Sequence record: OV696612
Origin: Escherichia phage Perceval
Length of the DNA stretch: 50,143 nucleotides
Reading direction: 5' to 3' (one strand)
The translations under genes and the position numbers were made by a program. Below, one piece after another: positions 1-50,143 of the stretch. How positions within the stretch are numbered: the first letter of the stretch is position 1; every line of letters begins with the position of its first letter. Under the pieces are notes generated by a model. The model was not told where the DNA came from, ran no database searches, and saw only the letters and a program-made list of their open reading frames with translations.

Positions 1-12
1 GGGCGGCGACCT
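1..12 (+). other. cos: left cohesive end (cos) of a lambda-type genome
   Basis: Window opens with GGGCGGCGACCTCGCGGGTTTTCGCTATTTATGAAAATTTTCCGG, the canonical lambda left terminus as recalled, and closes with ...CAACAGGTTACG, a lambda-type right terminus. Confidence 0.85.
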
Positions 13-52
13 CGCGGGTTTTCGCTATTTATGAAAATTTTCCGGTTTAAGG

Positions 53-168
53 CGTTTCCGTTCTTCTTCGCCGTAACCTAATGTTTTTATTTAAAACACC
101 CCCTGAAAAGAAAGGAAACGACAGGTGCTGAAAACGGGCTTTTTAGCCTCTGTCGTTTCCTTTCTCTG
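53..168 (+). promoter_or_regulatory. cosB-like terminase small-subunit binding repeats (R3 53-66, inverted R2 110-120, R1 154-166)
   Basis: Three copies of CGTTTCC(N)TTCT in direct/inverted orientation immediately upstream of nu1, arranged as in lambda cosB. Confidence 0.6.
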
Positions 169-189
169 TTTTTGTCCGTGGAATGAACA

Positions 190-709
190 ATGGAAGTCAA
201 CAAAAAGCAGCTGGCTGACATTTTCGGTGCGAGTATCCGTACCATTCAGAACTGGCAGGAGCAGGGAATGCCCGTTCTGCGAGGTGGTGGGAAGGGTAAT
301 GAGGTGCTTTATGACTCTGCCGCCGTCATAAAATGGTATGCCGAAAGGGATGCTGAAATTGAGAACGAAAAGCTGCGCCGGGAGGTTGAAGAACTGCGGC
401 AGGCCAGCGAGGCAGATCTCCAGCCAGGGACTATTGAGTACGAACGCCATCGACTTACGCGTGCGCAGGCCGACGCACAGGAACTGAAGAATGCCAGAGA
501 CTCCGCTGAAGTGGTGGAAACCGCATTCTGTACTTTCGTGTTGTCGCGGATCGCAGGTGAAATTGCCAGTATTCTCGACGGGCTCCCCCTGTCGGTGCAG
601 CGGCGTTTTCCGGAACTGGAAAACCGACATGTTGATTTCCTGAAACGGGATATCATCAAAGCCATGAACAAAGCAGCCGCGCTGGATGAACTGATACCGG
701 GGTTGCTGA

Positions 710-735
<26 letters not shown>
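190..735 (+). CDS. nu1: terminase small subunit Nu1
   Basis: ATG at 190; 181-aa product MEVNKKQLADIFGASIRTIQNWQEQGMPVLRGGGKGNEVLY... matches lambda Nu1 as recalled; N-terminal HTH. Confidence 0.95.
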
Positions 736-4416
<3,681 letters not shown>

Positions 4417-4436
<20 letters not shown>

Positions 4437-5748
4437 TCTCCCGCATATTGCCAGCATGGCCTTTAATGAGCCGCTGATGCTTGAACCCGCCTATGCGCGG
4501 GTTTTCTTTTGTGCGCTTGCAGGCCAGCTTGGGATCAGCCGCCTGACGGATGCGGTGTCCGGCGACAGCCTGACTGCCCAGGAGGCACTCGCGACGCTGG
4601 CATTATCCGGTGATGATGACGGACCACGACAGGCCCGGAGTTATCAGGTCATGAACGGCATCGCCGTGCTGCCGGTGTCCGGCACGCTGGTCAGCCGGAC
4701 GCGGGCGCTGCAGCCGTACTCGGGGATGACCGGTTACAACGGCATTATCGCCCGTCTGCAACAGGCTGCCAGCGACCCGATGGTGGACGGCATTCTGCTC
4801 GATATGGACACGCCAGGCGGAATGGTGGCGGGGGCATTTGACTGCGCTGACATCATCGCCCGTGTGCGTGACATAAAACCGGTATGGGCGCTGGCCAACG
4901 ACATGAACTGCAGTGCAGGTCAGCTGCTTGCCAGTGCCGCCTCCCGGCGTCTGGTCACGCAGACCGCCCGGACAGGCTCCATCGGCGTCATGATGGCTCA
5001 CAGTAATTACGGTGCTGTCCTGGAGAAACAGGGTGTGGAAATCACGCTGATTTACAGCGGCAGCCATAAGGTGGATGGCAATCCCTACAGCCATCTTCCG
5101 GATGACGTCCGGGAGACACTGCAGTCCCGGATGGACGCAACCCGCCAGATGTTTGCGCAGAAGGTGTCGGCATATACCGGCCTGTCTGTGCAGGCTGTGC
5201 TGGATACCGAGGCTGCAGTGTACAGCGGTCAGGAGGCCATTGATGCCGGACTGGCTGATGAACTTGTTAACAGCAGCGATGCGATCACCGTCATGCGTGA
5301 TGCACTGGATGCACGTAAATCCCGTCTCTCAGGAGGGCGAATGACCAAAGAGACTCAATCAACAACTGTTTCAGCCACTGCTTCGCAGGCTGACATCACC
5401 ACCGTGGAGCCTGCGAAGGAGGGCGAAAACGCCAGCGCGGCGCAGCCGGATGTGAACGCACAGATCACCGCAGCGGTTGCGGCAGAAAACAGCCGCATTA
5501 TGGGGATCCTCAACTGTGAGGAGGCTCACGGACGCGAAGAACAGGCGCGCGTTCTGGCAGAAACCCCCGGAATGACCGTGGAAACGGCCCGCCGCATTCT
5601 GGCCGCAGCACCACAGAGTGCACAGGCGCGCAGTGACACTGCGCTGGATCGTCTGATGCAGGGTGCACCGGCACCGCTGGCTGCAGGTAACCTGGCATCT
5701 GATACCAATAAAGAATTACTTAATACACCTGAAGCTTTACCGGTATAA
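4417..5748 (+). CDS. C: prohead protease / head maturation protein C (ClpP/S49-like)
   Basis: GTG at 4417 preceded by AGGAGG; product MTAELRNLPHIASMAFNEPLMLEPAYARVFF... matches lambda gpC; the ORF-track start at 4270 is an upstream in-frame alternative. Confidence 0.9.
5131..5748 (+). CDS. nu3: scaffolding protein Nu3 (in-frame internal start within C)
   Basis: In-frame ATG at 5131 preceded by GGAG; product MDATRQMFAQKVSAYTGLSVQAVLDTEAAVYSGQEAIDAGLADELVN...; lambda encodes Nu3 as the C-terminal in-frame part of C. Confidence 0.7.
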   Translation: MDATRQMFAQKVSAYTGLSVQAVLDTEAAVYSGQEAIDAGLADELVNSSDAITVMRDALDARKSRLSGGRMTKETQSTTVSATASQADITTVEPAKEGENASAAQPDVNAQITAAVAAENSRIMGILNCEEAHGREEQARVLAETPGMTVETARRILAAAPQSAQARSDTALDRLMQGAPAPLAAGNLASDTNKELLNTPEALPV

Positions 5749-5757
5749 GAGGCAGTT

Positions 5758-6090
5758 ATGGCGACAAAAGAAGAGTTTAACCATTACCAGCCGCTGGGTA
5801 ACAGTGATCCGGCTCATACAGCAATTGCGCCTGGCGGATTGAGTGCGAAAACGCCTGCAATGACCCCACTGATGCTGGATGGCACTACCCGTAAGCTGGT
5901 TGTGTGGGATGGCACCACCGACGGTGCAGCCGTTGGCATTCTTGCGGTTGCTGCTGACCAGACCAGCACCACACTGACGTTCTACAAGTCCGGCTCGTTC
6001 CGTTATGAGGATGTGCTCTGGCCGGAGGCTGCCAGCGACGAGACGAAAAAACGGACCGCGTTTGCCGGAACGGCAATCAGCATCGTTTAA
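5758..6090 (+). CDS. D: head decoration protein D
   Basis: 110 aa, ...[33 protein letters not shown]...TAISIV, matches lambda gpD. Confidence 0.95.
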
Positions 6091-6107
6091 TCTTCCCCTT
6101 CATCAAC

Positions 6108-6133
6108 AAAGGCCGCCTGTGCGGCTTTTTTTA
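6108..6133 (+). terminator. stem-loop plus T-run between D and E (possible attenuator)
   Basis: GGCCGC-CTGT-GCGGC followed by TTTTTTT directly after the D stop. Confidence 0.35.
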
Positions 6134-6145
6134 TGGAAATAATTT

Positions 6146-7171
6146 ATGTCTGTATATACAACTGCAGAATTACTGGCATCGACCCAGCATCACTTTAAGT
6201 TCGATCCGCTGTTTCTGCGCCTGTTTTTCCGTGAAACCTATCCTTTCACCACGGAAAAAGTCTATCTCTCACAAATTCCGGGACTGGTAAACATGGCGCT
6301 GTACGTTTCGCCGATTGTTTCCGGTGAGGTTATCCGATCCCGTGGCGGCTCCACCTCTGAATTTACGCCGGGTTATGTCAAACCCAAGCATGAGGTGAAT
6401 CCGCAGATGACCCTGCGTCGCCTGCCGGATGAAGATCCGCAGAACCTGGCTGACCCGGCTTACCGTCGTCGCCGTATTATTCGGCAGAATATGCTGGATG
6501 AAAATCTGGCGATTGCCCAGGTCGAAGAGATGCAGGCAGTTTCTGCCGTGCTTAAGGGCAAATATACCATGACCGGTGAAGCCTTCGATCCGGTTGAGGT
6601 GGATATGGGCCGCAGTGAGGCGAATAACATCACGCAGTCCGGCGGCACGGAGTGGAGCAAGCGTGACAAGTCCACGTATGACCCGACCGACGATATCGAA
6701 GCCTACGCGCTGAACGCCAGCGGTGTGGTGAATATCATCGTGTTTGATCCGAAAGGCTGGGCGCTGTTCCGTTCCTTCAAAGCCGTCAAGGAGAAGCTGG
6801 ATACCCGTCGCGGCTCTCATTCCGAGCTGGAGACAGCGGTAAAAGACCTGGGCAAAGCGGTGTCTTATAAGGGAATGTATGGCGATGTGGCCATCGTCGT
6901 GTATTCCGGACAGTACGTGGAAAACGGCGTCAAAAAGAACTTCCTGCCGGACAACACGATGGTGCTGGGGAACACTCAGGCACGCGGTCTGCGCACCTAT
7001 GGTTGCATTCAGGATGCGGACGCACAGCGCGAAGGCATTAACGCCTCTGCCCGTTACCCGAAAAACTGGGTGACCACCGGCGACCCGGCGCGTGAGTTCA
7101 CCATGATTCAGTCAGCACCGCTGATGCTGCTGGCTGACCCTGATGAGTTCGTGTCTGTACAACTGGCGTAA
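6146..7171 (+). CDS. E: major capsid protein E
   Basis: 341 aa, MSVYTTAELLASTQHHFKFDPLFLRLFFRETYPF..., matches lambda gpE. Confidence 0.96.
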   Translation: MSVYTTAELLASTQHHFKFDPLFLRLFFRETYPFTTEKVYLSQIPGLVNMALYVSPIVSGEVIRSRGGSTSEFTPGYVKPKHEVNPQMTLRRLPDEDPQNLADPAYRRRRIIRQNMLDENLAIAQVEEMQAVSAVLKGKYTMTGEAFDPVEVDMGRSEANNITQSGGTEWSKRDKSTYDPTDDIEAYALNASGVVNIIVFDPKGWALFRSFKAVKEKLDTRRGSHSELETAVKDLGKAVSYKGMYGDVAIVVYSGQYVENGVKKNFLPDNTMVLGNTQARGLRTYGCIQDADAQREGINASARYPKNWVTTGDPAREFTMIQSAPLMLLADPDEFVSVQLA

Positions 7172-7212
7172 TCATGGCCCTTCGGGGCCATTGTTTCTCT
7201 GTGGAGGAGTCC

Positions 7213-7608
7213 ATGACGAAAGATGAACTGATTGCCCGTCTCCGCTCGCTGGGTGAACAACTGAACCGTGATATCAGCCTGACGGGGACGAAAGAAGAAC
7301 TGGCGCTCCGTGTGGCAGAACTGGAAGAAGAGCTTGATGACACGGGCGACACTGCCGGTCAGGATATCCCTCTCAGCCCGGAAAATGTGCTGACCGGACA
7401 TGAAAATGAGGTTGTATCAGCGCAGCCGGATACCGTGACTGATACGGCTGATCTGGTCACGGTTGTGGCACTGGTGACGCTGCATACTGATGCACTTCAC
7501 GCCACGCGGGATGAGGCTGTGGCATTTGTGCTGCCGGGAACGGCGTTCCGTGTCTCTGCCGGTGTGGCAGCTGAAATGACAGAGCGCGGCCTGGCCAGAA
7601 TACAATAA
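7213..7608 (+). CDS. FI: DNA packaging protein FI
   Basis: ATG at 7213 after GGAGGAG; MTKDELIARLRSLGEQLNRDISLTGTKEELALRVAELEEEL... matches lambda FI; the ORF-track start at 7174 is upstream. Confidence 0.9.
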   Translation: MTKDELIARLRSLGEQLNRDISLTGTKEELALRVAELEEELDDTGDTAGQDIPLSPENVLTGHENEVVSAQPDTVTDTADLVTVVALVTLHTDALHATRDEAVAFVLPGTAFRVSAGVAAEMTERGLARIQ

Positions 7609-7619
7609 CGGGAGGCGCT

Positions 7620-7973
7620 GTGGCTGATTTCGATAACCTGTTCGATGCTGCCATTGCCTGCGCCGATGAAACGATACGCGGGTACATGGGAACGTCAGCC
7701 ACCATGACATCCGGTGAGCAGTCCGGTGCTGTGATACGTGGTGTTTTTGATGACCCTGAAAATATCAGCTATGCCGGACAGGGCGTGCGCGTTGAAGGCT
7801 CCAGCCCGTCCCTGTTTGTCCGGACTGATGATGTGCGGCAGCTGCGGCGCGGCGACACGCTGACCATCGGTGAGGAAAACTTCTGGATAGACCGGATTTC
7901 GCCGGATGATGGCGGAAGCTGTCATCTCTGGCTTGGGCGGGGCGTACCGCCTGCCGTTAACCGTCGCCGCTGA
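7620..7973 (+). CDS. FII: head-tail connector / head completion protein FII
   Basis: 117 aa, MADFDNLFDAAIACADETIRGYMGTSATMTSGEQ..., matches lambda FII; GTG start after GGGAGG. Confidence 0.93.
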   Translation: MADFDNLFDAAIACADETIRGYMGTSATMTSGEQSGAVIRGVFDDPENISYAGQGVRVEGSSPSLFVRTDDVRQLRRGDTLTIGEENFWIDRISPDDGGSCHLWLGRGVPPAVNRRR

Positions 7974-7984
7974 AAGGGGGATGT

Positions 7985-8563
7985 ATGGCCATAAAAGGTC
8001 TTGAGCAGGCCGTTGAAAACCTCAGCCGTATCAGCAGAACGGCGGTGCCCGGTGCCGCCGCAATGGCCATTAACCGCGTTGCTTCATCCGCGATATCGCA
8101 GTCGGTGGCACAGGTTGCCCGTGAGACAAAGGTACGCCGGAAACTGGTAAAGGAAAGGGCCAGGCTGAAAAGGGCCACAGTCAAAAATCCGCAGGCCAGA
8201 ATCAAAGTTAACCGGGGGGATTTGCCCGTAATCAGGCTGGGTAACGCGCGGGTTGTCCTGTCCCGACGCAGGCGTCGTAAAAAGGGGCAGCGTTCATCCC
8301 TGAAAGGTGGCGGCAGCGTGCTTGTGGTGGGAAACCGTCGTATTCCCGGCGCGTTTATTCAGCAACTGAAAAATGGCCGCTGGCATGTCATGCAGCGTGT
8401 GGCCGGGAAAAACCGTTACCCCATTGATGTGGTGAAAATTCCGATGGCGGTGCCGCTGACCACGGCGTTTAAACAGAATATTGAGCGGATACGGCGTGAG
8501 CGTCTTCCGAAAGAGCTGGGCTATGCGCTGCAGCATCAACTGAGGATGGTAATAAAGCGATGA
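7985..8563 (+). CDS. Z: tail completion protein Z
   Basis: 192 aa, MAIKGLEQAVENLSRISRTAVPGAAAMAINRVASS..., matches lambda gpZ. Confidence 0.93.
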   Translation: MAIKGLEQAVENLSRISRTAVPGAAAMAINRVASSAISQSVAQVARETKVRRKLVKERARLKRATVKNPQARIKVNRGDLPVIRLGNARVVLSRRRRRKKGQRSSLKGGGSVLVVGNRRIPGAFIQQLKNGRWHVMQRVAGKNRYPIDVVKIPMAVPLTTAFKQNIERIRRERLPKELGYALQHQLRMVIKR

Positions 8564-8955
8564 AACATACTGAACTCCGTGCAGCCGTACTGGATGCACT
8601 GGAAAAATATGACACCGGGGCGACGCTTTTTGATGGTCGCCCCGCTGTTTTTGATGAGGCGGATTTTCCGGCAATTGCCGTTTATCTCACCGGCGCTGAA
8701 TACACGGGCGAAGAGCTGGACAGCGATACCTGGCAGGCGGAGCTGCATATTGAAGTTTTCCTGCCTGCTCAGGTGCCGGATTCAGCGCTGGATTCGTGGA
8801 TGGAGTCCCGGATTTATCCGGTGATGAGCGATATCCCGGCACTGTCAGATTTGATCACCAGTATGGTGGCCAGTGGCTATGACTACCGACGCGACGATGA
8901 TGCGGGCCTGTGGAGTTCAGCCGATCTGACTTATGTCATTACCTATGAAATGTGA
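8560..8955 (+). CDS. U: tail terminator protein U
   Basis: 131 aa, [43 protein letters not shown]..., matches lambda gpU. Confidence 0.93.
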
Positions 8956-8962
8956 GGACGAT

Positions 8963-9703
8963 ATGCCTGTACCAAATCCTACAATGCCGGTGAAAGGTGC
9001 CGGGACCACACTGTGGGTTTATAAGGGGAACGGTGACCCTTATGCGAACCCGCTTTCAGACGTGGACTGGTCGCGTCTGGCAAAAGTTAAAGACCTGACG
9101 CCCGGCGAACTGACCGCTGAGTCCTATGACGACAGCTATCTCGATGATGAAGATGCGGACTGGACTGCGACCGGGCAGGGGCAGAAATCAGCCGGAGATA
9201 CCAGCTTCACGCTGGCGTGGATGCCCGGAGAACAGGGGCAGCAGGCGCTGCTGGCGTGGTTTAATGAAGGTGATACCCGTGCCTATAAAATCCGCTTCCC
9301 GAACGGCACGGTCGATGTGTTCCGTGGCTGGGTCAGCAGTATCGGTAAAGCGGTGACGGCGAAGGAAGTGATCACCCGCACGGTGAAGGTCACCAATGTG
9401 GGACGCCCGTCGATGGCAGAAGATCGCAGCACGGTCACAGCGGCAACCGGCATGACCGTGACGCCTGCCAGCACCTCGGTGGTGAAAGGGCAGAGCACGA
9501 CGCTGACCGTGGCATTCCAGCCGGAAGGCGCAACCGACAAGAGCTTCCGTGCGGTGTCTGCGGATAAAACAAAAGCCACCGTGTCGGTCAGTGGTATGAC
9601 CATCACCGTGAACGGCGTTGCTGCAGGCAGGGTCAACATTCCGGTTGTATCCGGTAATGGTGAGTTTGCTGCGGTTGCAGAAATCACCGTCACCGCCAGT
9701 TAA
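8963..9703 (+). CDS. V: major tail tube protein V (with C-terminal Ig-like domain)
   Basis: ATG at 8963; [22 protein letters not shown]... matches lambda gpV; the ORF-track start at 8933 lies inside U. Confidence 0.93.
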
Positions 9704-9718
9704 TCCGGAGAGTCAGCG

Positions 9719-10141
9719 ATGTTCCTGAAAACCGAATCATTTGAACATAACGGCGTGACCGTCACGCTTTCTGAACTGTCAGCCCTGCAGCGTATTGAGC
9801 ATCTTGCCCTGATGAAACGGCAGGCAGAACAGGCGGAGTCAGACAGCAACCGGCAGGTTACTGTGGAAGACGTCATCAGAACCGGTGCTTTTGTGGTGGC
9901 GATGTCCCTGTGGCATAACCATCCGAAGAAGACGCAGATGCCGTCCATGAATGAGGCCGTTAAACAGATTGAGCAGGAAGTGCTTACCACCTGGCCCACA
10001 GAGGCAATTTCTCATGCTGAAAACGTGGTGTACCGGCTGTCCGGTATGTCTGAGTTTGTGGTGAATAATGCCCCTGAACAGGCAGAGGACGCCGGGCCTG
10101 CAGAGCCTGTTTCTGCGGGAAAGTGTTCGACGGTGAGCTGA
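9719..10141 (+). CDS. G: tail assembly chaperone G
   Basis: 140 aa, MFLKTESFEHNGVTVTLSELSALQRIEHLALMKRQAEQAESDSNRQVT..., matches lambda gpG. Confidence 0.93.
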   Translation: MFLKTESFEHNGVTVTLSELSALQRIEHLALMKRQAEQAESDSNRQVTVEDVIRTGAFVVAMSLWHNHPKKTQMPSMNEAVKQIEQEVLTTWPTEAISHAENVVYRLSGMSEFVVNNAPEQAEDAGPAEPVSAGKCSTVS

Positions 10142-10557
10142 GTTTTGCCCTGAAACTGGCGCGTGAGATGGGGCGACCCGACTGGCGCGCCATGCTTGCC
10201 GGGATGTCATCCACGGAGTATGCCGACTGGCACCGCTTTTACAGTACCCACTATTTTCATGATGTTCTGCTGGATATGCACTTTTCCGGGCTGACGTACA
10301 CCGTACTCAGCCTGTTTTTCAGCGATCCGGATATGCATCCGCTGGATTTCAGTCTGCTGAACCGGCGTGAGGCTGACGAAGAGCCTGAAGATGATGTGCT
10401 GATGCAGAAAGCGGCAGGGCTTGCCGGAGGCGTCCGCTTTGACCCGGACGGGAATGAAGTTATCCCCGCTTCCCCGGATGTGACGGGCATGACGGAGGAT
10501 GACGTAATGCTGATGACAGTATCAGAAGGGATCGCAGGAGGAGTCCGGTATGGCTGA
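9719..10557 (+). CDS. T: tail assembly chaperone G-T fusion produced by -1 programmed ribosomal frameshift
   Basis: Slippery heptamer G_GGA_AAG at 10117-10123 near the end of G; the -1 frame stays open to 10557 (..MFDGELSFALKLAREMGRPDWRAMLAGMSSTEYADWHRFY...), as in lambda G-T. Confidence 0.85.
10117..10123 (+). promoter_or_regulatory. -1 frameshift slippery site GGGAAAG (G to G-T)
   Basis: Heptamer GGGAAAG in the G frame as G GGA AAG, 6 codons before the G stop; downstream ORF is in the -1 frame. Confidence 0.85.
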
Positions 10558-13111
10558 ACCGGTAGGCGATCTGGTCGTTGATTTAAGTCTGGATGCGGCC
10601 AGATTTGACGAGCAGATGGCCAGAGTCAGGCGTCATTTTTCCGGTACGGAAACTGATGCGAAAAAAACAGCGGCAGTCGTTGAACAGTCGATGAACCGGC
10701 AGGCGCTGGCTGCACAGAAAGCGGGGATTTCCGTCGGGCAGTATAAAGCTGCCATGCGTATGCTGCCTGCGCAGTTCACCGACGTGGCCACGCAGCTTGC
10801 AGGCGGGCAAAGTCCGTGGCTGATCCTGCTGCAACAGGGTGGTCAGGTTAAGGACTCCTTCGGCGGGATGATCCCCATGTTCCGGGGGCTTGCCGGTGCG
10901 ATCACCCTGCCGATGGTCGGGGCCACCTCGCTGGCGGTGGCGACCGGTGCGCTGGCGTATGCCTGGTATCAGGGTAACTCAACCCTGTCCGATTTCAACA
11001 AAACGCTGGTCCTTTCCGGTAATCAGTCGGGTCTGACGGCAGATCGTATGCTGGTCCTGTCCAGAGCCGGGCAGGCGGCAGGGCTGACGTTTAACCAGAC
11101 CAGCGAGTCACTCAGTGCACTGGTTAAGGCGGGGGTAAGCGGTGAGGCTCAGATTGCGTCCATCAGCCAGAGTGTGGCGCGTTTCTCCTCTGCATCCGGC
11201 GTGGAGGTGGACAAGGTCGCTGAAGCCTTCGGGAAGCTGACCACTGACCCGACGTCGGGGCTGACGGCGATGGCGCGCCAGTTCCATAACGTGACGGCGG
11301 AGCAAATTGCGTATGTTGCTCAGTTGCAGCGTTCCGGCGATGAGGCCGGGGCATTGCAGGCAGCGAACGAGGCCGCAACGAAAGGGTTTGATGACCAGAC
11401 CCGCCGCCTGAAAGAGAACATGGGCACGCTGGAGACCTGGGCAGACAGGACTGCGCGGGCATTCAAATCCATGTGGGATGCGGTGCTGGATATTGGTCGT
11501 CCTGATACCGCGCAGGAGATGCTGATTAAGGCAGAGGCTGCGTTTAAGAAAGCAGACGACATCTGGAATCTGCGCAAGGATGATTATTTTGTTAACGATG
11601 AAGCGCGGGCGCGTTACTGGGATGATCGTGAAAAGGCCCGTCTTGCGCTTGAAGCCGCCCGAAAGAAGGCTGAACAGCAGAGTCAACAGGACAAAAATGC
11701 GCAGCAGCAGAGCGATACCGAAGCGTCACGGCTGAAATATACCGAAGAGGCGCAGAAGGCTTACGAACGGCTGCAGACGCCGCTGGAGAAATATGCCGCC
11801 CGTCAGGAAGAACTGAATAAGGCCCTGAAAGACGGAAAAATCCTGCAGGCAGATTACAACACGCTGATGGCGGCAGCGAAAAAGGACTATGAAACGACAC
11901 TGAAAAAGCCGAAGCAGTCCGGCGTGAAGGTGTCTGCGGGCGATCGTCAGGAAGACAGTGCTCATGCTGCCCTGCTGACGCTTCAGGCTGAACTCCGGAC
12001 GCTGGAGAAGCATGCCGGAGCAAATGAGAAAATCAGCCAGCAGCGCCGGGATTTGTGGAAGGCGGAGAGTCAGTTCGCGGTACTGGAGGAGGCGGCGCAA
12101 CGTCGCCAGCTGTCTGCACAGGAGAAATCCCTGCTGGCGCATAAAGATGAGACGCTGGAGTACAAACGCCAGCTGGCTGCACTTGGCGACAAGGTTACGT
12201 ATCAGGAGCGCCTGAACGCGCTGGCGCAGCAGGCGGATAAATTCGCACAGCAGCAACGGGCAAAACGGGCCGCCATTGATGCGAAAAGCCGGGGGCTGAC
12301 TGACCGGCAGGCAGAACGGGAAGCCACGGAACAGCGCCTGAAGGAACAGTATGGCGATAATCCGCTGGCGCTGAATAACGTCATGTCAGAGCAGAAAAAG
12401 ACCTGGGCGGCTGAAGACCAGCTTCGCGGGAACTGGATGGCAGGCCTGAAGTCCGGCTGGAGTGAGTGGGAAGAGAGCGCCACGGACAGTATGTCGCAGG
12501 TAAAAAGTGCAGCCACGCAGACCTTTGATGGTATTGCACAGAATATGGCGGCGATGCTGACCGGCAGTGAGCAGAACTGGCGCAGCTTCACCCGTTCCGT
12601 GCTGTCCATGATGACAGAAATTCTGCTTAAGCAGGCAATGGTGGGGATTGTCGGGAGTATCGGCAGCGCCATTGGCGGGGCTGTTGGTGGCGGCGCATCC
12701 GCGTCAGGCGGTACAGCCATTCAGGCCGCTGCGGCGAAATTCCATTTTGCAACCGGAGGATTTACGGGAACCGGCGGCAAATATGAGCCAGCGGGGATTG
12801 TTCACCGTGGTGAGTTTGTCTTCACGAAGGAGGCAACCAGCCGGATTGGCGTGGGGAATCTTTACCGGCTGATGCGCGGCTATGCCACCGGCGGTTATGT
12901 CGGTACACCGGGCAGCATGGCAGACAGCCGGTCGCAGGCGTCCGGGACGTTTGAGCAGAATAACCATGTGGTGATTAACAACGACGGCACGAACGGGCAG
13001 ATAGGTCCGGCTGCTCTGAAGGCGGTGTATGACATGGCCCGCAAGGGTGCCCGTGATGAAATTCAGACACAGATGCGTGATGGTGGCCTGTTCTCCGGAG
13101 GTGGACGATGA
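10550..13111 (+). CDS. H: tail tape measure protein H
   Basis: 853 aa; coiled-coil-rich centre and glycine-rich C-terminal region typical of lambda gpH; start overlaps the end of the T frame. Confidence 0.95.
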   Translation: MAEPVGDLVVDLSLDAARFDEQMARVRRHFSGTETDAKKTAAVVEQSMNRQALAAQKAGISVGQYKAAMRMLPAQFTDVATQLAGGQSPWLILLQQGGQVKDSFGGMIPMFRGLAGAITLPMVGATSLAVATGALAYAWYQGNSTLSDFNKTLVLSGNQSGLTADRMLVLSRAGQAAGLTFNQTSESLSALVKAGVSGEAQIASISQSVARFSSASGVEVDKVAEAFGKLTTDPTSGLTAMARQFHNVTAEQIAYVAQLQRSGDEAGALQAANEAATKGFDDQTRRLKENMGTLETWADRTARAFKSMWDAVLDIGRPDTAQEMLIKAEAAFKKADDIWNLRKDDYFVNDEARARYWDDREKARLALEAARKKAEQQSQQDKNAQQQSDTEASRLKYTEEAQKAYERLQTPLEKYAARQEELNKALKDGKILQADYNTLMAAAKKDYETTLKKPKQSGVKVSAGDRQEDSAHAALLTLQAELRTLEKHAGANEKISQQRRDLWKAESQFAVLEEAAQRRQLSAQEKSLLAHKDETLEYKRQLAALGDKVTYQERLNALAQQADKFAQQQRAKRAAIDAKSRGLTDRQAEREATEQRLKEQYGDNPLALNNVMSEQKKTWAAEDQLRGNWMAGLKSGWSEWEESATDSMSQVKSAATQTFDGIAQNMAAMLTGSEQNWRSFTRSVLSMMTEILLKQAMVGIVGSIGSAIGGAVGGGASASGGTAIQAAAAKFHFATGGFTGTGGKYEPAGIVHRGEFVFTKEATSRIGVGNLYRLMRGYATGGYVGTPGSMADSRSQASGTFEQNNHVVINNDGTNGQIGPAALKAVYDMARKGARDEIQTQMRDGGLFSGGGR

Positions 13112-13437
13112 AGACCTTCCGCTGGAAAGTGAAACCCGGTATGGATGTGGCTTCGGTCCCTTCTGTAAGAAAGGTGCGCTTTGGTGATGGCTATTCTCAG
13201 CGAGCGCCTGCCGGGCTGAATGCCAACCTGAAAACGTACAGCGTGACGCTTTCTGTCCCCCGTGAGGAGGCCACGGTACTGGAGTCGTTTCTGGAAGAGC
13301 ACGGGGGCTGGAAATCCTTTCTGTGGACGCCGCCTTATGAGTGGCGGCAGATAAAGGTGACCTGCGCAAAATGGTCGTCGCGGGTCAGTATGCTGCGTGT
13401 TGAGTTCAGCGCAGAGTTTGAACAGGTGGTGAACTGA
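13108..13437 (+). CDS. M: tail tip protein M
   Basis: 109 aa, MKTFRWKVKPGMDVASVPSVRKVRFGDGYSQRAPAGLNANL..., matches lambda gpM. Confidence 0.93.
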   Translation: MKTFRWKVKPGMDVASVPSVRKVRFGDGYSQRAPAGLNANLKTYSVTLSVPREEATVLESFLEEHGGWKSFLWTPPYEWRQIKVTCAKWSSRVSMLRVEFSAEFEQVVN

Positions 13438-14135
13438 TGCAGGATATCCGGCAGGAAACACTGAATGAATGCACCCGTGCGGAGCAGTCGGCCAGCGTGG
13501 TGCTCTGGGAAATCGACCTGACAGAGGTCGGTGGAGAACGTTATTTTTTCTGTAATGAGCAGAACGAAAAAGGTGAGCCGGTCACCTGGCAGGGGCGACA
13601 GTATCAGCCGTATCCCATTCAGGGGAGCGGTTTTGAACTGAATGGCAAAGGCACCAGTACGCGCCCCACGCTGACGGTTTCTAACCTGTACGGTATGGTC
13701 ACCGGGATGGCGGAAGATCTGCAGAGTCTGGTCGGCGGAACGGTGGTCCGGCGTAAGGTTTACGCCCGTTTTCTGGATGCGGTGAACTTCGTCAACGGAA
13801 ACAGTTATGCCGATCCGGAGCAGGAGGTGATCAGCCGCTGGCGCATTGAGCAGTGCAGCGAACTGAGCGCGGTGAGTGCCTCCTTTGTACTGTCCACGCC
13901 GACGGAAACGGATGGCGCTGTTTTTCCGGGACGTATCATGCTGGCCAACACCTGCACCTGGACCTATCGCGGTGACGAGTGCGGTTATAGCGGTCCGGCT
14001 GTCGCGGATGAATATGACCAGCCAACGTCCGATATCACGAAGGATAAATGCAGCAAATGCCTGAGCGGTTGTAAGTTCCGCAATAACGTCGGCAACTTTG
14101 GCGGCTTCCTTTCCATTAACAAACTTTCGCAGTAA
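13437..14135 (+). CDS. L: tail tip protein L
   Basis: 232 aa, MQDIRQETLNECTRAEQSASVVLWEIDLTEVGGERYFFCNEQ..., matches lambda gpL (Cys cluster near C-terminus). Confidence 0.93.
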   Translation: MQDIRQETLNECTRAEQSASVVLWEIDLTEVGGERYFFCNEQNEKGEPVTWQGRQYQPYPIQGSGFELNGKGTSTRPTLTVSNLYGMVTGMAEDLQSLVGGTVVRRKVYARFLDAVNFVNGNSYADPEQEVISRWRIEQCSELSAVSASFVLSTPTETDGAVFPGRIMLANTCTWTYRGDECGYSGPAVADEYDQPTSDITKDKCSKCLSGCKFRNNVGNFGGFLSINKLSQ

Positions 14136-14139
14136 TCCC

Positions 14140-14883
14140 ATGACACAGACAGAATCAGCGATTCTGGCGCACGCCCGGCGATGTGCGCCAGCGGAGTCGT
14201 GTGGCTTCGTGGTGAGAACGCCGAAGGGGGAAAGATATTTTCCCTGCGTGAATATCTCCGGTGAGCCGGAGGCGTATTTCCGGATGTCGCCGGAGGACTG
14301 GCTGCGGGCAGAGATGCAGGGTGAGATTGTGGCGCTGGTCCACAGCCACCCCGGTGGTCTGCCCTGGCTGAGTGAGGCTGACAGGCGGCTGCAGGTGCAG
14401 AGCGATTTGCCGTGGTGGCTGGTCTGCCGGGGTGAGATTCATAAATTCCGCTGTGTGCCGCATCTTACCGGGCGGCGCTTTGAGCACGGGGTGACGGACT
14501 GTTACACGCTGTTCCGGGATGCTTATCATCTGGCGGGGATTGAGATGCCGGATTTTCATCGCGGGGATGACTGGTGGCGTCACGGTCAGAATCTCTATCT
14601 GGATAATCTGGAGGCCACAGGGCTGTATCAGGTGCCGTTGTCATCAGCACAACCGGGCGATGTGCTGCTGTGCTGTTTTGGTTCATCGGTGCCGAATCAT
14701 GCCGCCATTTACTGTGGTGATGGCGAGCTGCTGCACCATATTCCTGAACAACTGAGCAAACGAGAGAGGTATACCGACAAATGGCAGCGACGCACACACT
14801 CCCTCTGGCGTCACCGGGCATGGCGCGCATCTGCCTTTACGGGGATTTACAACGATTTGGCCGCCGCATCGACCTTCGTGTGA
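14140..14883 (+). CDS. K: tail tip assembly protein K (JAMM/MPN plus NlpC/P60-like)
   Basis: ATG at 14140; MTQTESAILAHARRCAPAESCGFVV... with HSHPGG JAMM motif; matches lambda gpK, though I recall lambda being annotated from an internal Met, so the true start may be further downstream. Confidence 0.85.
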   Translation: MTQTESAILAHARRCAPAESCGFVVRTPKGERYFPCVNISGEPEAYFRMSPEDWLRAEMQGEIVALVHSHPGGLPWLSEADRRLQVQSDLPWWLVCRGEIHKFRCVPHLTGRRFEHGVTDCYTLFRDAYHLAGIEMPDFHRGDDWWRHGQNLYLDNLEATGLYQVPLSSAQPGDVLLCCFGSSVPNHAAIYCGDGELLHHIPEQLSKRERYTDKWQRRTHSLWRHRAWRASAFTGIYNDLAAASTFV

Positions 14884-15452
14884 AAACGGGGGCTGAAGCC
14901 ATCCGGGCGCTGGCCACACAGCTCCCGGCGTTTCGTCAGAAACTGAGCGACGGCTGGTATCAGGTACGGATTGCCGGGCGGGACGTCAGCACGTCCGGAT
15001 TGACGGCGCAGTTACATGAGGTTCTGCCTGACGGCGCTGTGATTCATATTGTTCCCAGAGTCGCCGGGGCCAAGTCAGGGGGCGTATTCCAGATTGTTCT
15101 GGGGGCTACCGCCATTGCCGGATCATTCTTTACTGCCGGAGCCACCCTTGCAGCATGGGGGGCAGCCATTGGGGCCGGTGGTATGACCGGTATCCTGTTT
15201 TCTCTCGGTGCCAGTATGGTACTTGGTGGTGTGGCGCAGATGCTGGCACCGAAAGCTAGAACTCCCCGTACACAGACAACGGATAACGGTAAGCAGAACA
15301 CCTATTTCTCCTCACTGGATAACATGGTTGCCCAGGGCAATGTTCTGCCTGTTCTGTACGGTGAAATGCGCGTGGGGTCGCGGGTGGCTTCTCAGGAGAT
15401 CAGCACGGCAGACGAGGGGGACGGTGGTCAGGTTGTGGTGATTGGTCGTTGA
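14781..15452 (+). CDS. I: tail tip assembly protein I
   Basis: 223 aa, MAATHTLPLASPGMARICLYGDLQRFGRRIDLRVKTGAEAIRAL..., matches lambda gpI; overlaps the K 3' end as in lambda. Confidence 0.93.
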   Translation: MAATHTLPLASPGMARICLYGDLQRFGRRIDLRVKTGAEAIRALATQLPAFRQKLSDGWYQVRIAGRDVSTSGLTAQLHEVLPDGAVIHIVPRVAGAKSGGVFQIVLGATAIAGSFFTAGATLAAWGAAIGAGGMTGILFSLGASMVLGGVAQMLAPKARTPRTQTTDNGKQNTYFSSLDNMVAQGNVLPVLYGEMRVGSRVASQEISTADEGDGGQVVVIGR

Positions 15453-15512
15453 TGAAAAACGTTTTATGTGAAACCGCCTCAGGGCGGTTTTGTCGTTTCT
15501 GGAGCGTGAGGA

Positions 15513-18500
15513 ATGGGTAAAGGCAGCAGTAAGGGGCATACCCCGCGCGAAGCGAAGGACAACCTGAAATCATCCCAGATGCTGAGCGTGATAGACGCCA
15601 TCAGTGAAGGGCCGATTGAAGGTCCGGTGGACGGATTAAAAAGTGTGCTGCTGAACAGTACGCCAGTGCTGGACAGTGAGGGGAATACCAATATCTCCGG
15701 TGTCACGGTGGTTTTCCGGGCAGGTGAGCAGGAGCAGACACCGCCGGAGGGATTTGAATCCTCCGGCTCCGAGACGGTGCTGGGTACGGAAGTGAAGTAC
15801 GACACGCCGATTACCCGGACCATCACGTCTGCAAACATCGACCGTCTGCGCTTTACCTTCGGTGTGCAGGCACTGGTGGAAACCACCTCAAAGGGGGACC
15901 GGAATCCGTCGGAAGTCCGCCTGCTGGTTCAGATACAGCGTAACGGTGGCTGGGTGACGGAAAAAGACATCACCATTAAAGGCAAAACCACCTCACAGTA
16001 TCTGGCCTCGGTGGTGGTGGGTAACCTGCCGCCGCGCCCGTTCAATATCCGGATGCGCAGGATGACGCCGGACAGCACCACAGACCAGCTGCAGAACAAA
16101 ACGCTCTGGTCGTCATACACCGAAATCATCGATGTGAAACAGTGCTACCCGAACACGGCACTGGTCGGCGTACAGGTGGATTCGGAGCAGTTCGGCAGCC
16201 AGCAGGTGAGCCGTAATTATCATCTGCGCGGGCGTATTCTGCAGGTGCCGTCGAACTATAACCCGCAGACGCGGCAATACAGCGGTATCTGGGACGGAAC
16301 GTTTAAGCCAGCATACAGCAATAACATGGCCTGGTGTCTGTGGGATATGCTGACCCATCCACGCTACGGCATGGGGAAACGTCTTGGTGCGGCGGATGTG
16401 GACAAATGGGCGCTGTATGTCATCGGCCAGTACTGCGACCAGTCAGTGCCGGACGGCTTTGGCGGCACGGAGCCGCGCATCACCTGTAATGCGTACCTGA
16501 CCACACAGCGCAAGGCGTGGGATGTGCTCAGTGATTTCTGCTCGGCGATGCGCTGTATGCCGGTATGGAACGGGCAGACGCTGACGTTCGTGCAGGACCG
16601 ACCGTCGGATAAGGTGTGGACCTATAACCGCAGTAATGTGGTGATGCCGGATGATGGCGCGCCGTTCCGCTACAGTTTCAGCGCCCTGAAAGACCGCCAT
16701 AATGCCGTTGAGGTGAACTGGATTGACCCGAACAACGGCTGGGAGACGGCGACAGAGCTTGTGGAGGATACGCAGGCCATTGCCCGTTACGGTCGTAACG
16801 TCACGAAGATGGATGCTTTTGGCTGTACCAGCCGGGGGCAGGCACACCGCGCCGGGCTGTGGCTGATTAAAACAGAACTGCTGGAAACGCAGACCGTGGA
16901 CTTCTGCGTGGGCGCAGAAGGGCTTCGCCATGTACCGGGCGATGTCATTGAAATCTGTGATGATGACTATGCCGGTATCAGCATCGGCGGGCGCGTGCTG
17001 GCGGTAAACAGCCAGACCCGGACGCTGACGCTCGACCGTGAAATCACGCTGCCATCCTCCGGTACCACGCTGATAAGCCTGGTTGACGGAAGTGGCAATC
17101 CGATCAGCGTGGAGGTTCAGTCCGTCACCGACGGCGTGAAGGTGAAAGTGAGCCGTGTTCCTGACGGTGTTGCTGAATACAGCGTGTGGGGGCTGAAGCT
17201 GCCGACGCTGCGCCAGCGCCTGTTCCGCTGCGTGAGTATCCGTGAGAACGACGACGGCACGTATGCCATCACCGCCGTGCAGCATGTACCGGAAAAAGAG
17301 GCCATCGTGGATAACGGGGCGTACTTTGACGGCGACCAGAGCGGCACGGTGAATGGTGTCACGCCGCCAGCGGTGCAGCACCTGACCGCCGAAGTCACCG
17401 CAGACAGCGGGGAATATCAGGTGCTGGCGCGCTGGGACACGCCGAAGGTGGTGAAGGGCGTGAGCTTCCTGCTCCGTCTGACCGTAACAGCGGATGACGG
17501 CAGTGAGCGGCTGGTCAGCACGGCCCGGACGACGGAAACCACATACCGCTTCAGGCAACTGGCGCTGGGGAACTACAGGCTGACAGTCCGGGCGGTAAAT
17601 GCGTGGGGGCAGCAGGGCGATCCGGCGTCGGTATCGTTCCGGATTGCCGCACCGGCAGCACCGTCGAGGATTGAGCTGACGCCGGGCTATTTTCAGATAA
17701 CCGCCACGCCGCATCTTGCCGTTTATGACCCGACGGTACAGTTTGAGTTCTGGTTCTCGGAAAAGCGGATTACCGATATCAGGCAGGTTGAAACCACAGC
17801 CCGCTATCTTGGTACGGCGCTGTACTGGATAGCCGCCAGTATCAATATCAAACCGGGCCATGATTATTACTTTTATATCCGCAGTGTGAACACCGTTGGC
17901 AAATCGGCATTCGTGGAGGCCGTCGGTCGGGCGAGCGATGATGCGGAAGGTTACCTGGATTTTTTCAAAGGCAAGATAACCGAATCCCATCTCGGCAAGG
18001 AGCTGCTGGAAAAAGTCGAGCTGACGGAGGATAACGCCAGCAGACTGGAGGAGTTTTCGAAAGAGTGGAAGGACGCCAACGATAAGTGGAATGCCATGTG
18101 GGGCGTCAAAATTGAGCAGACCAAAGACGGCAAACATTATGTCGCGGGTATTGGCCTCAGCATGGAGGACACGGAGGAAGGCAAACTGAGTCAGTTTCTG
18201 GTTGCCGCTAACCGTATCGCATTTATTGACCCGGCAAACGGGAATGAAACGCCGATGTTTGTGGCGCAGGGCAATCAGATATTCATGAACGACGTGTTCC
18301 TGAAGCGCCTGACGGCCCCCACCATTACCAGTGGTGGCAGTCCTCCGGTATTTTCCCTGACATCAGACGGAAAGCTGACCGCTAAAAATGCGGATATCAG
18401 TGGCAGTGTGAATGCGAACGCCGGGACGCTCAACAATGTCACGGTAAATGAAAACTGTACGATTAAGGGCATGCTGGAGGCGACTCAGGTCAGAGGTGAC

Positions 18501-18926
18501 TTCGTTAAAGCTGTATCCAAATCATTTCCGAAACAGGCTGGTACGTGGGGTAACACGGAAACACCAAACGGGACGGTTACAGTCACCATCAGCGATGATC
18601 ATAACTTTGACCGTCAAATCATTATTCCGCCCATTATCTTTAACGGAATAGCGTATAGCGATCCGGGAAGTGGTAATAACCCGGGAGGTACAAGATACAC
18701 GGGTTATGGTTTTGAAGTTCGCAAAAACGGTGTATTAATCGCATCCAGAGAAACTAAAGGGGCCATTCCCGGTAGCTACAGTGCGGTTATTGATATGCCG
18801 AGTGGCAGGGGAAGCGTCACTCTGGAGTTTAAGGTTTTCCATAAAGGCAATCAGTGGGCAGGTAATATCACCGACTGTACGGTGATTGTGACCAAAAAAG
18901 CCGCTTCCGGCATCAGTATTCGTTGA
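15513..18926 (+). CDS. J: central tail fibre / host specificity protein J
   Basis: 1137 aa; N-terminal about 980 aa match lambda gpJ; fibronectin-III-like repeats; C-terminal about 150 aa appear divergent from lambda J as recalled. Confidence 0.93.
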
Positions 18927-18946
18927 AATTGTTATAACCCATATAA

Positions 18947-18972
18947 GGGCACCAGAAATGGTGCCTTTTTTA
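18947..18972 (+). terminator. rho-independent terminator after J
   Basis: GGGCACC-AGAAAT-GGTGCC followed by TTTTTT. Confidence 0.7.
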
Positions 18973-18995
18973 TTGCAGAAAAGCGAGAGGTAATT

Positions 18996-19595
18996 ATGCG
19001 TAAACTTTATGCCGCCATTTTGTCCGCAGCCATTTGTCTGGCCGTATCCGGTGCGCCTGCATGGGCATCTGAACATCAGTCCACGCTGAGCGCGGGGTAT
19101 CTTCATGCCTCGACGAACGTTCCCGGCAGCGATGATCTTAACGGGATTAACGTGAAATACCGTTATGAGTTTACGGACACACTGGGGCTGGTGACGTCAT
19201 TCAGCTATGCAGGAGACAAGAATCGCCAGCTTACCCGTTACAGCGATACCCGCTGGCATGAAGATTCCGTGCGTAACCGCTGGTTCAGCGTGATGGTGGG
19301 GCCGTCTGTGCGCGTGAATGAATGGTTCAGCGCGTATGCGATGGCGGGTATGGCTTACAGCCGTGTGTCGACTTTCTCCGGGGATTATCTCCGCGTAACT
19401 GACAACAAGGGGAAAACGCACGACGTGCTGACCGGAAGTGATGACGGTCGCCACAGCAACACGTCTCTGGCGTGGGGAGCTGGCGTGCAGTTTAACCCGA
19501 CCGAATCCGTGGCCATTGATATTGCTTATGAAGGCTCCGGCAGTGGCGACTGGCGCACTGACGGTTTCATCGTGGGTGTCGGTTATAAGTTCTGA
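18996..19595 (+). CDS. lom: outer membrane protein Lom (Ail/OmpX family)
   Basis: 199 aa with signal peptide [24 protein letters not shown] and beta-barrel sequence ending GYKF; matches lambda Lom. Confidence 0.9.
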
Positions 19596-19621
19596 TTAGC
19601 CAGGTAACACAGTGTTATGAC

Positions 19622-19649
19622 AGCCCGCCGGTTCAGGCGGGCTTTTTTG
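19622..19649 (+). terminator. rho-independent terminator after lom
   Basis: AGCCCGCC-GGTTCA-GGCGGGCT followed by TTTTTT. Confidence 0.75.
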
Positions 19650-19659
19650 TGGGGTGAAT

Positions 19660-21720
19660 ATGGCAGTAAAGATTTCAGGTGTACTGAAAGACGGCACAGG
19701 AAAACCGGTACAGAACTGCACAATCCAGCTGAAAGCAAAACGTAACAGCACCACAGTTGTGGTGAACACGGTGGCCTCAGAAAATCCGGATGAAGCCGGA
19801 CGTTACAGCATGGATGTTGAGTATGGCCAGTACAGCGTCGCCCTGCTGGTTGAAGGTTTTCCGCCTTCACATGCCGGGACCATCACCGTGTATGAGGATT
19901 CTAAGCCGGGGACATTGAATGATTTTCTGGGCGCTGCAACAGAAGATGATGTTTGTCCGGAGGCACTGTATCGTTTTGAAAAGATGGTGGAAGAGGCGGC
20001 ACGCAACGCTGAAGCCGCCTCTCAGAGCGCAGCGGCAGCAAAGAAATCAGAAACAGCAGCGGCATCGTCCAGGAACGCGGCGAAAACATCAGAGACGAAT
20101 GCAGGTAACAGCGCGAAAGCGGCAGCTTCTTCAAAAACAGCCGCACAAAACGCAGCAACAGCGGCAGAACGTTCAGAGACAAATGCCCGTGCGTCAGAAG
20201 AAGCCTCCGCAGACAGTGAAGAGGCTTCCCGCCGTAATGCAGAGTCAGCCGCTGAAAATGCCGGAGTCGCCACCACAAAAGCGCGGGAGGCCGCAGCAGA
20301 CGCAACAAAGGCCGGGCAGAAAAAGGATGAGGCTCTGTCGGCAGCGACACGAGCTGAAAAGGCGGCAGACCGCGCAGAAGCCGCAGCGGAAGTGACTGCA
20401 GAGCCCTGTGCGAATATAGTGCCGCCGCTGCCTGATGTGTGGATACCGTTTAACGATTCACTGGATATGATTGCGGGTTTTTCTCCGGGCTATAAAAAAA
20501 TAGCTATTGGTGACGATGTGGTTCAGGTCGCCAGTGATAAACAGGTTAATTTCAGTCGCGCATCAACGGCAACATATATCAACAAATCTGGCGAACTGAA
20601 AACGGCGGAAATTAATGAGCCGCGATTTGAGTGTGATGGCCTGCTTATTGAGGGACAAAGAACGAACTACATGCTCAATTCGGAAAGTCCAGCCAGCTGG
20701 GGGAAGTCATCAAACATGGATGTGCCCGAAACCGGGACGGATAGTTTTGGTTTTACTTATGGAAAGTTTGTCTGCAACGATTCTCTGGTTGGGCAAACTT
20801 CGGCTATTAATATGGCATCAATTGCTGCAACAAAGTCAGTTGATGTCTCAGGCGATAACAAGTACGTGACAACCTCATGCCGTTTTAAAACAGAACGACA
20901 GGTAAGGTTACGTATACGGTTTGATAAGTATGATGGTAGTGCAACAACTTTTCTTGGCGATGCGTACATTGATACGCAAACGCTTGAAATTAGTATGACA
21001 GGTGGTGCTGCCGGCAGAATTACGGCACGAGTCAGGAAGGATAAGACCACGGGCTGGATTTTTGCAGAGGCAACGATTCAGGCAATTGATGGTGAGTTAA
21101 AAATAGGCTCTCAGATACAGTATTCTCCTGGGCAGGGTGGGGCAACAGTATCTGGTGACTATATTTATCTTGCCACCCCACAAGTAGAGAATGGGCCGTG
21201 TGTATCATCATTTATTATTTCAGGAGGCAGCGCAACGACAAGAGCCAGTGATTTGGTTAGTATCCCCACCAGAAATAATCTTTATAAGTTACCATTTACT
21301 TTTTTACTTGAGATTCATAAAAACTGGGATATTGCACCAAACGCCGCACCCCGCGTGTGGGATATAGCAGCAGCCAATACCGGGCAATCAGCAATTGCAG
21401 CAATCAACAGAGGTAGTGGTAAGTTATATATGAGTCTGTCAAACCCTTCAGGCTCGTATGTTAATAGCGCAGCGACAGATGTATTTGCAGAGAAAACCAC
21501 ATTTGGATGTATTGCAAAAGCTGATGGTCACTTTCATGTGGTGACAAATGGTAAAGCGGTTAATGAAGTTTATTGTGAATATAATGGCGTGACCGCTGAT
21601 AAAAATATCCGATTTGGAGGGCAGACGAATACTGGAGAACGACATCTGTTTGGCCATATTCGCAATTTCCGCATATGGCATAAAGAATTAAATGACAGGC
21701 AATTAAAAGAGGTCGTATGA
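19660..21720 (+). CDS. stf: side tail fibre protein (lambda Stf-like N-terminus, Ala-rich repeat stalk, non-lambda C-terminal domain)
   Basis: ATG at 19660; MAVKISGVLKDGTGKPVQNCTIQLKA... matches lambda Stf N-terminus; residues about 115-245 are an Ala/Ser/Glu-rich repeat; C-terminal about 430 aa are not recognisable as lambda Stf. Confidence 0.85.
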   Translation: MAVKISGVLKDGTGKPVQNCTIQLKAKRNSTTVVVNTVASENPDEAGRYSMDVEYGQYSVALLVEGFPPSHAGTITVYEDSKPGTLNDFLGAATEDDVCPEALYRFEKMVEEAARNAEAASQSAAAAKKSETAAASSRNAAKTSETNAGNSAKAAASSKTAAQNAATAAERSETNARASEEASADSEEASRRNAESAAENAGVATTKAREAAADATKAGQKKDEALSAATRAEKAADRAEAAAEVTAEPCANIVPPLPDVWIPFNDSLDMIAGFSPGYKKIAIGDDVVQVASDKQVNFSRASTATYINKSGELKTAEINEPRFECDGLLIEGQRTNYMLNSESPASWGKSSNMDVPETGTDSFGFTYGKFVCNDSLVGQTSAINMASIAATKSVDVSGDNKYVTTSCRFKTERQVRLRIRFDKYDGSATTFLGDAYIDTQTLEISMTGGAAGRITARVRKDKTTGWIFAEATIQAIDGELKIGSQIQYSPGQGGATVSGDYIYLATPQVENGPCVSSFIISGGSATTRASDLVSIPTRNNLYKLPFTFLLEIHKNWDIAPNAAPRVWDIAAANTGQSAIAAINRGSGKLYMSLSNPSGSYVNSAATDVFAEKTTFGCIAKADGHFHVVTNGKAVNEVYCEYNGVTADKNIRFGGQTNTGERHLFGHIRNFRIWHKELNDRQLKEVV

Positions 21721-21995
21721 AAGATTTAACTTTGAAGTTTCATGACAAACTGCAGTTTAAGGCCTTCCTGTCATCTCTTGGCTGGGCGGAAGATGAAGAC
21801 CTCCAGAATAAACTGTTAGTTGATGAAATTGGTTTCACCTACACAGAAACAGGGGTAACAGAAGAGGGAGAACCTGTCTGTATCCGGAATGATGGTTATT
21901 TTGTCAACATTCGCATTCTTGATGACTTGTTTGATGTTTCTGTATTCTCTGATTATGTCGTGGAGCTGGAAACACCGCTTCGGGAATGGAGCTGA
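21717..21995 (+). CDS. hypothetical protein downstream of stf (92 aa, acidic)
   Basis: ORF translationally coupled to the stf stop (ATGA overlap); no similarity to Tfa-type tail fibre assembly proteins. Confidence 0.5.
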   Translation: MKDLTLKFHDKLQFKAFLSSLGWAEDEDLQNKLLVDEIGFTYTETGVTEEGEPVCIRNDGYFVNIRILDDLFDVSVFSDYVVELETPLREWS

Positions 21996-22007
21996 AAGGA
22001 GGAAATA

Positions 22008-22301
22008 ATGGATATAAGCCCCTTACTTCATGCACTTTGTGCTGTGGCTGCGCAGATACTGGTTGGTCTTTTTACCGGAAACTGGGCTTACGGAGCGATA
22101 GCCGGTTGTACGTTCTTCATTGCGCGTGAACATACCCAGGCAGAATATCGCTGGATTGAAATGTTCGGGCATGGCAAGCGAATGAATATGCCGTGGTGGG
22201 GCGGTTTTGATCCGCGAGCTTGGGATGTGGCAAGCCTGATGGATTTTGCTGTGCCGGTGGTGGCGTGTCTGCTGGTCTGGCTGTTGGTTAATCGTGGGTG
22301 A
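22008..22301 (+). CDS. hypothetical small membrane protein (97 aa, two predicted TM helices)
   Basis: Strong RBS AAGGAGG 6 nt upstream of the ATG; hydrophobic segments LHALCAVAAQILVGLFTGNWAYGAIAG and FAVPVVACLLVWLLV. Confidence 0.55.
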   Translation: MDISPLLHALCAVAAQILVGLFTGNWAYGAIAGCTFFIAREHTQAEYRWIEMFGHGKRMNMPWWGGFDPRAWDVASLMDFAVPVVACLLVWLLVNRG

Positions 22302-22392
22302 AAAAAGGTGAGCTGTATATGCAACGGAGGAAGAAACCCCGTTGCTGGAAGCCAGGAAAAAGTATCGGGTGTTGCTGTCCTCGGATGTTGTG

Positions 22393-23250
22393 CTAATTGG
22401 GTGATAACAGATCCTGTGTATGGGAGTTTCCCTTTTTGCGTGCGTTGATGCTGGTAACGGCAAACGTCATGATGAACAAAACCGCGAATAAGACGACAAT
22501 CGTCGGAGCTGGTGCGCTGTCGATAAAAAAGGACAACCAGACACCAGTCATTGACACTATTACCGATATGCCAGTCGCCAGTAGGAGCGCAATATGAAAG
22601 CGTTGTGTCAGGAGTACCGCAATGGCGCCAGGCGCAATGAGCAGAGAAATGGAGAGAATGATACCTACCGCTTTCAGCGTCGCCACAATGGTCAGAGAGA
22701 CCATGCACAGCAGCCCATAATGCAGCCATCTCGTATGCAAACCGCTTACCTGCGCCTGTTGATAATCAAAGCTGAACAGCAAAAAATCCCGCCATTTTAC
22801 GCTAATAACAAGTGTAACCAGCCCGGCAATAATCATCGTCTGGATTATATCGCCGATGGTTATCCCGAGCATGTCGCCGAAAAGAATATGGTCAAGATGT
22901 ACGTCTGGTTTGACTGCAATATACAAGATCAGACCTGCGGCAAACATGCCAGAAAAAACAATCCCCATCACTGTATCTTGCTTGATTCGGCTGTTGTCTT
23001 TCAGGTATCCCGTCGCCACCGCGCAGAATACTCCGGCGACGAATGCCCCTGTAGCCAAAGGTAACCCCAGAATCCAGGCAAGCACGATGCCAGGAAAAAC
23101 CGCATGACTCATCGCGTCACCCATCAGTGCCCAACCTTTCAGGACCAGAAAGACCGACAGCAGCGCACAGGGTATGGAAACTACCAGTGAAATCAGCAGT
23201 GCGTGACTCATAAAGGTGAACTGCAGTGGCTCCAGTAATAATGCCATCAT
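22393..23250 (-). CDS. sitD: Mn/Fe ABC transporter permease SitD
   Basis: 285 aa polytopic membrane protein of the ABC-3 permease family; last gene of a four-gene operon with overlapping stop/start junctions. Confidence 0.85.
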   Translation of the reverse strand: MMALLLEPLQFTFMSHALLISLVVSIPCALLSVFLVLKGWALMGDAMSHAVFPGIVLAWILGLPLATGAFVAGVFCAVATGYLKDNSRIKQDTVMGIVFSGMFAAGLILYIAVKPDVHLDHILFGDMLGITIGDIIQTMIIAGLVTLVISVKWRDFLLFSFDYQQAQVSGLHTRWLHYGLLCMVSLTIVATLKAVGIILSISLLIAPGAIAVLLTQRFHIALLLATGISVIVSMTGVWLSFFIDSAPAPTIVVLFAVLFIMTFAVTSINARKKGNSHTQDLLSPN

Positions 23251-24104
23251 GAGCGATCCTCCAGCGCCTTATGCGCACGCCGACGATTTGCCAAAAGCCC
23301 ATGGGTGGGCGCAAAGACAAATGCTAAAAGAAACAGCAGTGTCTGCGCCACCACGATGATTCCACCTGTCGCGCCGTCCAGAAAGTAACTGACCCACGCG
23401 CCGAGGAAACTGGTTACACTGCCAATAGTTACAGCAATCATGAGCAGGCGGGGAAAACGATCGGTTAACAACCATGCTGTTGCACCGGGAGTCACCACCA
23501 GACAGATCACCAGAAAGGCACCAACCGTTTGCAGCGCCGCAACGGTCGAAACCGACAGCAGGGTGAAGAAGAGGAGTTTTAATCTGCCCGGATGCAATCC
23601 AATAGCACGGGCGTGATTCTCGTCGAAAAAGGTCACCATAAGATCTTTCCATTTGAAAAAAAGCACGATGATCGAGAGAATGCCAATGATAGTGAGTTGC
23701 AGGATATCCGCCGGATCGATTGCCAGAATATTGCCCAGGACGATGGTCTGAATGTTCACAGATGTCGGGTTCAATGACACCATAAACAGCCCCAGGCCAA
23801 AAAAGGACGAGAAGATCAGACCGATGATGGCATCTTCTTTTAAGCGGGTGCGTTGGTTAAGAAACAGCATGCTGCCCGCAGCCAGTCCGCCGGAAAAGAA
23901 GGCTCCCAGAGAAAACGGAAGCCCCAGCATATATGCCCCCGCAACACCCGGGACAATAGAGTGCGACAACGCATCGCCAATCAGCGACCAGCCTTTTAGC
24001 ATCAGATAGCATGACAGGAAAGCGCAGAGACCGCCGACCATCGCCGAGACCCACATCGCATTGAGCATATATTCATAGCTGAAGGGTTCCAGTAGCACGT
24101 TCAT
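23247..24104 (-). CDS. sitC: Mn/Fe ABC transporter permease SitC
   Basis: 285 aa ABC-3 family permease; start overlaps sitB stop. Confidence 0.85.
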
Positions 24105-24928
24105 CTTTCTTCCCTCTGCACCGCTGACGGTCGATGAGCCACAAAAGGGCGTTCATCGTCAGTAATAATGCTTTCTTCCGAGCCGTTAAGTGTGACATGG
24201 CGCAGTACGCCGCTAAAAGCCAGCTCTAGGTTCTCGGCTGTAAAAGTGGTGTCTGTCGGCCCGCTTGCTAGGACGGTGCCTTTGACCATGACCGTATAAT
24301 CGCAAAATGTCGTGACGGATCCGAGATTGTGTGTTGAGACAAGCATCGTTTTGCCTTCCGCGCGTAACTCCCTCAACAGGCTGATGATTTTGGCTTCGGT
24401 TTTCACATCAACGCCAGTAAAAGGTTCATCCAGCAGGATCACATCACCCTGCTGTGCAATCGCTCTCGCCAGAAAGACGCGTTTCTTTTGTCCACCGGAA
24501 AGCTCGCCGATTTGTCGATGGCGAAAATTCACCATATCGACACGTTCCAGCGCATCGGTGACAATTTGACGATCCCTCTTTTTGGCGATACGCAACATAC
24601 CCATATGCCCATAGCGGCCCATCATCACCACATCTTCCACCAGTACAGGAAATGACCAGTCAACATCTTCTGACTGAGGGACGTAGGCAACCAGGTTTTT
24701 CTGTAACGCCTGTCGCGTGGGAATACCCAGAACAGATATCTTTCCGCTGGTCAGACGCACAAATCCCATAATCGCTTTAAACAACGTCGATTTTCCGGAA
24801 CCGTTTACCCCAACCAGAGCGGCAATAGATCCACTTGGTACTGTGAAGGATGCATCGCGCAGTGCTGTGTGCCCGTTACGCCAGGTGACAGTAACATCAT
24901 TAACGACAATGCCTGCAGATTGCATCAT
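24101..24928 (-). CDS. sitB: Mn/Fe ABC transporter ATP-binding protein SitB
   Basis: 275 aa; Walker [13 protein letters not shown] signature LSGGQKKR, Walker [12 protein letters not shown]. Confidence 0.9.
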
Positions 24929-33308: not shown

Positions 33309-33815
33309 TCATTTTAATCTATCAAGGAGTGACTCTCTTTCCTTCTTCTCTGATTCTCTTCGGTTTAATAACGCTTTAAACTCTTGAAGCTCAACCATTA
33401 TTTTATGAACGAATACACTGGTATAGAGAGAAATAAAGAGTAATCCACCTGAAATTTTTAAGACCCTGAAGAGTAGGGCTTGATCATTTGTGCTTGCTAT
33501 TAACCCCAAGATTACAAACAAAGTTGAAAATACATAGAAAGCTAATAATAAAACCAATTTCAGTCTCTTGGATTTGACTATTGGCACTAATCGCCTAACC
33601 TCACTAGGGGTTAAAGACGAGTGGTCATTGGCCTCATTTGCCTTAAAAATGGCTTGTATACAATATGATAATGGCAATTGCATGAGTCCAACCACAGCCC
33701 ACGGAGCAGTTAGGACAACACCCGGTGTAATATAGCCCAATGCTGACTTGAACAAAAAGTAACCAGCAAAATAGAAGACCAACATACCAATAAGGTGGAT
33801 GATGTTCGATTTCAT
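33309..33815 (-). CDS. four-helix membrane protein in the rexB position (candidate exclusion/abortive-infection component)
   Basis: 168 aa; four predicted TM helices then a charged C-terminal tail; strong RBS GGAGG; AT-rich; second gene of a two-gene cassette directly downstream of cI. Confidence 0.7.
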   Translation of the reverse strand: MKSNIIHLIGMLVFYFAGYFLFKSALGYITPGVVLTAPWAVVGLMQLPLSYCIQAIFKANEANDHSSLTPSEVRRLVPIVKSKRLKLVLLLAFYVFSTLFVILGLIASTNDQALLFRVLKISGGLLFISLYTSVFVHKIMVELQEFKALLNRRESEKKERESLLDRLK

Positions 33816-33836
33816 TATCGCCCTCCTTTTGGTAGG

Positions 33837-34859
33837 TTATTTTGCAACCAATTCTCCGGCATCAAGTTTTGAGAACAGCCACTTATGCATTTTTAAGAAT
33901 AAATCATTTTCATCAATAATGCCATTGTTATATTCAACGCTAATTTTTCCGGATAATTTTATCTCTTTTCCCGTTATTTCCCCACCGCCTTGAAGTTTGA
34001 TGCTAATATCATCCTCATCTAGATGTCGTAGTGAGGTAGCAATACTGTCTATAACAGCTTGACCGCTATCATTTGTTTTTCTGAAGTATGTAATCTCGAG
34101 GCTTACTTGTAAATTGGCCTCATCTAATGAATCTTTAATGTTTATATCATTTGCCCAGTTATCGCCAAAAAATGCTTTTAGTAGCGCACCTCCTTTCCCT
34201 ATTGGGCGGTATTTTATTGTCTTCACCGAACCATTTGAAAAGGAGGGTGTTTGGTTCTCTGAATTTTTAACTTCTGAAGTAATGGGTAATCCACCAATTT
34301 TTATGCTCTTGGCTGGTGCTTTCTCCATTTTTTTCATCGTTTCTTCGGATGGCTTATCTTGAAGCATTAACACAGATTCTTTTTCATCTGTGAATGTATT
34401 AATTAGCCAATTCAAATGCGCCTCAAGCTCCCTTGCTCGAAGCGATGTGGATTGAACGATCATGACATGGTTGTTTAGTACACCAAAATATAAAATTGAA
34501 TCTACAAACTCTCTTTTTTTGTCACTACGTTTATCTCCATCAATAATTATATCATTAGACGTGATGGAGTTAATGTCATAAAATTTAACATTATCACTAA
34601 GCTCTAATAGAGACTGGCTTTTGTCTTTTTCAAATAAAACCAGTTGCCCAAAAAGTATAGTTTTGTATGTGTCGCTTTTATTTAAGAAACGATACCCCGA
34701 ATTTTCATCTGAAGGTGTTATTTTTTCTTGTCTACTAAGTACTTTTTCTGCAACGCCGCCCTCACCTATAATACTAAGTAGTATGTTTTGTAATGATGAT
34801 TTGCTGTGTGGGATTACTGCTTTTTTATAATGAACGACTTTTTGTCTGTTATCTTTCAT
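33837..34859 (-). CDS. 340-aa soluble protein in the rexA position (candidate exclusion/abortive-infection component)
   Basis: AT-rich ORF immediately downstream of cI on the same strand, followed 21 bp later by the membrane-protein gene; no recognisable motif. Confidence 0.7.
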   Translation of the reverse strand: MKDNRQKVVHYKKAVIPHSKSSLQNILLSIIGEGGVAEKVLSRQEKITPSDENSGYRFLNKSDTYKTILFGQLVLFEKDKSQSLLELSDNVKFYDINSITSNDIIIDGDKRSDKKREFVDSILYFGVLNNHVMIVQSTSLRARELEAHLNWLINTFTDEKESVLMLQDKPSEETMKKMEKAPAKSIKIGGLPITSEVKNSENQTPSFSNGSVKTIKYRPIGKGGALLKAFFGDNWANDINIKDSLDEANLQVSLEITYFRKTNDSGQAVIDSIATSLRHLDEDDISIKLQGGGEITGKEIKLSGKISVEYNNGIIDENDLFLKMHKWLFSKLDAGELVAK

Positions 34860-34916
34860 TGCTATAGTCCAACTAGTATTGAATAAATAAACACAGTAAA
34901 GACATAAAAATTTCTT

Positions 34917-34946
34917 ATAGCTACCGATAACGTAATCGGTAGCTAT
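34917..34946 (-). promoter_or_regulatory. 12-bp perfect inverted repeat (ATAGCTACCGAT-N6-ATCGGTAGCTAT) between cI and the downstream cassette
   Basis: Perfect 12-bp arms with 6-nt spacer; on the minus-strand RNA followed by AAGAAAUUUUUAUG. Confidence 0.45.
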
Positions 34947-34981
34947 TACAAATCAACCAAAGGTAATTCTTTACATACTAC

Positions 34982-35674
34982 CTACCCATGCTTCCTGTAG
35001 GTCTGCGGCATGCTCCCAATAACTTTCCCGAAGATAAACACCCGGTTCATCTCGTCTTTCTCAATTGGGTCCCACGGCGAGTAGCTCTTGTTATCAGAGA
35101 TAACCAGTAGCTTATCCTTCATCATTTGCAGGCGCTTTACATGGGCTGTGTCGTCGTACAGAAACGCATAGATACCATCACCGTCGAAAGATTTAACCGT
35201 GATATCAACGAATAGAAGATCACCAGGTTCAATCGTTCCTGACATGCTGTCACCGCGTACGTTAATGATGCGGATATTTTCTGCCTTCCTACCATCGAAC
35301 ATGTGACGAGCATCGTCAAACGAGTACTCAACCGAGCGTAGAACTTCTACAAACTCACGGTTGATGACTCCCGGCCCGGCACTCACTTCTATATCAAGAA
35401 CGTCAATCTTGAAGTATTTGGGATGGTTGGCAGTAGGCTTCCCTAATTGTTGACCGTCATTTCTCATCGGGCCTATGCCTGATGAGAGCCACTCTGTTCG
35501 AACACCCAATGCATTAGCTATTTCAACAATTTTTGTTGAGCCGCGCGCGTTGCCGCTTGTCAGTCTCCAGATTGTGGGTTGAGCTACGCCAGACGCCTTT
35601 GCAAGAGCGCCTTGAGACATTCCAGATTGTTCCATCGCTAGGTTTAAGCGATCAGCAAGAGTTTCTTTTTTCAT
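34982..35674 (-). CDS. cI: CI-like repressor (N-terminal HTH, C-terminal S24 LexA-type peptidase domain)
   Basis: ATG at 35674; MKKETLADRLNLAMEQSGMSQGALAKASGVAQPTIWRL... HTH; C-terminal GDSM and VKRL Ser/Lys motifs; not lambda immunity. Confidence 0.85.
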   Translation of the reverse strand: MKKETLADRLNLAMEQSGMSQGALAKASGVAQPTIWRLTSGNARGSTKIVEIANALGVRTEWLSSGIGPMRNDGQQLGKPTANHPKYFKIDVLDIEVSAGPGVINREFVEVLRSVEYSFDDARHMFDGRKAENIRIINVRGDSMSGTIEPGDLLFVDITVKSFDGDGIYAFLYDDTAHVKRLQMMKDKLLVISDNKSYSPWDPIEKDEMNRVFIFGKVIGSMPQTYRKHG

Positions 35675-35679
35675 AAGTT

Positions 35680-35784
35680 TTAATTTATACGCTTGCGTAT
35701 TGATGGTCAAAACACGTTTTGCTATTGTTATGATTAATACGCATTGCTATTATTTATTCATTGTAATACCAATAGGAATTAATA
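35680..35784 (+). promoter_or_regulatory. divergent pRM/pR-type promoter-operator region
   Basis: Palindrome ATACGC-TT-GCGTAT, repeated TTGCTATTG motifs, and candidate pR TTGTTA-17-TATTAT upstream of cro. Confidence 0.5.
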
Positions 35785-36012
35785 ATGACAAATCAAACCA
35801 TTCAACTCGCAATCAGTATTACAGGTAGTCAAAAACGACTGGCAGATCTATGCGGTGTAGCCCAGCCCACTGTTTGGCGTTGGCTACACGGTGGCGGAAT
35901 TGATGCCCGCTATGTAATGAAAATTGTCTCAGCCACTGGTGGAAAGATTAAACCAGCAGATATTCGTCCCGACCTCGCACCATTGTTTAACGCGAGTAAT
36001 TCTGCCGCCTAA
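35785..36012 (+). CDS. cro: Cro-like HTH regulator
   Basis: 75 aa with HTH QKRLADLCGVAQPTVWRW; first gene rightward from the operator region, divergent from cI. Confidence 0.75.
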   Translation: MTNQTIQLAISITGSQKRLADLCGVAQPTVWRWLHGGGIDARYVMKIVSATGGKIKPADIRPDLAPLFNASNSAA

Positions 36013-36036
36013 TCTGCGGCGTTAACTGATAAGGCA

Positions 36037-36582
36037 ATGACTATGCAACCACTTACATACCAACAGACTAGCGGATTTAGCCCGACTGCGGTGATAAATC
36101 GTTCTCAAACAAAACAGGCGCCAGGCCACGAAAAAATCCGTGATGCCGTTCGCGCCTGGTCGGCTGCAGATAATCAGGATGTTGTTGCCGCACTCATTGT
36201 GAATGAGTATCGGGAGCAGGGCGGCGGCACCATCGATTTTCCTGATGATGTCAGCCGTGCACGCCAGAAGCTGTTCCGCTTCCTCGATAACAAATTCGAT
36301 TCTGAAAAATACCGAAATAACGTGCGTGAACTGACCCCGGCAATTCTGGCGGTACTACCGCTGGAATATCGCGGCCACCTGGTTGAGCAGGATAGCTTCA
36401 TGGCTCGGCTGGCTGAAATGGAAAAGGAACTCAGTGAGGCAAAACAGGCTGTCATTCTCAACGCACCACGCCACCAGAAACTGAAGGAGATGAGTGAAGG
36501 CATTGTGTCGATGTTTCGTGTGGACCCGGATCTGGCTGGTCCACTGATGGCGATGGTCACCACCATGCTGGGGGCAATATGA
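36037..36582 (+). CDS. regulatory protein in the cII position (181 aa; not lambda cII)
   Basis: ORF directly after cro and before O; product unrelated to lambda cII by eye. Confidence 0.55.
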   Translation: MTMQPLTYQQTSGFSPTAVINRSQTKQAPGHEKIRDAVRAWSAADNQDVVAALIVNEYREQGGGTIDFPDDVSRARQKLFRFLDNKFDSEKYRNNVRELTPAILAVLPLEYRGHLVEQDSFMARLAEMEKELSEAKQAVILNAPRHQKLKEMSEGIVSMFRVDPDLAGPLMAMVTTMLGAI

Positions 36583-36668
36583 CAGGTTCGGAAATGGCGA
36601 AAGCCGGTCTGCGCGAACAGAACCGACTTTCAGGTGCAAATCGTAACACACTCATTGCGGGAGGAATT

Positions 36669-37598
36669 ATGGCAAACACTGCTGAGATATTCAATTTTCC
36701 AGTGCCGGATGTGGCACAAAAGGAGCCGCGCGTGGCAGATCTCGATGATGGTTATACGCGCATTGCAAATGAGTTGCTGGAAGCTGTGATGCTGGCCGGA
36801 TTAACACAGCACCAGCTTCTGGTCTTCCTGGCTGTCATGCGCAAAACATATGGCTTTAATAAAAAACTGGATTGGGTGAGCAACGAGCAACTTTCCGAGT
36901 TGACCGGGATATTGCCGCACAAGTGTTCTGCTGCAAAAAGTGTTCTGGTAAAGCGTGGGATTTTTATTCAGAGCGGGCGGAATATCGGCATTAATAATGT
37001 GGTCAGTGAATGGTCAACATTACCCGAATCAGGTAAGAAAAATAAAGTTTACCTGAAAGAGGTAAATTTACCTGAATCAGGTAAGAAAAGTTTACCCAAA
37101 TCAGGTAAAGGCGTTTACCCGAATCAGGTAAACACAAAAGACAAACTAACAAAAGACAATATAAAACCTTTTTCGTCCGAGAATTCTGACGAATCCTCTG
37201 ACCAGCCAGAAAACGATCTTCCTGTGGTGAAACCGGATGCTGCAATTCAGAGCGGCAGCAAGTGGGGGACAGCAGAAGACCTGACCGCCGCAGAGTGGAT
37301 GTTTGACATGGTGAAGACCATCGCGCCATCAGCCAGAAAACCAAATTTTGCAGGGTGGGCTAACGATATCCGCCTGATGCGTGAACGTGACGGACGTAAC
37401 CACCGCGACATGTGCGTGCTGTTCCGCTGGGCATGCCAGGACAACTTCTGGTCCGGTAACGTGCTGAGTCCGGCCAAACTCCGCGACAAGTGGACTCAAC
37501 TCGAAATCAACCGTAACAAGCAACAGGCTGGCGTGACAGCCGGAAAATCAAAACTCGACCTGACAAACACTGACTGGATTTACGGGGTGGATTTATGA
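36669..37598 (+). CDS. O: replication initiator O (non-lambda iteron-binding N-terminal domain, lambda-like C-terminal domain)
   Basis: ATG at 36669 after GGGAGG; ...VADLDDGY...RKTYGFNK... conserved O N-domain motifs; C-terminus ...DNFWSGNVLSPAKLRDKWTQLEINRNKQQ...KLDLTNTDWIYGVDL matches lambda O; contains ori iterons. Confidence 0.88.
   Translation: MANTAEIFNFPVPDVAQKEPRVADLDDGYTRIANELLEAVMLAGLTQHQLLVFLAVMRKTYGFNKKLDWVSNEQLSELTGILPHKCSAAKSVLVKRGIFIQSGRNIGINNVVSEWSTLPESGKKNKVYLKEVNLPESGKKSLPKSGKGVYPNQVNTKDKLTKDNIKPFSSENSDESSDQPENDLPVVKPDAAIQSGSKWGTAEDLTAAEWMFDMVKTIAPSARKPNFAGWANDIRLMRERDGRNHRDMCVLFRWACQDNFWSGNVLSPAKLRDKWTQLEINRNKQQAGVTAGKSKLDLTNTDWIYGVDL
37020..37180 (+). repeat. ori: origin of replication: 4-5 direct iterons (TTTACCCGAATCAGGTAAG type) plus AT-rich tract, inside O
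   Basis: Iterons at 37020-37037, 37048-37066 (degenerate), 37068-37086, 37091-37110, 37114-37132, followed by ACACAAAAGACAAACTAACAAAAGACAATATAAAACC. Confidence 0.8.
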
Positions 37599-38296
37599 AA
37601 AACATCGCCGCACAGATGGTTAACTTTGACCGTGAGCAGATGCGCCGGATCGCCAACAACATGCCGGAACAGTACGACGAAAAGCCGCAGGTACAGCAGG
37701 TAGCGCAGATCATCAACGGTGTGTTCAGCCAGTTACTGGCAACTTTCCCGGCGAGTCTGGCTAACCGTGACCAGAACGAACTGAATGAAATCCGCCGCCA
37801 GTGGGTTCTGGCTTTCCGGGAAAACGGGATCACCACAATGGAACAGGTTAACGCAGGAATGCGCGTAGCCCGTCGGCAGAATCGACCATTTCTGCCATCA
37901 CCCGGGCAGTTTGTTGCATGGTGCCGGGAAGAAGCATCCGTTATCGCCGGACTGCCAAACGTCAGCGAGCTGGTTGATATGGTTTACGAGTATTGCCGGA
38001 AGCGAGGCCTGTATCCGGATGCGGAGTCTTATCCGTGGAAATCAAACGCGCACTACTGGCTGGTTACCAACCTGTATCAGAACATGCGGGCCAATGCGCT
38101 TACTGATGCGGAATTACGCCGTAAGGCCGCAGATGAGCTTGTCCATATGACTGCGAGAATTAACCGTGGTGAGGCGATCCCTGAACCAGTAAAACAACTT
38201 CCTGTCATGGGCGGTAGACCTCTAAATCGTGCACAGGCTCTGGCGAAGATCGCAGAAATCAAAGCTAAGTTCGGACTGAAAGGAGCAAGTGTATGA
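37595..38296 (+). CDS. P: replication protein P (DnaB helicase loader)
   Basis: 233 aa, MKNIAAQMVNFDREQMRRIANNMPEQYDEKPQVQQVAQIINGVFSQ..., matches lambda P. Confidence 0.95.
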   Translation: MKNIAAQMVNFDREQMRRIANNMPEQYDEKPQVQQVAQIINGVFSQLLATFPASLANRDQNELNEIRRQWVLAFRENGITTMEQVNAGMRVARRQNRPFLPSPGQFVAWCREEASVIAGLPNVSELVDMVYEYCRKRGLYPDAESYPWKSNAHYWLVTNLYQNMRANALTDAELRRKAADELVHMTARINRGEAIPEPVKQLPVMGGRPLNRAQALAKIAEIKAKFGLKGASV

Positions 38297-38595
38297 CGGG
38301 CAAAGAGGCAATTATTCATTACCTGGGGACGCATAAGAGCTTCTGTGCACAGGACGTTGCCGCGGTAACAGGCGCAACCGTAACCAGCATAAATCAGGCT
38401 GTGGCTAAAATGGCGCGGGCAGGAATCCTGGTCGTTGATGGTAAGGTCTGGCGAACGGTGTATTATCGGTTCGCTACCAGAGAAGAACGGGAAGGAAAGG
38501 TGAGCGCGAATTTGATTTTTAAGGAGTGTCGCCAGAGTGCCGCGATGAAACGGGTATTGAGGGTATATAAAAGAACATCAATGGGTACACAATGA
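38293..38595 (+). CDS. ren: Ren protein
   Basis: 100 aa, MTGKEAIIHYLGTHKSFCAQDVAAVTGATVTSINQAVAKMARAGILVVDGKVWRTVYYRF..., matches lambda Ren. Confidence 0.88.
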   Translation: MTGKEAIIHYLGTHKSFCAQDVAAVTGATVTSINQAVAKMARAGILVVDGKVWRTVYYRFATREEREGKVSANLIFKECRQSAAMKRVLRVYKRTSMGTQ

Positions 38596-38662
38596 TGAAA
38601 CAGGTGAGTTGAGTTCAAACTGTAGTACAATTCTCTCCAGTTTGAACAGGAAAGAATATGCT

Positions 38663-38995
38663 ATGAACCCTTATATTTATCTTGGTGGTGCAATACTTGC
38701 AGAGGTCATTGGTACAACCTTAATGAAGTTTTCAGAAGGTTTTACACGGTTATGGCCATCTGTTGGTACAATTATTTGTTATTGTGCATCATTCTGGTTA
38801 TTAGCTCAGACGCTGGCTTATATACCTACAGGGATTGCTTATGCTATCTGGTCAGGAGTCGGTATTGTCCTGATTAGCTTACTATCATGGGGATTTTTCG
38901 GCCAACGGTTGGACCTGCCAGCCATTATAGGCATGATGTTGATTTGTGCCGGTGTGTTGGTTATTAATTTATTGTCACGAAGCACACCACATTAA
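38663..38995 (+). CDS. emrE: small multidrug resistance (SMR) efflux transporter EmrE
   Basis: ATG at 38663; 110 aa MNPYIYLGGAILAEVIGTTLMKFSEGFTRLWPSVGTIICYCASFWLLAQTLAYIPTGIAYAIWSGVGIV... matches E. coli EmrE including catalytic Glu14; same position as emrE in DLP12. Confidence 0.9.
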   Translation: MNPYIYLGGAILAEVIGTTLMKFSEGFTRLWPSVGTIICYCASFWLLAQTLAYIPTGIAYAIWSGVGIVLISLLSWGFFGQRLDLPAIIGMMLICAGVLVINLLSRSTPH

Positions 38996-39250
38996 AAATA
39001 ATTTATTTTTAAACGACTAAAATATGGAGGTTCGTATATTTGTATGGGCCTCGTTTTATGCTTTTTGTTAATGTCTTTAGTTTTTATTCATTCTTTTGAT
39101 CTTTCAAGATCATGGTGTAAGAAAATTGCAATACGATTATTGTTGTATATTCAAGATAATGTGACCTTAATTGTCTTTTTAAATAAAAATTAAACAAAAA
39201 TCATATCTCACCACTAAGGTTTATAAAAGCATACTTTAGCAGGTGTCACC

Positions 39251-40777
39251 ATGAAAAAAGCCATAGCATATATGCGATTTTCATCACCAGGTCAGATGTC
39301 TGGTGATTCATTAAACCGCCAGAGAAGGCTTATTACTGAATGGCTAAAGGTAAATAGTGATTATTACCTTGATACCGTAACGTATGAAGATTTGGGGTTA
39401 AGCGCATTCAATGGAAAGCATGCACAATCAGGAGCTTTTTCGGAATTTTTAGATGCTATAGAACATGGTTACATATTGCCAGGGACTACATTGTTAGTTG
39501 AAAGTCTGGACAGACTTTCAAGAGAAAAAGTCGGTGAAGCGATTGAGCGTCTGAAATTGATTTTGAATCACGGTATTGATGTTATAACTCTTTGCGATAA
39601 TACAGTCTATAATATAGACTCATTGAATGAGCCATATTCATTAATAAAAGCCATACTTATAGCACAAAGGGCAAATGAAGAAAGCGAGATAAAGTCAAGT
39701 CGGGTTAAATTATCATGGAAGAAAAAACGGCAGGATGCACTGGAATCAGGCACGATTATGACGGCGTCTTGTCCGAGATGGCTCTCATTGGATGACAAAA
39801 GAACAGCTTTTATTCCAGACCCCGACAGGGTGAAAACGATTGAGCTAATTTTTAAACTCAGGATGGAAAGGCGATCATTGAATGCAATAGCTAAGTATTT
39901 AAATGATCATGCTGTAAAAAATTTTTCAGGAAAAGAAAGTGCATGGGGGCCTTCTGTAATTGAAAAATTATTAGCGAATAAAGCTCTGATAGGTATATGC
40001 GTACCTTCATATCGTGCAAGAGGGAAAGGGATAAGTGAAATCGCTGGCTATTATCCCAGAGTCATATCAGATGATTTGTTTTACGCTGTACAGGAAATTC
40101 GGTTGGCACCTTTTGGTATTAGCAATAGTAGCAAGAATCCTATGCTAATAAATCTACTTCGAACAGTTATGAAGTGTGAGGCTTGTGGTAATACCATGAT
40201 TGTTCATGCGGTATCTGGACGTTTGCATGGCTATTATGTTTGTCCGATGAGAAGATTACATCGATGTGACAGGCCATCAATAAAAAGAGATTTGGTTGAT
40301 TATAATATCATTAATGAATTGCTTTTTAATTGTAGCAAAATTCAACCAGTTGAAAACAAGAAAGATGCTAATGAAACTTTAGAGTTAAAAATTATTGAGC
40401 TTCAGATGAAAATTAATAATTTAATCGTTGCATTGTCTGTCGCGCCTGAAGTTACCGCTATAGCAGAGAAAATAAGACTATTAGATAAGGAATTACGAAG
40501 GGCTTCGGTATCATTAAAAACTTTGAAGAGTAAAGGGGTGAGTTCACTTGGTGATTTTCATGCTATTGATTTAACCAGTAAAAATGGGCGAGAGCTATGT
40601 CGTACACTTGCCTATAAAATATTCGAAAAAATTATAATTAATACAGATAATAAAACCTGTGATATCTATTTTATGAATGGCATTGTTTTTAAACACTATC
40701 CTTTAATGAAAGTAATATCCGCCCAGCAGGCGATAAGTACTCTTAAATATATGGTTGATGGTGAGGTTTATTTTTGA
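39251..40777 (+). CDS. ybcK: large serine recombinase (YbcK-like)
   Basis: 508 aa; N-terminal resolvase-type catalytic domain (AIAYMRFSSPGQ...SLNRQ, nucleophile Ser in RFSS), C-terminal Cys cluster (CEACGN...C...C) and coiled coil; AT-rich. Confidence 0.8.
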   Translation: MKKAIAYMRFSSPGQMSGDSLNRQRRLITEWLKVNSDYYLDTVTYEDLGLSAFNGKHAQSGAFSEFLDAIEHGYILPGTTLLVESLDRLSREKVGEAIERLKLILNHGIDVITLCDNTVYNIDSLNEPYSLIKAILIAQRANEESEIKSSRVKLSWKKKRQDALESGTIMTASCPRWLSLDDKRTAFIPDPDRVKTIELIFKLRMERRSLNAIAKYLNDHAVKNFSGKESAWGPSVIEKLLANKALIGICVPSYRARGKGISEIAGYYPRVISDDLFYAVQEIRLAPFGISNSSKNPMLINLLRTVMKCEACGNTMIVHAVSGRLHGYYVCPMRRLHRCDRPSIKRDLVDYNIINELLFNCSKIQPVENKKDANETLELKIIELQMKINNLIVALSVAPEVTAIAEKIRLLDKELRRASVSLKTLKSKGVSSLGDFHAIDLTSKNGRELCRTLAYKIFEKIIINTDNKTCDIYFMNGIVFKHYPLMKVISAQQAISTLKYMVDGEVYF

Positions 40778-41101
40778 GTAATAATCACTTTTTCAACCGT
40801 GCTATGGTATGAAAGTAAAGTAACTAATATGATATTAACTATCTTGAACGAAGCGCCCTGAGCTATAGTTTTACTATAGGCACTGTCACTGGATGTTGGC
40901 ATTCTTGCTCTAGTAGCTCAACAATACCCAATCACAAAACAATTCACTGATAACAAACTTTGTGCACGTGCTTGGTTATGGCGAACAGGTGATGTTAACC
41001 TCTTGCCAGAATGCCACTCCACTTCATTAAGTATCTGAGCACCGAGAGGCTGGTCACGCCCCCATTAAAAATAATTTCTTTTGAATCGAGTGAAATAGGT
41101 T

Positions 41102-41128
41102 AGCCCGCATAAGTGCGGGCTGCTTTTT
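41102..41128 (+). terminator. rho-independent terminator (plus strand), overlapping the hydrolase gene stop
   Basis: AGCCCGCA-TAAG-TGCGGGCT followed by GCTTTTT. Confidence 0.6.

Positions 41129-50143: not shown

Follow-up and report, generated by a model that had tools for sequence, protein, structure and literature searches.

The window analysed is the whole 50,143-bp sequence of Escherichia phage Perceval. Its left end is the lambda cos sequence GGGCGGCGACCT and its right end resembles the right end of lambda, which makes it a complete lambda-like genome. The left arm is nearest to that of phage ev207 (96.9% identity across 96% of the first 25 kb) and the right arm is nearest to phage 4A7 (99.1% across 75%). 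The features considered here are collected in Table 1. Gene J lies 3' of I and 5' of lom and stf in the tail operon, an order that agrees with the annotated lambda and 434 records. The J protein carries the Pfam domains FNIII-A_GpJ, Phage-tail_3, Ig_J, Ig_J_second, Phage_Tail_Tip, and Ig_GpJ_C, all above the curated cutoffs. The last of these, the Ig-like C-terminal receptor-binding domain, spans J residues 1001–1136 (E = 9.4e-26; positions 18513–18920) and closes the complete domain series that is characteristic of the gpJ family. The C terminus of the side tail fibre (Stf) gives a weak Pfam match to Laminin_G_3 that falls under the curated cutoff, and Stf is a possible second adsorption determinant.

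Table 1. Gene J, the exchanged block at its 3' end, and related features of the Perceval window
Feature	Position	Strand	Evidence
Gene J, central tail fibre / tip attachment protein, 1137 aa	15513–18926	+	3414-nt ORF; Pfam gpJ series
Lambda-like part of J (hub domains, FNIII/Ig domains, helical shaft, beta-prism fibre)	15513–18430	+	91–100% nt identity to lambda
434/h434-type receptor-binding C terminus (residues 967–1137)	18411–18926	+	Identity, dN/dS, AlphaFold2 fold
Mosaic block: J receptor-binding domain, J-lom spacer, and lom replaced relative to lambda	18430–19530	+	Nucleotide identity profile
Terminator-like hairpin and T-run between J and lom	18945–18978	+	Consensus scan; the 434 record also annotates a terminator there
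lom, Ail/Lom outer-membrane beta-barrel, 434 allele	18996–19595	+	Pfam Ail_Lom 1.4e-119
Side tail fibre (Stf), 688 aa	19654–21720	+	Pfam phage_tail_N 6.3e-68; NCBIfam GTA spike-fibre domain
ipeX-like 3' region of porin transcript (approximate limits)	44515–44679	-	DNA identity to K-12
Phage-borne general porin, nmpC/lc type	44680–45762	-	Pfam Porin_1 1.9e-151

Global alignment of J with lambda J (NC_001416) gave 96–100% amino acid identity in each 50-residue bin up to residue 950, 74% in the bin of residues 951–1000, and 42, 30, and 35% in the next bins, with 11 gap positions. The overall identity is 89%, falling to 40.9% over residues 967–1137 (171 aa) and to 36.7% (55/150), with indels, over the last 150 residues. 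A preliminary description of this DNA had stated that J mostly matches lambda J and that its last 150 or so residues differ, and both statements hold; the peptide strings that it quoted are all present in J, and the identity of the C-terminal 150 residues is far under the >90% that it had named as incompatible with its claim. The high identity to lambda J over residues ~985–1132, including the four receptor loops, that marks a lambda-type (LamB) tip was not found. So abrupt a fall in identity, to about 36% and with indels, marks a mosaic junction and is not chance drift. At the DNA level, identity to lambda is 0.93–1.00 upstream, 0.77 in positions 18400–18499, and 0.40–0.65 from there to about 19530, after which it returns to 0.95, placing the junction with the lambda-like part at about 18430–18460. 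The low-identity block runs past the J stop codon and through the spacer and lom, Lom is 45% identical in amino acid sequence to lambda Lom, and the GC content drops from ~0.60 in mid-J to 0.45–0.46 across 18450–19050, indicating that the real unit is a mosaic cassette of ~1.1 kb made up of the J receptor-binding domain and lom. The preliminary description had placed the divergent stretch at 18400–18926. The divergence is borne out, but the start (residue 963) is about 10–20 codons upstream of the breakpoint, and the block extends beyond the end of J.

Comparison of J with the J protein of phage 434 shows equal length (1137 aa), no gaps, and 98.3% amino acid identity, with 19 substitutions. 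Over the C-terminal 171 residues the alignment is likewise ungapped, with 161 of the 171 positions identical (94.2%; 95.3% for the last 150 residues). DNA matches of at least 96% to the whole J gene are found in many phages, including 434 and the hybrid lambda h434 imm21. The C-terminal 527 nt of J are 100% identical in 27 records of Stx1a- or Stx2c-converting prophages, 99.4% identical in phages cdtI, phi458, and Ayreon, and 91.8% identical in 434 and lambda h434. The region 3' of J that includes lom (18927–19700) has 99.2% ungapped nucleotide identity to 434, so that the linked 434-type lom allele and spacer of the host-range cassette are both present. In an alignment of 32 J C-termini the sequences form discrete types; the 434 type, which includes Perceval, has at least 90% identity within the type, and the other types, lambda's among them, are 43–53% identical to the Perceval tip. 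The types have a common framework (FDRQI, IDMPxGxG, and KK..GISI) and four variable segments that differ in sequence and length. The loop lengths and indel pattern of the Perceval tip are those of 434, whereas each of its four variable segments has a sequence other than that of lambda, and three have another length as well. With 45–46% identity to the A8 tip, the Perceval sequence lies outside the A8 cluster. The last ~155 residues of J are thus best described as the 434 allele of the Ig-like receptor-binding domain, and the tip is of the phage-434 (h434) receptor-binding type, a well-known one that E. coli prophages carry very commonly. The closest known system is the J of 434 and lambda h434 (OL657226, OM418627), the classical OmpC-dependent host-range allele, which resembles that of Perceval in length, ungapped alignment, lom allele, and position of the J-lom terminator. 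This is the classical host-range cassette of h434, with no new kind of biology in it.

The two J alleles are similar in protein sequence and considerably less so in DNA. In the C-terminal region, dS relative to 434 is 0.33 and dN is 0.03, giving a dN/dS of 0.09, and in the rest of J the dS is 0.12. These values argue that the Perceval and 434 tips are alleles of long standing whose protein sequence has been kept almost constant, as expected with an unchanged receptor, and positive selection on the tip relative to 434 was rejected at this dN/dS. Ten of the 19 substitutions between the two J proteins fall within residues 970–1115, and the C-terminal DNA identity of only 91.8% together with the dS value marks the Perceval tip as a distinct, older sub-allele of the 434 type. 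Small overlapping ORFs in other frames and strands at 18275–19106 were dismissed as spurious, given the conservation of the J frame and the purifying selection on it.

Of 5426 complete E. coli genomes, 2090 contain the 434-type C-terminal DNA at a coverage of at least 80%, whereas 96 contain the corresponding segment of lambda, with laboratory strains as its five best matches. The 434 type is thus the frequent tip, and it is lambda that carries a rare one. At this ~20-fold difference in prevalence among complete E. coli genomes, "divergent", the word of the preliminary description, is a lambda-centred one, and the counts correct a lambda-centred bias. The exact 1137-aa J protein is already catalogued in UniRef as A0A4Q4I3D8, "host specificity protein J", on at least 1000 contigs, and falls in a 90%-identity cluster of 4993 members.

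The AlphaFold2 model of J residues 967–1137 has a pLDDT of 83, and its high-significance matches in the PDB are solved gpJ tips only, with TM scores of 0.73–0.77. These are the gpJ of A8 in the closed form and with OmpC of EDL933 (PDB ID 9wca and 9wcb) and the gpJ of lambda in the closed form and with LamB (PDB ID 8xck and 8xcj). The best match is A8 gpJ (E = 3.8e-15, TM 0.77; range for A8 0.74–0.77). The Perceval tip shares with the lambda tip in the LamB complex (8xcj/8xck; PMC11101478) the Ig_GpJ_C family, the Ig-like fold, and the framework motifs, and the remainder of J is 96–100% identical. It differs from the lambda tip in the low identity of the last 150 residues and in the indels that three of its four variable segments show, and its nearest relative is reported to act on OmpC, not LamB. 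The A8 gpJ in complex with EDL933 OmpC (9wca/9wcb; chimeras in PMC11338833) is a natural prophage C terminus that retargets lambda to OmpC and shares its fold with Perceval, although it is of another type, with other loop lengths. No solved structure of a 434-type tip was found in the PDB.

The lambda h434 hybrid carries the same J as 434. Protein Ib, as the porin is called in the primary source on 434, is OmpC in the established nomenclature. That source is Hantke 1978, with the wording "phages T2 (protein Ia) and 434 (protein Ib)", cited as ref 133 in PMC7553319. A passage of PMC11101478 states that 434 uses OmpC and that lambda given the 434 fibre binds OmpC, and the central fibre of 434 is described as targeting OmpC in PMC12502783. 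Two phages with nearly the same tip as Perceval have K-12 hosts in their records: phi458, one residue away (W1115R), with host MC1061, and PhiR26_1, five residues away, with host MG1655. The identity to the 434 type, the old conserved alleles, and these K-12 hosts all point to OmpC as the receptor. Perceval J is very probably a lambda-type fibre with a 434-allele tip that binds OmpC and was gained with lom as one module. The suggestion of the preliminary description that the primary receptor is an outer membrane protein other than LamB is thus supported by homology to the 434 type, with OmpC as the likeliest candidate. A search of the literature for a published receptor test of this exact sub-allele (the PhiR, mEp460, phi458, and Ayreon tips) found none, and lambdoid J tips are not treated in Mathieu 2020 (PMC6969025) or in a receptor-prediction preprint (10.64898/2026.04.02.716166).

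On the model of lambda, whose structures are described in PMC11101478, the Ig-like tip trimer would insert its variable loops into the extracellular face of a trimeric porin, and the 434-type loops would, from their homology, direct it to OmpC in place of LamB. Spreading of the tip would then twist the beta-prism fibre and open the tail tip, as described for lambda J on LamB. The receptor-binding domain and the adjoining lom allele would have been acquired as one recombination module of ~1.1 kb, and cassette exchange of this kind is the normal route of host-range swapping among lambdoid phages. For annotation and host-range prediction, it is the C-terminal ~155 residues of J and not the gene name that tell which porin is needed, and Perceval is to be read as an OmpC-type and not as a LamB-type phage. 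The transfer of Stx and other cargo is also concerned, with identical tips present on O157 Stx1a/Stx2c prophages, and the tip type is relevant to the engineering of lambda particles for the gut.

The tip of Perceval differs from that of 434 at 10 of 171 residues (A970S, V978I, E980Q, S1004A, Q1008K, A1009V, N1019D, S1049D, R1099G, and W1115R), several of which (Q1008K, A1009V, N1019D, S1049D, R1099G, and W1115R) are located in segments that vary between receptor types. Since small differences in other gpJ variants alter the acceptance of OmpC variants (PMC11338833), the receptor range of this tip may not equal that of 434. On an alternative reading, a 434-like tip carrying W1115, R1099, S1049, and Q1008/A1009, identical in the O157 Stx1a/Stx2c prophages, would have a shifted specificity and bind certain OmpC variants only, or another general porin such as OmpF. 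Within-type polymorphism speaks for this. Among thirteen 434-type sequences (eleven representatives of 90%-identity clusters, Perceval, and 434), 29 of 171 positions are polymorphic, and the polymorphism is enriched where receptor types also differ (24/99 versus 5/72 columns, Fisher p = 0.003), with position 1115 being W, R, or G across the 434-type alleles. The clustering of the ten Perceval-434 substitutions taken alone is not convincing. Precedents exist in the natural gpJ variants A8 and 1A2, which both use OmpC and differ in the OmpC variants they accept (PMC11338833), and in phage 21, to which one J mutation adds OmpC and further J mutations add OmpF (PMC11336670). However, the substitutions are mostly conservative, the dN/dS is 0.09, the loop lengths are those of 434, and phi458, with W1115R as its sole difference, has a K-12 host named in its record. 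A shift of this kind is therefore improbable, and OmpC recognition of the 434 type is preferred.

That LamB is still the receptor despite the divergent tip is a far more remote prospect. LamB is the native receptor of the lambdoid phage 21 (PMC11336670), and divergence of sequence by itself is no proof of a change in receptor. The Perceval tip nevertheless belongs to a type whose founder, 434, reportedly uses OmpC, the h434 allele confers OmpC use on lambda according to a passage of PMC11101478, and all four variable segments differ from those of lambda, three of them in length. Hardly credible at all is a J C terminus that is functionally irrelevant or decaying and leaves the host range to Stf alone. 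Directly downstream of J there is indeed a 688-aa Stf that has a distal domain of its own, and in Ur-lambda and Gifsy-1 the Stf proteins play a part in adsorption (PMC11338833, PMC12312913). Against this, the J frame is intact and strong purifying selection acts on it (dN/dS 0.09), at least 1000 contigs carry the exact protein, and in lambda it is receptor binding by J that is irreversible and acts as the trigger (PMC11101478). Even with a J that binds OmpC, Stf may have some influence on host range.

The phage-borne porin of Perceval has 91% amino acid identity to the NmpC protein of DLP12, a cryptic prophage of K-12, and 63% to K-12 OmpC, with gaps in two segments that are taken to be surface loops, and its gene has 86% nucleotide identity to the lc gene of phage PA-2 (J02580). 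As in DLP12 and 4A7, it lies on the opposite strand, with a Q-like gene on one side and the lysis genes on the other. The 3' end of the gene and its flank are about 91% identical to the 3' end and flank of K-12 nmpC, and the arrangement is that of the nmpC/lc-ipeX module, in which Q and the lysis genes flank an NmpC/Lc-type porin gene whose conserved 3' region carries ipeX. Rfam gave no match anywhere in the window, and the ipeX-like region is assigned from DNA identity to K-12 alone. The porin-sRNA module of PA-2 (lc) and DLP12 (nmpC-ipeX) therefore resembles that of Perceval in porin identity, position, and 3' region. PA-2 uses OmpC, which is not counted as evidence here. IpeX is reported to lower OmpC and OmpF (PMC8065619, PMC12197685, PMC3333887) and appears in lists of sRNAs with ompC mRNA as their target (PMC3333887, PMC5745476). 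For an OmpC-dependent phage it makes sense, and has been proposed before, that its lysogen swaps OmpC for a phage porin, and the combination of this tip with the porin would fit the reported lowering of OmpC by the nmpC/lc-ipeX module. It is possible, if rather unlikely, that the W1115/R1099/S1049/Q1008-A1009 sub-allele recognises other OmpC variants than the 434 allele does and in this phage is also functionally matched with the nmpC/lc porin and ipeX module, lysogens replacing OmpC by a porin that the tip does not bind. If true, this would be a built-in receptor swap that excludes superinfection; the sub-allele differences in OmpC-variant range would themselves be a modest refinement and no new kind of system.

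The preliminary description had also taken the porin gene as a hint to the receptor, which did not survive comparison across phages. The porin-sRNA module lies outside J and its co-occurrence with the 434-type tip is loose: in a small sample of 25 distinct porin-carrying phages of the phage collection, with relatedness ignored, 11 have the 434-type tip and 14 have other tips, against a baseline of 75 of 252 J-bearing records (a redundant set), and the porin gene was rejected as a predictor of tip type. Three porin phages that lack the 434-type tip were sampled. Phage 2G7b has a third tip type with no known receptor, and the tips of 4A7 and ev017 are 83% identical to the OmpC-binding A8 type and probably bind OmpC as well. 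Several gpJ tip types bind OmpC, and their origin may be independent or shared.

The receptor-binding end of the tail-tip protein J (its tip) and lom are exchanged jointly, as a single cassette. The lom allele is ~99% identical to that of phage 434 at the nucleotide level, and the encoded protein shares only 45% amino acid identity with lambda Lom. The tip differs from that of phi458, for which the record gives a K-12 host, solely at residue 1115, a position occupied by Arg in 434 and phi458 and by Gly in many further alleles of the 434 type. The window has Trp-1115, and O157 Stx1a/Stx2c prophages carry tip DNA identical to its own.

Among the porin-carrying lambdoid phages of the phage collection, J has tips of at least three types, and 11 of these phages have the 434-type tip. 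The porin carriers 4A7 and ev017 share an A8-like tip, with 83% identity to the OmpC-binding prophage protein A8 gpJ, and 2G7b has a tip of a third type that is neither 434- nor A8-like. None of these three sampled exceptions carries a lambda LamB-type tip. The porin of the window is 91% identical in amino acid sequence to NmpC of the K-12 cryptic prophage DLP12, and its gene is 86% identical in nucleotide sequence to lc of phage PA-2. At its 3' end and flank, the gene shares ~91% identity with the corresponding part of K-12 nmpC, which we take to be the position of ipeX; scanning the window with Rfam models gave no match.

Feature coordinates in the window
Feature	Position	Strand	Remarks
J residue 1115	18855-18857		Trp
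lom allele	18996-19595	+	434-like
Side tail fibre and two small downstream ORFs	19654-22301	+	
Small ORF 3' of side tail fibre	21717-21995	+	no family match
Small ORF 3' of side tail fibre	22008-22301	+	no family match
sitABCD-like Mn/Fe ABC transporter, four genes	22393-25842	-	cargo, b region
YbcK-like large serine recombinase	39251-40777	+	nin region
Alpha/beta-hydrolase (esterase)	41127-42170	-	nin region
nmpC/lc-type porin gene and 3' flank	44515-45762	-	between Q-like gene and lysis genes

Positions 1-12 of the window are the lambda cos end GGGCGGCGACCT and the window finishes with ...CAGGTTACG (50135-50143), so that it spans a linear phage genome in full. Over its whole length it is matched by none of the individual records in the phage collection; the left arm resembles ev207 and the right arm 4A7, which shares the serine recombinase and esterase.

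The side tail fibre (688 aa) combines a prophage tail-fibre N-terminal domain with a GTA spike-fibre domain and, at the C terminus, a weak concanavalin-like match, a domain make-up that differs from lambda stf/tfa. The two small ORFs downstream may encode fibre chaperones. The sitABCD-like set comprises a substrate-binding protein, an ATPase, and two permeases, and SitA and SitD are annotated at the corresponding site in the relatives 4A7 and ev017.

Follow-up and report, generated by a model that had tools for sequence, protein, structure and literature searches.

The Locus and Its Genes

The window, a stretch of 50,143 nucleotides from Escherichia phage Perceval (record OV696612), is a prophage copy integrated into the chromosome of a B2 E. 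coli. It carries an intact side tail fibre gene, stf, followed by orf92 and orf97, and the ORF list contains all three with the lengths that had been claimed in the initial annotation (686, 92 and 97 aa). The features discussed here are the following.

19622-19643, plus strand: terminator-like GC-rich hairpin with a T-run in the gap between lom and stf, predicted from a consensus scan and the sequence
19660-21720, plus strand: stf, side tail fibre gene, 686 aa, intact (ORF list)
19660-19932, plus strand: Stf residues 1-91, lambda collar (StfN) domain, predicted to dock the fibre on the tail tip (PF08400, PDB 9e7m)
19933-20415, plus strand: Stf residues 92-252, linker and predicted Ala-rich heptad coiled-coil stalk (composition, autocorrelation)
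20416-21294, plus strand: Stf residues 253-545, D1, predicted RcGTA head-spike-fibre-type domain (NF048003, PDB profile matches)
21295-21717, plus strand: Stf residues 546-686, D2, predicted LamG/concanavalin-A-like lectin domain (PF13385, family profile against PDB)
21717-21995, plus strand: orf92, acidic cytoplasmic protein of 92 aa, conserved next to D1-type fibres and a candidate fibre accessory or assembly factor (PHROG 1361/18574, synteny)
22008-22301, plus strand: orf97, 97-aa inner-membrane protein (PHROG 1443; phrog_1443 E 2e-58)

The stf gene starts with the ATG at 19660, with an in-frame GTG at 19654 as a possible alternative, and stops at 21718-21720, so that the protein ends in ...HIRNFRIWHKELNDRQLKEVV. 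The protein matches PF08400 (E 6e-68) and phrog_1419, 'tail protein' (E 0). A terminator was marked by the annotators of phage 21 at the same place as the hairpin predicted between lom and stf, and late transcription could extend into stf only by reading past this element.

At the nucleotide level stf is 98.6% identical to CPT_21_22, the 'side tail fiber' gene of phage 21, and the same value holds for the whole of stf, orf92, orf97 and sitDCBA compared with this classical phage, while E. coli LF82 and NC101 match this DNA at 100% identity. The sitABCD prophage of LF82 is Perceval (PMC9928086). The three genes thus make up the side tail fibre cassette of a lambdoid prophage of the phage 21 type, namely the sitABCD-carrying 'Perceval' type found in B2 E. 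coli. The module is not unusual: the cassette is the same as that of classical phage 21, where it is annotated, it occurs in thousands of E. coli prophages, and its head is widespread on lytic coliphages. In RefSeq the LF82 copy (LF82_RS06080) is labelled 'incomplete; missing C-terminus', so that an intact stf is wrongly called a truncated pseudogene, and its partner orf92 is 'hypothetical'. Searchable literature yielded no experiments on phage 21-type Stf or orf92, and none of Stf, orf92 and orf97 matched the defence and superinfection-exclusion models of PADLOC at E <= 0.1.

Anchor and Stalk of Stf

Homology and composition suggest that Stf consists of four parts, namely a collar domain, a coiled-coil stalk, D1 and D2. 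PF08400 (phage_tail_N) covers residues 1-131 (E 6.3e-68, 227 bits; cut-off 26.6), and residues 1-94 align to chain Ta of the Ur-lambda tail (PDB 9e7m, E 6e-51). In lambda, StfN comprises residues 1-91 and contacts gpV/gpM (PMC12617516). BLASTP against lambda Stf gives 75% identity over residues 1-158, with near-complete identity to about residue 117 and low-complexity similarity beyond, which together with the two domain matches bears out the lambda Stf-like N-terminus proposed initially.

The stalk (residues 111-252) is composed of 37% Ala, 13% Glu and 11% Ser, and shows low-complexity similarity to the proximal coiled coil of lambda Stf. Its earlier description as an Ala/Ser/Glu-rich repeat stalk is therefore correct in composition, but not with respect to the repeat, since TRF reports no tandem repeat in the stalk DNA, ruling out a tandem repeat array. 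Instead, the autocorrelation of the protein sequence peaks at lags 7, 14 and 21, and this heptad periodicity argues that the stalk (about 102-252) is a coiled coil like the proximal Stf rod of lambda. As had been claimed for the C-terminal 430 residues, the distal part is unrelated to lambda Stf: lambda orf-314, the distal half of lambda Stf, has no match in this Stf (BLASTP best E 5.6). Furthermore, the Pfam scan of Stf gave no match to the intramolecular chaperone PF13884 (Peptidase_S74).

The D1-D2 Head and Its Spread

The exchangeable head module begins at PLPDVWIP, residue 253, which is exactly where the homology of Stf to unrelated fibres starts. Its first domain, D1, matches the NCBIfam model NF048003 (GTA_spike_fiber) with 56.8 bits against a curated cut-off of 36, aligning Stf residues 329-529 to positions 1-181 of the 182 in the model. 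D1 also matches Rcc01080 in PDB 6tb9 (6tb9_F3), with E 6e-10 for the single sequence and E 1.8e-44 for the family profile, an entry in which Rcc01080 is experimentally resolved at residues 2-10 only (PMC7296036). The same profile finds E217 gp45 (8env, E 1e-19) and Sf11 gp17 (4e-19).

For D2, PF13385 (Laminin_G_3) is matched with E 3e-5 and 24.6-25.8 bits, just under its gathering score of 27.6. The model matches 26 of 47 diverse family members (best E 1.9e-11), and an Aeromonas relative clears the gathering score with 28.9 bits. In PDB, the head family profile finds ConA-like folds, including 4qvs (1.2e-5), C-reactive protein (1.3e-3), the BoNT Hc (3e-3) and a sialidase CBM (8.5e-3). Within the head, D2 varies most, with about 40% identity to relatives compared with 46-90% for D1. 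The C-terminal motif GHIRNxRIWHxxLTDxQ is kept to the last residues across the head family. The two-domain picture of the head is drawn from sequence and profile homology only, because the AF2 model of residues 255-686, built from an 18-sequence alignment, was unreliable (pLDDT 50.8, pTM 0.39) and was discarded.

The head family comprises 2861 representatives at 50% identity. The head was found in 217 phage records, among them T5-like, T1-like, Dhillonvirus and rV5-like lateral fibres. The D1-D2 arrangement occurs on the lateral fibres of phages of the Drexlerviridae, Dhillonvirus, T5-like and rV5-like groups and on those of Aeromonas prophages. A peptide-pattern scan of genome contigs gave 6 loci; the patterns are specific for Escherichia and Aeromonas, and the taxonomic breadth of the cassette is thus under-sampled. 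The head is modular, being joined to PF08400, PF12571 or PF03406 N-termini, and is present on a non-lambda fibre too, where 54% identity sets in at residue 253. Within E. coli, four modules are freely reshuffled. The DT57C fibres LtfA and LtfB were considered as carriers of the same head and rejected, as they are of the S74 type.

Orf97

Two strongly hydrophobic segments (residues about 3-24 and 74-95) and an AAGGAGG ribosome-binding site upstream of orf97 agree with the initial description of a 97-aa protein with two transmembrane segments and a strong RBS. The loop between them is invariant (AREHTQAEYRWI...MPWWGGFD), its invariant residues including R40-E41-H42 and W64-G65-G66-F67-D68, and the gene is the last of the late operon ahead of the sit cargo. 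The protein has no match in Pfam, PDB or PADLOC, and its family profile finds nothing meaningful in PDB or Pfam. Its dN/dS of 0.13-0.24 identifies orf97 as a real gene, and its family comprises 577 clusters across Enterobacterales, Aeromonas and Comamonas. A role as a fibre-specific accessory was rejected, since family members also follow tailspikes, S74 fibres and gpJ-like genes and occur in non-phage DNA. orf97 is a separate element that many loci with receptor-binding genes carry at their 3' end. Of the two small ORFs, which had jointly been proposed as accessory factors, only orf92, coupled to stf and conserved with the head, remains a candidate for this role.

Orf92, a Conserved Neighbour of D1-Type Fibres

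The ATG of orf92 overlaps the stf stop codon (ATGA), with GAGG 6 nt upstream. The product is acidic and soluble (pI 4.17, net charge -12) and matches phrog_1361 (E 3.2e-42) and phrog_18574 (E 1.7e-6), while its Aeromonas counterpart matches the same two PHROGs in reversed order. It does not align with lambda Tfa, and a Tfa-type (Caudo_TAP) chaperone was not found downstream of stf, in line with the earlier statement that the downstream ORF is not Tfa-like. The fold is predicted confidently by AF2 (pLDDT 90.9), and has no close counterpart among known structures: orf92 and its superfamily profile have no meaningful PDB or Pfam relative, Foldseek of the model against PDB gives a best E of 0.039, and the matches in BFVD are all uncharacterised phage proteins of 80-100 aa.

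An orf92-family gene lies directly 3' of the D1 fibre gene in 98/98, 80/80 and 72/73 loci in three samplings, and the synteny holds in sampled Aeromonas myovirus-type prophages, where the fibres are only 29-30% identical. The stop/start overlap is present in 135 of 153 distinct fibre-orf92 pairs, and with a dN/dS of 0.27-0.34 orf92 is a real gene under purifying selection. In three domain-scanned loci an adjoining second fibre carries its own Peptidase_S74 chaperone, while the D1-D2 fibre has none. D1 can nevertheless work without an orf92-type gene, because the RcGTA gene rcc01080 is followed by capsule genes and not by an orf92-like gene (PMC5026251), and L183, a distant viral relative, also lacks one.

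The alleles of orf92 and of the head do not co-vary, as one orf92 allele (99% identical) is paired with heads that are only 40-46% identical. A chaperone of high specificity would not be expected to behave in this way, although orf92 may bind a conserved surface. Distance-matrix correlations with orf92 are similar for D1 and D2 (0.71 and 0.65); among close pairs the correlation tracks physical linkage, with D2 above D1.

A Proposed Mechanism and Its Alternatives

The reading that we regard as probable is that Stf is a mosaic of a lambda anchor and an exchangeable head of glycan-binding type, with orf92 as a dedicated assembly partner. The lambda collar (residues 1-91) would plug the fibre into the tail tip, and the short heptad coiled coil (about 102-252) would form a trimeric rod, so that from PLPDVWIP onward each chain would end in the exchangeable head of two beta-rich globular domains. 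This head would most likely bind a surface polysaccharide (O-antigen, capsule, LPS core or ECA) in a reversible manner, thereby tethering the virion until the central fibre J finds its porin, analogous to the lateral fibres of T5-like and T1-like phages that bear the same head. D1-type domains elsewhere are single-copy peripheral modules, as in the RcGTA fibre, E217 gp45 and the Sf11 Dit appendage, which suggests that the head folds as three independent lobes and would not need the Tfa-type chaperone of an intertwined trimeric tip. orf92, whose translation is coupled to the stf stop codon, would serve this fibre type as a dedicated accessory. It would most likely act in trans in folding or assembly, possibly staying on the fibre afterwards, and may take over the function of Tfa.

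Alternatively, orf92 could be a structural part of the virion, either a distal adaptor capping the D1-D2 head or the docking site of a second fibre, resulting in branched lateral fibres. We consider this unlikely, although a second fibre gene follows orf92 directly in many loci [2G7b gp24 (346 aa), AKFV33 orf135, the 342-aa Peptidase_S74 protein in L007-L010, KarlBarth gp30/31 and JeffSchatz bas55_0028], branched two-protein lateral fibres are documented for T5-like phages (PMC4728585), and one orf92 allele goes with very different heads, as a generic adaptor would. However, orf92 is kept intact under purifying selection in the window and in phage 21 even though neither has a second fibre gene. 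Furthermore, the predicted fold of orf92 appears unlike any known adhesin or adaptor, and no virion proteomics was found that includes a member of the family.

As for the ligand of the head, an outer-membrane protein in place of a glycan seems rather improbable. The closest characterised relative is a capsule binder, D2 is placed by its profile matches in a carbohydrate-binding superfamily, and the same head is found on lateral fibres of phage groups whose lateral fibres are described as O-antigen binders. According to the BASEL study, lateral fibres bind the O-antigen specifically in T5-like phages, where they are non-essential; a like function was suggested, though not demonstrated, for those of Drexlerviridae (T1-like phages). 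In favour of a protein ligand are the precedent of lambda Stf, which binds OmpC (PMC12617516), and the ability of lectin-like folds to bind proteins too. The growth of phage 21 on K-12, where O-antigen is absent (PMC9119081), would also fit a protein receptor, but K-12 retains the LPS core and ECA.

It is very improbable that the C-terminal region of Stf is an enzyme, such as a depolymerase, glucanase or deacetylase, acting on the surface polysaccharide. The superfamily name of PF13385, 'ConA-like lectin/glucanase', and the frequent enzymatic activity of phage fibres (BASEL study) could be taken to point there. Yet the head has no match to a catalytic family, a beta-helix or a pectate lyase in Pfam, NCBIfam and PHROGs, and the PDB profile matches of D2 are to binding modules (pentraxin, BoNT Hc, sialidase CBM, S-layer-domain protein). 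The weak matches to PDB entries named 'Depolymerase' (E 0.08 with the single sequence, 5e-7 with the profile) map to the stalk, residues 97-167, and not to the head. Of the two functions initially offered for the distal domain, glycan binding thus fits the homologies of D1 to the RcGTA fibre and of D2 to ConA/LamG-like domains, whereas the enzymatic one finds no counterpart.

Finally, that stf is a decaying pseudogene and the small ORFs are unrelated morons is scarcely credible despite the RefSeq tag on LF82_RS06080, the dispensability of Stf in lambda PaPa and the viability of phages 4A7, D2, 1W and 3W with an IS inside stf, because the ORF is unbroken over 686 codons and as long as that of infectious phage 21, the largest cluster, with 2232 members, is of this 686-aa form, the C-terminal motif is kept family-wide, and the synteny and coupling of orf92 persist in the unrelated phage groups sampled.

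Implications

Returning to orf92 as an assembly factor, a wider claim can be made that we hold to be possible, if somewhat doubtful: PHROG 1361/18574 may represent an unrecognised and widespread class of tail-fibre accessory with a fold of its own, unrelated to Tfa, gp38, gp57A and S74, and obligatorily paired with GTA head-spike-fibre-type heads in siphoviruses, myoviruses and prophages of Escherichia, Salmonella and Aeromonas. If so, knowledge of this class would be required for transplanting this large family of glycan-binding heads onto engineered lambda or T5 particles. For host-range engineering in which Stf tips are exchanged, the segment from PLPDVWIP to the stop codon should probably be transferred along with the downstream gene.

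The window itself is of little importance, since its cassette is already known, though unstudied, from phage 21 and from a B2 prophage that is very common. Of wider interest is one large family of lateral-fibre heads, present in lambda-like, T1-like, T5-like and rV5-like phages and homologous to the head fibre with which a gene transfer agent binds capsule: these heads are encoded in cassettes of two genes, the second of which specifies a small, uncharacterised partner. Knowledge of the cassette would also be useful for annotation pipelines, given the pseudogene and 'hypothetical' labels in RefSeq.

Comparison With Known Systems

Phage 21 (OL657228.1) has the same gene order, with CPT_21_22 (side tail fiber), CPT_21_23 (hypothetical) and CPT_21_24 (putative membrane protein) followed by sitDCBA, and the same protein lengths (686/92/97 aa) and sit cargo downstream, and the two cassettes differ by point differences only. 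In the window, stf is preceded by lom, whereas phage 21 has no lom between J and stf and the DNA match begins at stf.

On lytic coliphages, the same D1-D2 head occurs with 37-71% identity on AKFV33 orf137 (T5-like), KarlBarth gp28 (Dhillonvirus), JeffSchatz bas55_0026 (rV5-like) and the fibres of Drexlerviridae, and an orf92-family gene follows with an overlapping or abutting start, as in the window. These fibres differ from Stf in their N-terminal anchors and rods. Moreover, the small gene is often followed by another fibre gene, unlike in the window, and a homologue of orf97 is absent in the three cases examined.

With Stf of Ur-lambda, the fibre shares the collar domain, the attachment site and the type of rod, a trimeric Ala-rich coiled coil, as well as the position of the gene after J and lom and a coupled accessory gene downstream. 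The rod is much shorter, with about 150 residues compared with about 290 in lambda, and the hinge, distal rod and gp37-like tip of lambda are absent. In their place stands the D1-D2 head, unrelated to orf-314, and the partner, at 92 aa, shows no relationship to Tfa of lambda, which has 194 aa. The receptor of lambda Stf is OmpC, while here it is probably a glycan.

The head spike fibre Rcc01080 of RcGTA (GhsB; NF048003; PDB 6tb9/6tba chain F3) is homologous to D1 and is a flexible peripheral adsorption device, formed by a single subunit, that mediates binding to the polysaccharide capsule (PMC7296036, PMC5026251, PMC10218006). It contains no LamG domain in the aligned region, unlike Stf, and is mounted on the capsid pentons through an N-terminal Leu-Gly repeat, whereas Stf would be a tail-mounted trimer. 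Indeed, the N-terminus of Stf is the lambda tail collar and its gene follows J and lom in the tail operon, so that Stf is not capsid-mounted, and its membership in NF048003 denotes a shared domain rather than a shared organelle.

Gene layout and the lambda-like anchor of Stf

In an ORF scan, J, lom, stf, orf92 and orf97 form one co-directional run on the + strand, with the sit genes downstream of orf97 (positions in window numbering):

15513-18926, + strand: J, the central fibre gene
18945-18968: second terminator-like hairpin, 3' of J
18996-19595, + strand: lom (Ail_Lom, E 1e-119)
19622-19643: strong terminator-like hairpin between lom and stf, 8-bp GC-rich stem and T-run
ATG 19660 to stop 21718-21720, + strand: stf, side tail fibre gene, 686 codons
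21717-21995, + strand: orf92, 92 codons
22008-22301, + strand: orf97, 97 codons
22393-25842, - strand: sitD, sitC, sitB, sitA

The stop codon of stf and the start codon of orf92 share four bases (GAGGTCGT-ATGA), while the orf92/orf97 junction reads TGA-AAGGAGGAAATA-ATG. Given the two hairpins, transcription of stf, orf92 and orf97 would require late antitermination or a promoter of their own. The initial annotation had described the three genes accurately, as ORFs of 686, 92 and 97 codons with an acidic orf92 product and two hydrophobic segments in that of orf97.

Residues 1-131 of Stf match PF08400 (E 6e-68), and residues 1-94 align with the N-terminal collar in the solved structure of Ur-lambda Stf (PDB 9e7m, E 6e-51); in lambda Stf, domain 1-91 contacts gpV/gpM, and a linker leads from it to a trimeric coiled coil (PMC12617516). 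Identity with lambda is near-complete through about residue 117, with compositional similarity only beyond, and the distal half of lambda Stf found no match in this Stf, which bears out the earlier description of a lambda Stf-like N-terminus carrying a non-lambda C-terminal head. The Ala-rich repeat stalk described between them stood in part: residues 111-252 are 37% Ala, but no tandem repeat was found in the stalk DNA, and a clear heptad periodicity is seen instead. As a coiled-coil rod, the stalk has about half the length of the proximal rod of lambda.

The exchangeable head

The exchangeable head extends from residue 253 (PLPDVWIP) to the C-terminus of Stf. Its first domain, D1 (residues 253-545), scores 56.8 bits against the 'phage head spike fiber domain' model of NCBIfam (cut-off 36) and aligns with Rcc01080, the head-spike fibre of the Rhodobacter capsulatus gene transfer agent (RcGTA) (E 6e-10). 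With a profile of 47 diverse members the latter match strengthened to E 1.8e-44, and the same profile also matches, at E ~1e-19, the baseplate wedge proteins E217 gp45 and Pa193 gp46, as well as the Dit protein gp17 of Shigella phage Sf11. The second domain, D2 (residues 546-686), falls just below the Pfam threshold for Laminin_G_3, a family matched by 26 of the 47 head relatives, and PDB entries matched by the profile are ConA-like binding modules (4qvs, C-reactive protein, botulinum toxin Hc and a sialidase CBM). The head varies most in D2, where alleles with D1 identities of 46-90% share about 40%, as expected of a specificity determinant. Since the structure model of the head is of low confidence (pLDDT 50.8) and PDB 6tb9 resolves only residues 2-10 of Rcc01080, the fold assignment of D1 and D2 rests on sequence profiles.

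An exhaustive HMMER search (E <= 1e-3) gave 2861 representatives of the head family at 50% identity, and by tblastn the D1-D2 head is present in 217 phage records. It is found on lateral fibres of T5-like AKFV33, Dhillonvirus KarlBarth, rV5-like JeffSchatz and Drexlerviridae, is joined also to P2-type (PF12571) and PF03406 N-termini, and in a siphovirus-type prophage is carried, at 54% identity and starting exactly at residue 253, by an unrelated 704-aa fibre. 'Campylobacter' and 'Listeria' phage records contain rV5-like or coliphage fibre sequence, and a 2.8-kb contig in a Collinsella MAG (L098, JAGZNZ010000051.1) holds an E. coli-type stf, orf92 and orf97; this contig is probably a binning contaminant.

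Adsorption of RcGTA requires its fibre, whose binding target is the polysaccharide capsule (PMC5026251; PMC7296036; PMC10218006). In the BASEL study, T5-like lateral fibres are described as O-antigen binders, specific but non-essential, and O-antigen binding by Drexlerviridae lateral fibres was thought likely, never demonstrated. From the capsule-binding RcGTA relative and the presence of the head on lateral fibres of these phage groups we infer reversible glycan binding, whereby the head would bind a surface glycan and speed adsorption ahead of J. Of the two functions initially proposed for the head, glycan binding is thus plausible, whereas an enzymatic one finds no counterpart in Pfam, NCBIfam or PHROGs, which detected no catalytic domain in Stf. 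'Depolymerase' matches in the PDB were rejected as evidence of a head enzyme, being weak and located in the coiled coil.

RefSeq labels stf of E. coli LF82 a pseudogene ('incomplete; missing C-terminus') of only 568 codons (L001, 20761-22465). This label is contradicted by the uninterrupted 686-codon ORF reaching the conserved C-terminus, by phage 21, which is infectious and has an Stf of the same length, and by a cluster of 686-aa proteins with 2232 members. In phage 4A7 (L005, 6029-8445) an IS with three transposase genes splits stf at about codon 642, within D2, and the match is truncated likewise in phages D2, 1W and 3W. All are isolated plaque formers, indicating that they can grow on their laboratory hosts without an intact head.

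orf92, a partner of D1-type fibres

A D1-type fibre ends directly upstream of the orf92 relative in 98 of 98 loci, and likewise in 80/80 loci obtained with orf92 seeds down to ~32% identity, environmental contigs included. Searching with the fibre profile recovered 73 viral loci, 72 with an orf92-like gene downstream of the fibre, the sole exception being the most distant (L183). The partner start codon overlaps the fibre stop in 135 of 153 distinct fibre/partner pairs, and orf92 has a dN/dS of 0.27-0.34. The family also occurs in the lytic phages KarlBarth, AKFV33 and JeffSchatz, and two Aeromonas myovirus-type prophages with fibres 29-30% identical carry a colinear homologue (33% identity). 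Between fibre and orf92-like gene, Aeromonas prophages have a small ORF (phrog_6098; L099 6218-6496, L100 6176-6412) with a C-terminal hydrophobic helix and a CC(Q/K)QHD.DYG motif, which by eye looks like the phospholipase-A2 catalytic motif; Pfam gave nothing.

The orf92 protein (pI 4.17, net charge -12) has no similarity to Tfa, the assembly chaperone encoded 3' of lambda stf, in agreement with the initial annotation, and no sequence match in Pfam, NCBIfam, PADLOC or PDB. It falls into PHROG 1361, with a weaker match to 18574, neither with an assigned function. Its confident AF2 model (pLDDT 90.9) is a small alpha/beta domain, for which fold searches returned no informative structural neighbour: Foldseek against the PDB gave E >= 0.039, and BFVD only uncharacterised small phage proteins.

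On the simplest reading, the orf92 product is an accessory dedicated to the fibre, with assembly factor as its most likely role, in the position of Tfa in lambda. A narrowly specific chaperone role is disfavoured, because alleles are reshuffled among divergent heads (a 99%-identical orf92 occurs with heads just 40-46% identical), because the GTA fibre apparently lacks an orf92-like neighbour, and because the orf92 fold is uninformative on function. A role as structural adaptor, e.g. in attaching a second fibre, is a serious competing reading. In related loci such a fibre follows, ending in a Peptidase_S74 intramolecular chaperone where domains were scanned (~6341-7369 in L007-L010); a Pfam scan found this domain absent from the D1-D2 fibre. 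This second fibre gene, shorter than the first (~340 aa), also lies 3' of orf92 in phage 2G7b (L003, 5925-6962), L095, L097 and L098, and in lambdoid loci it is placed between orf92 and orf97. Some relatives may thus have either side fibres of two kinds or one that branches.

orf97, a membrane protein

The orf97 protein has two strongly hydrophobic segments (~residues 3-24 and 74-95), and in its family (577 clusters; identities of 57-60% or more across Enterobacterales, Aeromonas and Comamonas) the two membrane segments flank an invariant polar loop, AREHTQAEYRWI..G.R..MPWWGGFD. With a dN/dS of 0.13-0.24, orf97 evolves under purifying selection; its product has no match in Pfam, PDB or PADLOC. 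orf97 is absent from L007-L010, non-lambdoid prophage loci with the fibre/orf92 pair, and did not appear in the loci of three lytic phages that were examined (KarlBarth, AKFV33, JeffSchatz). In the loci read for context (L101, L265, L267, L102, L266) it lies directly 3' of a gpJ-like gene (Comamonas), between two tailspikes (Salmonella), 3' of a P2-type S74 fibre (Leclercia) or in DNA without nearby phage genes. These varied contexts indicate that orf97 tends to travel with receptor-binding genes generally, at the 3' end of their loci.

Relationship to phage 21

A 3.5 kb stretch spanning the cassette is 100% identical in E. coli LF82, NRG857c, NC101 and other strains, and 61 complete genomes contain at least 80% of this query. 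In LF82 it is flanked by a complete lambda-like late operon and, at the prophage end, a fragment of icd, the known phage 21 attachment site; the sitABCD-bearing prophage of LF82 has been named Perceval (PMC9928086). As in phage 21, the prophage has the iron/manganese transporter genes sitDCBA as cargo directly 3' of its late operon, and the free lambda-like phages ev017, 1H12 and PhiR63_2 carry them as well. The phage 21 genome paper gives no function beyond annotation (PMC9119081), and the phage 21 evolution studies found in a literature search concern J only. The oddity of the cassette was initially overstated, as it is annotated in phage 21 and its head is common; the wider interest of the locus lies in one point, the conserved, uncharacterised fibre partner orf92. 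In classical phage 21 (OL657228.1), which matches at 98.6% identity from stf onwards, the same genes are annotated as 'side tail fiber', 'hypothetical protein' and 'putative membrane protein', followed by sitDCBA, and stf-orf92-orf97 is the annotated side tail fibre cassette of phage 21.

Follow-up and report, generated by a model that had tools for sequence, protein, structure and literature searches.

A two-gene cassette in the rex slot of prophage Perceval, a probable relative of the RexAB phage-exclusion system with divergent sequence

Two adjacent genes, here called A and B, follow the CI-type repressor gene in prophage Perceval of Escherichia coli LF82, and most likely encode a relative of the well-known RexAB phage-exclusion system that has diverged in sequence. 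By analogy with known Rex-type pairs, their products probably act as a sensor and a membrane effector in abortive infection. The initial annotation had described the genes as a candidate undescribed exclusion or abortive-infection module. Exclusion or abortive infection is still the best reading of the pair, on the same analogy, while its kind, the Rex-like systems, is already known. Sucellos SclAB and RexABpp, which resemble lambda RexAB in structure alone, have both been validated, and the A homologue of Acinetobacter phage phi1_092021 is annotated as 'DefenseFinder protein'; for these reasons A and B are regarded as a diverged representative of a type already known, and the suggestion of a previously undescribed kind of system is not supported. 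As a candidate for phage defence the pair is a good one, though it has precedents.

The cassette and its limits

The stretch of DNA analyzed, hereafter the window (50,143 nucleotides, record OV696612), is prophage Perceval of LF82, and matches NC_011993 at 100% identity. Both open reading frames are present at the coordinates initially annotated, on the minus strand. Gene A (LF82_153 / PERCE_43, WP_000654526; 33837-34859) encodes a soluble protein of 340 aa, a putative cytoplasmic sensor with a predicted RexA/RdgC-type fold. Gene B (LF82_152 / PERCE_42, WP_000841195; 33309-33815) encodes a protein of 168 aa, predicted to cross the inner membrane four times, and a putative channel or pore effector. 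Upstream of A, on the same strand, is the gene of a CI-type repressor (34982-35710, or 34982-35674 with the RefSeq start), and the HTH_3 and Peptidase_S24 domains of the product agree with the earlier assignment. The strong ribosome-binding site reported for B, GGAGG, can be read on the minus strand at 33822-33826, 6 nt before the ATG; a weak match alone (TTGGAC) is found upstream of the ATG of A.

Nine nt past the stop codon of B, a sequence scan located an intrinsic-terminator-like hairpin on the minus strand (33273-33300), in which the GC-rich stem-loop CCCGGC-CGTCGT-GCCGGG is followed by the T-run TTTTCTTTTG. Further 3', on the same strand, a PL-like sigma-70 promoter (TTGATA-17-TATTAT, 33107-33135), predicted from a consensus scan and from gene order, would head the kil-gam-bet-exo operon. 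Gene order, terminator and PL-like promoter all reproduce the lambda cI-rexA-rexB-tImm architecture, the likeness on which the initial annotation was built.

The limits of the cassette are set by comparison with the near-identical phage 4A7. In blastn alignments the two DNAs are 99.7% identical up to 33300 and 99.5% identical from 34982 on, and unrelated in between, where 4A7 carries a different gene pair. The swapped cargo cassette hence spans 1,681 bp (33301-34981), beginning immediately past the stop codon of cI and ending where the terminator stem starts, and the terminator-like hairpin, being included in the 4A7 identity, is part of the shared phage backbone at the tImm position. The GC content is 0.33-0.40 over the A-B pair vs. 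0.50-0.54 in the flanks. The AT-richness of the pair is thus confirmed, and its nature of horizontally swapped cargo in a hotspot is supported.

Transcription in the lysogen

RNA levels were drawn from published LF82 RNA-seq data, expressed as log2(fpkm+5) in five conditions (Misson et al. 2023, S1 Table). Both genes are transcribed in the lysogen, as the initial annotation had it, while the neighbouring lytic genes are silent. Values range from 8.4 to 10.4 for B, from 4.2 to 9.6 for A and from 6.2 to 8.1 for cI; kil and gam have values of 2.3-3.4, on the floor or close to it, and cro has values of 2.3-3.1. In LB, B RNA is 81-fold over the prophage background. B RNA is more abundant than A RNA in every condition, and A RNA can exceed cI RNA.

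A 12-bp perfect hairpin (ATAGCTACCGAT-TACGTT-ATCGGTAGCTAT; 34917-34946, minus strand) lies in the cI-A intergenic region, with TTTTT found 6 nt further on. Its RNA fold has a z of -3.4, and none of 200 shuffled sequences folds equally well. Judging from sequence and folding, the hairpin is a possible attenuator of cI read-through. The pair is probably transcribed both by read-through from cI, attenuated at this hairpin, and from promoters of the cassette's own, which would explain why B RNA exceeds A RNA, and A RNA sometimes cI RNA. A promoter scan found 13 sites inside the cassette, 9.2 +/- 3.1 being expected, and no internal promoter can therefore be named from the sequence.

Family size, synteny and prophage slots

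The A family comprises 787 clusters at 50% identity, found in prophages of gamma- and beta-proteobacteria, and has no Pfam family; the cluster members looked up are all named 'hypothetical protein'. A gene encoding a four-TM protein of 150-210 aa lies directly 3' of A, on the same strand, in 101 of the 102 loci featuring an intact A, the only exception being a locus cut by IS1. The gap between the two genes varies from -41 to +25 nt. The pairing persists even where identity falls to 31% in A and to about 15-20% in B, and the divergences of the two proteins correlate across loci (rho 0.80). The size of the family, the strict synteny and the detection of both transcripts show that A and B are not chance ORFs. 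The family includes a Vibrionaceae member and a Klebsiella/Salmonella clade, to which LF82 A is 28% identical. In an Enterovibrio locus, examined as a possible integron cassette, the 127-nt repeats fold unlike attC sites.

In other prophages the pair is located after other S24 repressors, in the Q-holin slot, convergent with Q, or amid tail genes, a distribution over several slots denoting moron behaviour. The same distribution weighs against the hypothesis that the pair mainly serves the lysis-lysogeny switch of the prophage itself, with no action on other phages, much as lambda RexA stabilises the lytic state. Lambda RexA, a DNA-binding protein, biases the bistable switch with no need of RexB, and Perceval A adjoins cI on the same strand. 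Yet in about 20 of 53 non-redundant prophage loci the pair is far from any repressor and convergent with Q, others being amid tail genes; the membrane partner, needless for a switch modulator, is kept in all loci but the one interrupted by IS1, and phage 4A7 manages without the pair. A role confined to the switch is accordingly unlikely.

Predicted structure of the two proteins

The predicted model of A has a pLDDT of 73, residues 190-290 being ill-defined, and finds its top structural match in RexA. [quoted passage not shown] A matched zero Pfam families at E<=1, and RexA was absent among the Pfam families matched (E<=10) by 48 scanned family members. The RexA and RexB models of Pfam and PADLOC found no match in A, in B or in the members of the family. 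Neither A nor B had matches identifying a family in PADLOC, RexA and RexB models included, in NCBIfam or among PDB sequences. Three successively deeper A-family profiles, aligned by hhalign to RexA profiles, gave probabilities of 0.1-0.4%. As positive controls, lambda RexA was matched at 1e-97, and lambda RexB matched its own model at 8.5e-92.

The model of B (AF2, pLDDT 85) consists of four long helices (residues 2-26, 37-62, 70-107 and 112-167), and the hydropathy profile has four hydrophobic segments, both in agreement with the four TM helices originally proposed. The TM2-TM3 loop and the C-terminal tail are rich in K and R, suggesting an N-in/C-in topology. The loop, predicted to be cytoplasmic, is basic and strongly conserved, with the motif L-[ST]-x-x-E-x-R-R-L, and the C-terminal helix is long and charged. 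B belongs to PHROG 16807, a family of unknown function, and matched neither Pfam nor the PADLOC RexB model; the hhalign comparison of the B and RexB families gave a probability of 0.9% (E 0.059). When the B model was searched by Foldseek against BFVD, a Sbash protein of 165 aa, the length of gp31, ranked second, and was the best viral structural match outside the family of B. The match is weak (prob 0.98, E 0.11, TM 0.48), and four-helix bundles match easily; lambda RexB was absent from the top 50 BFVD matches. A similarity of B to EmrE/SMR proteins, also weak (E about 1), was taken as hydrophobic-helix noise.

B might alternatively block DNA entry or alter the envelope, in the manner of Sie, Imm or SieB proteins or of other lysogenic conversion functions, with A as an accessory and no abortive infection. 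Many prophage membrane morons do block injection, B is very highly expressed in all conditions, and no recognisable effector domain emerged in either protein from the Pfam, PADLOC, NCBIfam and PHROG searches. The predicted RexA-type fold of A and the strict pairing, in contrast, point to a sensor and an effector working together as in the validated Rex-like pairs, and Sie proteins are not known to need a cytoplasmic partner of 340 aa. Exclusion of this type is considered improbable.

Relation to known systems

Lambda RexAB shares with A/B the order cI-rexA-rexB-terminator-PL. RexA and RexB (PF15969 and PF15968) have no detectable sequence or profile similarity to A and B, which are longer by 61 and 24 aa, respectively. 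B carries an extra cytoplasmic C-terminal helix of roughly 30 residues, and the central-loop motif of lambda RexB is RxxxKxKxYGY, as opposed to L-[ST]xxExRRL in B.

Closer in size are the pairs gp30/gp31 of Sbash and gp44/gp43 of the Gordonia phage CarolAnn, formed, as A/B, by a soluble protein (337-372 aa) and a four-TM protein of about 165 aa. These are likewise expressed in the lysogen, and the two genes are both necessary and sufficient for defence. The layout of Sbash gp31, four TM helices and a conserved central cytoplasmic loop, is that of B; the loop of gp31 is essential, as substitutions there abolish defence. The two phages differ from Perceval because actinobacterial and of high GC content, and the Sbash pair resides away from the repressor. 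No sequence similarity was found by hhalign between the A/B family and Sbash gp30/gp31. The Sbash pair, though validated as Rex-like, also escapes the Pfam and PADLOC Rex models; since these proteins fail the same sequence tests, the negative results obtained with A and B are uninformative, and do not argue against Rex kinship.

Sucellos (SclA/SclB) is a validated two-gene defence system, found as cassette 68 of the V. cholerae chromosomal integron. It is RexAB-like in structure and missed by Pfam models, requires both genes, and has homologues chiefly in proteobacterial prophages; a model of SclB shows a TM pore, and the cassette has its own promoter (bioRxiv 10.1101/2024.07.02.601686). The name is in use in the defence-system annotation of phages in a 2026 preprint. 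All these descriptors fit the A/B family, the comparison being one of descriptions. Were A/B homologous to SclA/SclB, LF82 A would rank among the distant members, since its identity even to the Klebsiella/Salmonella clade reaches only 28%.

RexABpp (PP_5643/PP_5644), from prophage P1 of P. putida, is also a validated Rex-like pair. RexApp matches RexA by HHpred at 98% probability, and two extra genes separate RexABpp from the repressor (Sci Rep 2026, PMC12894663). The A family, by comparison, yielded no signal in profile searches, and Perceval A/B are found next to cI. A single scan of a genome collection, based on a Pseudomonas-first alignment, returned no locus of A/B from P. putida or V. 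cholerae, and tblastn of the Klebsiella/Salmonella clade vs. phages revealed no link to Sucellos or RexABpp.

It is possible, though rather doubtful, that the A/B family makes up a separate Rex-type lineage, perhaps the largest, differing at the sequence level from lambda RexAB, Sucellos and RexABpp, with an A-B interface and a trigger of its own. The interface would then be formed by the conserved L-[ST]xxExRRL cytoplasmic loop of B and by its C-terminal helix.

Two further systems were rejected. Kiwa is a two-gene defence system combining the four-TM protein KwaA and the soluble DNA-binding protein KwaB (DUF4868), of about 315 aa. A has no DUF4868 in Pfam, the gene order is reversed, the membrane gene coming first in Kiwa, and the top structural match of A is RexA. 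RdgC was discarded because A/B are not of the RdgC sequence family, and do not constitute a stand-alone gene lacking a membrane partner.

Proposed mechanism

On the model of the known Rex-type pairs, B would form a closed oligomeric channel within the inner membrane and outnumber A, which would be a cytoplasmic dimer. After superinfection, A would bind DNA, or a nucleoprotein or protein signal made by the phage; validated Rex-like pairs act after early gene expression. Once activated, A may engage the conserved cytoplasmic TM2-TM3 loop of B, its C-terminal helix, or both. B would open, membrane potential and ATP would fall, and the infection would abort because the infected cell stops growing or dies.

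Only five Rex-like systems are counted as described in the P. putida study, and the effector is the membrane protein in four of these, as in the Sucellos model; in phage Butters the effector is the RexA-like protein, not the membrane protein (PMC12894663). The roles of A and B could therefore be reversed: as in Butters gp30/31, A would be a toxic effector, sequestered by B at the membrane until infection. A constant excess of B RNA over A RNA suits a sequestering antidote. The prevalence of membrane effectors, and the highly conserved architecture of B with its predicted pore-like features, make this arrangement quite unlikely. An addiction or toxin-antitoxin-like module, which would stabilise the prophage and take no part in phage defence, is least probable, and very much so: a membrane toxin accompanied by a soluble regulator recalls the arrangement of some TA modules, and the cassette is mobile between prophages, but A and B have no similarity to TA families in Pfam, NCBIfam and PADLOC, disruptions are tolerated (IS1 in SfIV, IS3 in strain T309.Ta3), and the fold evidence points to Rex.

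Distribution and relevance of the family

Assignment of A/B to the Rex kind implies that Rex-type systems missed by sequence tools can occupy the canonical rex slot of lambdoid prophages. The family is large, unnamed and mostly prophage-borne. Should it prove a separate Rex-type lineage, its diversity would make comparative work tractable on a 70-year-old question, how Rex sensors detect infection and gate their partner in the membrane. If the pair is active, its many natural variants would serve to map the sensor-effector interface, and the host range of phages used in therapy against the strains carrying it would be affected. The hosts of clinical relevance include AIEC LF82, O157:H7 (in Stx2a phages), Shigella (in SfIV), and Klebsiella and Acinetobacter (in prophages). 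Among these, LF82 is a convenient test bed, because both expression data and prophage-deletion tools exist.

The cI-distal slot and its cargo

The genes for the soluble 340-aa protein A (33837-34859, minus strand; LF82_153, WP_000654526) and the four-TM 168-aa protein B (33309-33815, minus strand; LF82_152, WP_000841195) lie where the initial annotation had placed them, and probably form a divergent Rex-type pair, not a new kind of system. Over the queried region the window is 100% identical to the chromosome of E. coli LF82, where this DNA resides in a lambdoid prophage integrated beside icd, named Perceval by Misson et al. 2023 (PMC9928086). The strong RBS attributed to B is present, GGAGG being located six bases 5' of the ATG; A has a weak Shine-Dalgarno match only. 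The same-strand gene upstream of A encodes a CI-type repressor (HTH and S24-peptidase), a GC-rich hairpin with a T-run begins nine bases past the B stop codon, and a PL-like promoter beyond it heads the kil-gam-bet-exo operon. The order cI, soluble gene, four-TM gene, terminator, PL is that of lambda, as had been proposed up to the terminator, and the pair is indeed richer in AT than its surroundings (GC 0.33-0.40 vs. 0.50-0.54 in both flanks).

Up to 33300 the window and phage 4A7 agree at 99.7% identity, and from 34982 onward at 99.5%, the DNA in between being unrelated. The cassette therefore extends from 34981, the base after the cI stop codon, to 33301, the start of the terminator stem, and the terminator is part of the phage backbone. 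The finding of unrelated cargo between the same junctions bears out the view of this slot as a hotspot. The 4A7 cargo (NC_049946, 34043-35543) consists of genes for a hypothetical protein of 353 aa and an ASCH-domain protein of 125 aa, possibly a further defence pair not yet characterised. A search of 5,426 complete E. coli genomes gave 749 with partial matches to the query, mainly in the flanks. The entire cassette is present in only 42 of them, always at identity of at least 99%; in about 700 genomes the slot flanks are matched, and the A/B cassette is not carried.

Two further features of the early regions were observed. An N-like antiterminator ORF is absent from the interval 32830-33300, between the PL-like promoter (33135-33107) and kil, and an N gene is not listed there in the RefSeq annotations of either LF82 or 4A7, which suggests that early-left transcription in the Perceval phage group proceeds without a lambda-type N. 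In the early-right region, emrE (SMR multidrug efflux) and a ybcK-type recombinase gene follow ren (38609-38995 and downstream), within another AT-rich moron block (GC 0.31-0.40); induction of emrE in DMEM was noted by Misson et al. 2023 (PMC9928086).

Predicted structures of A and B

Neither A nor B gave significant hits in Pfam, PADLOC or NCBIfam, or matches in a PDB sequence search; they correspond to PHROGs families 3482 and 16807, respectively, both without known function. Three A-family profiles (up to 197 sequences, Neff 6.1) were compared by hhalign to RexA profiles including relatives at 23-30% identity, and every probability was <1%; the B family vs. the RexB family scored 0.9%. By sequence, A and B fall outside the narrow families PF15969 and PF15968. 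The validated Rex-like pair Sbash gp30/31, used as control, was likewise matched by no Pfam or PADLOC Rex model, and gave no hhalign signal against the same RexA and RexB profiles; negative results of this type therefore do not tell A/B apart from accepted Rex-like systems.

An AlphaFold2 model of A, obtained with 48 homologues as input (pLDDT 73, pTM 0.69; residues 1-88, 121-180 and 290-335 confident), found lambda RexA (PDB 8twq) as best PDB match by two methods, one being Foldseek (E 2.4e-3, probability 0.94). The model features an N-terminal seven-strand sheet with flanking helices, a central alpha/beta region, and a long, confident C-terminal helix, a layout which agrees with the split globular domain and dimerisation domain of RexA. 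A is thus predicted to adopt a RexA-type fold. The early impression that the proteins do not resemble RexA/RexB holds for sequences and profiles, and fails for the modelled structure of A.

The model of B (pLDDT 85) has four long helices (2-26, 37-62, 70-107 and 112-167), in agreement with the four TM helices expected, and a cytoplasmic location of both termini (N-in/C-in) is indicated by the K/R-rich TM2-TM3 loop and the charged C-tail. In BFVD, the SfIV homologue of B, truncated by IS1, ranks first; the second, weak match (probability 0.98, E 0.11, TM 0.48) is a 165-aa Sbash protein, the same length as the product of Sbash gene 31. In a validated defence pair, Sbash gp31 serves as the RexB-like effector, and substitutions in its central cytoplasmic loop abolish defence; it is in this same loop, between TM2 and TM3, that conservation peaks in the B family (L-[ST]-x-x-E-x-R-R-L). 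The RexB central loop motif is different, and lambda RexB is missing among the top 50 BFVD matches of B. The likeness of modelled B to RexB-like effectors is suggestive only.

Relation to known Rex-like systems

[quoted passage not shown] A sixth, Sucellos (SclA/SclB), resides in the V. cholerae chromosomal integron; it is RexAB-like in structure, unmatched by Pfam models, requires both genes for defence, has SclB modelled as a pore, a cassette with its own promoter, and homologues found preferentially in prophages (bioRxiv 10.1101/2024.07.02.601686). The name Sucellos also appears in the defence-system annotation of phage genomes in a 2026 preprint. All these descriptors fit the A/B family, the comparison being one of published descriptions; A/B may belong to the Sucellos or RexABpp family, or be a further lineage. 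One A homologue, in Acinetobacter phage phi1_092021, is labelled 'DefenseFinder protein'. Prophage-borne pairs of a RexA-fold soluble protein and a four-TM partner, invisible to sequence tools, are in either case a known and validated kind of system. A Rex-like system in the rex slot will not surprise the specialist, and is of moderate interest; the A/B family, which is large and has no name, occurs in pathogens, and tools for experiments in LF82 are already available.

Expression in the lysogen

RNA levels, as log2(fpkm+5) in five conditions, were taken from S1 Table of Misson et al. 2023 (PMC9928086). B RNA measured 9.66 / 8.44 in LB overnight, 9.1-9.3 and 10.2-10.4 in DMEM at 1 h and 6 h, 9.5-9.6 and 9.0 in macrophages at 1 h and 6 h; the corresponding values for A were 5.19 / 4.15, 7.4-7.8 and 9.6, 6.9 and 6.4-6.5. 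cI RNA varied from 6.2 to 8.1, and neighbouring lytic genes stayed near 2.32, the floor value (kil and gam 2.3-3.4, cro 2.3-3.1). A and B are real genes, both expressed in the lysogen as anticipated; B ('transmembrane protein') is listed as a moron 81-fold over the prophage background (PMC9928086).

B RNA is above A RNA in every condition, and in DMEM at 6 h the level of A RNA is about 2.5 log2 units higher than that of cI RNA. Read-through from cI alone therefore does not account for the transcripts, and cassette-internal promoters, or differential RNA stability, must contribute. An internal promoter could not be named from the sequence, 13 promoter-like sites being found vs. 9.2 +/- 3.1 expected in shuffles. 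The cI-A intergenic region contains a hairpin (34917-34946, minus strand) with 12 perfectly paired bp and a 6-nt loop, followed after 6 nt by TTTTT (fold z-score -3.4; 0/200 shuffles fold as well). It belongs to the swapped cargo, not to the backbone, and may attenuate cI read-through or mark a cassette junction.

Pairing, spread and proposed function

The collection of homologues comprises 80 prophage loci from IMG/VR, 26 loci in bacterial genomes and 3 phage genomes. A is intact in 102 loci, and in 101 of these a 150-210-aa protein with the same two-plus-two hydrophobic pattern is encoded directly after it (gaps of -41 to +25 nt); the sole exception is SfIV, where the partner is truncated by IS1. 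Pairing is kept even where identity has dropped to 31% (A) and about 15-20% (B), and the divergences of the two are correlated (Spearman rho 0.80, 81 distinct pairs). A and B are one unit, and their pairing is near-obligate. When 1.84 billion cluster representatives were screened with a profile, 787 clusters at E<=1e-3 were assigned to the A family, 583 of them at E<=1e-10. The hosts are gamma- and beta-proteobacteria, including Escherichia, Klebsiella, Salmonella, Serratia, Xenorhabdus, Pantoea, Pseudomonas, Acinetobacter, Aeromonas, Marinobacter, Enterovibrio, Methylomonas, Dechloromonas and Aromatoleum.

Flanking genes of non-redundant prophage loci were surveyed by Pfam scan. An S24/HTH repressor gene is immediately upstream, the pair occupying the rex slot, in 11-14 of 54 loci (phi1_092021 is an example outside Perceval); antiterminator Q is the convergent downstream neighbour in 20 of 53, the pair lying in the Q-holin moron slot (SfIV; Stx2a phages, next to the stx region). 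Other pairs are found among tail or virion genes, and bacterial genomic loci have the same prophage neighbours. Where placed convergently with its neighbours, the pair must have its own promoter. A strictly paired cassette that moves from one prophage moron hotspot to another typically marks a defence or exclusion system.

The A/B pair is a strong candidate for an exclusion module, as had been suggested; the claim that the system is undescribed gives way to that of a divergent Rex-type pair of known kind. By analogy, A would be a dimer in the cytoplasm that senses a signal (DNA, nucleoprotein or protein) from the superinfecting phage, and would contact the cytoplasmic loop or tail of B; B oligomers would form a channel, the opening of which would collapse membrane potential and ATP and abort infection. 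The system may be kept silent by a surplus of B relative to A, in line with the sensitivity to stoichiometry described for lambda RexAB and RexABpp (PMC12894663). A role restricted to the prophage's own switch is unlikely, the pair having Q, tail or virion genes as neighbours at other loci; exclusion by blocking injection is equally so. A reversal of roles, as in Butters, is slightly less probable still, and an addiction module is very improbable.

Variant loci

In Stx2a phage 1447 the A/B homologues (3992-5555) lie between antiterminator Q and a DNA methylase gene, and in Stx2a-converting O157:H7 phages a tRNA cluster and stx2AB come after the methylase gene. The pair is convergent with Q in Stx2a-converting phages, and this candidate defence pair thus shares a moron region with toxin genes. 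Natural disruptions and variants of the cassette were found at four loci (L003, H11, L021 and L006). The B homologue of SfIV (L003, 3501-4324) is cut by IS1 to 108 aa, the cassette of E. coli T309.Ta3 (H11) is split by an IS3 element, A is shortened to 208 aa in one IMG/VR copy, and one B variant (28 member sequences) has a C-terminal extension to 207 aa.

In Enterovibrio norvegicus FF-33, three copies of a 127-nt repeat (2232-2358, 3273-3399 and 5522-5648; 66-79% identity to the reference copy) are located about 90-280 nt upstream of successive plus-strand ORFs, the last copy preceding the A/B homologue pair. The repeats show no integron attC-like folding, and may be a promoter or 5' UTR module reused in a cargo array.

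Follow-up and report, generated by a model that had tools for sequence, protein, structure and literature searches.

EmrE, a proton/drug antiporter of the SMR family, is a dimer of identical four-helix subunits in antiparallel orientation, in which two protons at Glu14 are swapped for one cationic aromatic or quaternary ammonium substrate. Its substrates include methyl viologen, ethidium, acriflavine, TPP+, and quaternary ammonium compounds. In Escherichia coli K-12 the gene (b0543) lies in DLP12, a defective prophage with IS3 in renD and IS5 in nmpC and without replication, head, or tail genes. Other SMR genes (qacE, qacEdelta1, qacC/G/H/J) share with emrE the Pfam domain PF00893, proton/cation antiport, and a mobile vehicle; they ride plasmids and integrons, whereas the emrE described here rides a temperate phage.

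That emrE is carried by lambda-like phages and intact prophages is already known from three papers. EmrE was reported on phages 4A7 and 4C10 by authors who noted its significance, resistance genes being scarce in phages (Mathieu et al. 2020; PMC6969025). It was annotated and discussed in phage Perceval (Misson et al. 2023; PMC9928086), and in the intact prophages of urinary E. coli, where it was present in 47, it outnumbered every other resistance-associated gene (Crum et al. 2023; PMC10101464). Phages 4A7, Lambda_4C10 (Bievrevirus), 1W, 3W, and PhiR47_2, all isolated as infectious temperate phages, carry a 4.5-kb segment (P-ren-emrE-ylcJ-ybcK-hydrolase-ybcN) that is 100% identical to that of Perceval; they are unlike Perceval in the structural (left) arm and in parts of the early region. 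Extra genes of this kind, expressed from the prophage and deviant in composition, are known as morons. Examples include bor and lom of lambda, as well as the PD-lambda-1 gene and the acyltransferase and lipoprotein genes that related phages carry in the slot described below. Those genes provide serum resistance, adhesion, or phage defence, whereas the cargo of Perceval is an efflux pump. New in the present analysis are the purifying selection on emrE, the conservation of its leader, the exact edges of the slot, and a map of its modular cargo.

A Complete Phage with an Intact emrE

The window analysed here is the whole 50,143-nucleotide sequence of Perceval (OV696612.1), which is prophage 2 of E. 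coli LF82 and was named by Misson et al. (2023). Its ends are the lambda cos ends: it starts GGGCGGCGACCT and finishes ...CAGGTTACG. Between them the genes follow the lambda order: terminase, head, tail, J, lom, side fibre, sitABCD, int/xis, exo/bet/gam, the repressor region, O, P, ren, the nin region, Q, a porin gene, lysis genes, and bor. The two stretches compared with the LF82 chromosome (1–26733 and 27760–50143) are 100% identical to it, gapless, and the prophage junction in LF82 adjoins icd. Perceval scored positive for virome sequencing, qPCR, plaque isolation, and electron microscopy, with lysogenisation entered as n.d. (S3 Table of PMC9928086); plaques, virions seen by electron microscopy, and encapsidated DNA are thus on record. 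An earlier note on this DNA, made from the letters alone, had called the genome apparently complete, and the cos ends, the full gene order, and the published plaques and virions bear this out. Perceval is demonstrably a complete, infectious lambda-like phage. No single deposited phage record spans it: the best match to the left arm is ev207 (96.9% identity), and the best match to the right arm is 4A7 (75% coverage of the right half of the window, 99% identity).

The emrE gene occupies positions 38663–38995 on the plus strand (ATG at 38663, TAA at 38993–38995, 110 codons) and is annotated as PERCE_50, “Multidrug transporter EmrE,” at 1183786–1184118 of LF82 (PMC9928086). A Shine-Dalgarno sequence, AGGAAAG (38648–38654), stands 8 nt before the ATG; a TTG further upstream (38609) lengthens the mechanical open reading frame only. 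The product scores 121.5 bits against Pfam PF00893 (cut-off 23.7) and 240.6 bits against the NCBIfam model NF042984, SMR_efflux_EmrE (cut-off 226), over residues 1–110 of 110. The EmrE structure 3b5d matches it with E = 1e-69 (phmmer), and the solved structures 3b5d, 7jk8, and 7mgx all align over 1–110. With 110 amino acids the protein is within the SMR size range of approximately 105–120, and its profile match is full-length and above the curated threshold. The Qac-specific NCBIfam models, by comparison, score it far under every cut-off (e.g., QacE, 87 bits versus 185).

Perceval EmrE is identical to K-12 EmrE at 109 of 110 residues, the sole change being I100V. Among the residues kept are Glu14 in TM1, the membrane-embedded site shared by proton and substrate; Tyr40, Tyr60, and Trp63, the aromatic residues of the substrate site; Gly90 and Gly97, the dimerisation glycines of TM4; and His110 at the C-terminus. 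The earlier identification of the 110-amino-acid product as EmrE with its essential Glu14 is therefore sound, and the alignment that could have failed in places runs from the first residue to the last. From the 109/110 identity we infer that Perceval EmrE should act like the K-12 protein.

The surroundings resemble DLP12 as well. The order renD, emrE, ylcJ, ybcK in K-12 matches ren, emrE, ylcJ, ybcK in Perceval, with 96.1% DNA identity over 38382–40816, so the placement of emrE after ren as in DLP12, which the earlier note had claimed, holds at the level of both gene order and alignment. The likeness resumes downstream (95.2% over 42435–44721) and takes in ybcN, ninE, ybcO, rusA, ylcG, quuD, nmpC, and the lysis genes. 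Perceval is unlike DLP12 in being plaque-forming and complete, with ren and the porin gene intact. The third cargo module differs too: a hydrolase gene in Perceval, ybcL-ybcM (then ylcH and ybcN) in DLP12.

The Cargo Slot between ren and ybcN

The gene order around emrE is O, P, ren, emrE, ylcJ, ybcK, hydrolase (on the minus strand), ybcN. O (36579–37598) and P (37595–38296) lie upstream and are followed by ren (38293–38595, plus strand), a conserved phage gene that the LF82 annotation calls “protein ren.” Homology to lambda stops at 38568, 27 nt short of the stop codon of ren. Comparison with lambda, PhiR30_1, PhiR26_1, and D2 places the break within the last ren codons, at 38559–38568. Homology to K-12, PhiR30_1, and PhiR26_1 restarts exactly at 42435, where the plus-strand ylcH/ybcN leader and ybcN follow (42435–43073; ybcN at 42618–43073, NCBIfam PRK09741, 276 bits). 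PhiR30_1 and PhiR26_1 break at the very same points as Perceval (38559 on the left, 42435 on the right) while carrying other cargo, namely an acyltransferase and a lipoprotein gene in PhiR30_1 and PD-lambda-1 and Rha in PhiR26_1. In lambda only 73 bp separate ren (40280–40570) from ninB (which begins at 40644); the slot of Perceval holds 3.9 kb. These common break-points in phages with other cargo, together with the short gap in lambda, argue on sequence grounds that 38569–42434, where the nin region begins, is a hot spot for cargo, with sharp edges and exchangeable contents.

Three coding modules fill the slot. emrE is the first. The second comprises ylcJ (39044–39193, plus strand), which encodes a 49-amino-acid small protein (Pfam PF23688, YlcJ, E = 2e-28) annotated in K-12, and ybcK (39251–40777, plus strand), which encodes a 508-amino-acid large serine recombinase with the Pfam domains Resolvase, Recombinase, and Zn_ribbon_recom; a literature search for YbcK as a recombinase returned nothing. 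Behind ybcK lies what is left of a Rha/P22AR-type antirepressor gene, namely its 3' end (40901–41054, plus strand), which has 77% identity to the PhiR26_1 Rha region. RefSeq annotates a “P22AR C-terminal domain” there in other strains, and in one viral locus (L009) the remnant runs on as an open reading frame. The third module is an alpha/beta hydrolase gene on the minus strand (41127–42170), of the BD-FAE/hormone-sensitive-lipase type (Pfam PF20434, E = 5.5e-45), with a GDSAG motif at residue 162 and a signal-like N-terminal sequence. It is transcribed in the lysogen (PMC9928086) and counts as the second moron of the ren-ybcN slot. A pattern scan finds a G+C-rich hairpin terminator at 41101–41122, between the plus-strand genes and the convergent hydrolase gene. 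PADLOC returned no matches for the genes of the cassette or of the rex slot, and a defence-system role for either set was rejected on that result.

The G+C content is 0.30–0.39 over 38600–40850 (emrE-ylcJ-ybcK), compared with 0.49–0.57 in P and ren and 0.50–0.53 from ybcN on. emrE thus has the marks by which morons are recognized: it sits between genes that are adjacent in relatives, it deviates in base composition, and published RNA-seq records its transcription in the lysogen. As part of the explanation that we favor, emrE is very probably a moron, i.e., cargo dispensable to the phage cycle, in the ren-to-ybcN slot.

A Conserved Leader Upstream of emrE

LF82 has a second emrE, located between fliE and yedK in a prophage remnant that keeps only emrE, ybcL, ybcM, and a porin gene. 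The homology between this allele and the emrE of Perceval or K-12 extends from approximately 75 nt before the ATG to a few nucleotides past the stop codon. Within it, the 60 nt directly upstream of the gene (38603–38662, plus strand) form a conserved leader that contains a candidate promoter, a 10-bp inverted repeat, and the Shine-Dalgarno sequence. The two LF82 alleles differ at 2 of the 60 leader positions, compared with 24 of 80.5 synonymous sites (30%) in the gene (binomial P = 2e-7).

The candidate promoter consists of a -35 element GTGAGT (38604–38609), a 16-nt spacer, and a -10 element TACAAT (38626–38631), with 8 of 12 matches. The pattern scan found no sigma-70 promoter with at least 9 of 12 matches upstream of emrE, and a strong sigma-70 promoter was rejected on that basis. 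The inverted repeat (38613–38622/38638–38647) is perfect, and the candidate -10 element falls in its loop. As an RNA structure the hairpin is unsupported: the minimum free energy of 38590–38680 is no better than that of shuffled sequences (z = -0.28), the minimum-energy fold does without the 10-bp repeat, and one arm is changed without compensation in the second allele. Known RNA elements ahead of emrE, riboswitches among them, were likewise rejected, as an Rfam scan of 38200–39400 gave no match at E ≤ 1. In a paraquat-evolved K-12 line, a 9-bp insertion arose 39 bp upstream of emrE; it gave no transcriptional signal, and its authors proposed a translational effect. The insertion falls in the loop of the inverted repeat and speaks neither for nor against the candidate promoter.

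At the other end of the gene, a terminator-like hairpin followed by GTTTTATGCT (39027–39052, plus strand; pattern scan only) overlaps the start of ylcJ and is a candidate 3' end for the emrE transcript.

Expression in the Lysogen

RNA-seq values for the LF82 lysogen are given as log2(fpkm+5), with a floor of 2.32, in the S1 and S4 Tables of PMC9928086. emrE stands at 4.4–4.5 in LB, 6.1–6.45 in DMEM, 7.4 after 1 h in macrophages, and 5.9–6.25 after 6 h in macrophages. O and P stay at 2.3–3.0 in every condition, and cI ranges from 6.2 to 8.1. The emrE transcript thus rises 4–10 fold in DMEM and macrophages and nears the level of cI; these values are subject to possible cross-assignment of reads, the two LF82 copies of emrE being 92% identical. 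In LB the normalised count is 22.3 for emrE, and the median for the prophage is 7.1. The ratio, 3.1×, lies under the 5× cut-off that the authors applied to morons, which explains why emrE is missing from their Table 1. The transcript of ybcK is lower than that of emrE in the lysogen (PMC9928086).

The earlier note had named lack of expression as a finding that would speak against it; the published data show an emrE transcript in the lysogen with O and P at the floor. Since emrE RNA is present while O and P are not raised, the prophage transcribes emrE autonomously, with a basal level that is low and an increase in host-like conditions. Part of this transcription may begin further upstream, as ren RNA also increases in DMEM and macrophages (maximum 5.8; PMC9928086). 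The copy at the fliE locus follows the same trend (LB < DMEM < macrophage), and fliE itself, upstream, is silent there (PMC9928086). Taken together with the conservation of the leader, this shared trend suggests that promoter and translation signals travel with the leader, and the emrE promoter probably lies within its 60 nt. A weak candidate promoter is consistent with the low basal expression.

Distribution and Purifying Selection

We find emrE in 3693 of 5426 complete E. coli genomes (68%), at 4162 places and with a maximum of three per genome; one of these places is on a plasmid. In 1409 genomes, including K-12 and O157, the copy closest to that of Perceval shares at least 95% identity with it; in 2283 it shares 90–95%, as at the fliE locus of LF82. 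The full Perceval-type 4.5-kb segment is present in 172 E. coli genomes. Among 50,697 deposited phage records, 11, from ten phages, contain emrE; each of these phages is a lambda-like coliphage, and one is the D2 chimera described below. In IMG/VR, 135 viral contigs encode an EmrE that is 99–100% identical.

Between the Perceval and fliE-locus alleles there are 24 synonymous differences and 1 non-synonymous difference (dN/dS 0.011); between Perceval and K-12 there are 3 and 1. In the 80 viral loci retrieved from IMG/VR, 54 EmrE proteins are identical to that of Perceval, and the others have one substitution each. Inactive versions are rare. One of the viral loci, L081, carries E14Q; in phage D2, the so-called “SMR transporter” joins lambda NinB residues 1–31 to EmrE residues 30–110 and has neither TM1 nor Glu14. 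At the fliE locus of LF82, emrE is among the few genes retained on prophage decay. As judged from these alleles, emrE is under strong purifying selection wherever it is located, and since selection maintains it, the view that it is a meaningless passenger is weakened.

What the Prophage Copy Might Do

Our preferred explanation, which we hold with considerable confidence, is that the infectious lambda-like phage Perceval of LF82 carries a functional emrE as a moron in the slot of its nin region. In the lysogen, the EmrE homodimer would trade two protons at Glu14 for each cationic substrate, as in K-12. The published RNA-seq (PMC9928086) shows that the gene is read alone there while the surrounding early genes are repressed. 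During lytic growth it would also be read in the pR early transcript, as its position and strand suggest. On lysogenisation, a host without emrE would gain one copy, and a host that already has it would gain a second copy and thereby dosage. The expected outcome would be a modest rise in tolerance to methyl viologen, ethidium, acriflavine, and quaternary ammonium compounds, “modest” being our estimate of its size. The interpretation in the earlier note, that emrE on an intact phage makes a transducible or lysogenic-conversion route for tolerance plausible, is supported. For this allele or for a lysogen, we found no report in the literature of a change in MIC, transport, or tolerance.

AcrAB-TolC and MdfA overlap EmrE in substrates. 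The gain from lysogeny may be small, since 68% of E. coli carry emrE and other pumps overlap with it. Dosage matters: a 42-fold amplification of emrE was the first change selected under paraquat, and amplification of emrE was also selected under erythromycin. One extra copy at native expression may nevertheless shift tolerance little.

These considerations lead to a rival account, in which emrE is intact and weakly transcribed, lysogeny has no measurable effect on biocides or dyes, and the gene persists mainly by linkage in an often-exchanged nin cassette. The low expression in LB, 3.1× background and under the moron cut-off, fits such a gene. So do the frequency of a resident emrE (3693 of 5426 genomes, with two copies in LF82 itself), the need for 42-fold amplification to obtain strong paraquat tolerance in laboratory selection, and the natural dead versions in D2 and L081. 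The dN/dS of 0.011 and a leader conserved beyond neutral expectation show, however, that selection acts on emrE as well as on its control region. Moreover, emrE was kept at the fliE locus when nearly all phage genes were lost, and its transcript rises 4–10 fold in DMEM and macrophages to near the cI level. We therefore think that mere persistence by linkage is possible but rather doubtful.

It is also conceivable that the prophage EmrE pumps out naturally occurring cations (betaine or choline, or cationic metabolites from the host or the diet) or tunes pH and osmotic balance in the gut or in macrophages, the conserved leader making emrE inducible there. RefSeq names K-12 EmrE a “multidrug/betaine/choline efflux transporter”; the two LF82 copies, whose otherwise unrelated genomic surroundings have in common only the leader of approximately 75 nt, both follow LB < DMEM < macrophage 1 h; and a benefit for intravacuolar life was suggested by the authors of PMC9928086. 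Against this, Rfam gives no match, and the leader RNA shows no significant structure (z = -0.28). In addition, the induction could be a general stress or growth-phase response, and cross-mapping of reads between the two copies could contribute to the common trend. On present evidence we regard such a physiological role with reserve, as a tentative possibility.

It is tempting to go one step further and suppose that emrE is a niche-induced moron and not a constitutive biocide resistance gene. The leader of approximately 60 nt, with its weak promoter in a 10-bp inverted repeat and a conservation approximately ten times better than that of synonymous sites, would then be a portable switch that acts in DMEM and macrophages, and the selected function would be the export of natural cationic metabolites in intracellular or gut life. 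We consider this unlikely as it stands and offer it as a speculation.

Origin of the ylcJ-ybcK Block

The contents of the slot to the right of emrE vary from locus to locus. P and/or ren lie directly upstream of emrE in at least 74 of the 80 IMG/VR loci retrieved. Downstream, emrE-ylcJ-ybcK-ybcN is found in 31 of the 80 and emrE-ylcJ-ybcK-ybcL-ybcM in 16; 12 are of the Perceval type, four have emrE next to the hydrolase gene without ylcJ-ybcK, and one has emrE-ybcL-ybcM. The presence or absence of ybcK is independent of emrE, as the filled and empty arrangements make clear, and ybcK is therefore a separate module; among the complete genomes, ybcK is found in 1688 and emrE in 3693. In relatives without ylcJ-ybcK (the junctions of L084 and L087), the strong G+C-rich hairpin terminator corresponding to 41101–41122 comes directly after emrE. 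In that arrangement emrE and the hydrolase gene are convergent, and the terminator is common to both.

The block is flanked by a 38-nt direct repeat. The left copy (38987–39024, plus strand) comprises the last 9 nt of emrE and its 3' flank and holds an A/T palindrome, TTAAAAATAA-T-TTATTTTTAA (38992–39012). The right copy (41060–41097, plus strand) comes from another emrE-type cassette, whose tail and flank here adjoin the hydrolase module. The two copies are 84% identical (blastn, E = 3e-8). Only this 38-nt tail and flank are repeated: tblastn finds nothing further after ybcK, and a degraded second emrE gene was rejected there.

The repeat could be read as attL and attR of an element of approximately 2.07 kb (ylcJ-ybcK), inserted by the YbcK serine recombinase at the 3' flank of emrE. 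In keeping with such an event, the repeat is significant and contains a palindrome, L084 and L087 have exact empty sites made up of the left half of the left copy and the right half of the right copy, and K-12 has 2,083 bp, as one discrete segment, that the fliE-locus arrangement lacks. The right copy, however, occurs in the 12 Perceval-type loci only and in none of the 60 other ybcK loci, and the K-12 right junction is without the repeat. Furthermore, the last 160 or so nucleotides of the block are the truncated Rha/P22AR gene, which continues in L009-type loci, and a 60%-identical ybcK of Atlantibacter sits in a nin region without an SMR gene. An integrative element with attL and attR was accordingly rejected, the right copy being missing from 60 of 72 ybcK loci, and we judge insertion by YbcK to be most improbable. 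Recombination between two emrE-bearing cassettes accounts for the arrangement more simply and better.

Implications

The practical importance of the phage-borne emrE is small at present: EmrE is a low-level pump, and two thirds of E. coli are already carriers. The selection test, the leader, the edges of the slot, and the map of its cargo, unsurprising as they are, should be useful for annotation and for the design of an experiment on tolerance in lysogens. Antibiotic or biocide resistance genes are rare in real infectious phages, so that each verified case bears on the question of whether phages disseminate resistance. The emrE of Perceval is such a verified case, with an intact gene, an infectious phage, and expression from the prophage.

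Variant and second copies of emrE

In phage D2 (OM475427.1 39199-39537; L008 1108-1446), the gene annotated as "small multidrug resistance efflux transporter" is a chimera, in which EmrE residues 30-110 are joined behind residues 1-31 of lambda NinB. The chimera lacks both TM1 and Glu14, has the lambda tR2 terminator immediately upstream, and is presumably non-functional. The case shows that tallies of phage emrE that rely on annotation can come out too high. One viral contig (IMGVR_UViG_2541047794_000002; L081 4001-4333) has an emrE in which Glu14 is replaced by Gln (GAG to CAG), and this E14Q gene is expected to be a natural transport-dead allele.

E. coli LF82, which carries Perceval as prophage 2, has a second emrE between fliE and yedK (L005, NC_011993.1 1972941-1976384). 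Compared with window 38586-39003, this copy of the gene is 92% identical at the nucleotide level and differs by one amino acid. The site is a stripped remnant in which nothing is left other than emrE, ybcL, ybcM and an nmpC-like porin gene, so that a DLP12-like prophage is represented here by its morons alone. Among 5426 complete E. coli genomes, 2283 have a best emrE copy that, like this one, shares 90-95% identity with that of the window.

A 38-nt direct repeat, consisting of the emrE tail and its flank, lies on both sides of ylcJ-ybcK and a Rha/P22AR gene remnant (copy L, 38987-39024; copy R, 41060-41097). Exact empty-site relatives occur among the viral emrE loci (L084 and L087), and in locus L009 the Rha/P22AR remnant continues as an ORF. 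Recombination between two emrE cassettes is a more likely origin of the arrangement than a YbcK integrative element flanked by attL and attR, a model that was tested and is unsupported, with copy R missing in 60 of the 72 ybcK loci.

Other cargo and its expression in the lysogen

The slot occupied by emrE is shared by a second moron, an alpha/beta hydrolase of the BD-FAE/hormone-sensitive-lipase type with a GDSAG motif (41127-42170, minus strand). Its N-terminus is a signal-like sequence ending in VGSC, and its RNA is present in the lysogen, with a peak at 1 h in DMEM (log2 6.9-7.2; PMC9928086). Perceval further carries, on the minus strand, sitABCD for iron/manganese uptake (22393-25842), an nmpC/ompC-like porin gene (44680-45762) and bor/iss (48280-48621), and, on the plus strand, lom (18996-19595) and a TonB C-terminal fragment (49000-49380). 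The porin gene is intact, whereas its counterpart in DLP12 of K-12 is broken by IS5.

Immediately downstream of the cI-like repressor, ORFs of 168 amino acids (33309-33815) and 340 amino acids (33837-34859), both on the minus strand, lie where lambda has rexA/rexB. No Pfam or PADLOC match was obtained for either ORF, and the two are a candidate exclusion or defence pair. By locus-tag numbering, the 168-aa ORF is probably LF82_152, a "transmembrane protein" whose published level in the lysogen is 81 times the prophage background.

RNA of the antiterminator gene Q/quuD (44093-44491, plus strand; LF82 1189231-1189614) reaches log2 6.1-10.8 in the lysogen, at least the level of cI, with its maximum in macrophages; lysis and structural genes downstream are near the floor in the same data (PMC9928086). 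The high Q signal may come from a small RNA, from an antisense transcript or from transcription that runs through out of the adjacent porin region.

YbcK in another nin region

Atlantibacter sp. RC6 has a 60% identical YbcK homologue (L091 2956-4530) within another lambdoid nin region, adjoining a large DNA cytosine methyltransferase. We found no literature on YbcK-type recombinases as nin-region cargo. Since the Atlantibacter homologue has no SMR gene close by, YbcK-type large serine recombinases appear to be recurrent nin-region cargo that stands alone.

Follow-up and report, generated by a model that had tools for sequence, protein, structure and literature searches.

The gene ybcK of Escherichia phage Perceval probably encodes the integrase of a minimal element, attP plus integrase in 2073 bp, that is nested in the lambdoid nin region. 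We favor this reading because matching att-type sites bracket the element and a few related phages carry the empty site. On the best reading, YbcK is neither an invertase nor a second integrase of the whole phage. The annotation of the gene as a large serine recombinase in the Perceval prophage has already been published (PMC9928086 supplement); the discrete 2073-bp unit, the bracketing repeats, and the empty sites are new here. The window is the whole stretch of Perceval DNA analyzed (50,143 nt, OV696612), and the features referred to below are as follows.

28037-29179, minus strand: tyrosine integrase with lambda arm-binding and Phage_integrase domains.
29169-29405, minus strand: excisionase, beside the tyrosine integrase.
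38663..38995, plus strand: emrE, SMR efflux pump (NCBIfam EmrE, 240.6 bits against a cut-off of 226), outside the unit.
38987..39024, plus strand: attL-like junction, copy 1 of a 38-nt direct repeat (repeat search).
39005..41077, plus strand: nested unit of 2073 bp, comprising the YlcJ ORF, the ybcK leader, ybcK, and a 283-nt 3′ flank.
39027..39052, plus strand: terminator-like hairpin at the left end of the unit, now 3′ of emrE (terminator scan).
39044..39193, plus strand: ylcJ-like small ORF of the unit, 5′ of ybcK, with a hydrophobic product of 49 aa (Pfam YlcJ, 2e-28).
39251..40777, plus strand: ybcK, 508-aa large serine recombinase with an ATG start, proposed integrase of the unit.
41060..41097, plus strand: attR-like junction, copy 2 of the 38-nt direct repeat (repeat search).
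41101..41122, no strand assigned: GC-rich hairpin followed by a T-run, original emrE terminator of the empty site (terminator scan).
41127..42170, minus strand: alpha/beta hydrolase, BD-FAE esterase (Pfam), cargo right of the target, outside the unit.

The 508-residue open reading frame of ybcK lies exactly where the original prediction had placed it. YbcK contains three domains, each above the curated Pfam cut-off: Resolvase (residues 4–161, 8e-19), Recombinase (residues 191–284, 2e-14), and Zn_ribbon_recom (residues 302–357, 5e-8). In a family alignment (n = 25, identity down to 29%), none of the catalytic residues R9, S11, D87, R88, and R91 is missing; all are invariant, as are the zinc residues C309, C312, C331, and C339. 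We take the catalytic residues to be the equivalents of R8, S10, D67, R68, and R71 of gamma-delta resolvase. Since S11 matches S10 of the resolvase, the nucleophile of YbcK is the first serine of the RFSS motif. The AlphaFold2 (AF2) model (mean pLDDT 80.8) has a long αE helix (residues 128–166) ahead of the Recombinase domain, and a coiled coil formed by the antiparallel helices 367–397 and 401–427. The N-terminal resolvase-type domain with its nucleophile in RFSS, and the C-terminal cysteine cluster with a coiled coil, had both been anticipated.

In a Foldseek search the model matches the full-length SPbeta, Bxb1, phiC31, and A118 integrases (E 1e-19 to 5e-11), and the fold also matches resolvase catalytic domains. 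Single-sequence phmmer returns no PDB relative of YbcK, which made it necessary to use the family profile and a fold search. The family profile aligns to the A118 and SPbeta integrases, and the alignment with A118 Int covers its coiled coil. Between the window gene and the K-12-type allele there are 40 synonymous and 12 nonsynonymous differences (dN/dS = 0.07), which amounts to strong purifying selection, and all five ybcK alleles compared are intact. Judged from its sequence, YbcK is an intact YbcK-type large serine recombinase and the second recombinase of the phage. The phage has its own lambda-type Int/Xis pair, as had been noted, and integrates at icd.

A repeat search of 38.6–42.6 kb, called for beforehand, is positive and yields the 38-nt direct repeat, whose two copies are identical at 32 of 38 positions (24.8 ± 0.9, maximum 27, in shuffles). 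A 15-nt core, CATTAAAAATAATTT, is identical in both copies. It is located at 38990-39004 in copy 1 and at 41063-41077 in copy 2, exactly 2073 bp apart, and has exactly these two occurrences in the 50-kb window; the boundaries of the unit are ambiguous inside it. The core of copy 1 overlaps the emrE stop codon (38993-38995) and sits in a perfect 21-nt palindrome (38992-39012), which makes the copy-1 site dyad-symmetric. The palindrome is odd-centered and the arms are duplication-like. The attL-like junction lies 247 nt upstream of the ybcK ATG and the attR-like junction 283 nt downstream of the gene; ybcK, the only recombinase gene of the unit, is oriented inward from attL. The unit has a foreign composition, with a GC content of 35.5% compared with 49.6% for the window. 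No directionality factor is recognizable within the 2073 bp, and no Rfam RNA family is found in 38300-42800. The possibility that copy 2 is left over from a second SMR gene was rejected: in tblastn and blastn comparisons of emrE with the 3′ flank, only the 38-nt site matches. Since the flank is no decayed SMR gene, the repeat is a short, discrete site.

Joining 41040-41077 to 39005-39045 reconstructs the candidate attP. Serine integrases catalyze recombination between attP and attB, dyad-symmetric sites of ~40–50 bp, by cutting a 2-bp center with crossover at the central dinucleotide; excision needs a directionality factor. The candidate attP and attB of YbcK have the 15-nt identical core and similar arms. 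An identical core of 15 nt is longer than in most characterized pairs and comparable to the 16 bp of SPbeta. Some properties of the junctions stand against the integrase reading. The palindrome is odd-centered, in contrast to the 2-bp center cut by serine integrases, attL resembles attR in register along each arm, as expected of a plain duplication, and the identical core could support recombinase-independent or Red-mediated exchange.

In the mechanism that we propose, the circular unit would recombine, Campbell-type, with a site made of the last emrE codons, the stop codon, and the sequence ahead of the terminator. The crossover, which we place inside the core CATTAAAAATAATTT, would generate attL (38987-39024) and attR (41060-41097). 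The unit would bring its own emrE-3′-like arm and its own terminator hairpin, so that emrE would stay intact and terminated. Positioned between P/ren and ninB-Q, ybcK would be silent in the lysogen; during lytic growth, N-antiterminated transcription from P_R would read through it. YbcK itself presumably catalyzed the insertion. The unit may be mobile at present, and it probably cannot excise unless a directionality factor is supplied.

The empty site was predicted first, as a synthetic junction of emrE, copy 2, and the esterase gene, and then searched for. All contiguous bases of this junction (1028/1028) are matched in 2 of 5426 complete E. coli genomes, and six further empty sites occur in four viral contigs and two metagenome contigs. 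Each empty site is composed of the left arm of copy 1, the core, and the right arm of copy 2. The loci that precisely lack the unit are L014, L015, L020, L023, L027, L031, L117, and L124. Natural candidate attB sites are present in strains Rb-50 and F467, and the Rb-50 sequence includes CACGAAGCACACCACATTAAAAATAATTTCTTTTGAATCGAGTGAAATAGG. In the empty sites the hairpin at 41101..41122 comes directly after emrE; it is shared with the convergent esterase gene and is part of the target, outside the unit. The target site of the unit consists of the emrE 3′ end plus the terminator. All occupied contigs examined keep the 2073-bp spacing, and in the E. coli genomes sampled the unit is seen at one target only, always after emrE.

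The original prediction had proposed three functions for the recombinase. The direct repeats of attL/attR type and the natural empty sites uphold excision of a local segment or of another element, in the sharper form of a discrete 2073-bp unit; inversion finds no such support, as discussed below. A linked SNP is common to all eight empty sites, indicating that they represent one lineage. A single lineage would fit one old insertion or one old deletion, not ongoing mobility. No attP circle or tandem junction is present in the viral or metagenome contigs scanned.

ybcK is found in 1424 of the 5426 complete E. coli genomes. The K-12 gene, in prophage DLP12 (b0544, P77698, "putative recombinase"), is 96.6% identical to the window gene at the nucleotide level and 98% at the amino acid level, and both occupy the same position, after ren-emrE-ylcJ. 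Divergence is 3.4% between the ybcK alleles and 1.2% for emrE. The original prediction made no mention that the gene is the long-known, uncharacterized ybcK of DLP12, already annotated. K-12 has lost the right-hand site, and its cargo is ybcL-ybcM in place of the esterase; attR is missing from the K-12, Turner, and O157 types, which make up most of the E. coli copies and whose 3′ flanks are unrelated past ~90 nt. A K-12-type unit with an attR of its own was considered and rejected, as only a degenerate trace of the core remains. Past ~90 nt the 3′ flank of the K-12 type is unrelated (50.7% identity vs 49.2 ± 1.2% shuffled). Expression of ybcK is low in LF82 in LB (PMC9928086 supplement), and in K-12 the gene is silenced by a Rho/NusG-dependent leader terminator and by Hfq/polyP (PMC4150792, PMC10954037). 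The literature searched contains no description of YbcK sites or activity. The dN/dS of 0.07 stands against the absent circle junction, the single lineage of empty sites, and the loss of attR in most copies.

Perceval is the LF82 prophage and is collinear with phage 4A7. The region is 100% identical in the E. coli LF82 chromosome and in the isolated phages 4A7, Lambda_4C10, 1W, 3W, and PhiR47_2. The island is AT-rich (GC 0.31–0.40 across 38.75–41.0 kb vs 0.496 for the window) and contains emrE and an oppositely oriented hydrolase gene, in agreement with the original description; the esterase gene, with 44.6% GC, has a higher GC content than the remainder of the island. In other genomes, each of emrE, the ybcK unit, and the right-hand cargo is found independently of the other two. 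In UTI89 and the empty sites, emrE occurs without ybcK; in FDAARGOS_536, the esterase occurs without emrE or ybcK, and the boundary of its module is at 41123. From these sequence comparisons, emrE, ybcK, and the hydrolase gene do not make up a single element, and the ybcK unit alone belongs to the recombinase.

This independence also favors ordinary lambdoid mosaicism, which we regard as a doubtful explanation of the junctions. Under this explanation, homologous or illegitimate recombination between phages would have brought ybcK into the ren-ninB hotspot as a moron-type module, and the repeats would be short boundary homologies (a duplicated emrE 3′ end and terminator). The empty form, or loss of the unit, would result from recombinase-independent exchange, and YbcK would have made none of the junctions and would have some other present role or none. 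The ren-ninB slot is clearly a mosaic hotspot: the breakpoints 3′ of ybcK differ by lineage (+9, +66, and +212 nt), and one right junction, at 42435, is common to all variants. The in-register, duplication-like arms and the single lineage of empty sites point in the same direction. For E. coli, deletions that arise between short direct repeats without RecA have been documented (PMC5426353). In addition, the Pantoea pairs L042/L057 and L006/L047 have the gene and short flanks in common and no repeated core. Two P-like fragments of L057 were considered as a split gene and rejected; they are overlapping paralogous copies. However, mosaicism leaves unexplained that the sole gene within the repeats is a site-specific recombinase starting just inside the junction, and that its dN/dS is this low with all catalytic residues kept. 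It also leaves unexplained that a 59%-identical relative is enclosed likewise, by different repeats at a different target, and that relatives are found at the edges of islands and prophages. The reciprocal, base-precise junctions in one 15-nt core require a circular intermediate in either model.

The 59%-identical relative, at locus L126, is part of a 2980-bp recombinase-KGG-DinI segment in another lambdoid nin region and makes this segment a second nested element of the family. The segment is flanked by 181-nt repeats (86% identical) in which the DUF1367 5′ end is duplicated with synonymous differences, and the recombinase starts 148 nt inside the junction, as in the layout of ybcK. A 541-aa relative (39%) is located at the edge of islands that interrupt hofB in four genera, with its start ~60 nt inside the junction. 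In Atlantibacter, Erwinia, Yersinia, and Ewingella, homologues are found at the ends of prophages, in the position of an integrase; the Atlantibacter homologue is the last prophage gene, converging on the ssrA 3′ end. No bracketing repeats were found at the distant homologues of Pantoea L006, Erwinia L009, Yersinia L004, and Atlantibacter L007. In a tblastn search of the phage collection, close relatives occur only in E. coli lambdoids, and accordingly no complete phage with a close relative as its sole integrase was identified. Tentatively, YbcK-family recombinases could define a class of minimal, integrase-only hitchhikers (attP plus int, 2–3 kb). Within the nin region of lambdoid phages, such elements would specifically occupy sites near terminators or at gene ends. 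They would be silent in the lysogen, rely on N-antiterminated early transcription of the phage for their expression, and spread between co-replicating lambdoid genomes. If this is true, the elements are a parasite of a parasite.

The integrase position of the homologues, together with strong purifying selection even in decayed DLP12 and in lineages lacking attR, could also be explained if YbcK were kept for other DNA sites, the local repeats being historical. Such a domesticated recombinase might resolve or rearrange phage or prophage DNA, serve as a secondary whole-phage integrase, or act in trans on other prophages. This is unlikely. The window has no further copy of the core or att-like partner, the phage integrates by its own Int/Xis, and no rearranged forms are seen. 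YbcK has no defense-system match (PADLOC, E ≤ 0.01), nor do the esterase and EmrE, and no recombination phenotype of K-12 ybcK mutants is reported in the one assay found, excision of the H47 island.

As the proposed integrase of a nested element, YbcK resembles SPbeta SprA, Listeria A118/LI Int, Bxb1, phiC31, and TP901-1 in having three domains plus a coiled coil and the same catalytic residues. As with these phage integrases, the gene is within a few hundred bp of an att junction, here a putative one, and the candidate attachment site is a short sequence that would be dyad-symmetric about the crossover. Unlike them, YbcK (only 15–19% identical in structural alignments) would move a 2.07-kb element that has no replication functions, packaging functions, or recognizable directionality factor and is nested in another phage with its own tyrosine integrase. 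Large serine recombinases also move circular forms of elements that are not phages, such as Tn4451 (TnpX), Tn5397 (TndX), and SCCmec (CcrAB). These elements, with sizes of several kb or more, bring resistance genes along as cargo, whereas the YbcK unit is integrase-only; TnpX and TndX excise and insert unaided, whereas no excision product of the YbcK unit was found. According to supplement 3 of Durrant et al. 2022 (PMC10083194), the representative of cluster10915 is ~65% identical to YbcK over the 399 residues given there. The entry gives attB/attP predicted from comparative genomics, with a 26-nt identical core in a terminator hairpin. Cluster10915 is recorded on an integrative element, in the category "Other"; its long att core and terminator-hairpin target are of the type proposed for the YbcK unit, and its core sequence and host contig are different. 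The att core of Durrant et al. is in none of the loci examined here.

The Hin/Gin/Cin/Pin invertases, of ~190 aa, have a C-terminal HTH and act at inverted repeat sites around the invertible segment. That YbcK inverts a local segment (cargo or promoter), switching emrE or esterase expression, is very improbable: invertases are among the serine recombinases, the esterase gene is oppositely oriented, and there is a palindrome at the junctions, but YbcK has the large-integrase architecture (508 aa, RD + ZD + CC), the significant repeats are direct, the inverted repeats around ybcK or the cargo are only short AT-rich pairs of chance quality, all full-length genomic matches (172/172) are collinear and in one piece, and a spread sample contains neither inverted nor half-covered patterns.

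ybcK is a long-standing uncharacterized gene of E. coli K-12 with no proposed substrate until now. Concrete candidate sites are now at hand, namely the reconstructed attP and the natural attB of Rb-50 and F467. If YbcK is active, E. coli has a native serine integrase with its att pair, the "moron island" of the prophage includes a nested mobile element besides cargo, and the unit exemplifies an integrase-only element resident in a temperate phage. If YbcK is inactive, what has to be explained is why an apparently stranded integrase is under strong purifying selection. The K-12 orthologue of the ylcJ-like ORF, which accompanies ybcK in the unit, is an expressed small protein (PMC6001520).

The 508-aa product of the gene ybcK has the complete Pfam domain set of a large serine recombinase (LSR; Resolvase, residues 4–161; Recombinase, 191–284; Zn_ribbon_recom, 302–357), all exceeding curated cut-offs, and PHROGs groups it with integrases. 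Residues R9, S11, D87, R88, and R91, which we take to be the catalytic R8, S10, D67, R68, and R71 in gamma-delta resolvase numbering, are invariant in an alignment of 25 family members with identity down to 29%, as are cysteines 309, 312, 331, and 339. A PDB search with the single sequence gives no match; a profile of the 25 members matches the Listeria A118 and SPbeta integrases and the catalytic domain of TP901-1. In the AlphaFold2 model (mean pLDDT 80.8), the alpha-E helix is long, a zinc ribbon is present, and residues 367–427 form a pair of antiparallel helices. Its top structural matches are integrases in full-length form, those of SPbeta, Bxb1, phiC31, and A118 (E 1e-19 to 5e-11). The ORF, the three domains, and invariant S11 with the other catalytic residues thus bear out the original prediction of a 508-aa LSR with a resolvase-type N-terminus, and the four cysteines and the helix pair account for its cysteine-cluster/coiled-coil C-terminus. 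The identification is correct but was made earlier: in LF82 this prophage is 'Perceval', and published supplementary tables list the gene as PERCE_51, 'Large serine recombinase' (PMC9928086). The separate lambda-type integrase and excisionase are also present as predicted. The features concerned are:

28037–29179 (−), lambda-type integrase
29169–29405 (−), lambda-type excisionase
38663–38995 (+), emrE, SMR efflux pump
38987–39024, copy 1 of a 38-nt direct repeat, candidate attL; the core that both copies share, CATTAAAAATAATTT, overlaps the stop codon of emrE and lies within a perfect 21-nt palindrome
39251–40777 (+), ybcK
41060–41097, copy 2 of the repeat, candidate attR
41127–42170 (−), esterase (alpha/beta hydrolase)

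The repeat search suggested by the original prediction, run around ybcK, yields this 38-nt pair, spaced 2073 bp apart, as the single outstanding one. The copies are identical at 32/38 positions, compared with 24.8±0.9 (maximum 27) in dinucleotide-preserving shuffles of the region. The 50-kb window holds exactly two occurrences of the core, and a terminator-like hairpin stands behind each repeat copy. The 2073-bp unit has a GC content of 35.5% vs 49.6% for the window, and the DNA around ybcK is AT-rich, as predicted. The 283-nt flank 3' of ybcK matches emrE DNA at the 38-nt site alone, so it does not represent a decayed SMR gene.

On the best-supported interpretation, these sequences form a minimal element that consists of attP and an integrase gene, ybcK. 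The element would have entered the emrE 3' end/terminator region of a lambdoid phage by Campbell-type recombination, and the window would represent the intact integrated form, with attL and attR both kept. The target gene stays intact, as an emrE-like arm and a terminator both come with the element. It appears to be of the same kind as known serine-integrase elements, but cut down to integrase and site and nested in a phage.

The empty site (emrE, copy 2, esterase) was first predicted and only then sought, with a synthetic sequence as the query. Of 5426 complete E. coli genomes, two, Rb-50 and F467, match it over all 1028 bases in one piece. Both have the order ren-emrE-esterase-ybcN, and the junction is exactly the copy 1 left arm, the core, and the copy 2 right arm. 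A degenerate pattern spanning all four junction forms, run on viral and metagenome contigs, detects four further empty sites in the former and two in the latter; the occupied forms are all spaced 2073 bp, and no attP (circle) junction is found in these contigs. All eight empty sites have one linked SNP in common and therefore represent a single lineage. In the F467 prophage (L015 671–2244), a HipA-family kinase gene and a DUF3037 gene adjoin the repressor.

That the gene enclosed by the repeats is a recombinase, that the same arrangement recurs at a different target in another lambdoid prophage, and that purifying selection on ybcK is strong (dN/dS 0.07) all count against ordinary lambdoid mosaicism via short boundary homologies. 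Mosaicism stays a serious rival, however, because the one-lineage empty sites fit mobility no better than they fit one old insertion or one deletion, the contigs hold no circle junction, the unit occupies one target only in the E. coli genomes sampled, attR is gone in K-12, Turner, and O157 types, the arms of the repeat copies are alike in register, as in a duplication, and the palindrome at the core is odd-centred. Such selection is also puzzling on an integrase that is stranded and for which no directionality factor is recognisable. Of the rearrangements originally proposed, excision of a local segment, or an origin in another element, is supported in the more precise form of a 2073-bp unit bounded by att-like junctions, for which empty sites occur naturally; inversion is rejected, the outstanding repeats being direct.

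In the second lambdoid prophage (L126), a 59%-identical YbcK homologue lies in the nin region, within a 2980-bp recombinase-KGG-DinI segment between 181-nt direct repeats (86% identity). The repeat duplicates codons 1–59 of a DUF1367 gene, with almost all copy differences synonymous, and the recombinase starts 148 nt inward of the left junction. Upstream, the same hotspot holds a candidate defence gene (L126 5755–7695) for a 646-aa SIR2_2-domain protein. The unit boundaries, candidate att sites, natural empty sites, and this second nested element are new here.

Some other relatives also lie at island or prophage edges. A 541-aa relative (39% identity to YbcK) retains 92–96% nucleotide identity across Mixta, Serratia, Leclercia, and Rahnella (L050–L053, about 6940–8626 and flanks) and sits at an island edge, ~60 nt from a junction within conserved hofB (GspE-like ATPase), beside hofC-guaC-coaE. 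These islands also hold a Hin-like small serine recombinase ~4 kb in. In Atlantibacter, the homologue is the final prophage gene, convergent with the ssrA 3' end 540 nt away, a position typical of integrases. The homologue follows tail-fibre genes at the prophage end in Erwinia, Yersinia, and Ewingella, and adjoins oppositely oriented tail-fibre and J genes in Citrobacter (L041). A recombinase unit of ~1.8 kb in Pantoea (L042/L043 vs L057; gene −223 to +56; 94% nucleotide identity) is surrounded by ordinary chromosomal genes in P. dispersa and flanked by O/P-like genes of a phage in Candidatus Pantoea alvi; its homology boundaries show no repeated core. In supplement 3 of Durrant et al. (PMC10083194), cluster10915 is recorded on an integrative element; the attB and attP predicted for it have in common a 26-nt core that lies in a terminator hairpin, and the cluster representative shares ~65% identity with YbcK over the residues displayed. 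Lambdoid phages may harbour a class of integrase-only hitchhikers. The biochemistry is standard; the value lies in this possibility and in testable substrates for a widespread, uncharacterised E. coli gene.

The original prediction placed emrE, ybcK, and the hydrolase gene in one AT-rich island. The genes and composition are as described, but the pieces move separately among relatives. K-12 and PhiR34_1 have ren-emrE-ybcK, then ybcL-ybcM; phage Turner has small ORFs at this cargo position; O157 strains have ybcK without cargo behind; UTI89 has emrE-ybcL-ybcM, with ybcK missing; and in FDAARGOS_536 an inverse autotransporter substitutes for ren-emrE-ybcK beside the same esterase. Homology to the window stops 9, 66, or 212 nt past the ybcK stop, by lineage, and restarts at 42435 in every case. 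Therefore, emrE and the esterase lie outside whatever ybcK belongs to. The autotransporter gene (L011 1060–4968; 3.9 kb) immediately follows replication gene P, its module boundary corresponding to window position 41123. The UTI89 locus (L012 4078–7521) is a tiny remnant, fliE-emrE-ybcL-ybcM-ompC-yedK, found in B2-group strains including LF82 (chromosome 1975332–1976405; PMC9928086 supplement). Remnant emrE is just 92% identical to phage-borne emrE, indicating a second locus for emrE that lies outside intact prophages.

Window positions 42435–42480 form the right-hand junction common to all variants of the ren-ninB slot; homology restarts here even in phages with neither emrE nor ybcK, such as phage 82. 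The junction contains the palindrome TTGATTA-TGAA-TAATCAA, a promoter-like TTGATT/CATAAT pair (42436–42464), and a single arm of a GTCACCGGAG hairpin. At the corresponding position, −35/−10 signals and a possible binding site for a regulator are annotated in the phage 82 record. The first ~90 nt past the ybcK stop (40778–40870; GCTATGGT..., TTAAYTATCTTGAACGAAGC) are kept in all variants, at identity below the coding region and with unrelated flanks beyond; they may serve the gene as a functional 3' element.

The window gene is orthologous to ybcK of K-12 DLP12 (96.6% nucleotide identity), and the literature searched names YbcK solely as a putative recombinase. A Rho/NusG-dependent terminator in the leader silences ybcK in K-12 (PMC4150792), which, with the position between P/ren and Q, suggests that ybcK would be expressed only under N antitermination. 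PERCE_51 expression is near background in LB and rises together with its neighbours in macrophage conditions (PMC9928086). The small ORF upstream is YlcJ by Pfam, a 49-aa expressed small protein (PMC6001520), and ybcK DNA is an Hfq/polyphosphate binding site (PMC10954037).

Among the complete E. coli genomes, 1424 of 5426 carry ybcK, nearly always in single copy, in two allele classes (166 genomes at least 99% identical to the window, 1255 at 95–99%). On small counts, the classes diverge by 3.4% (dS 0.13) vs 1.2% for adjacent emrE in the same genomes, a ~3-fold gap that could reflect independent insertions at one site or different constraint. The ybcK region is 100% identical in the E. coli LF82 chromosome and the isolated lambdoid phages 4A7, Lambda_4C10, 1W, 3W, and PhiR47_2. 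Across this region, phage 4A7 and the window are collinear; over the first 7.8 kb of the window (1–7845) they are not. Phage 4A7 integrates at icd, and its genes include sitABCD, emrE, the esterase gene, and one for a porin. The window also has sitABCD (homologous to 4A7 24135–27584), and an IS with three transposase ORFs in 4A7 (L116 20875–23291) is absent from it (near ~21580).
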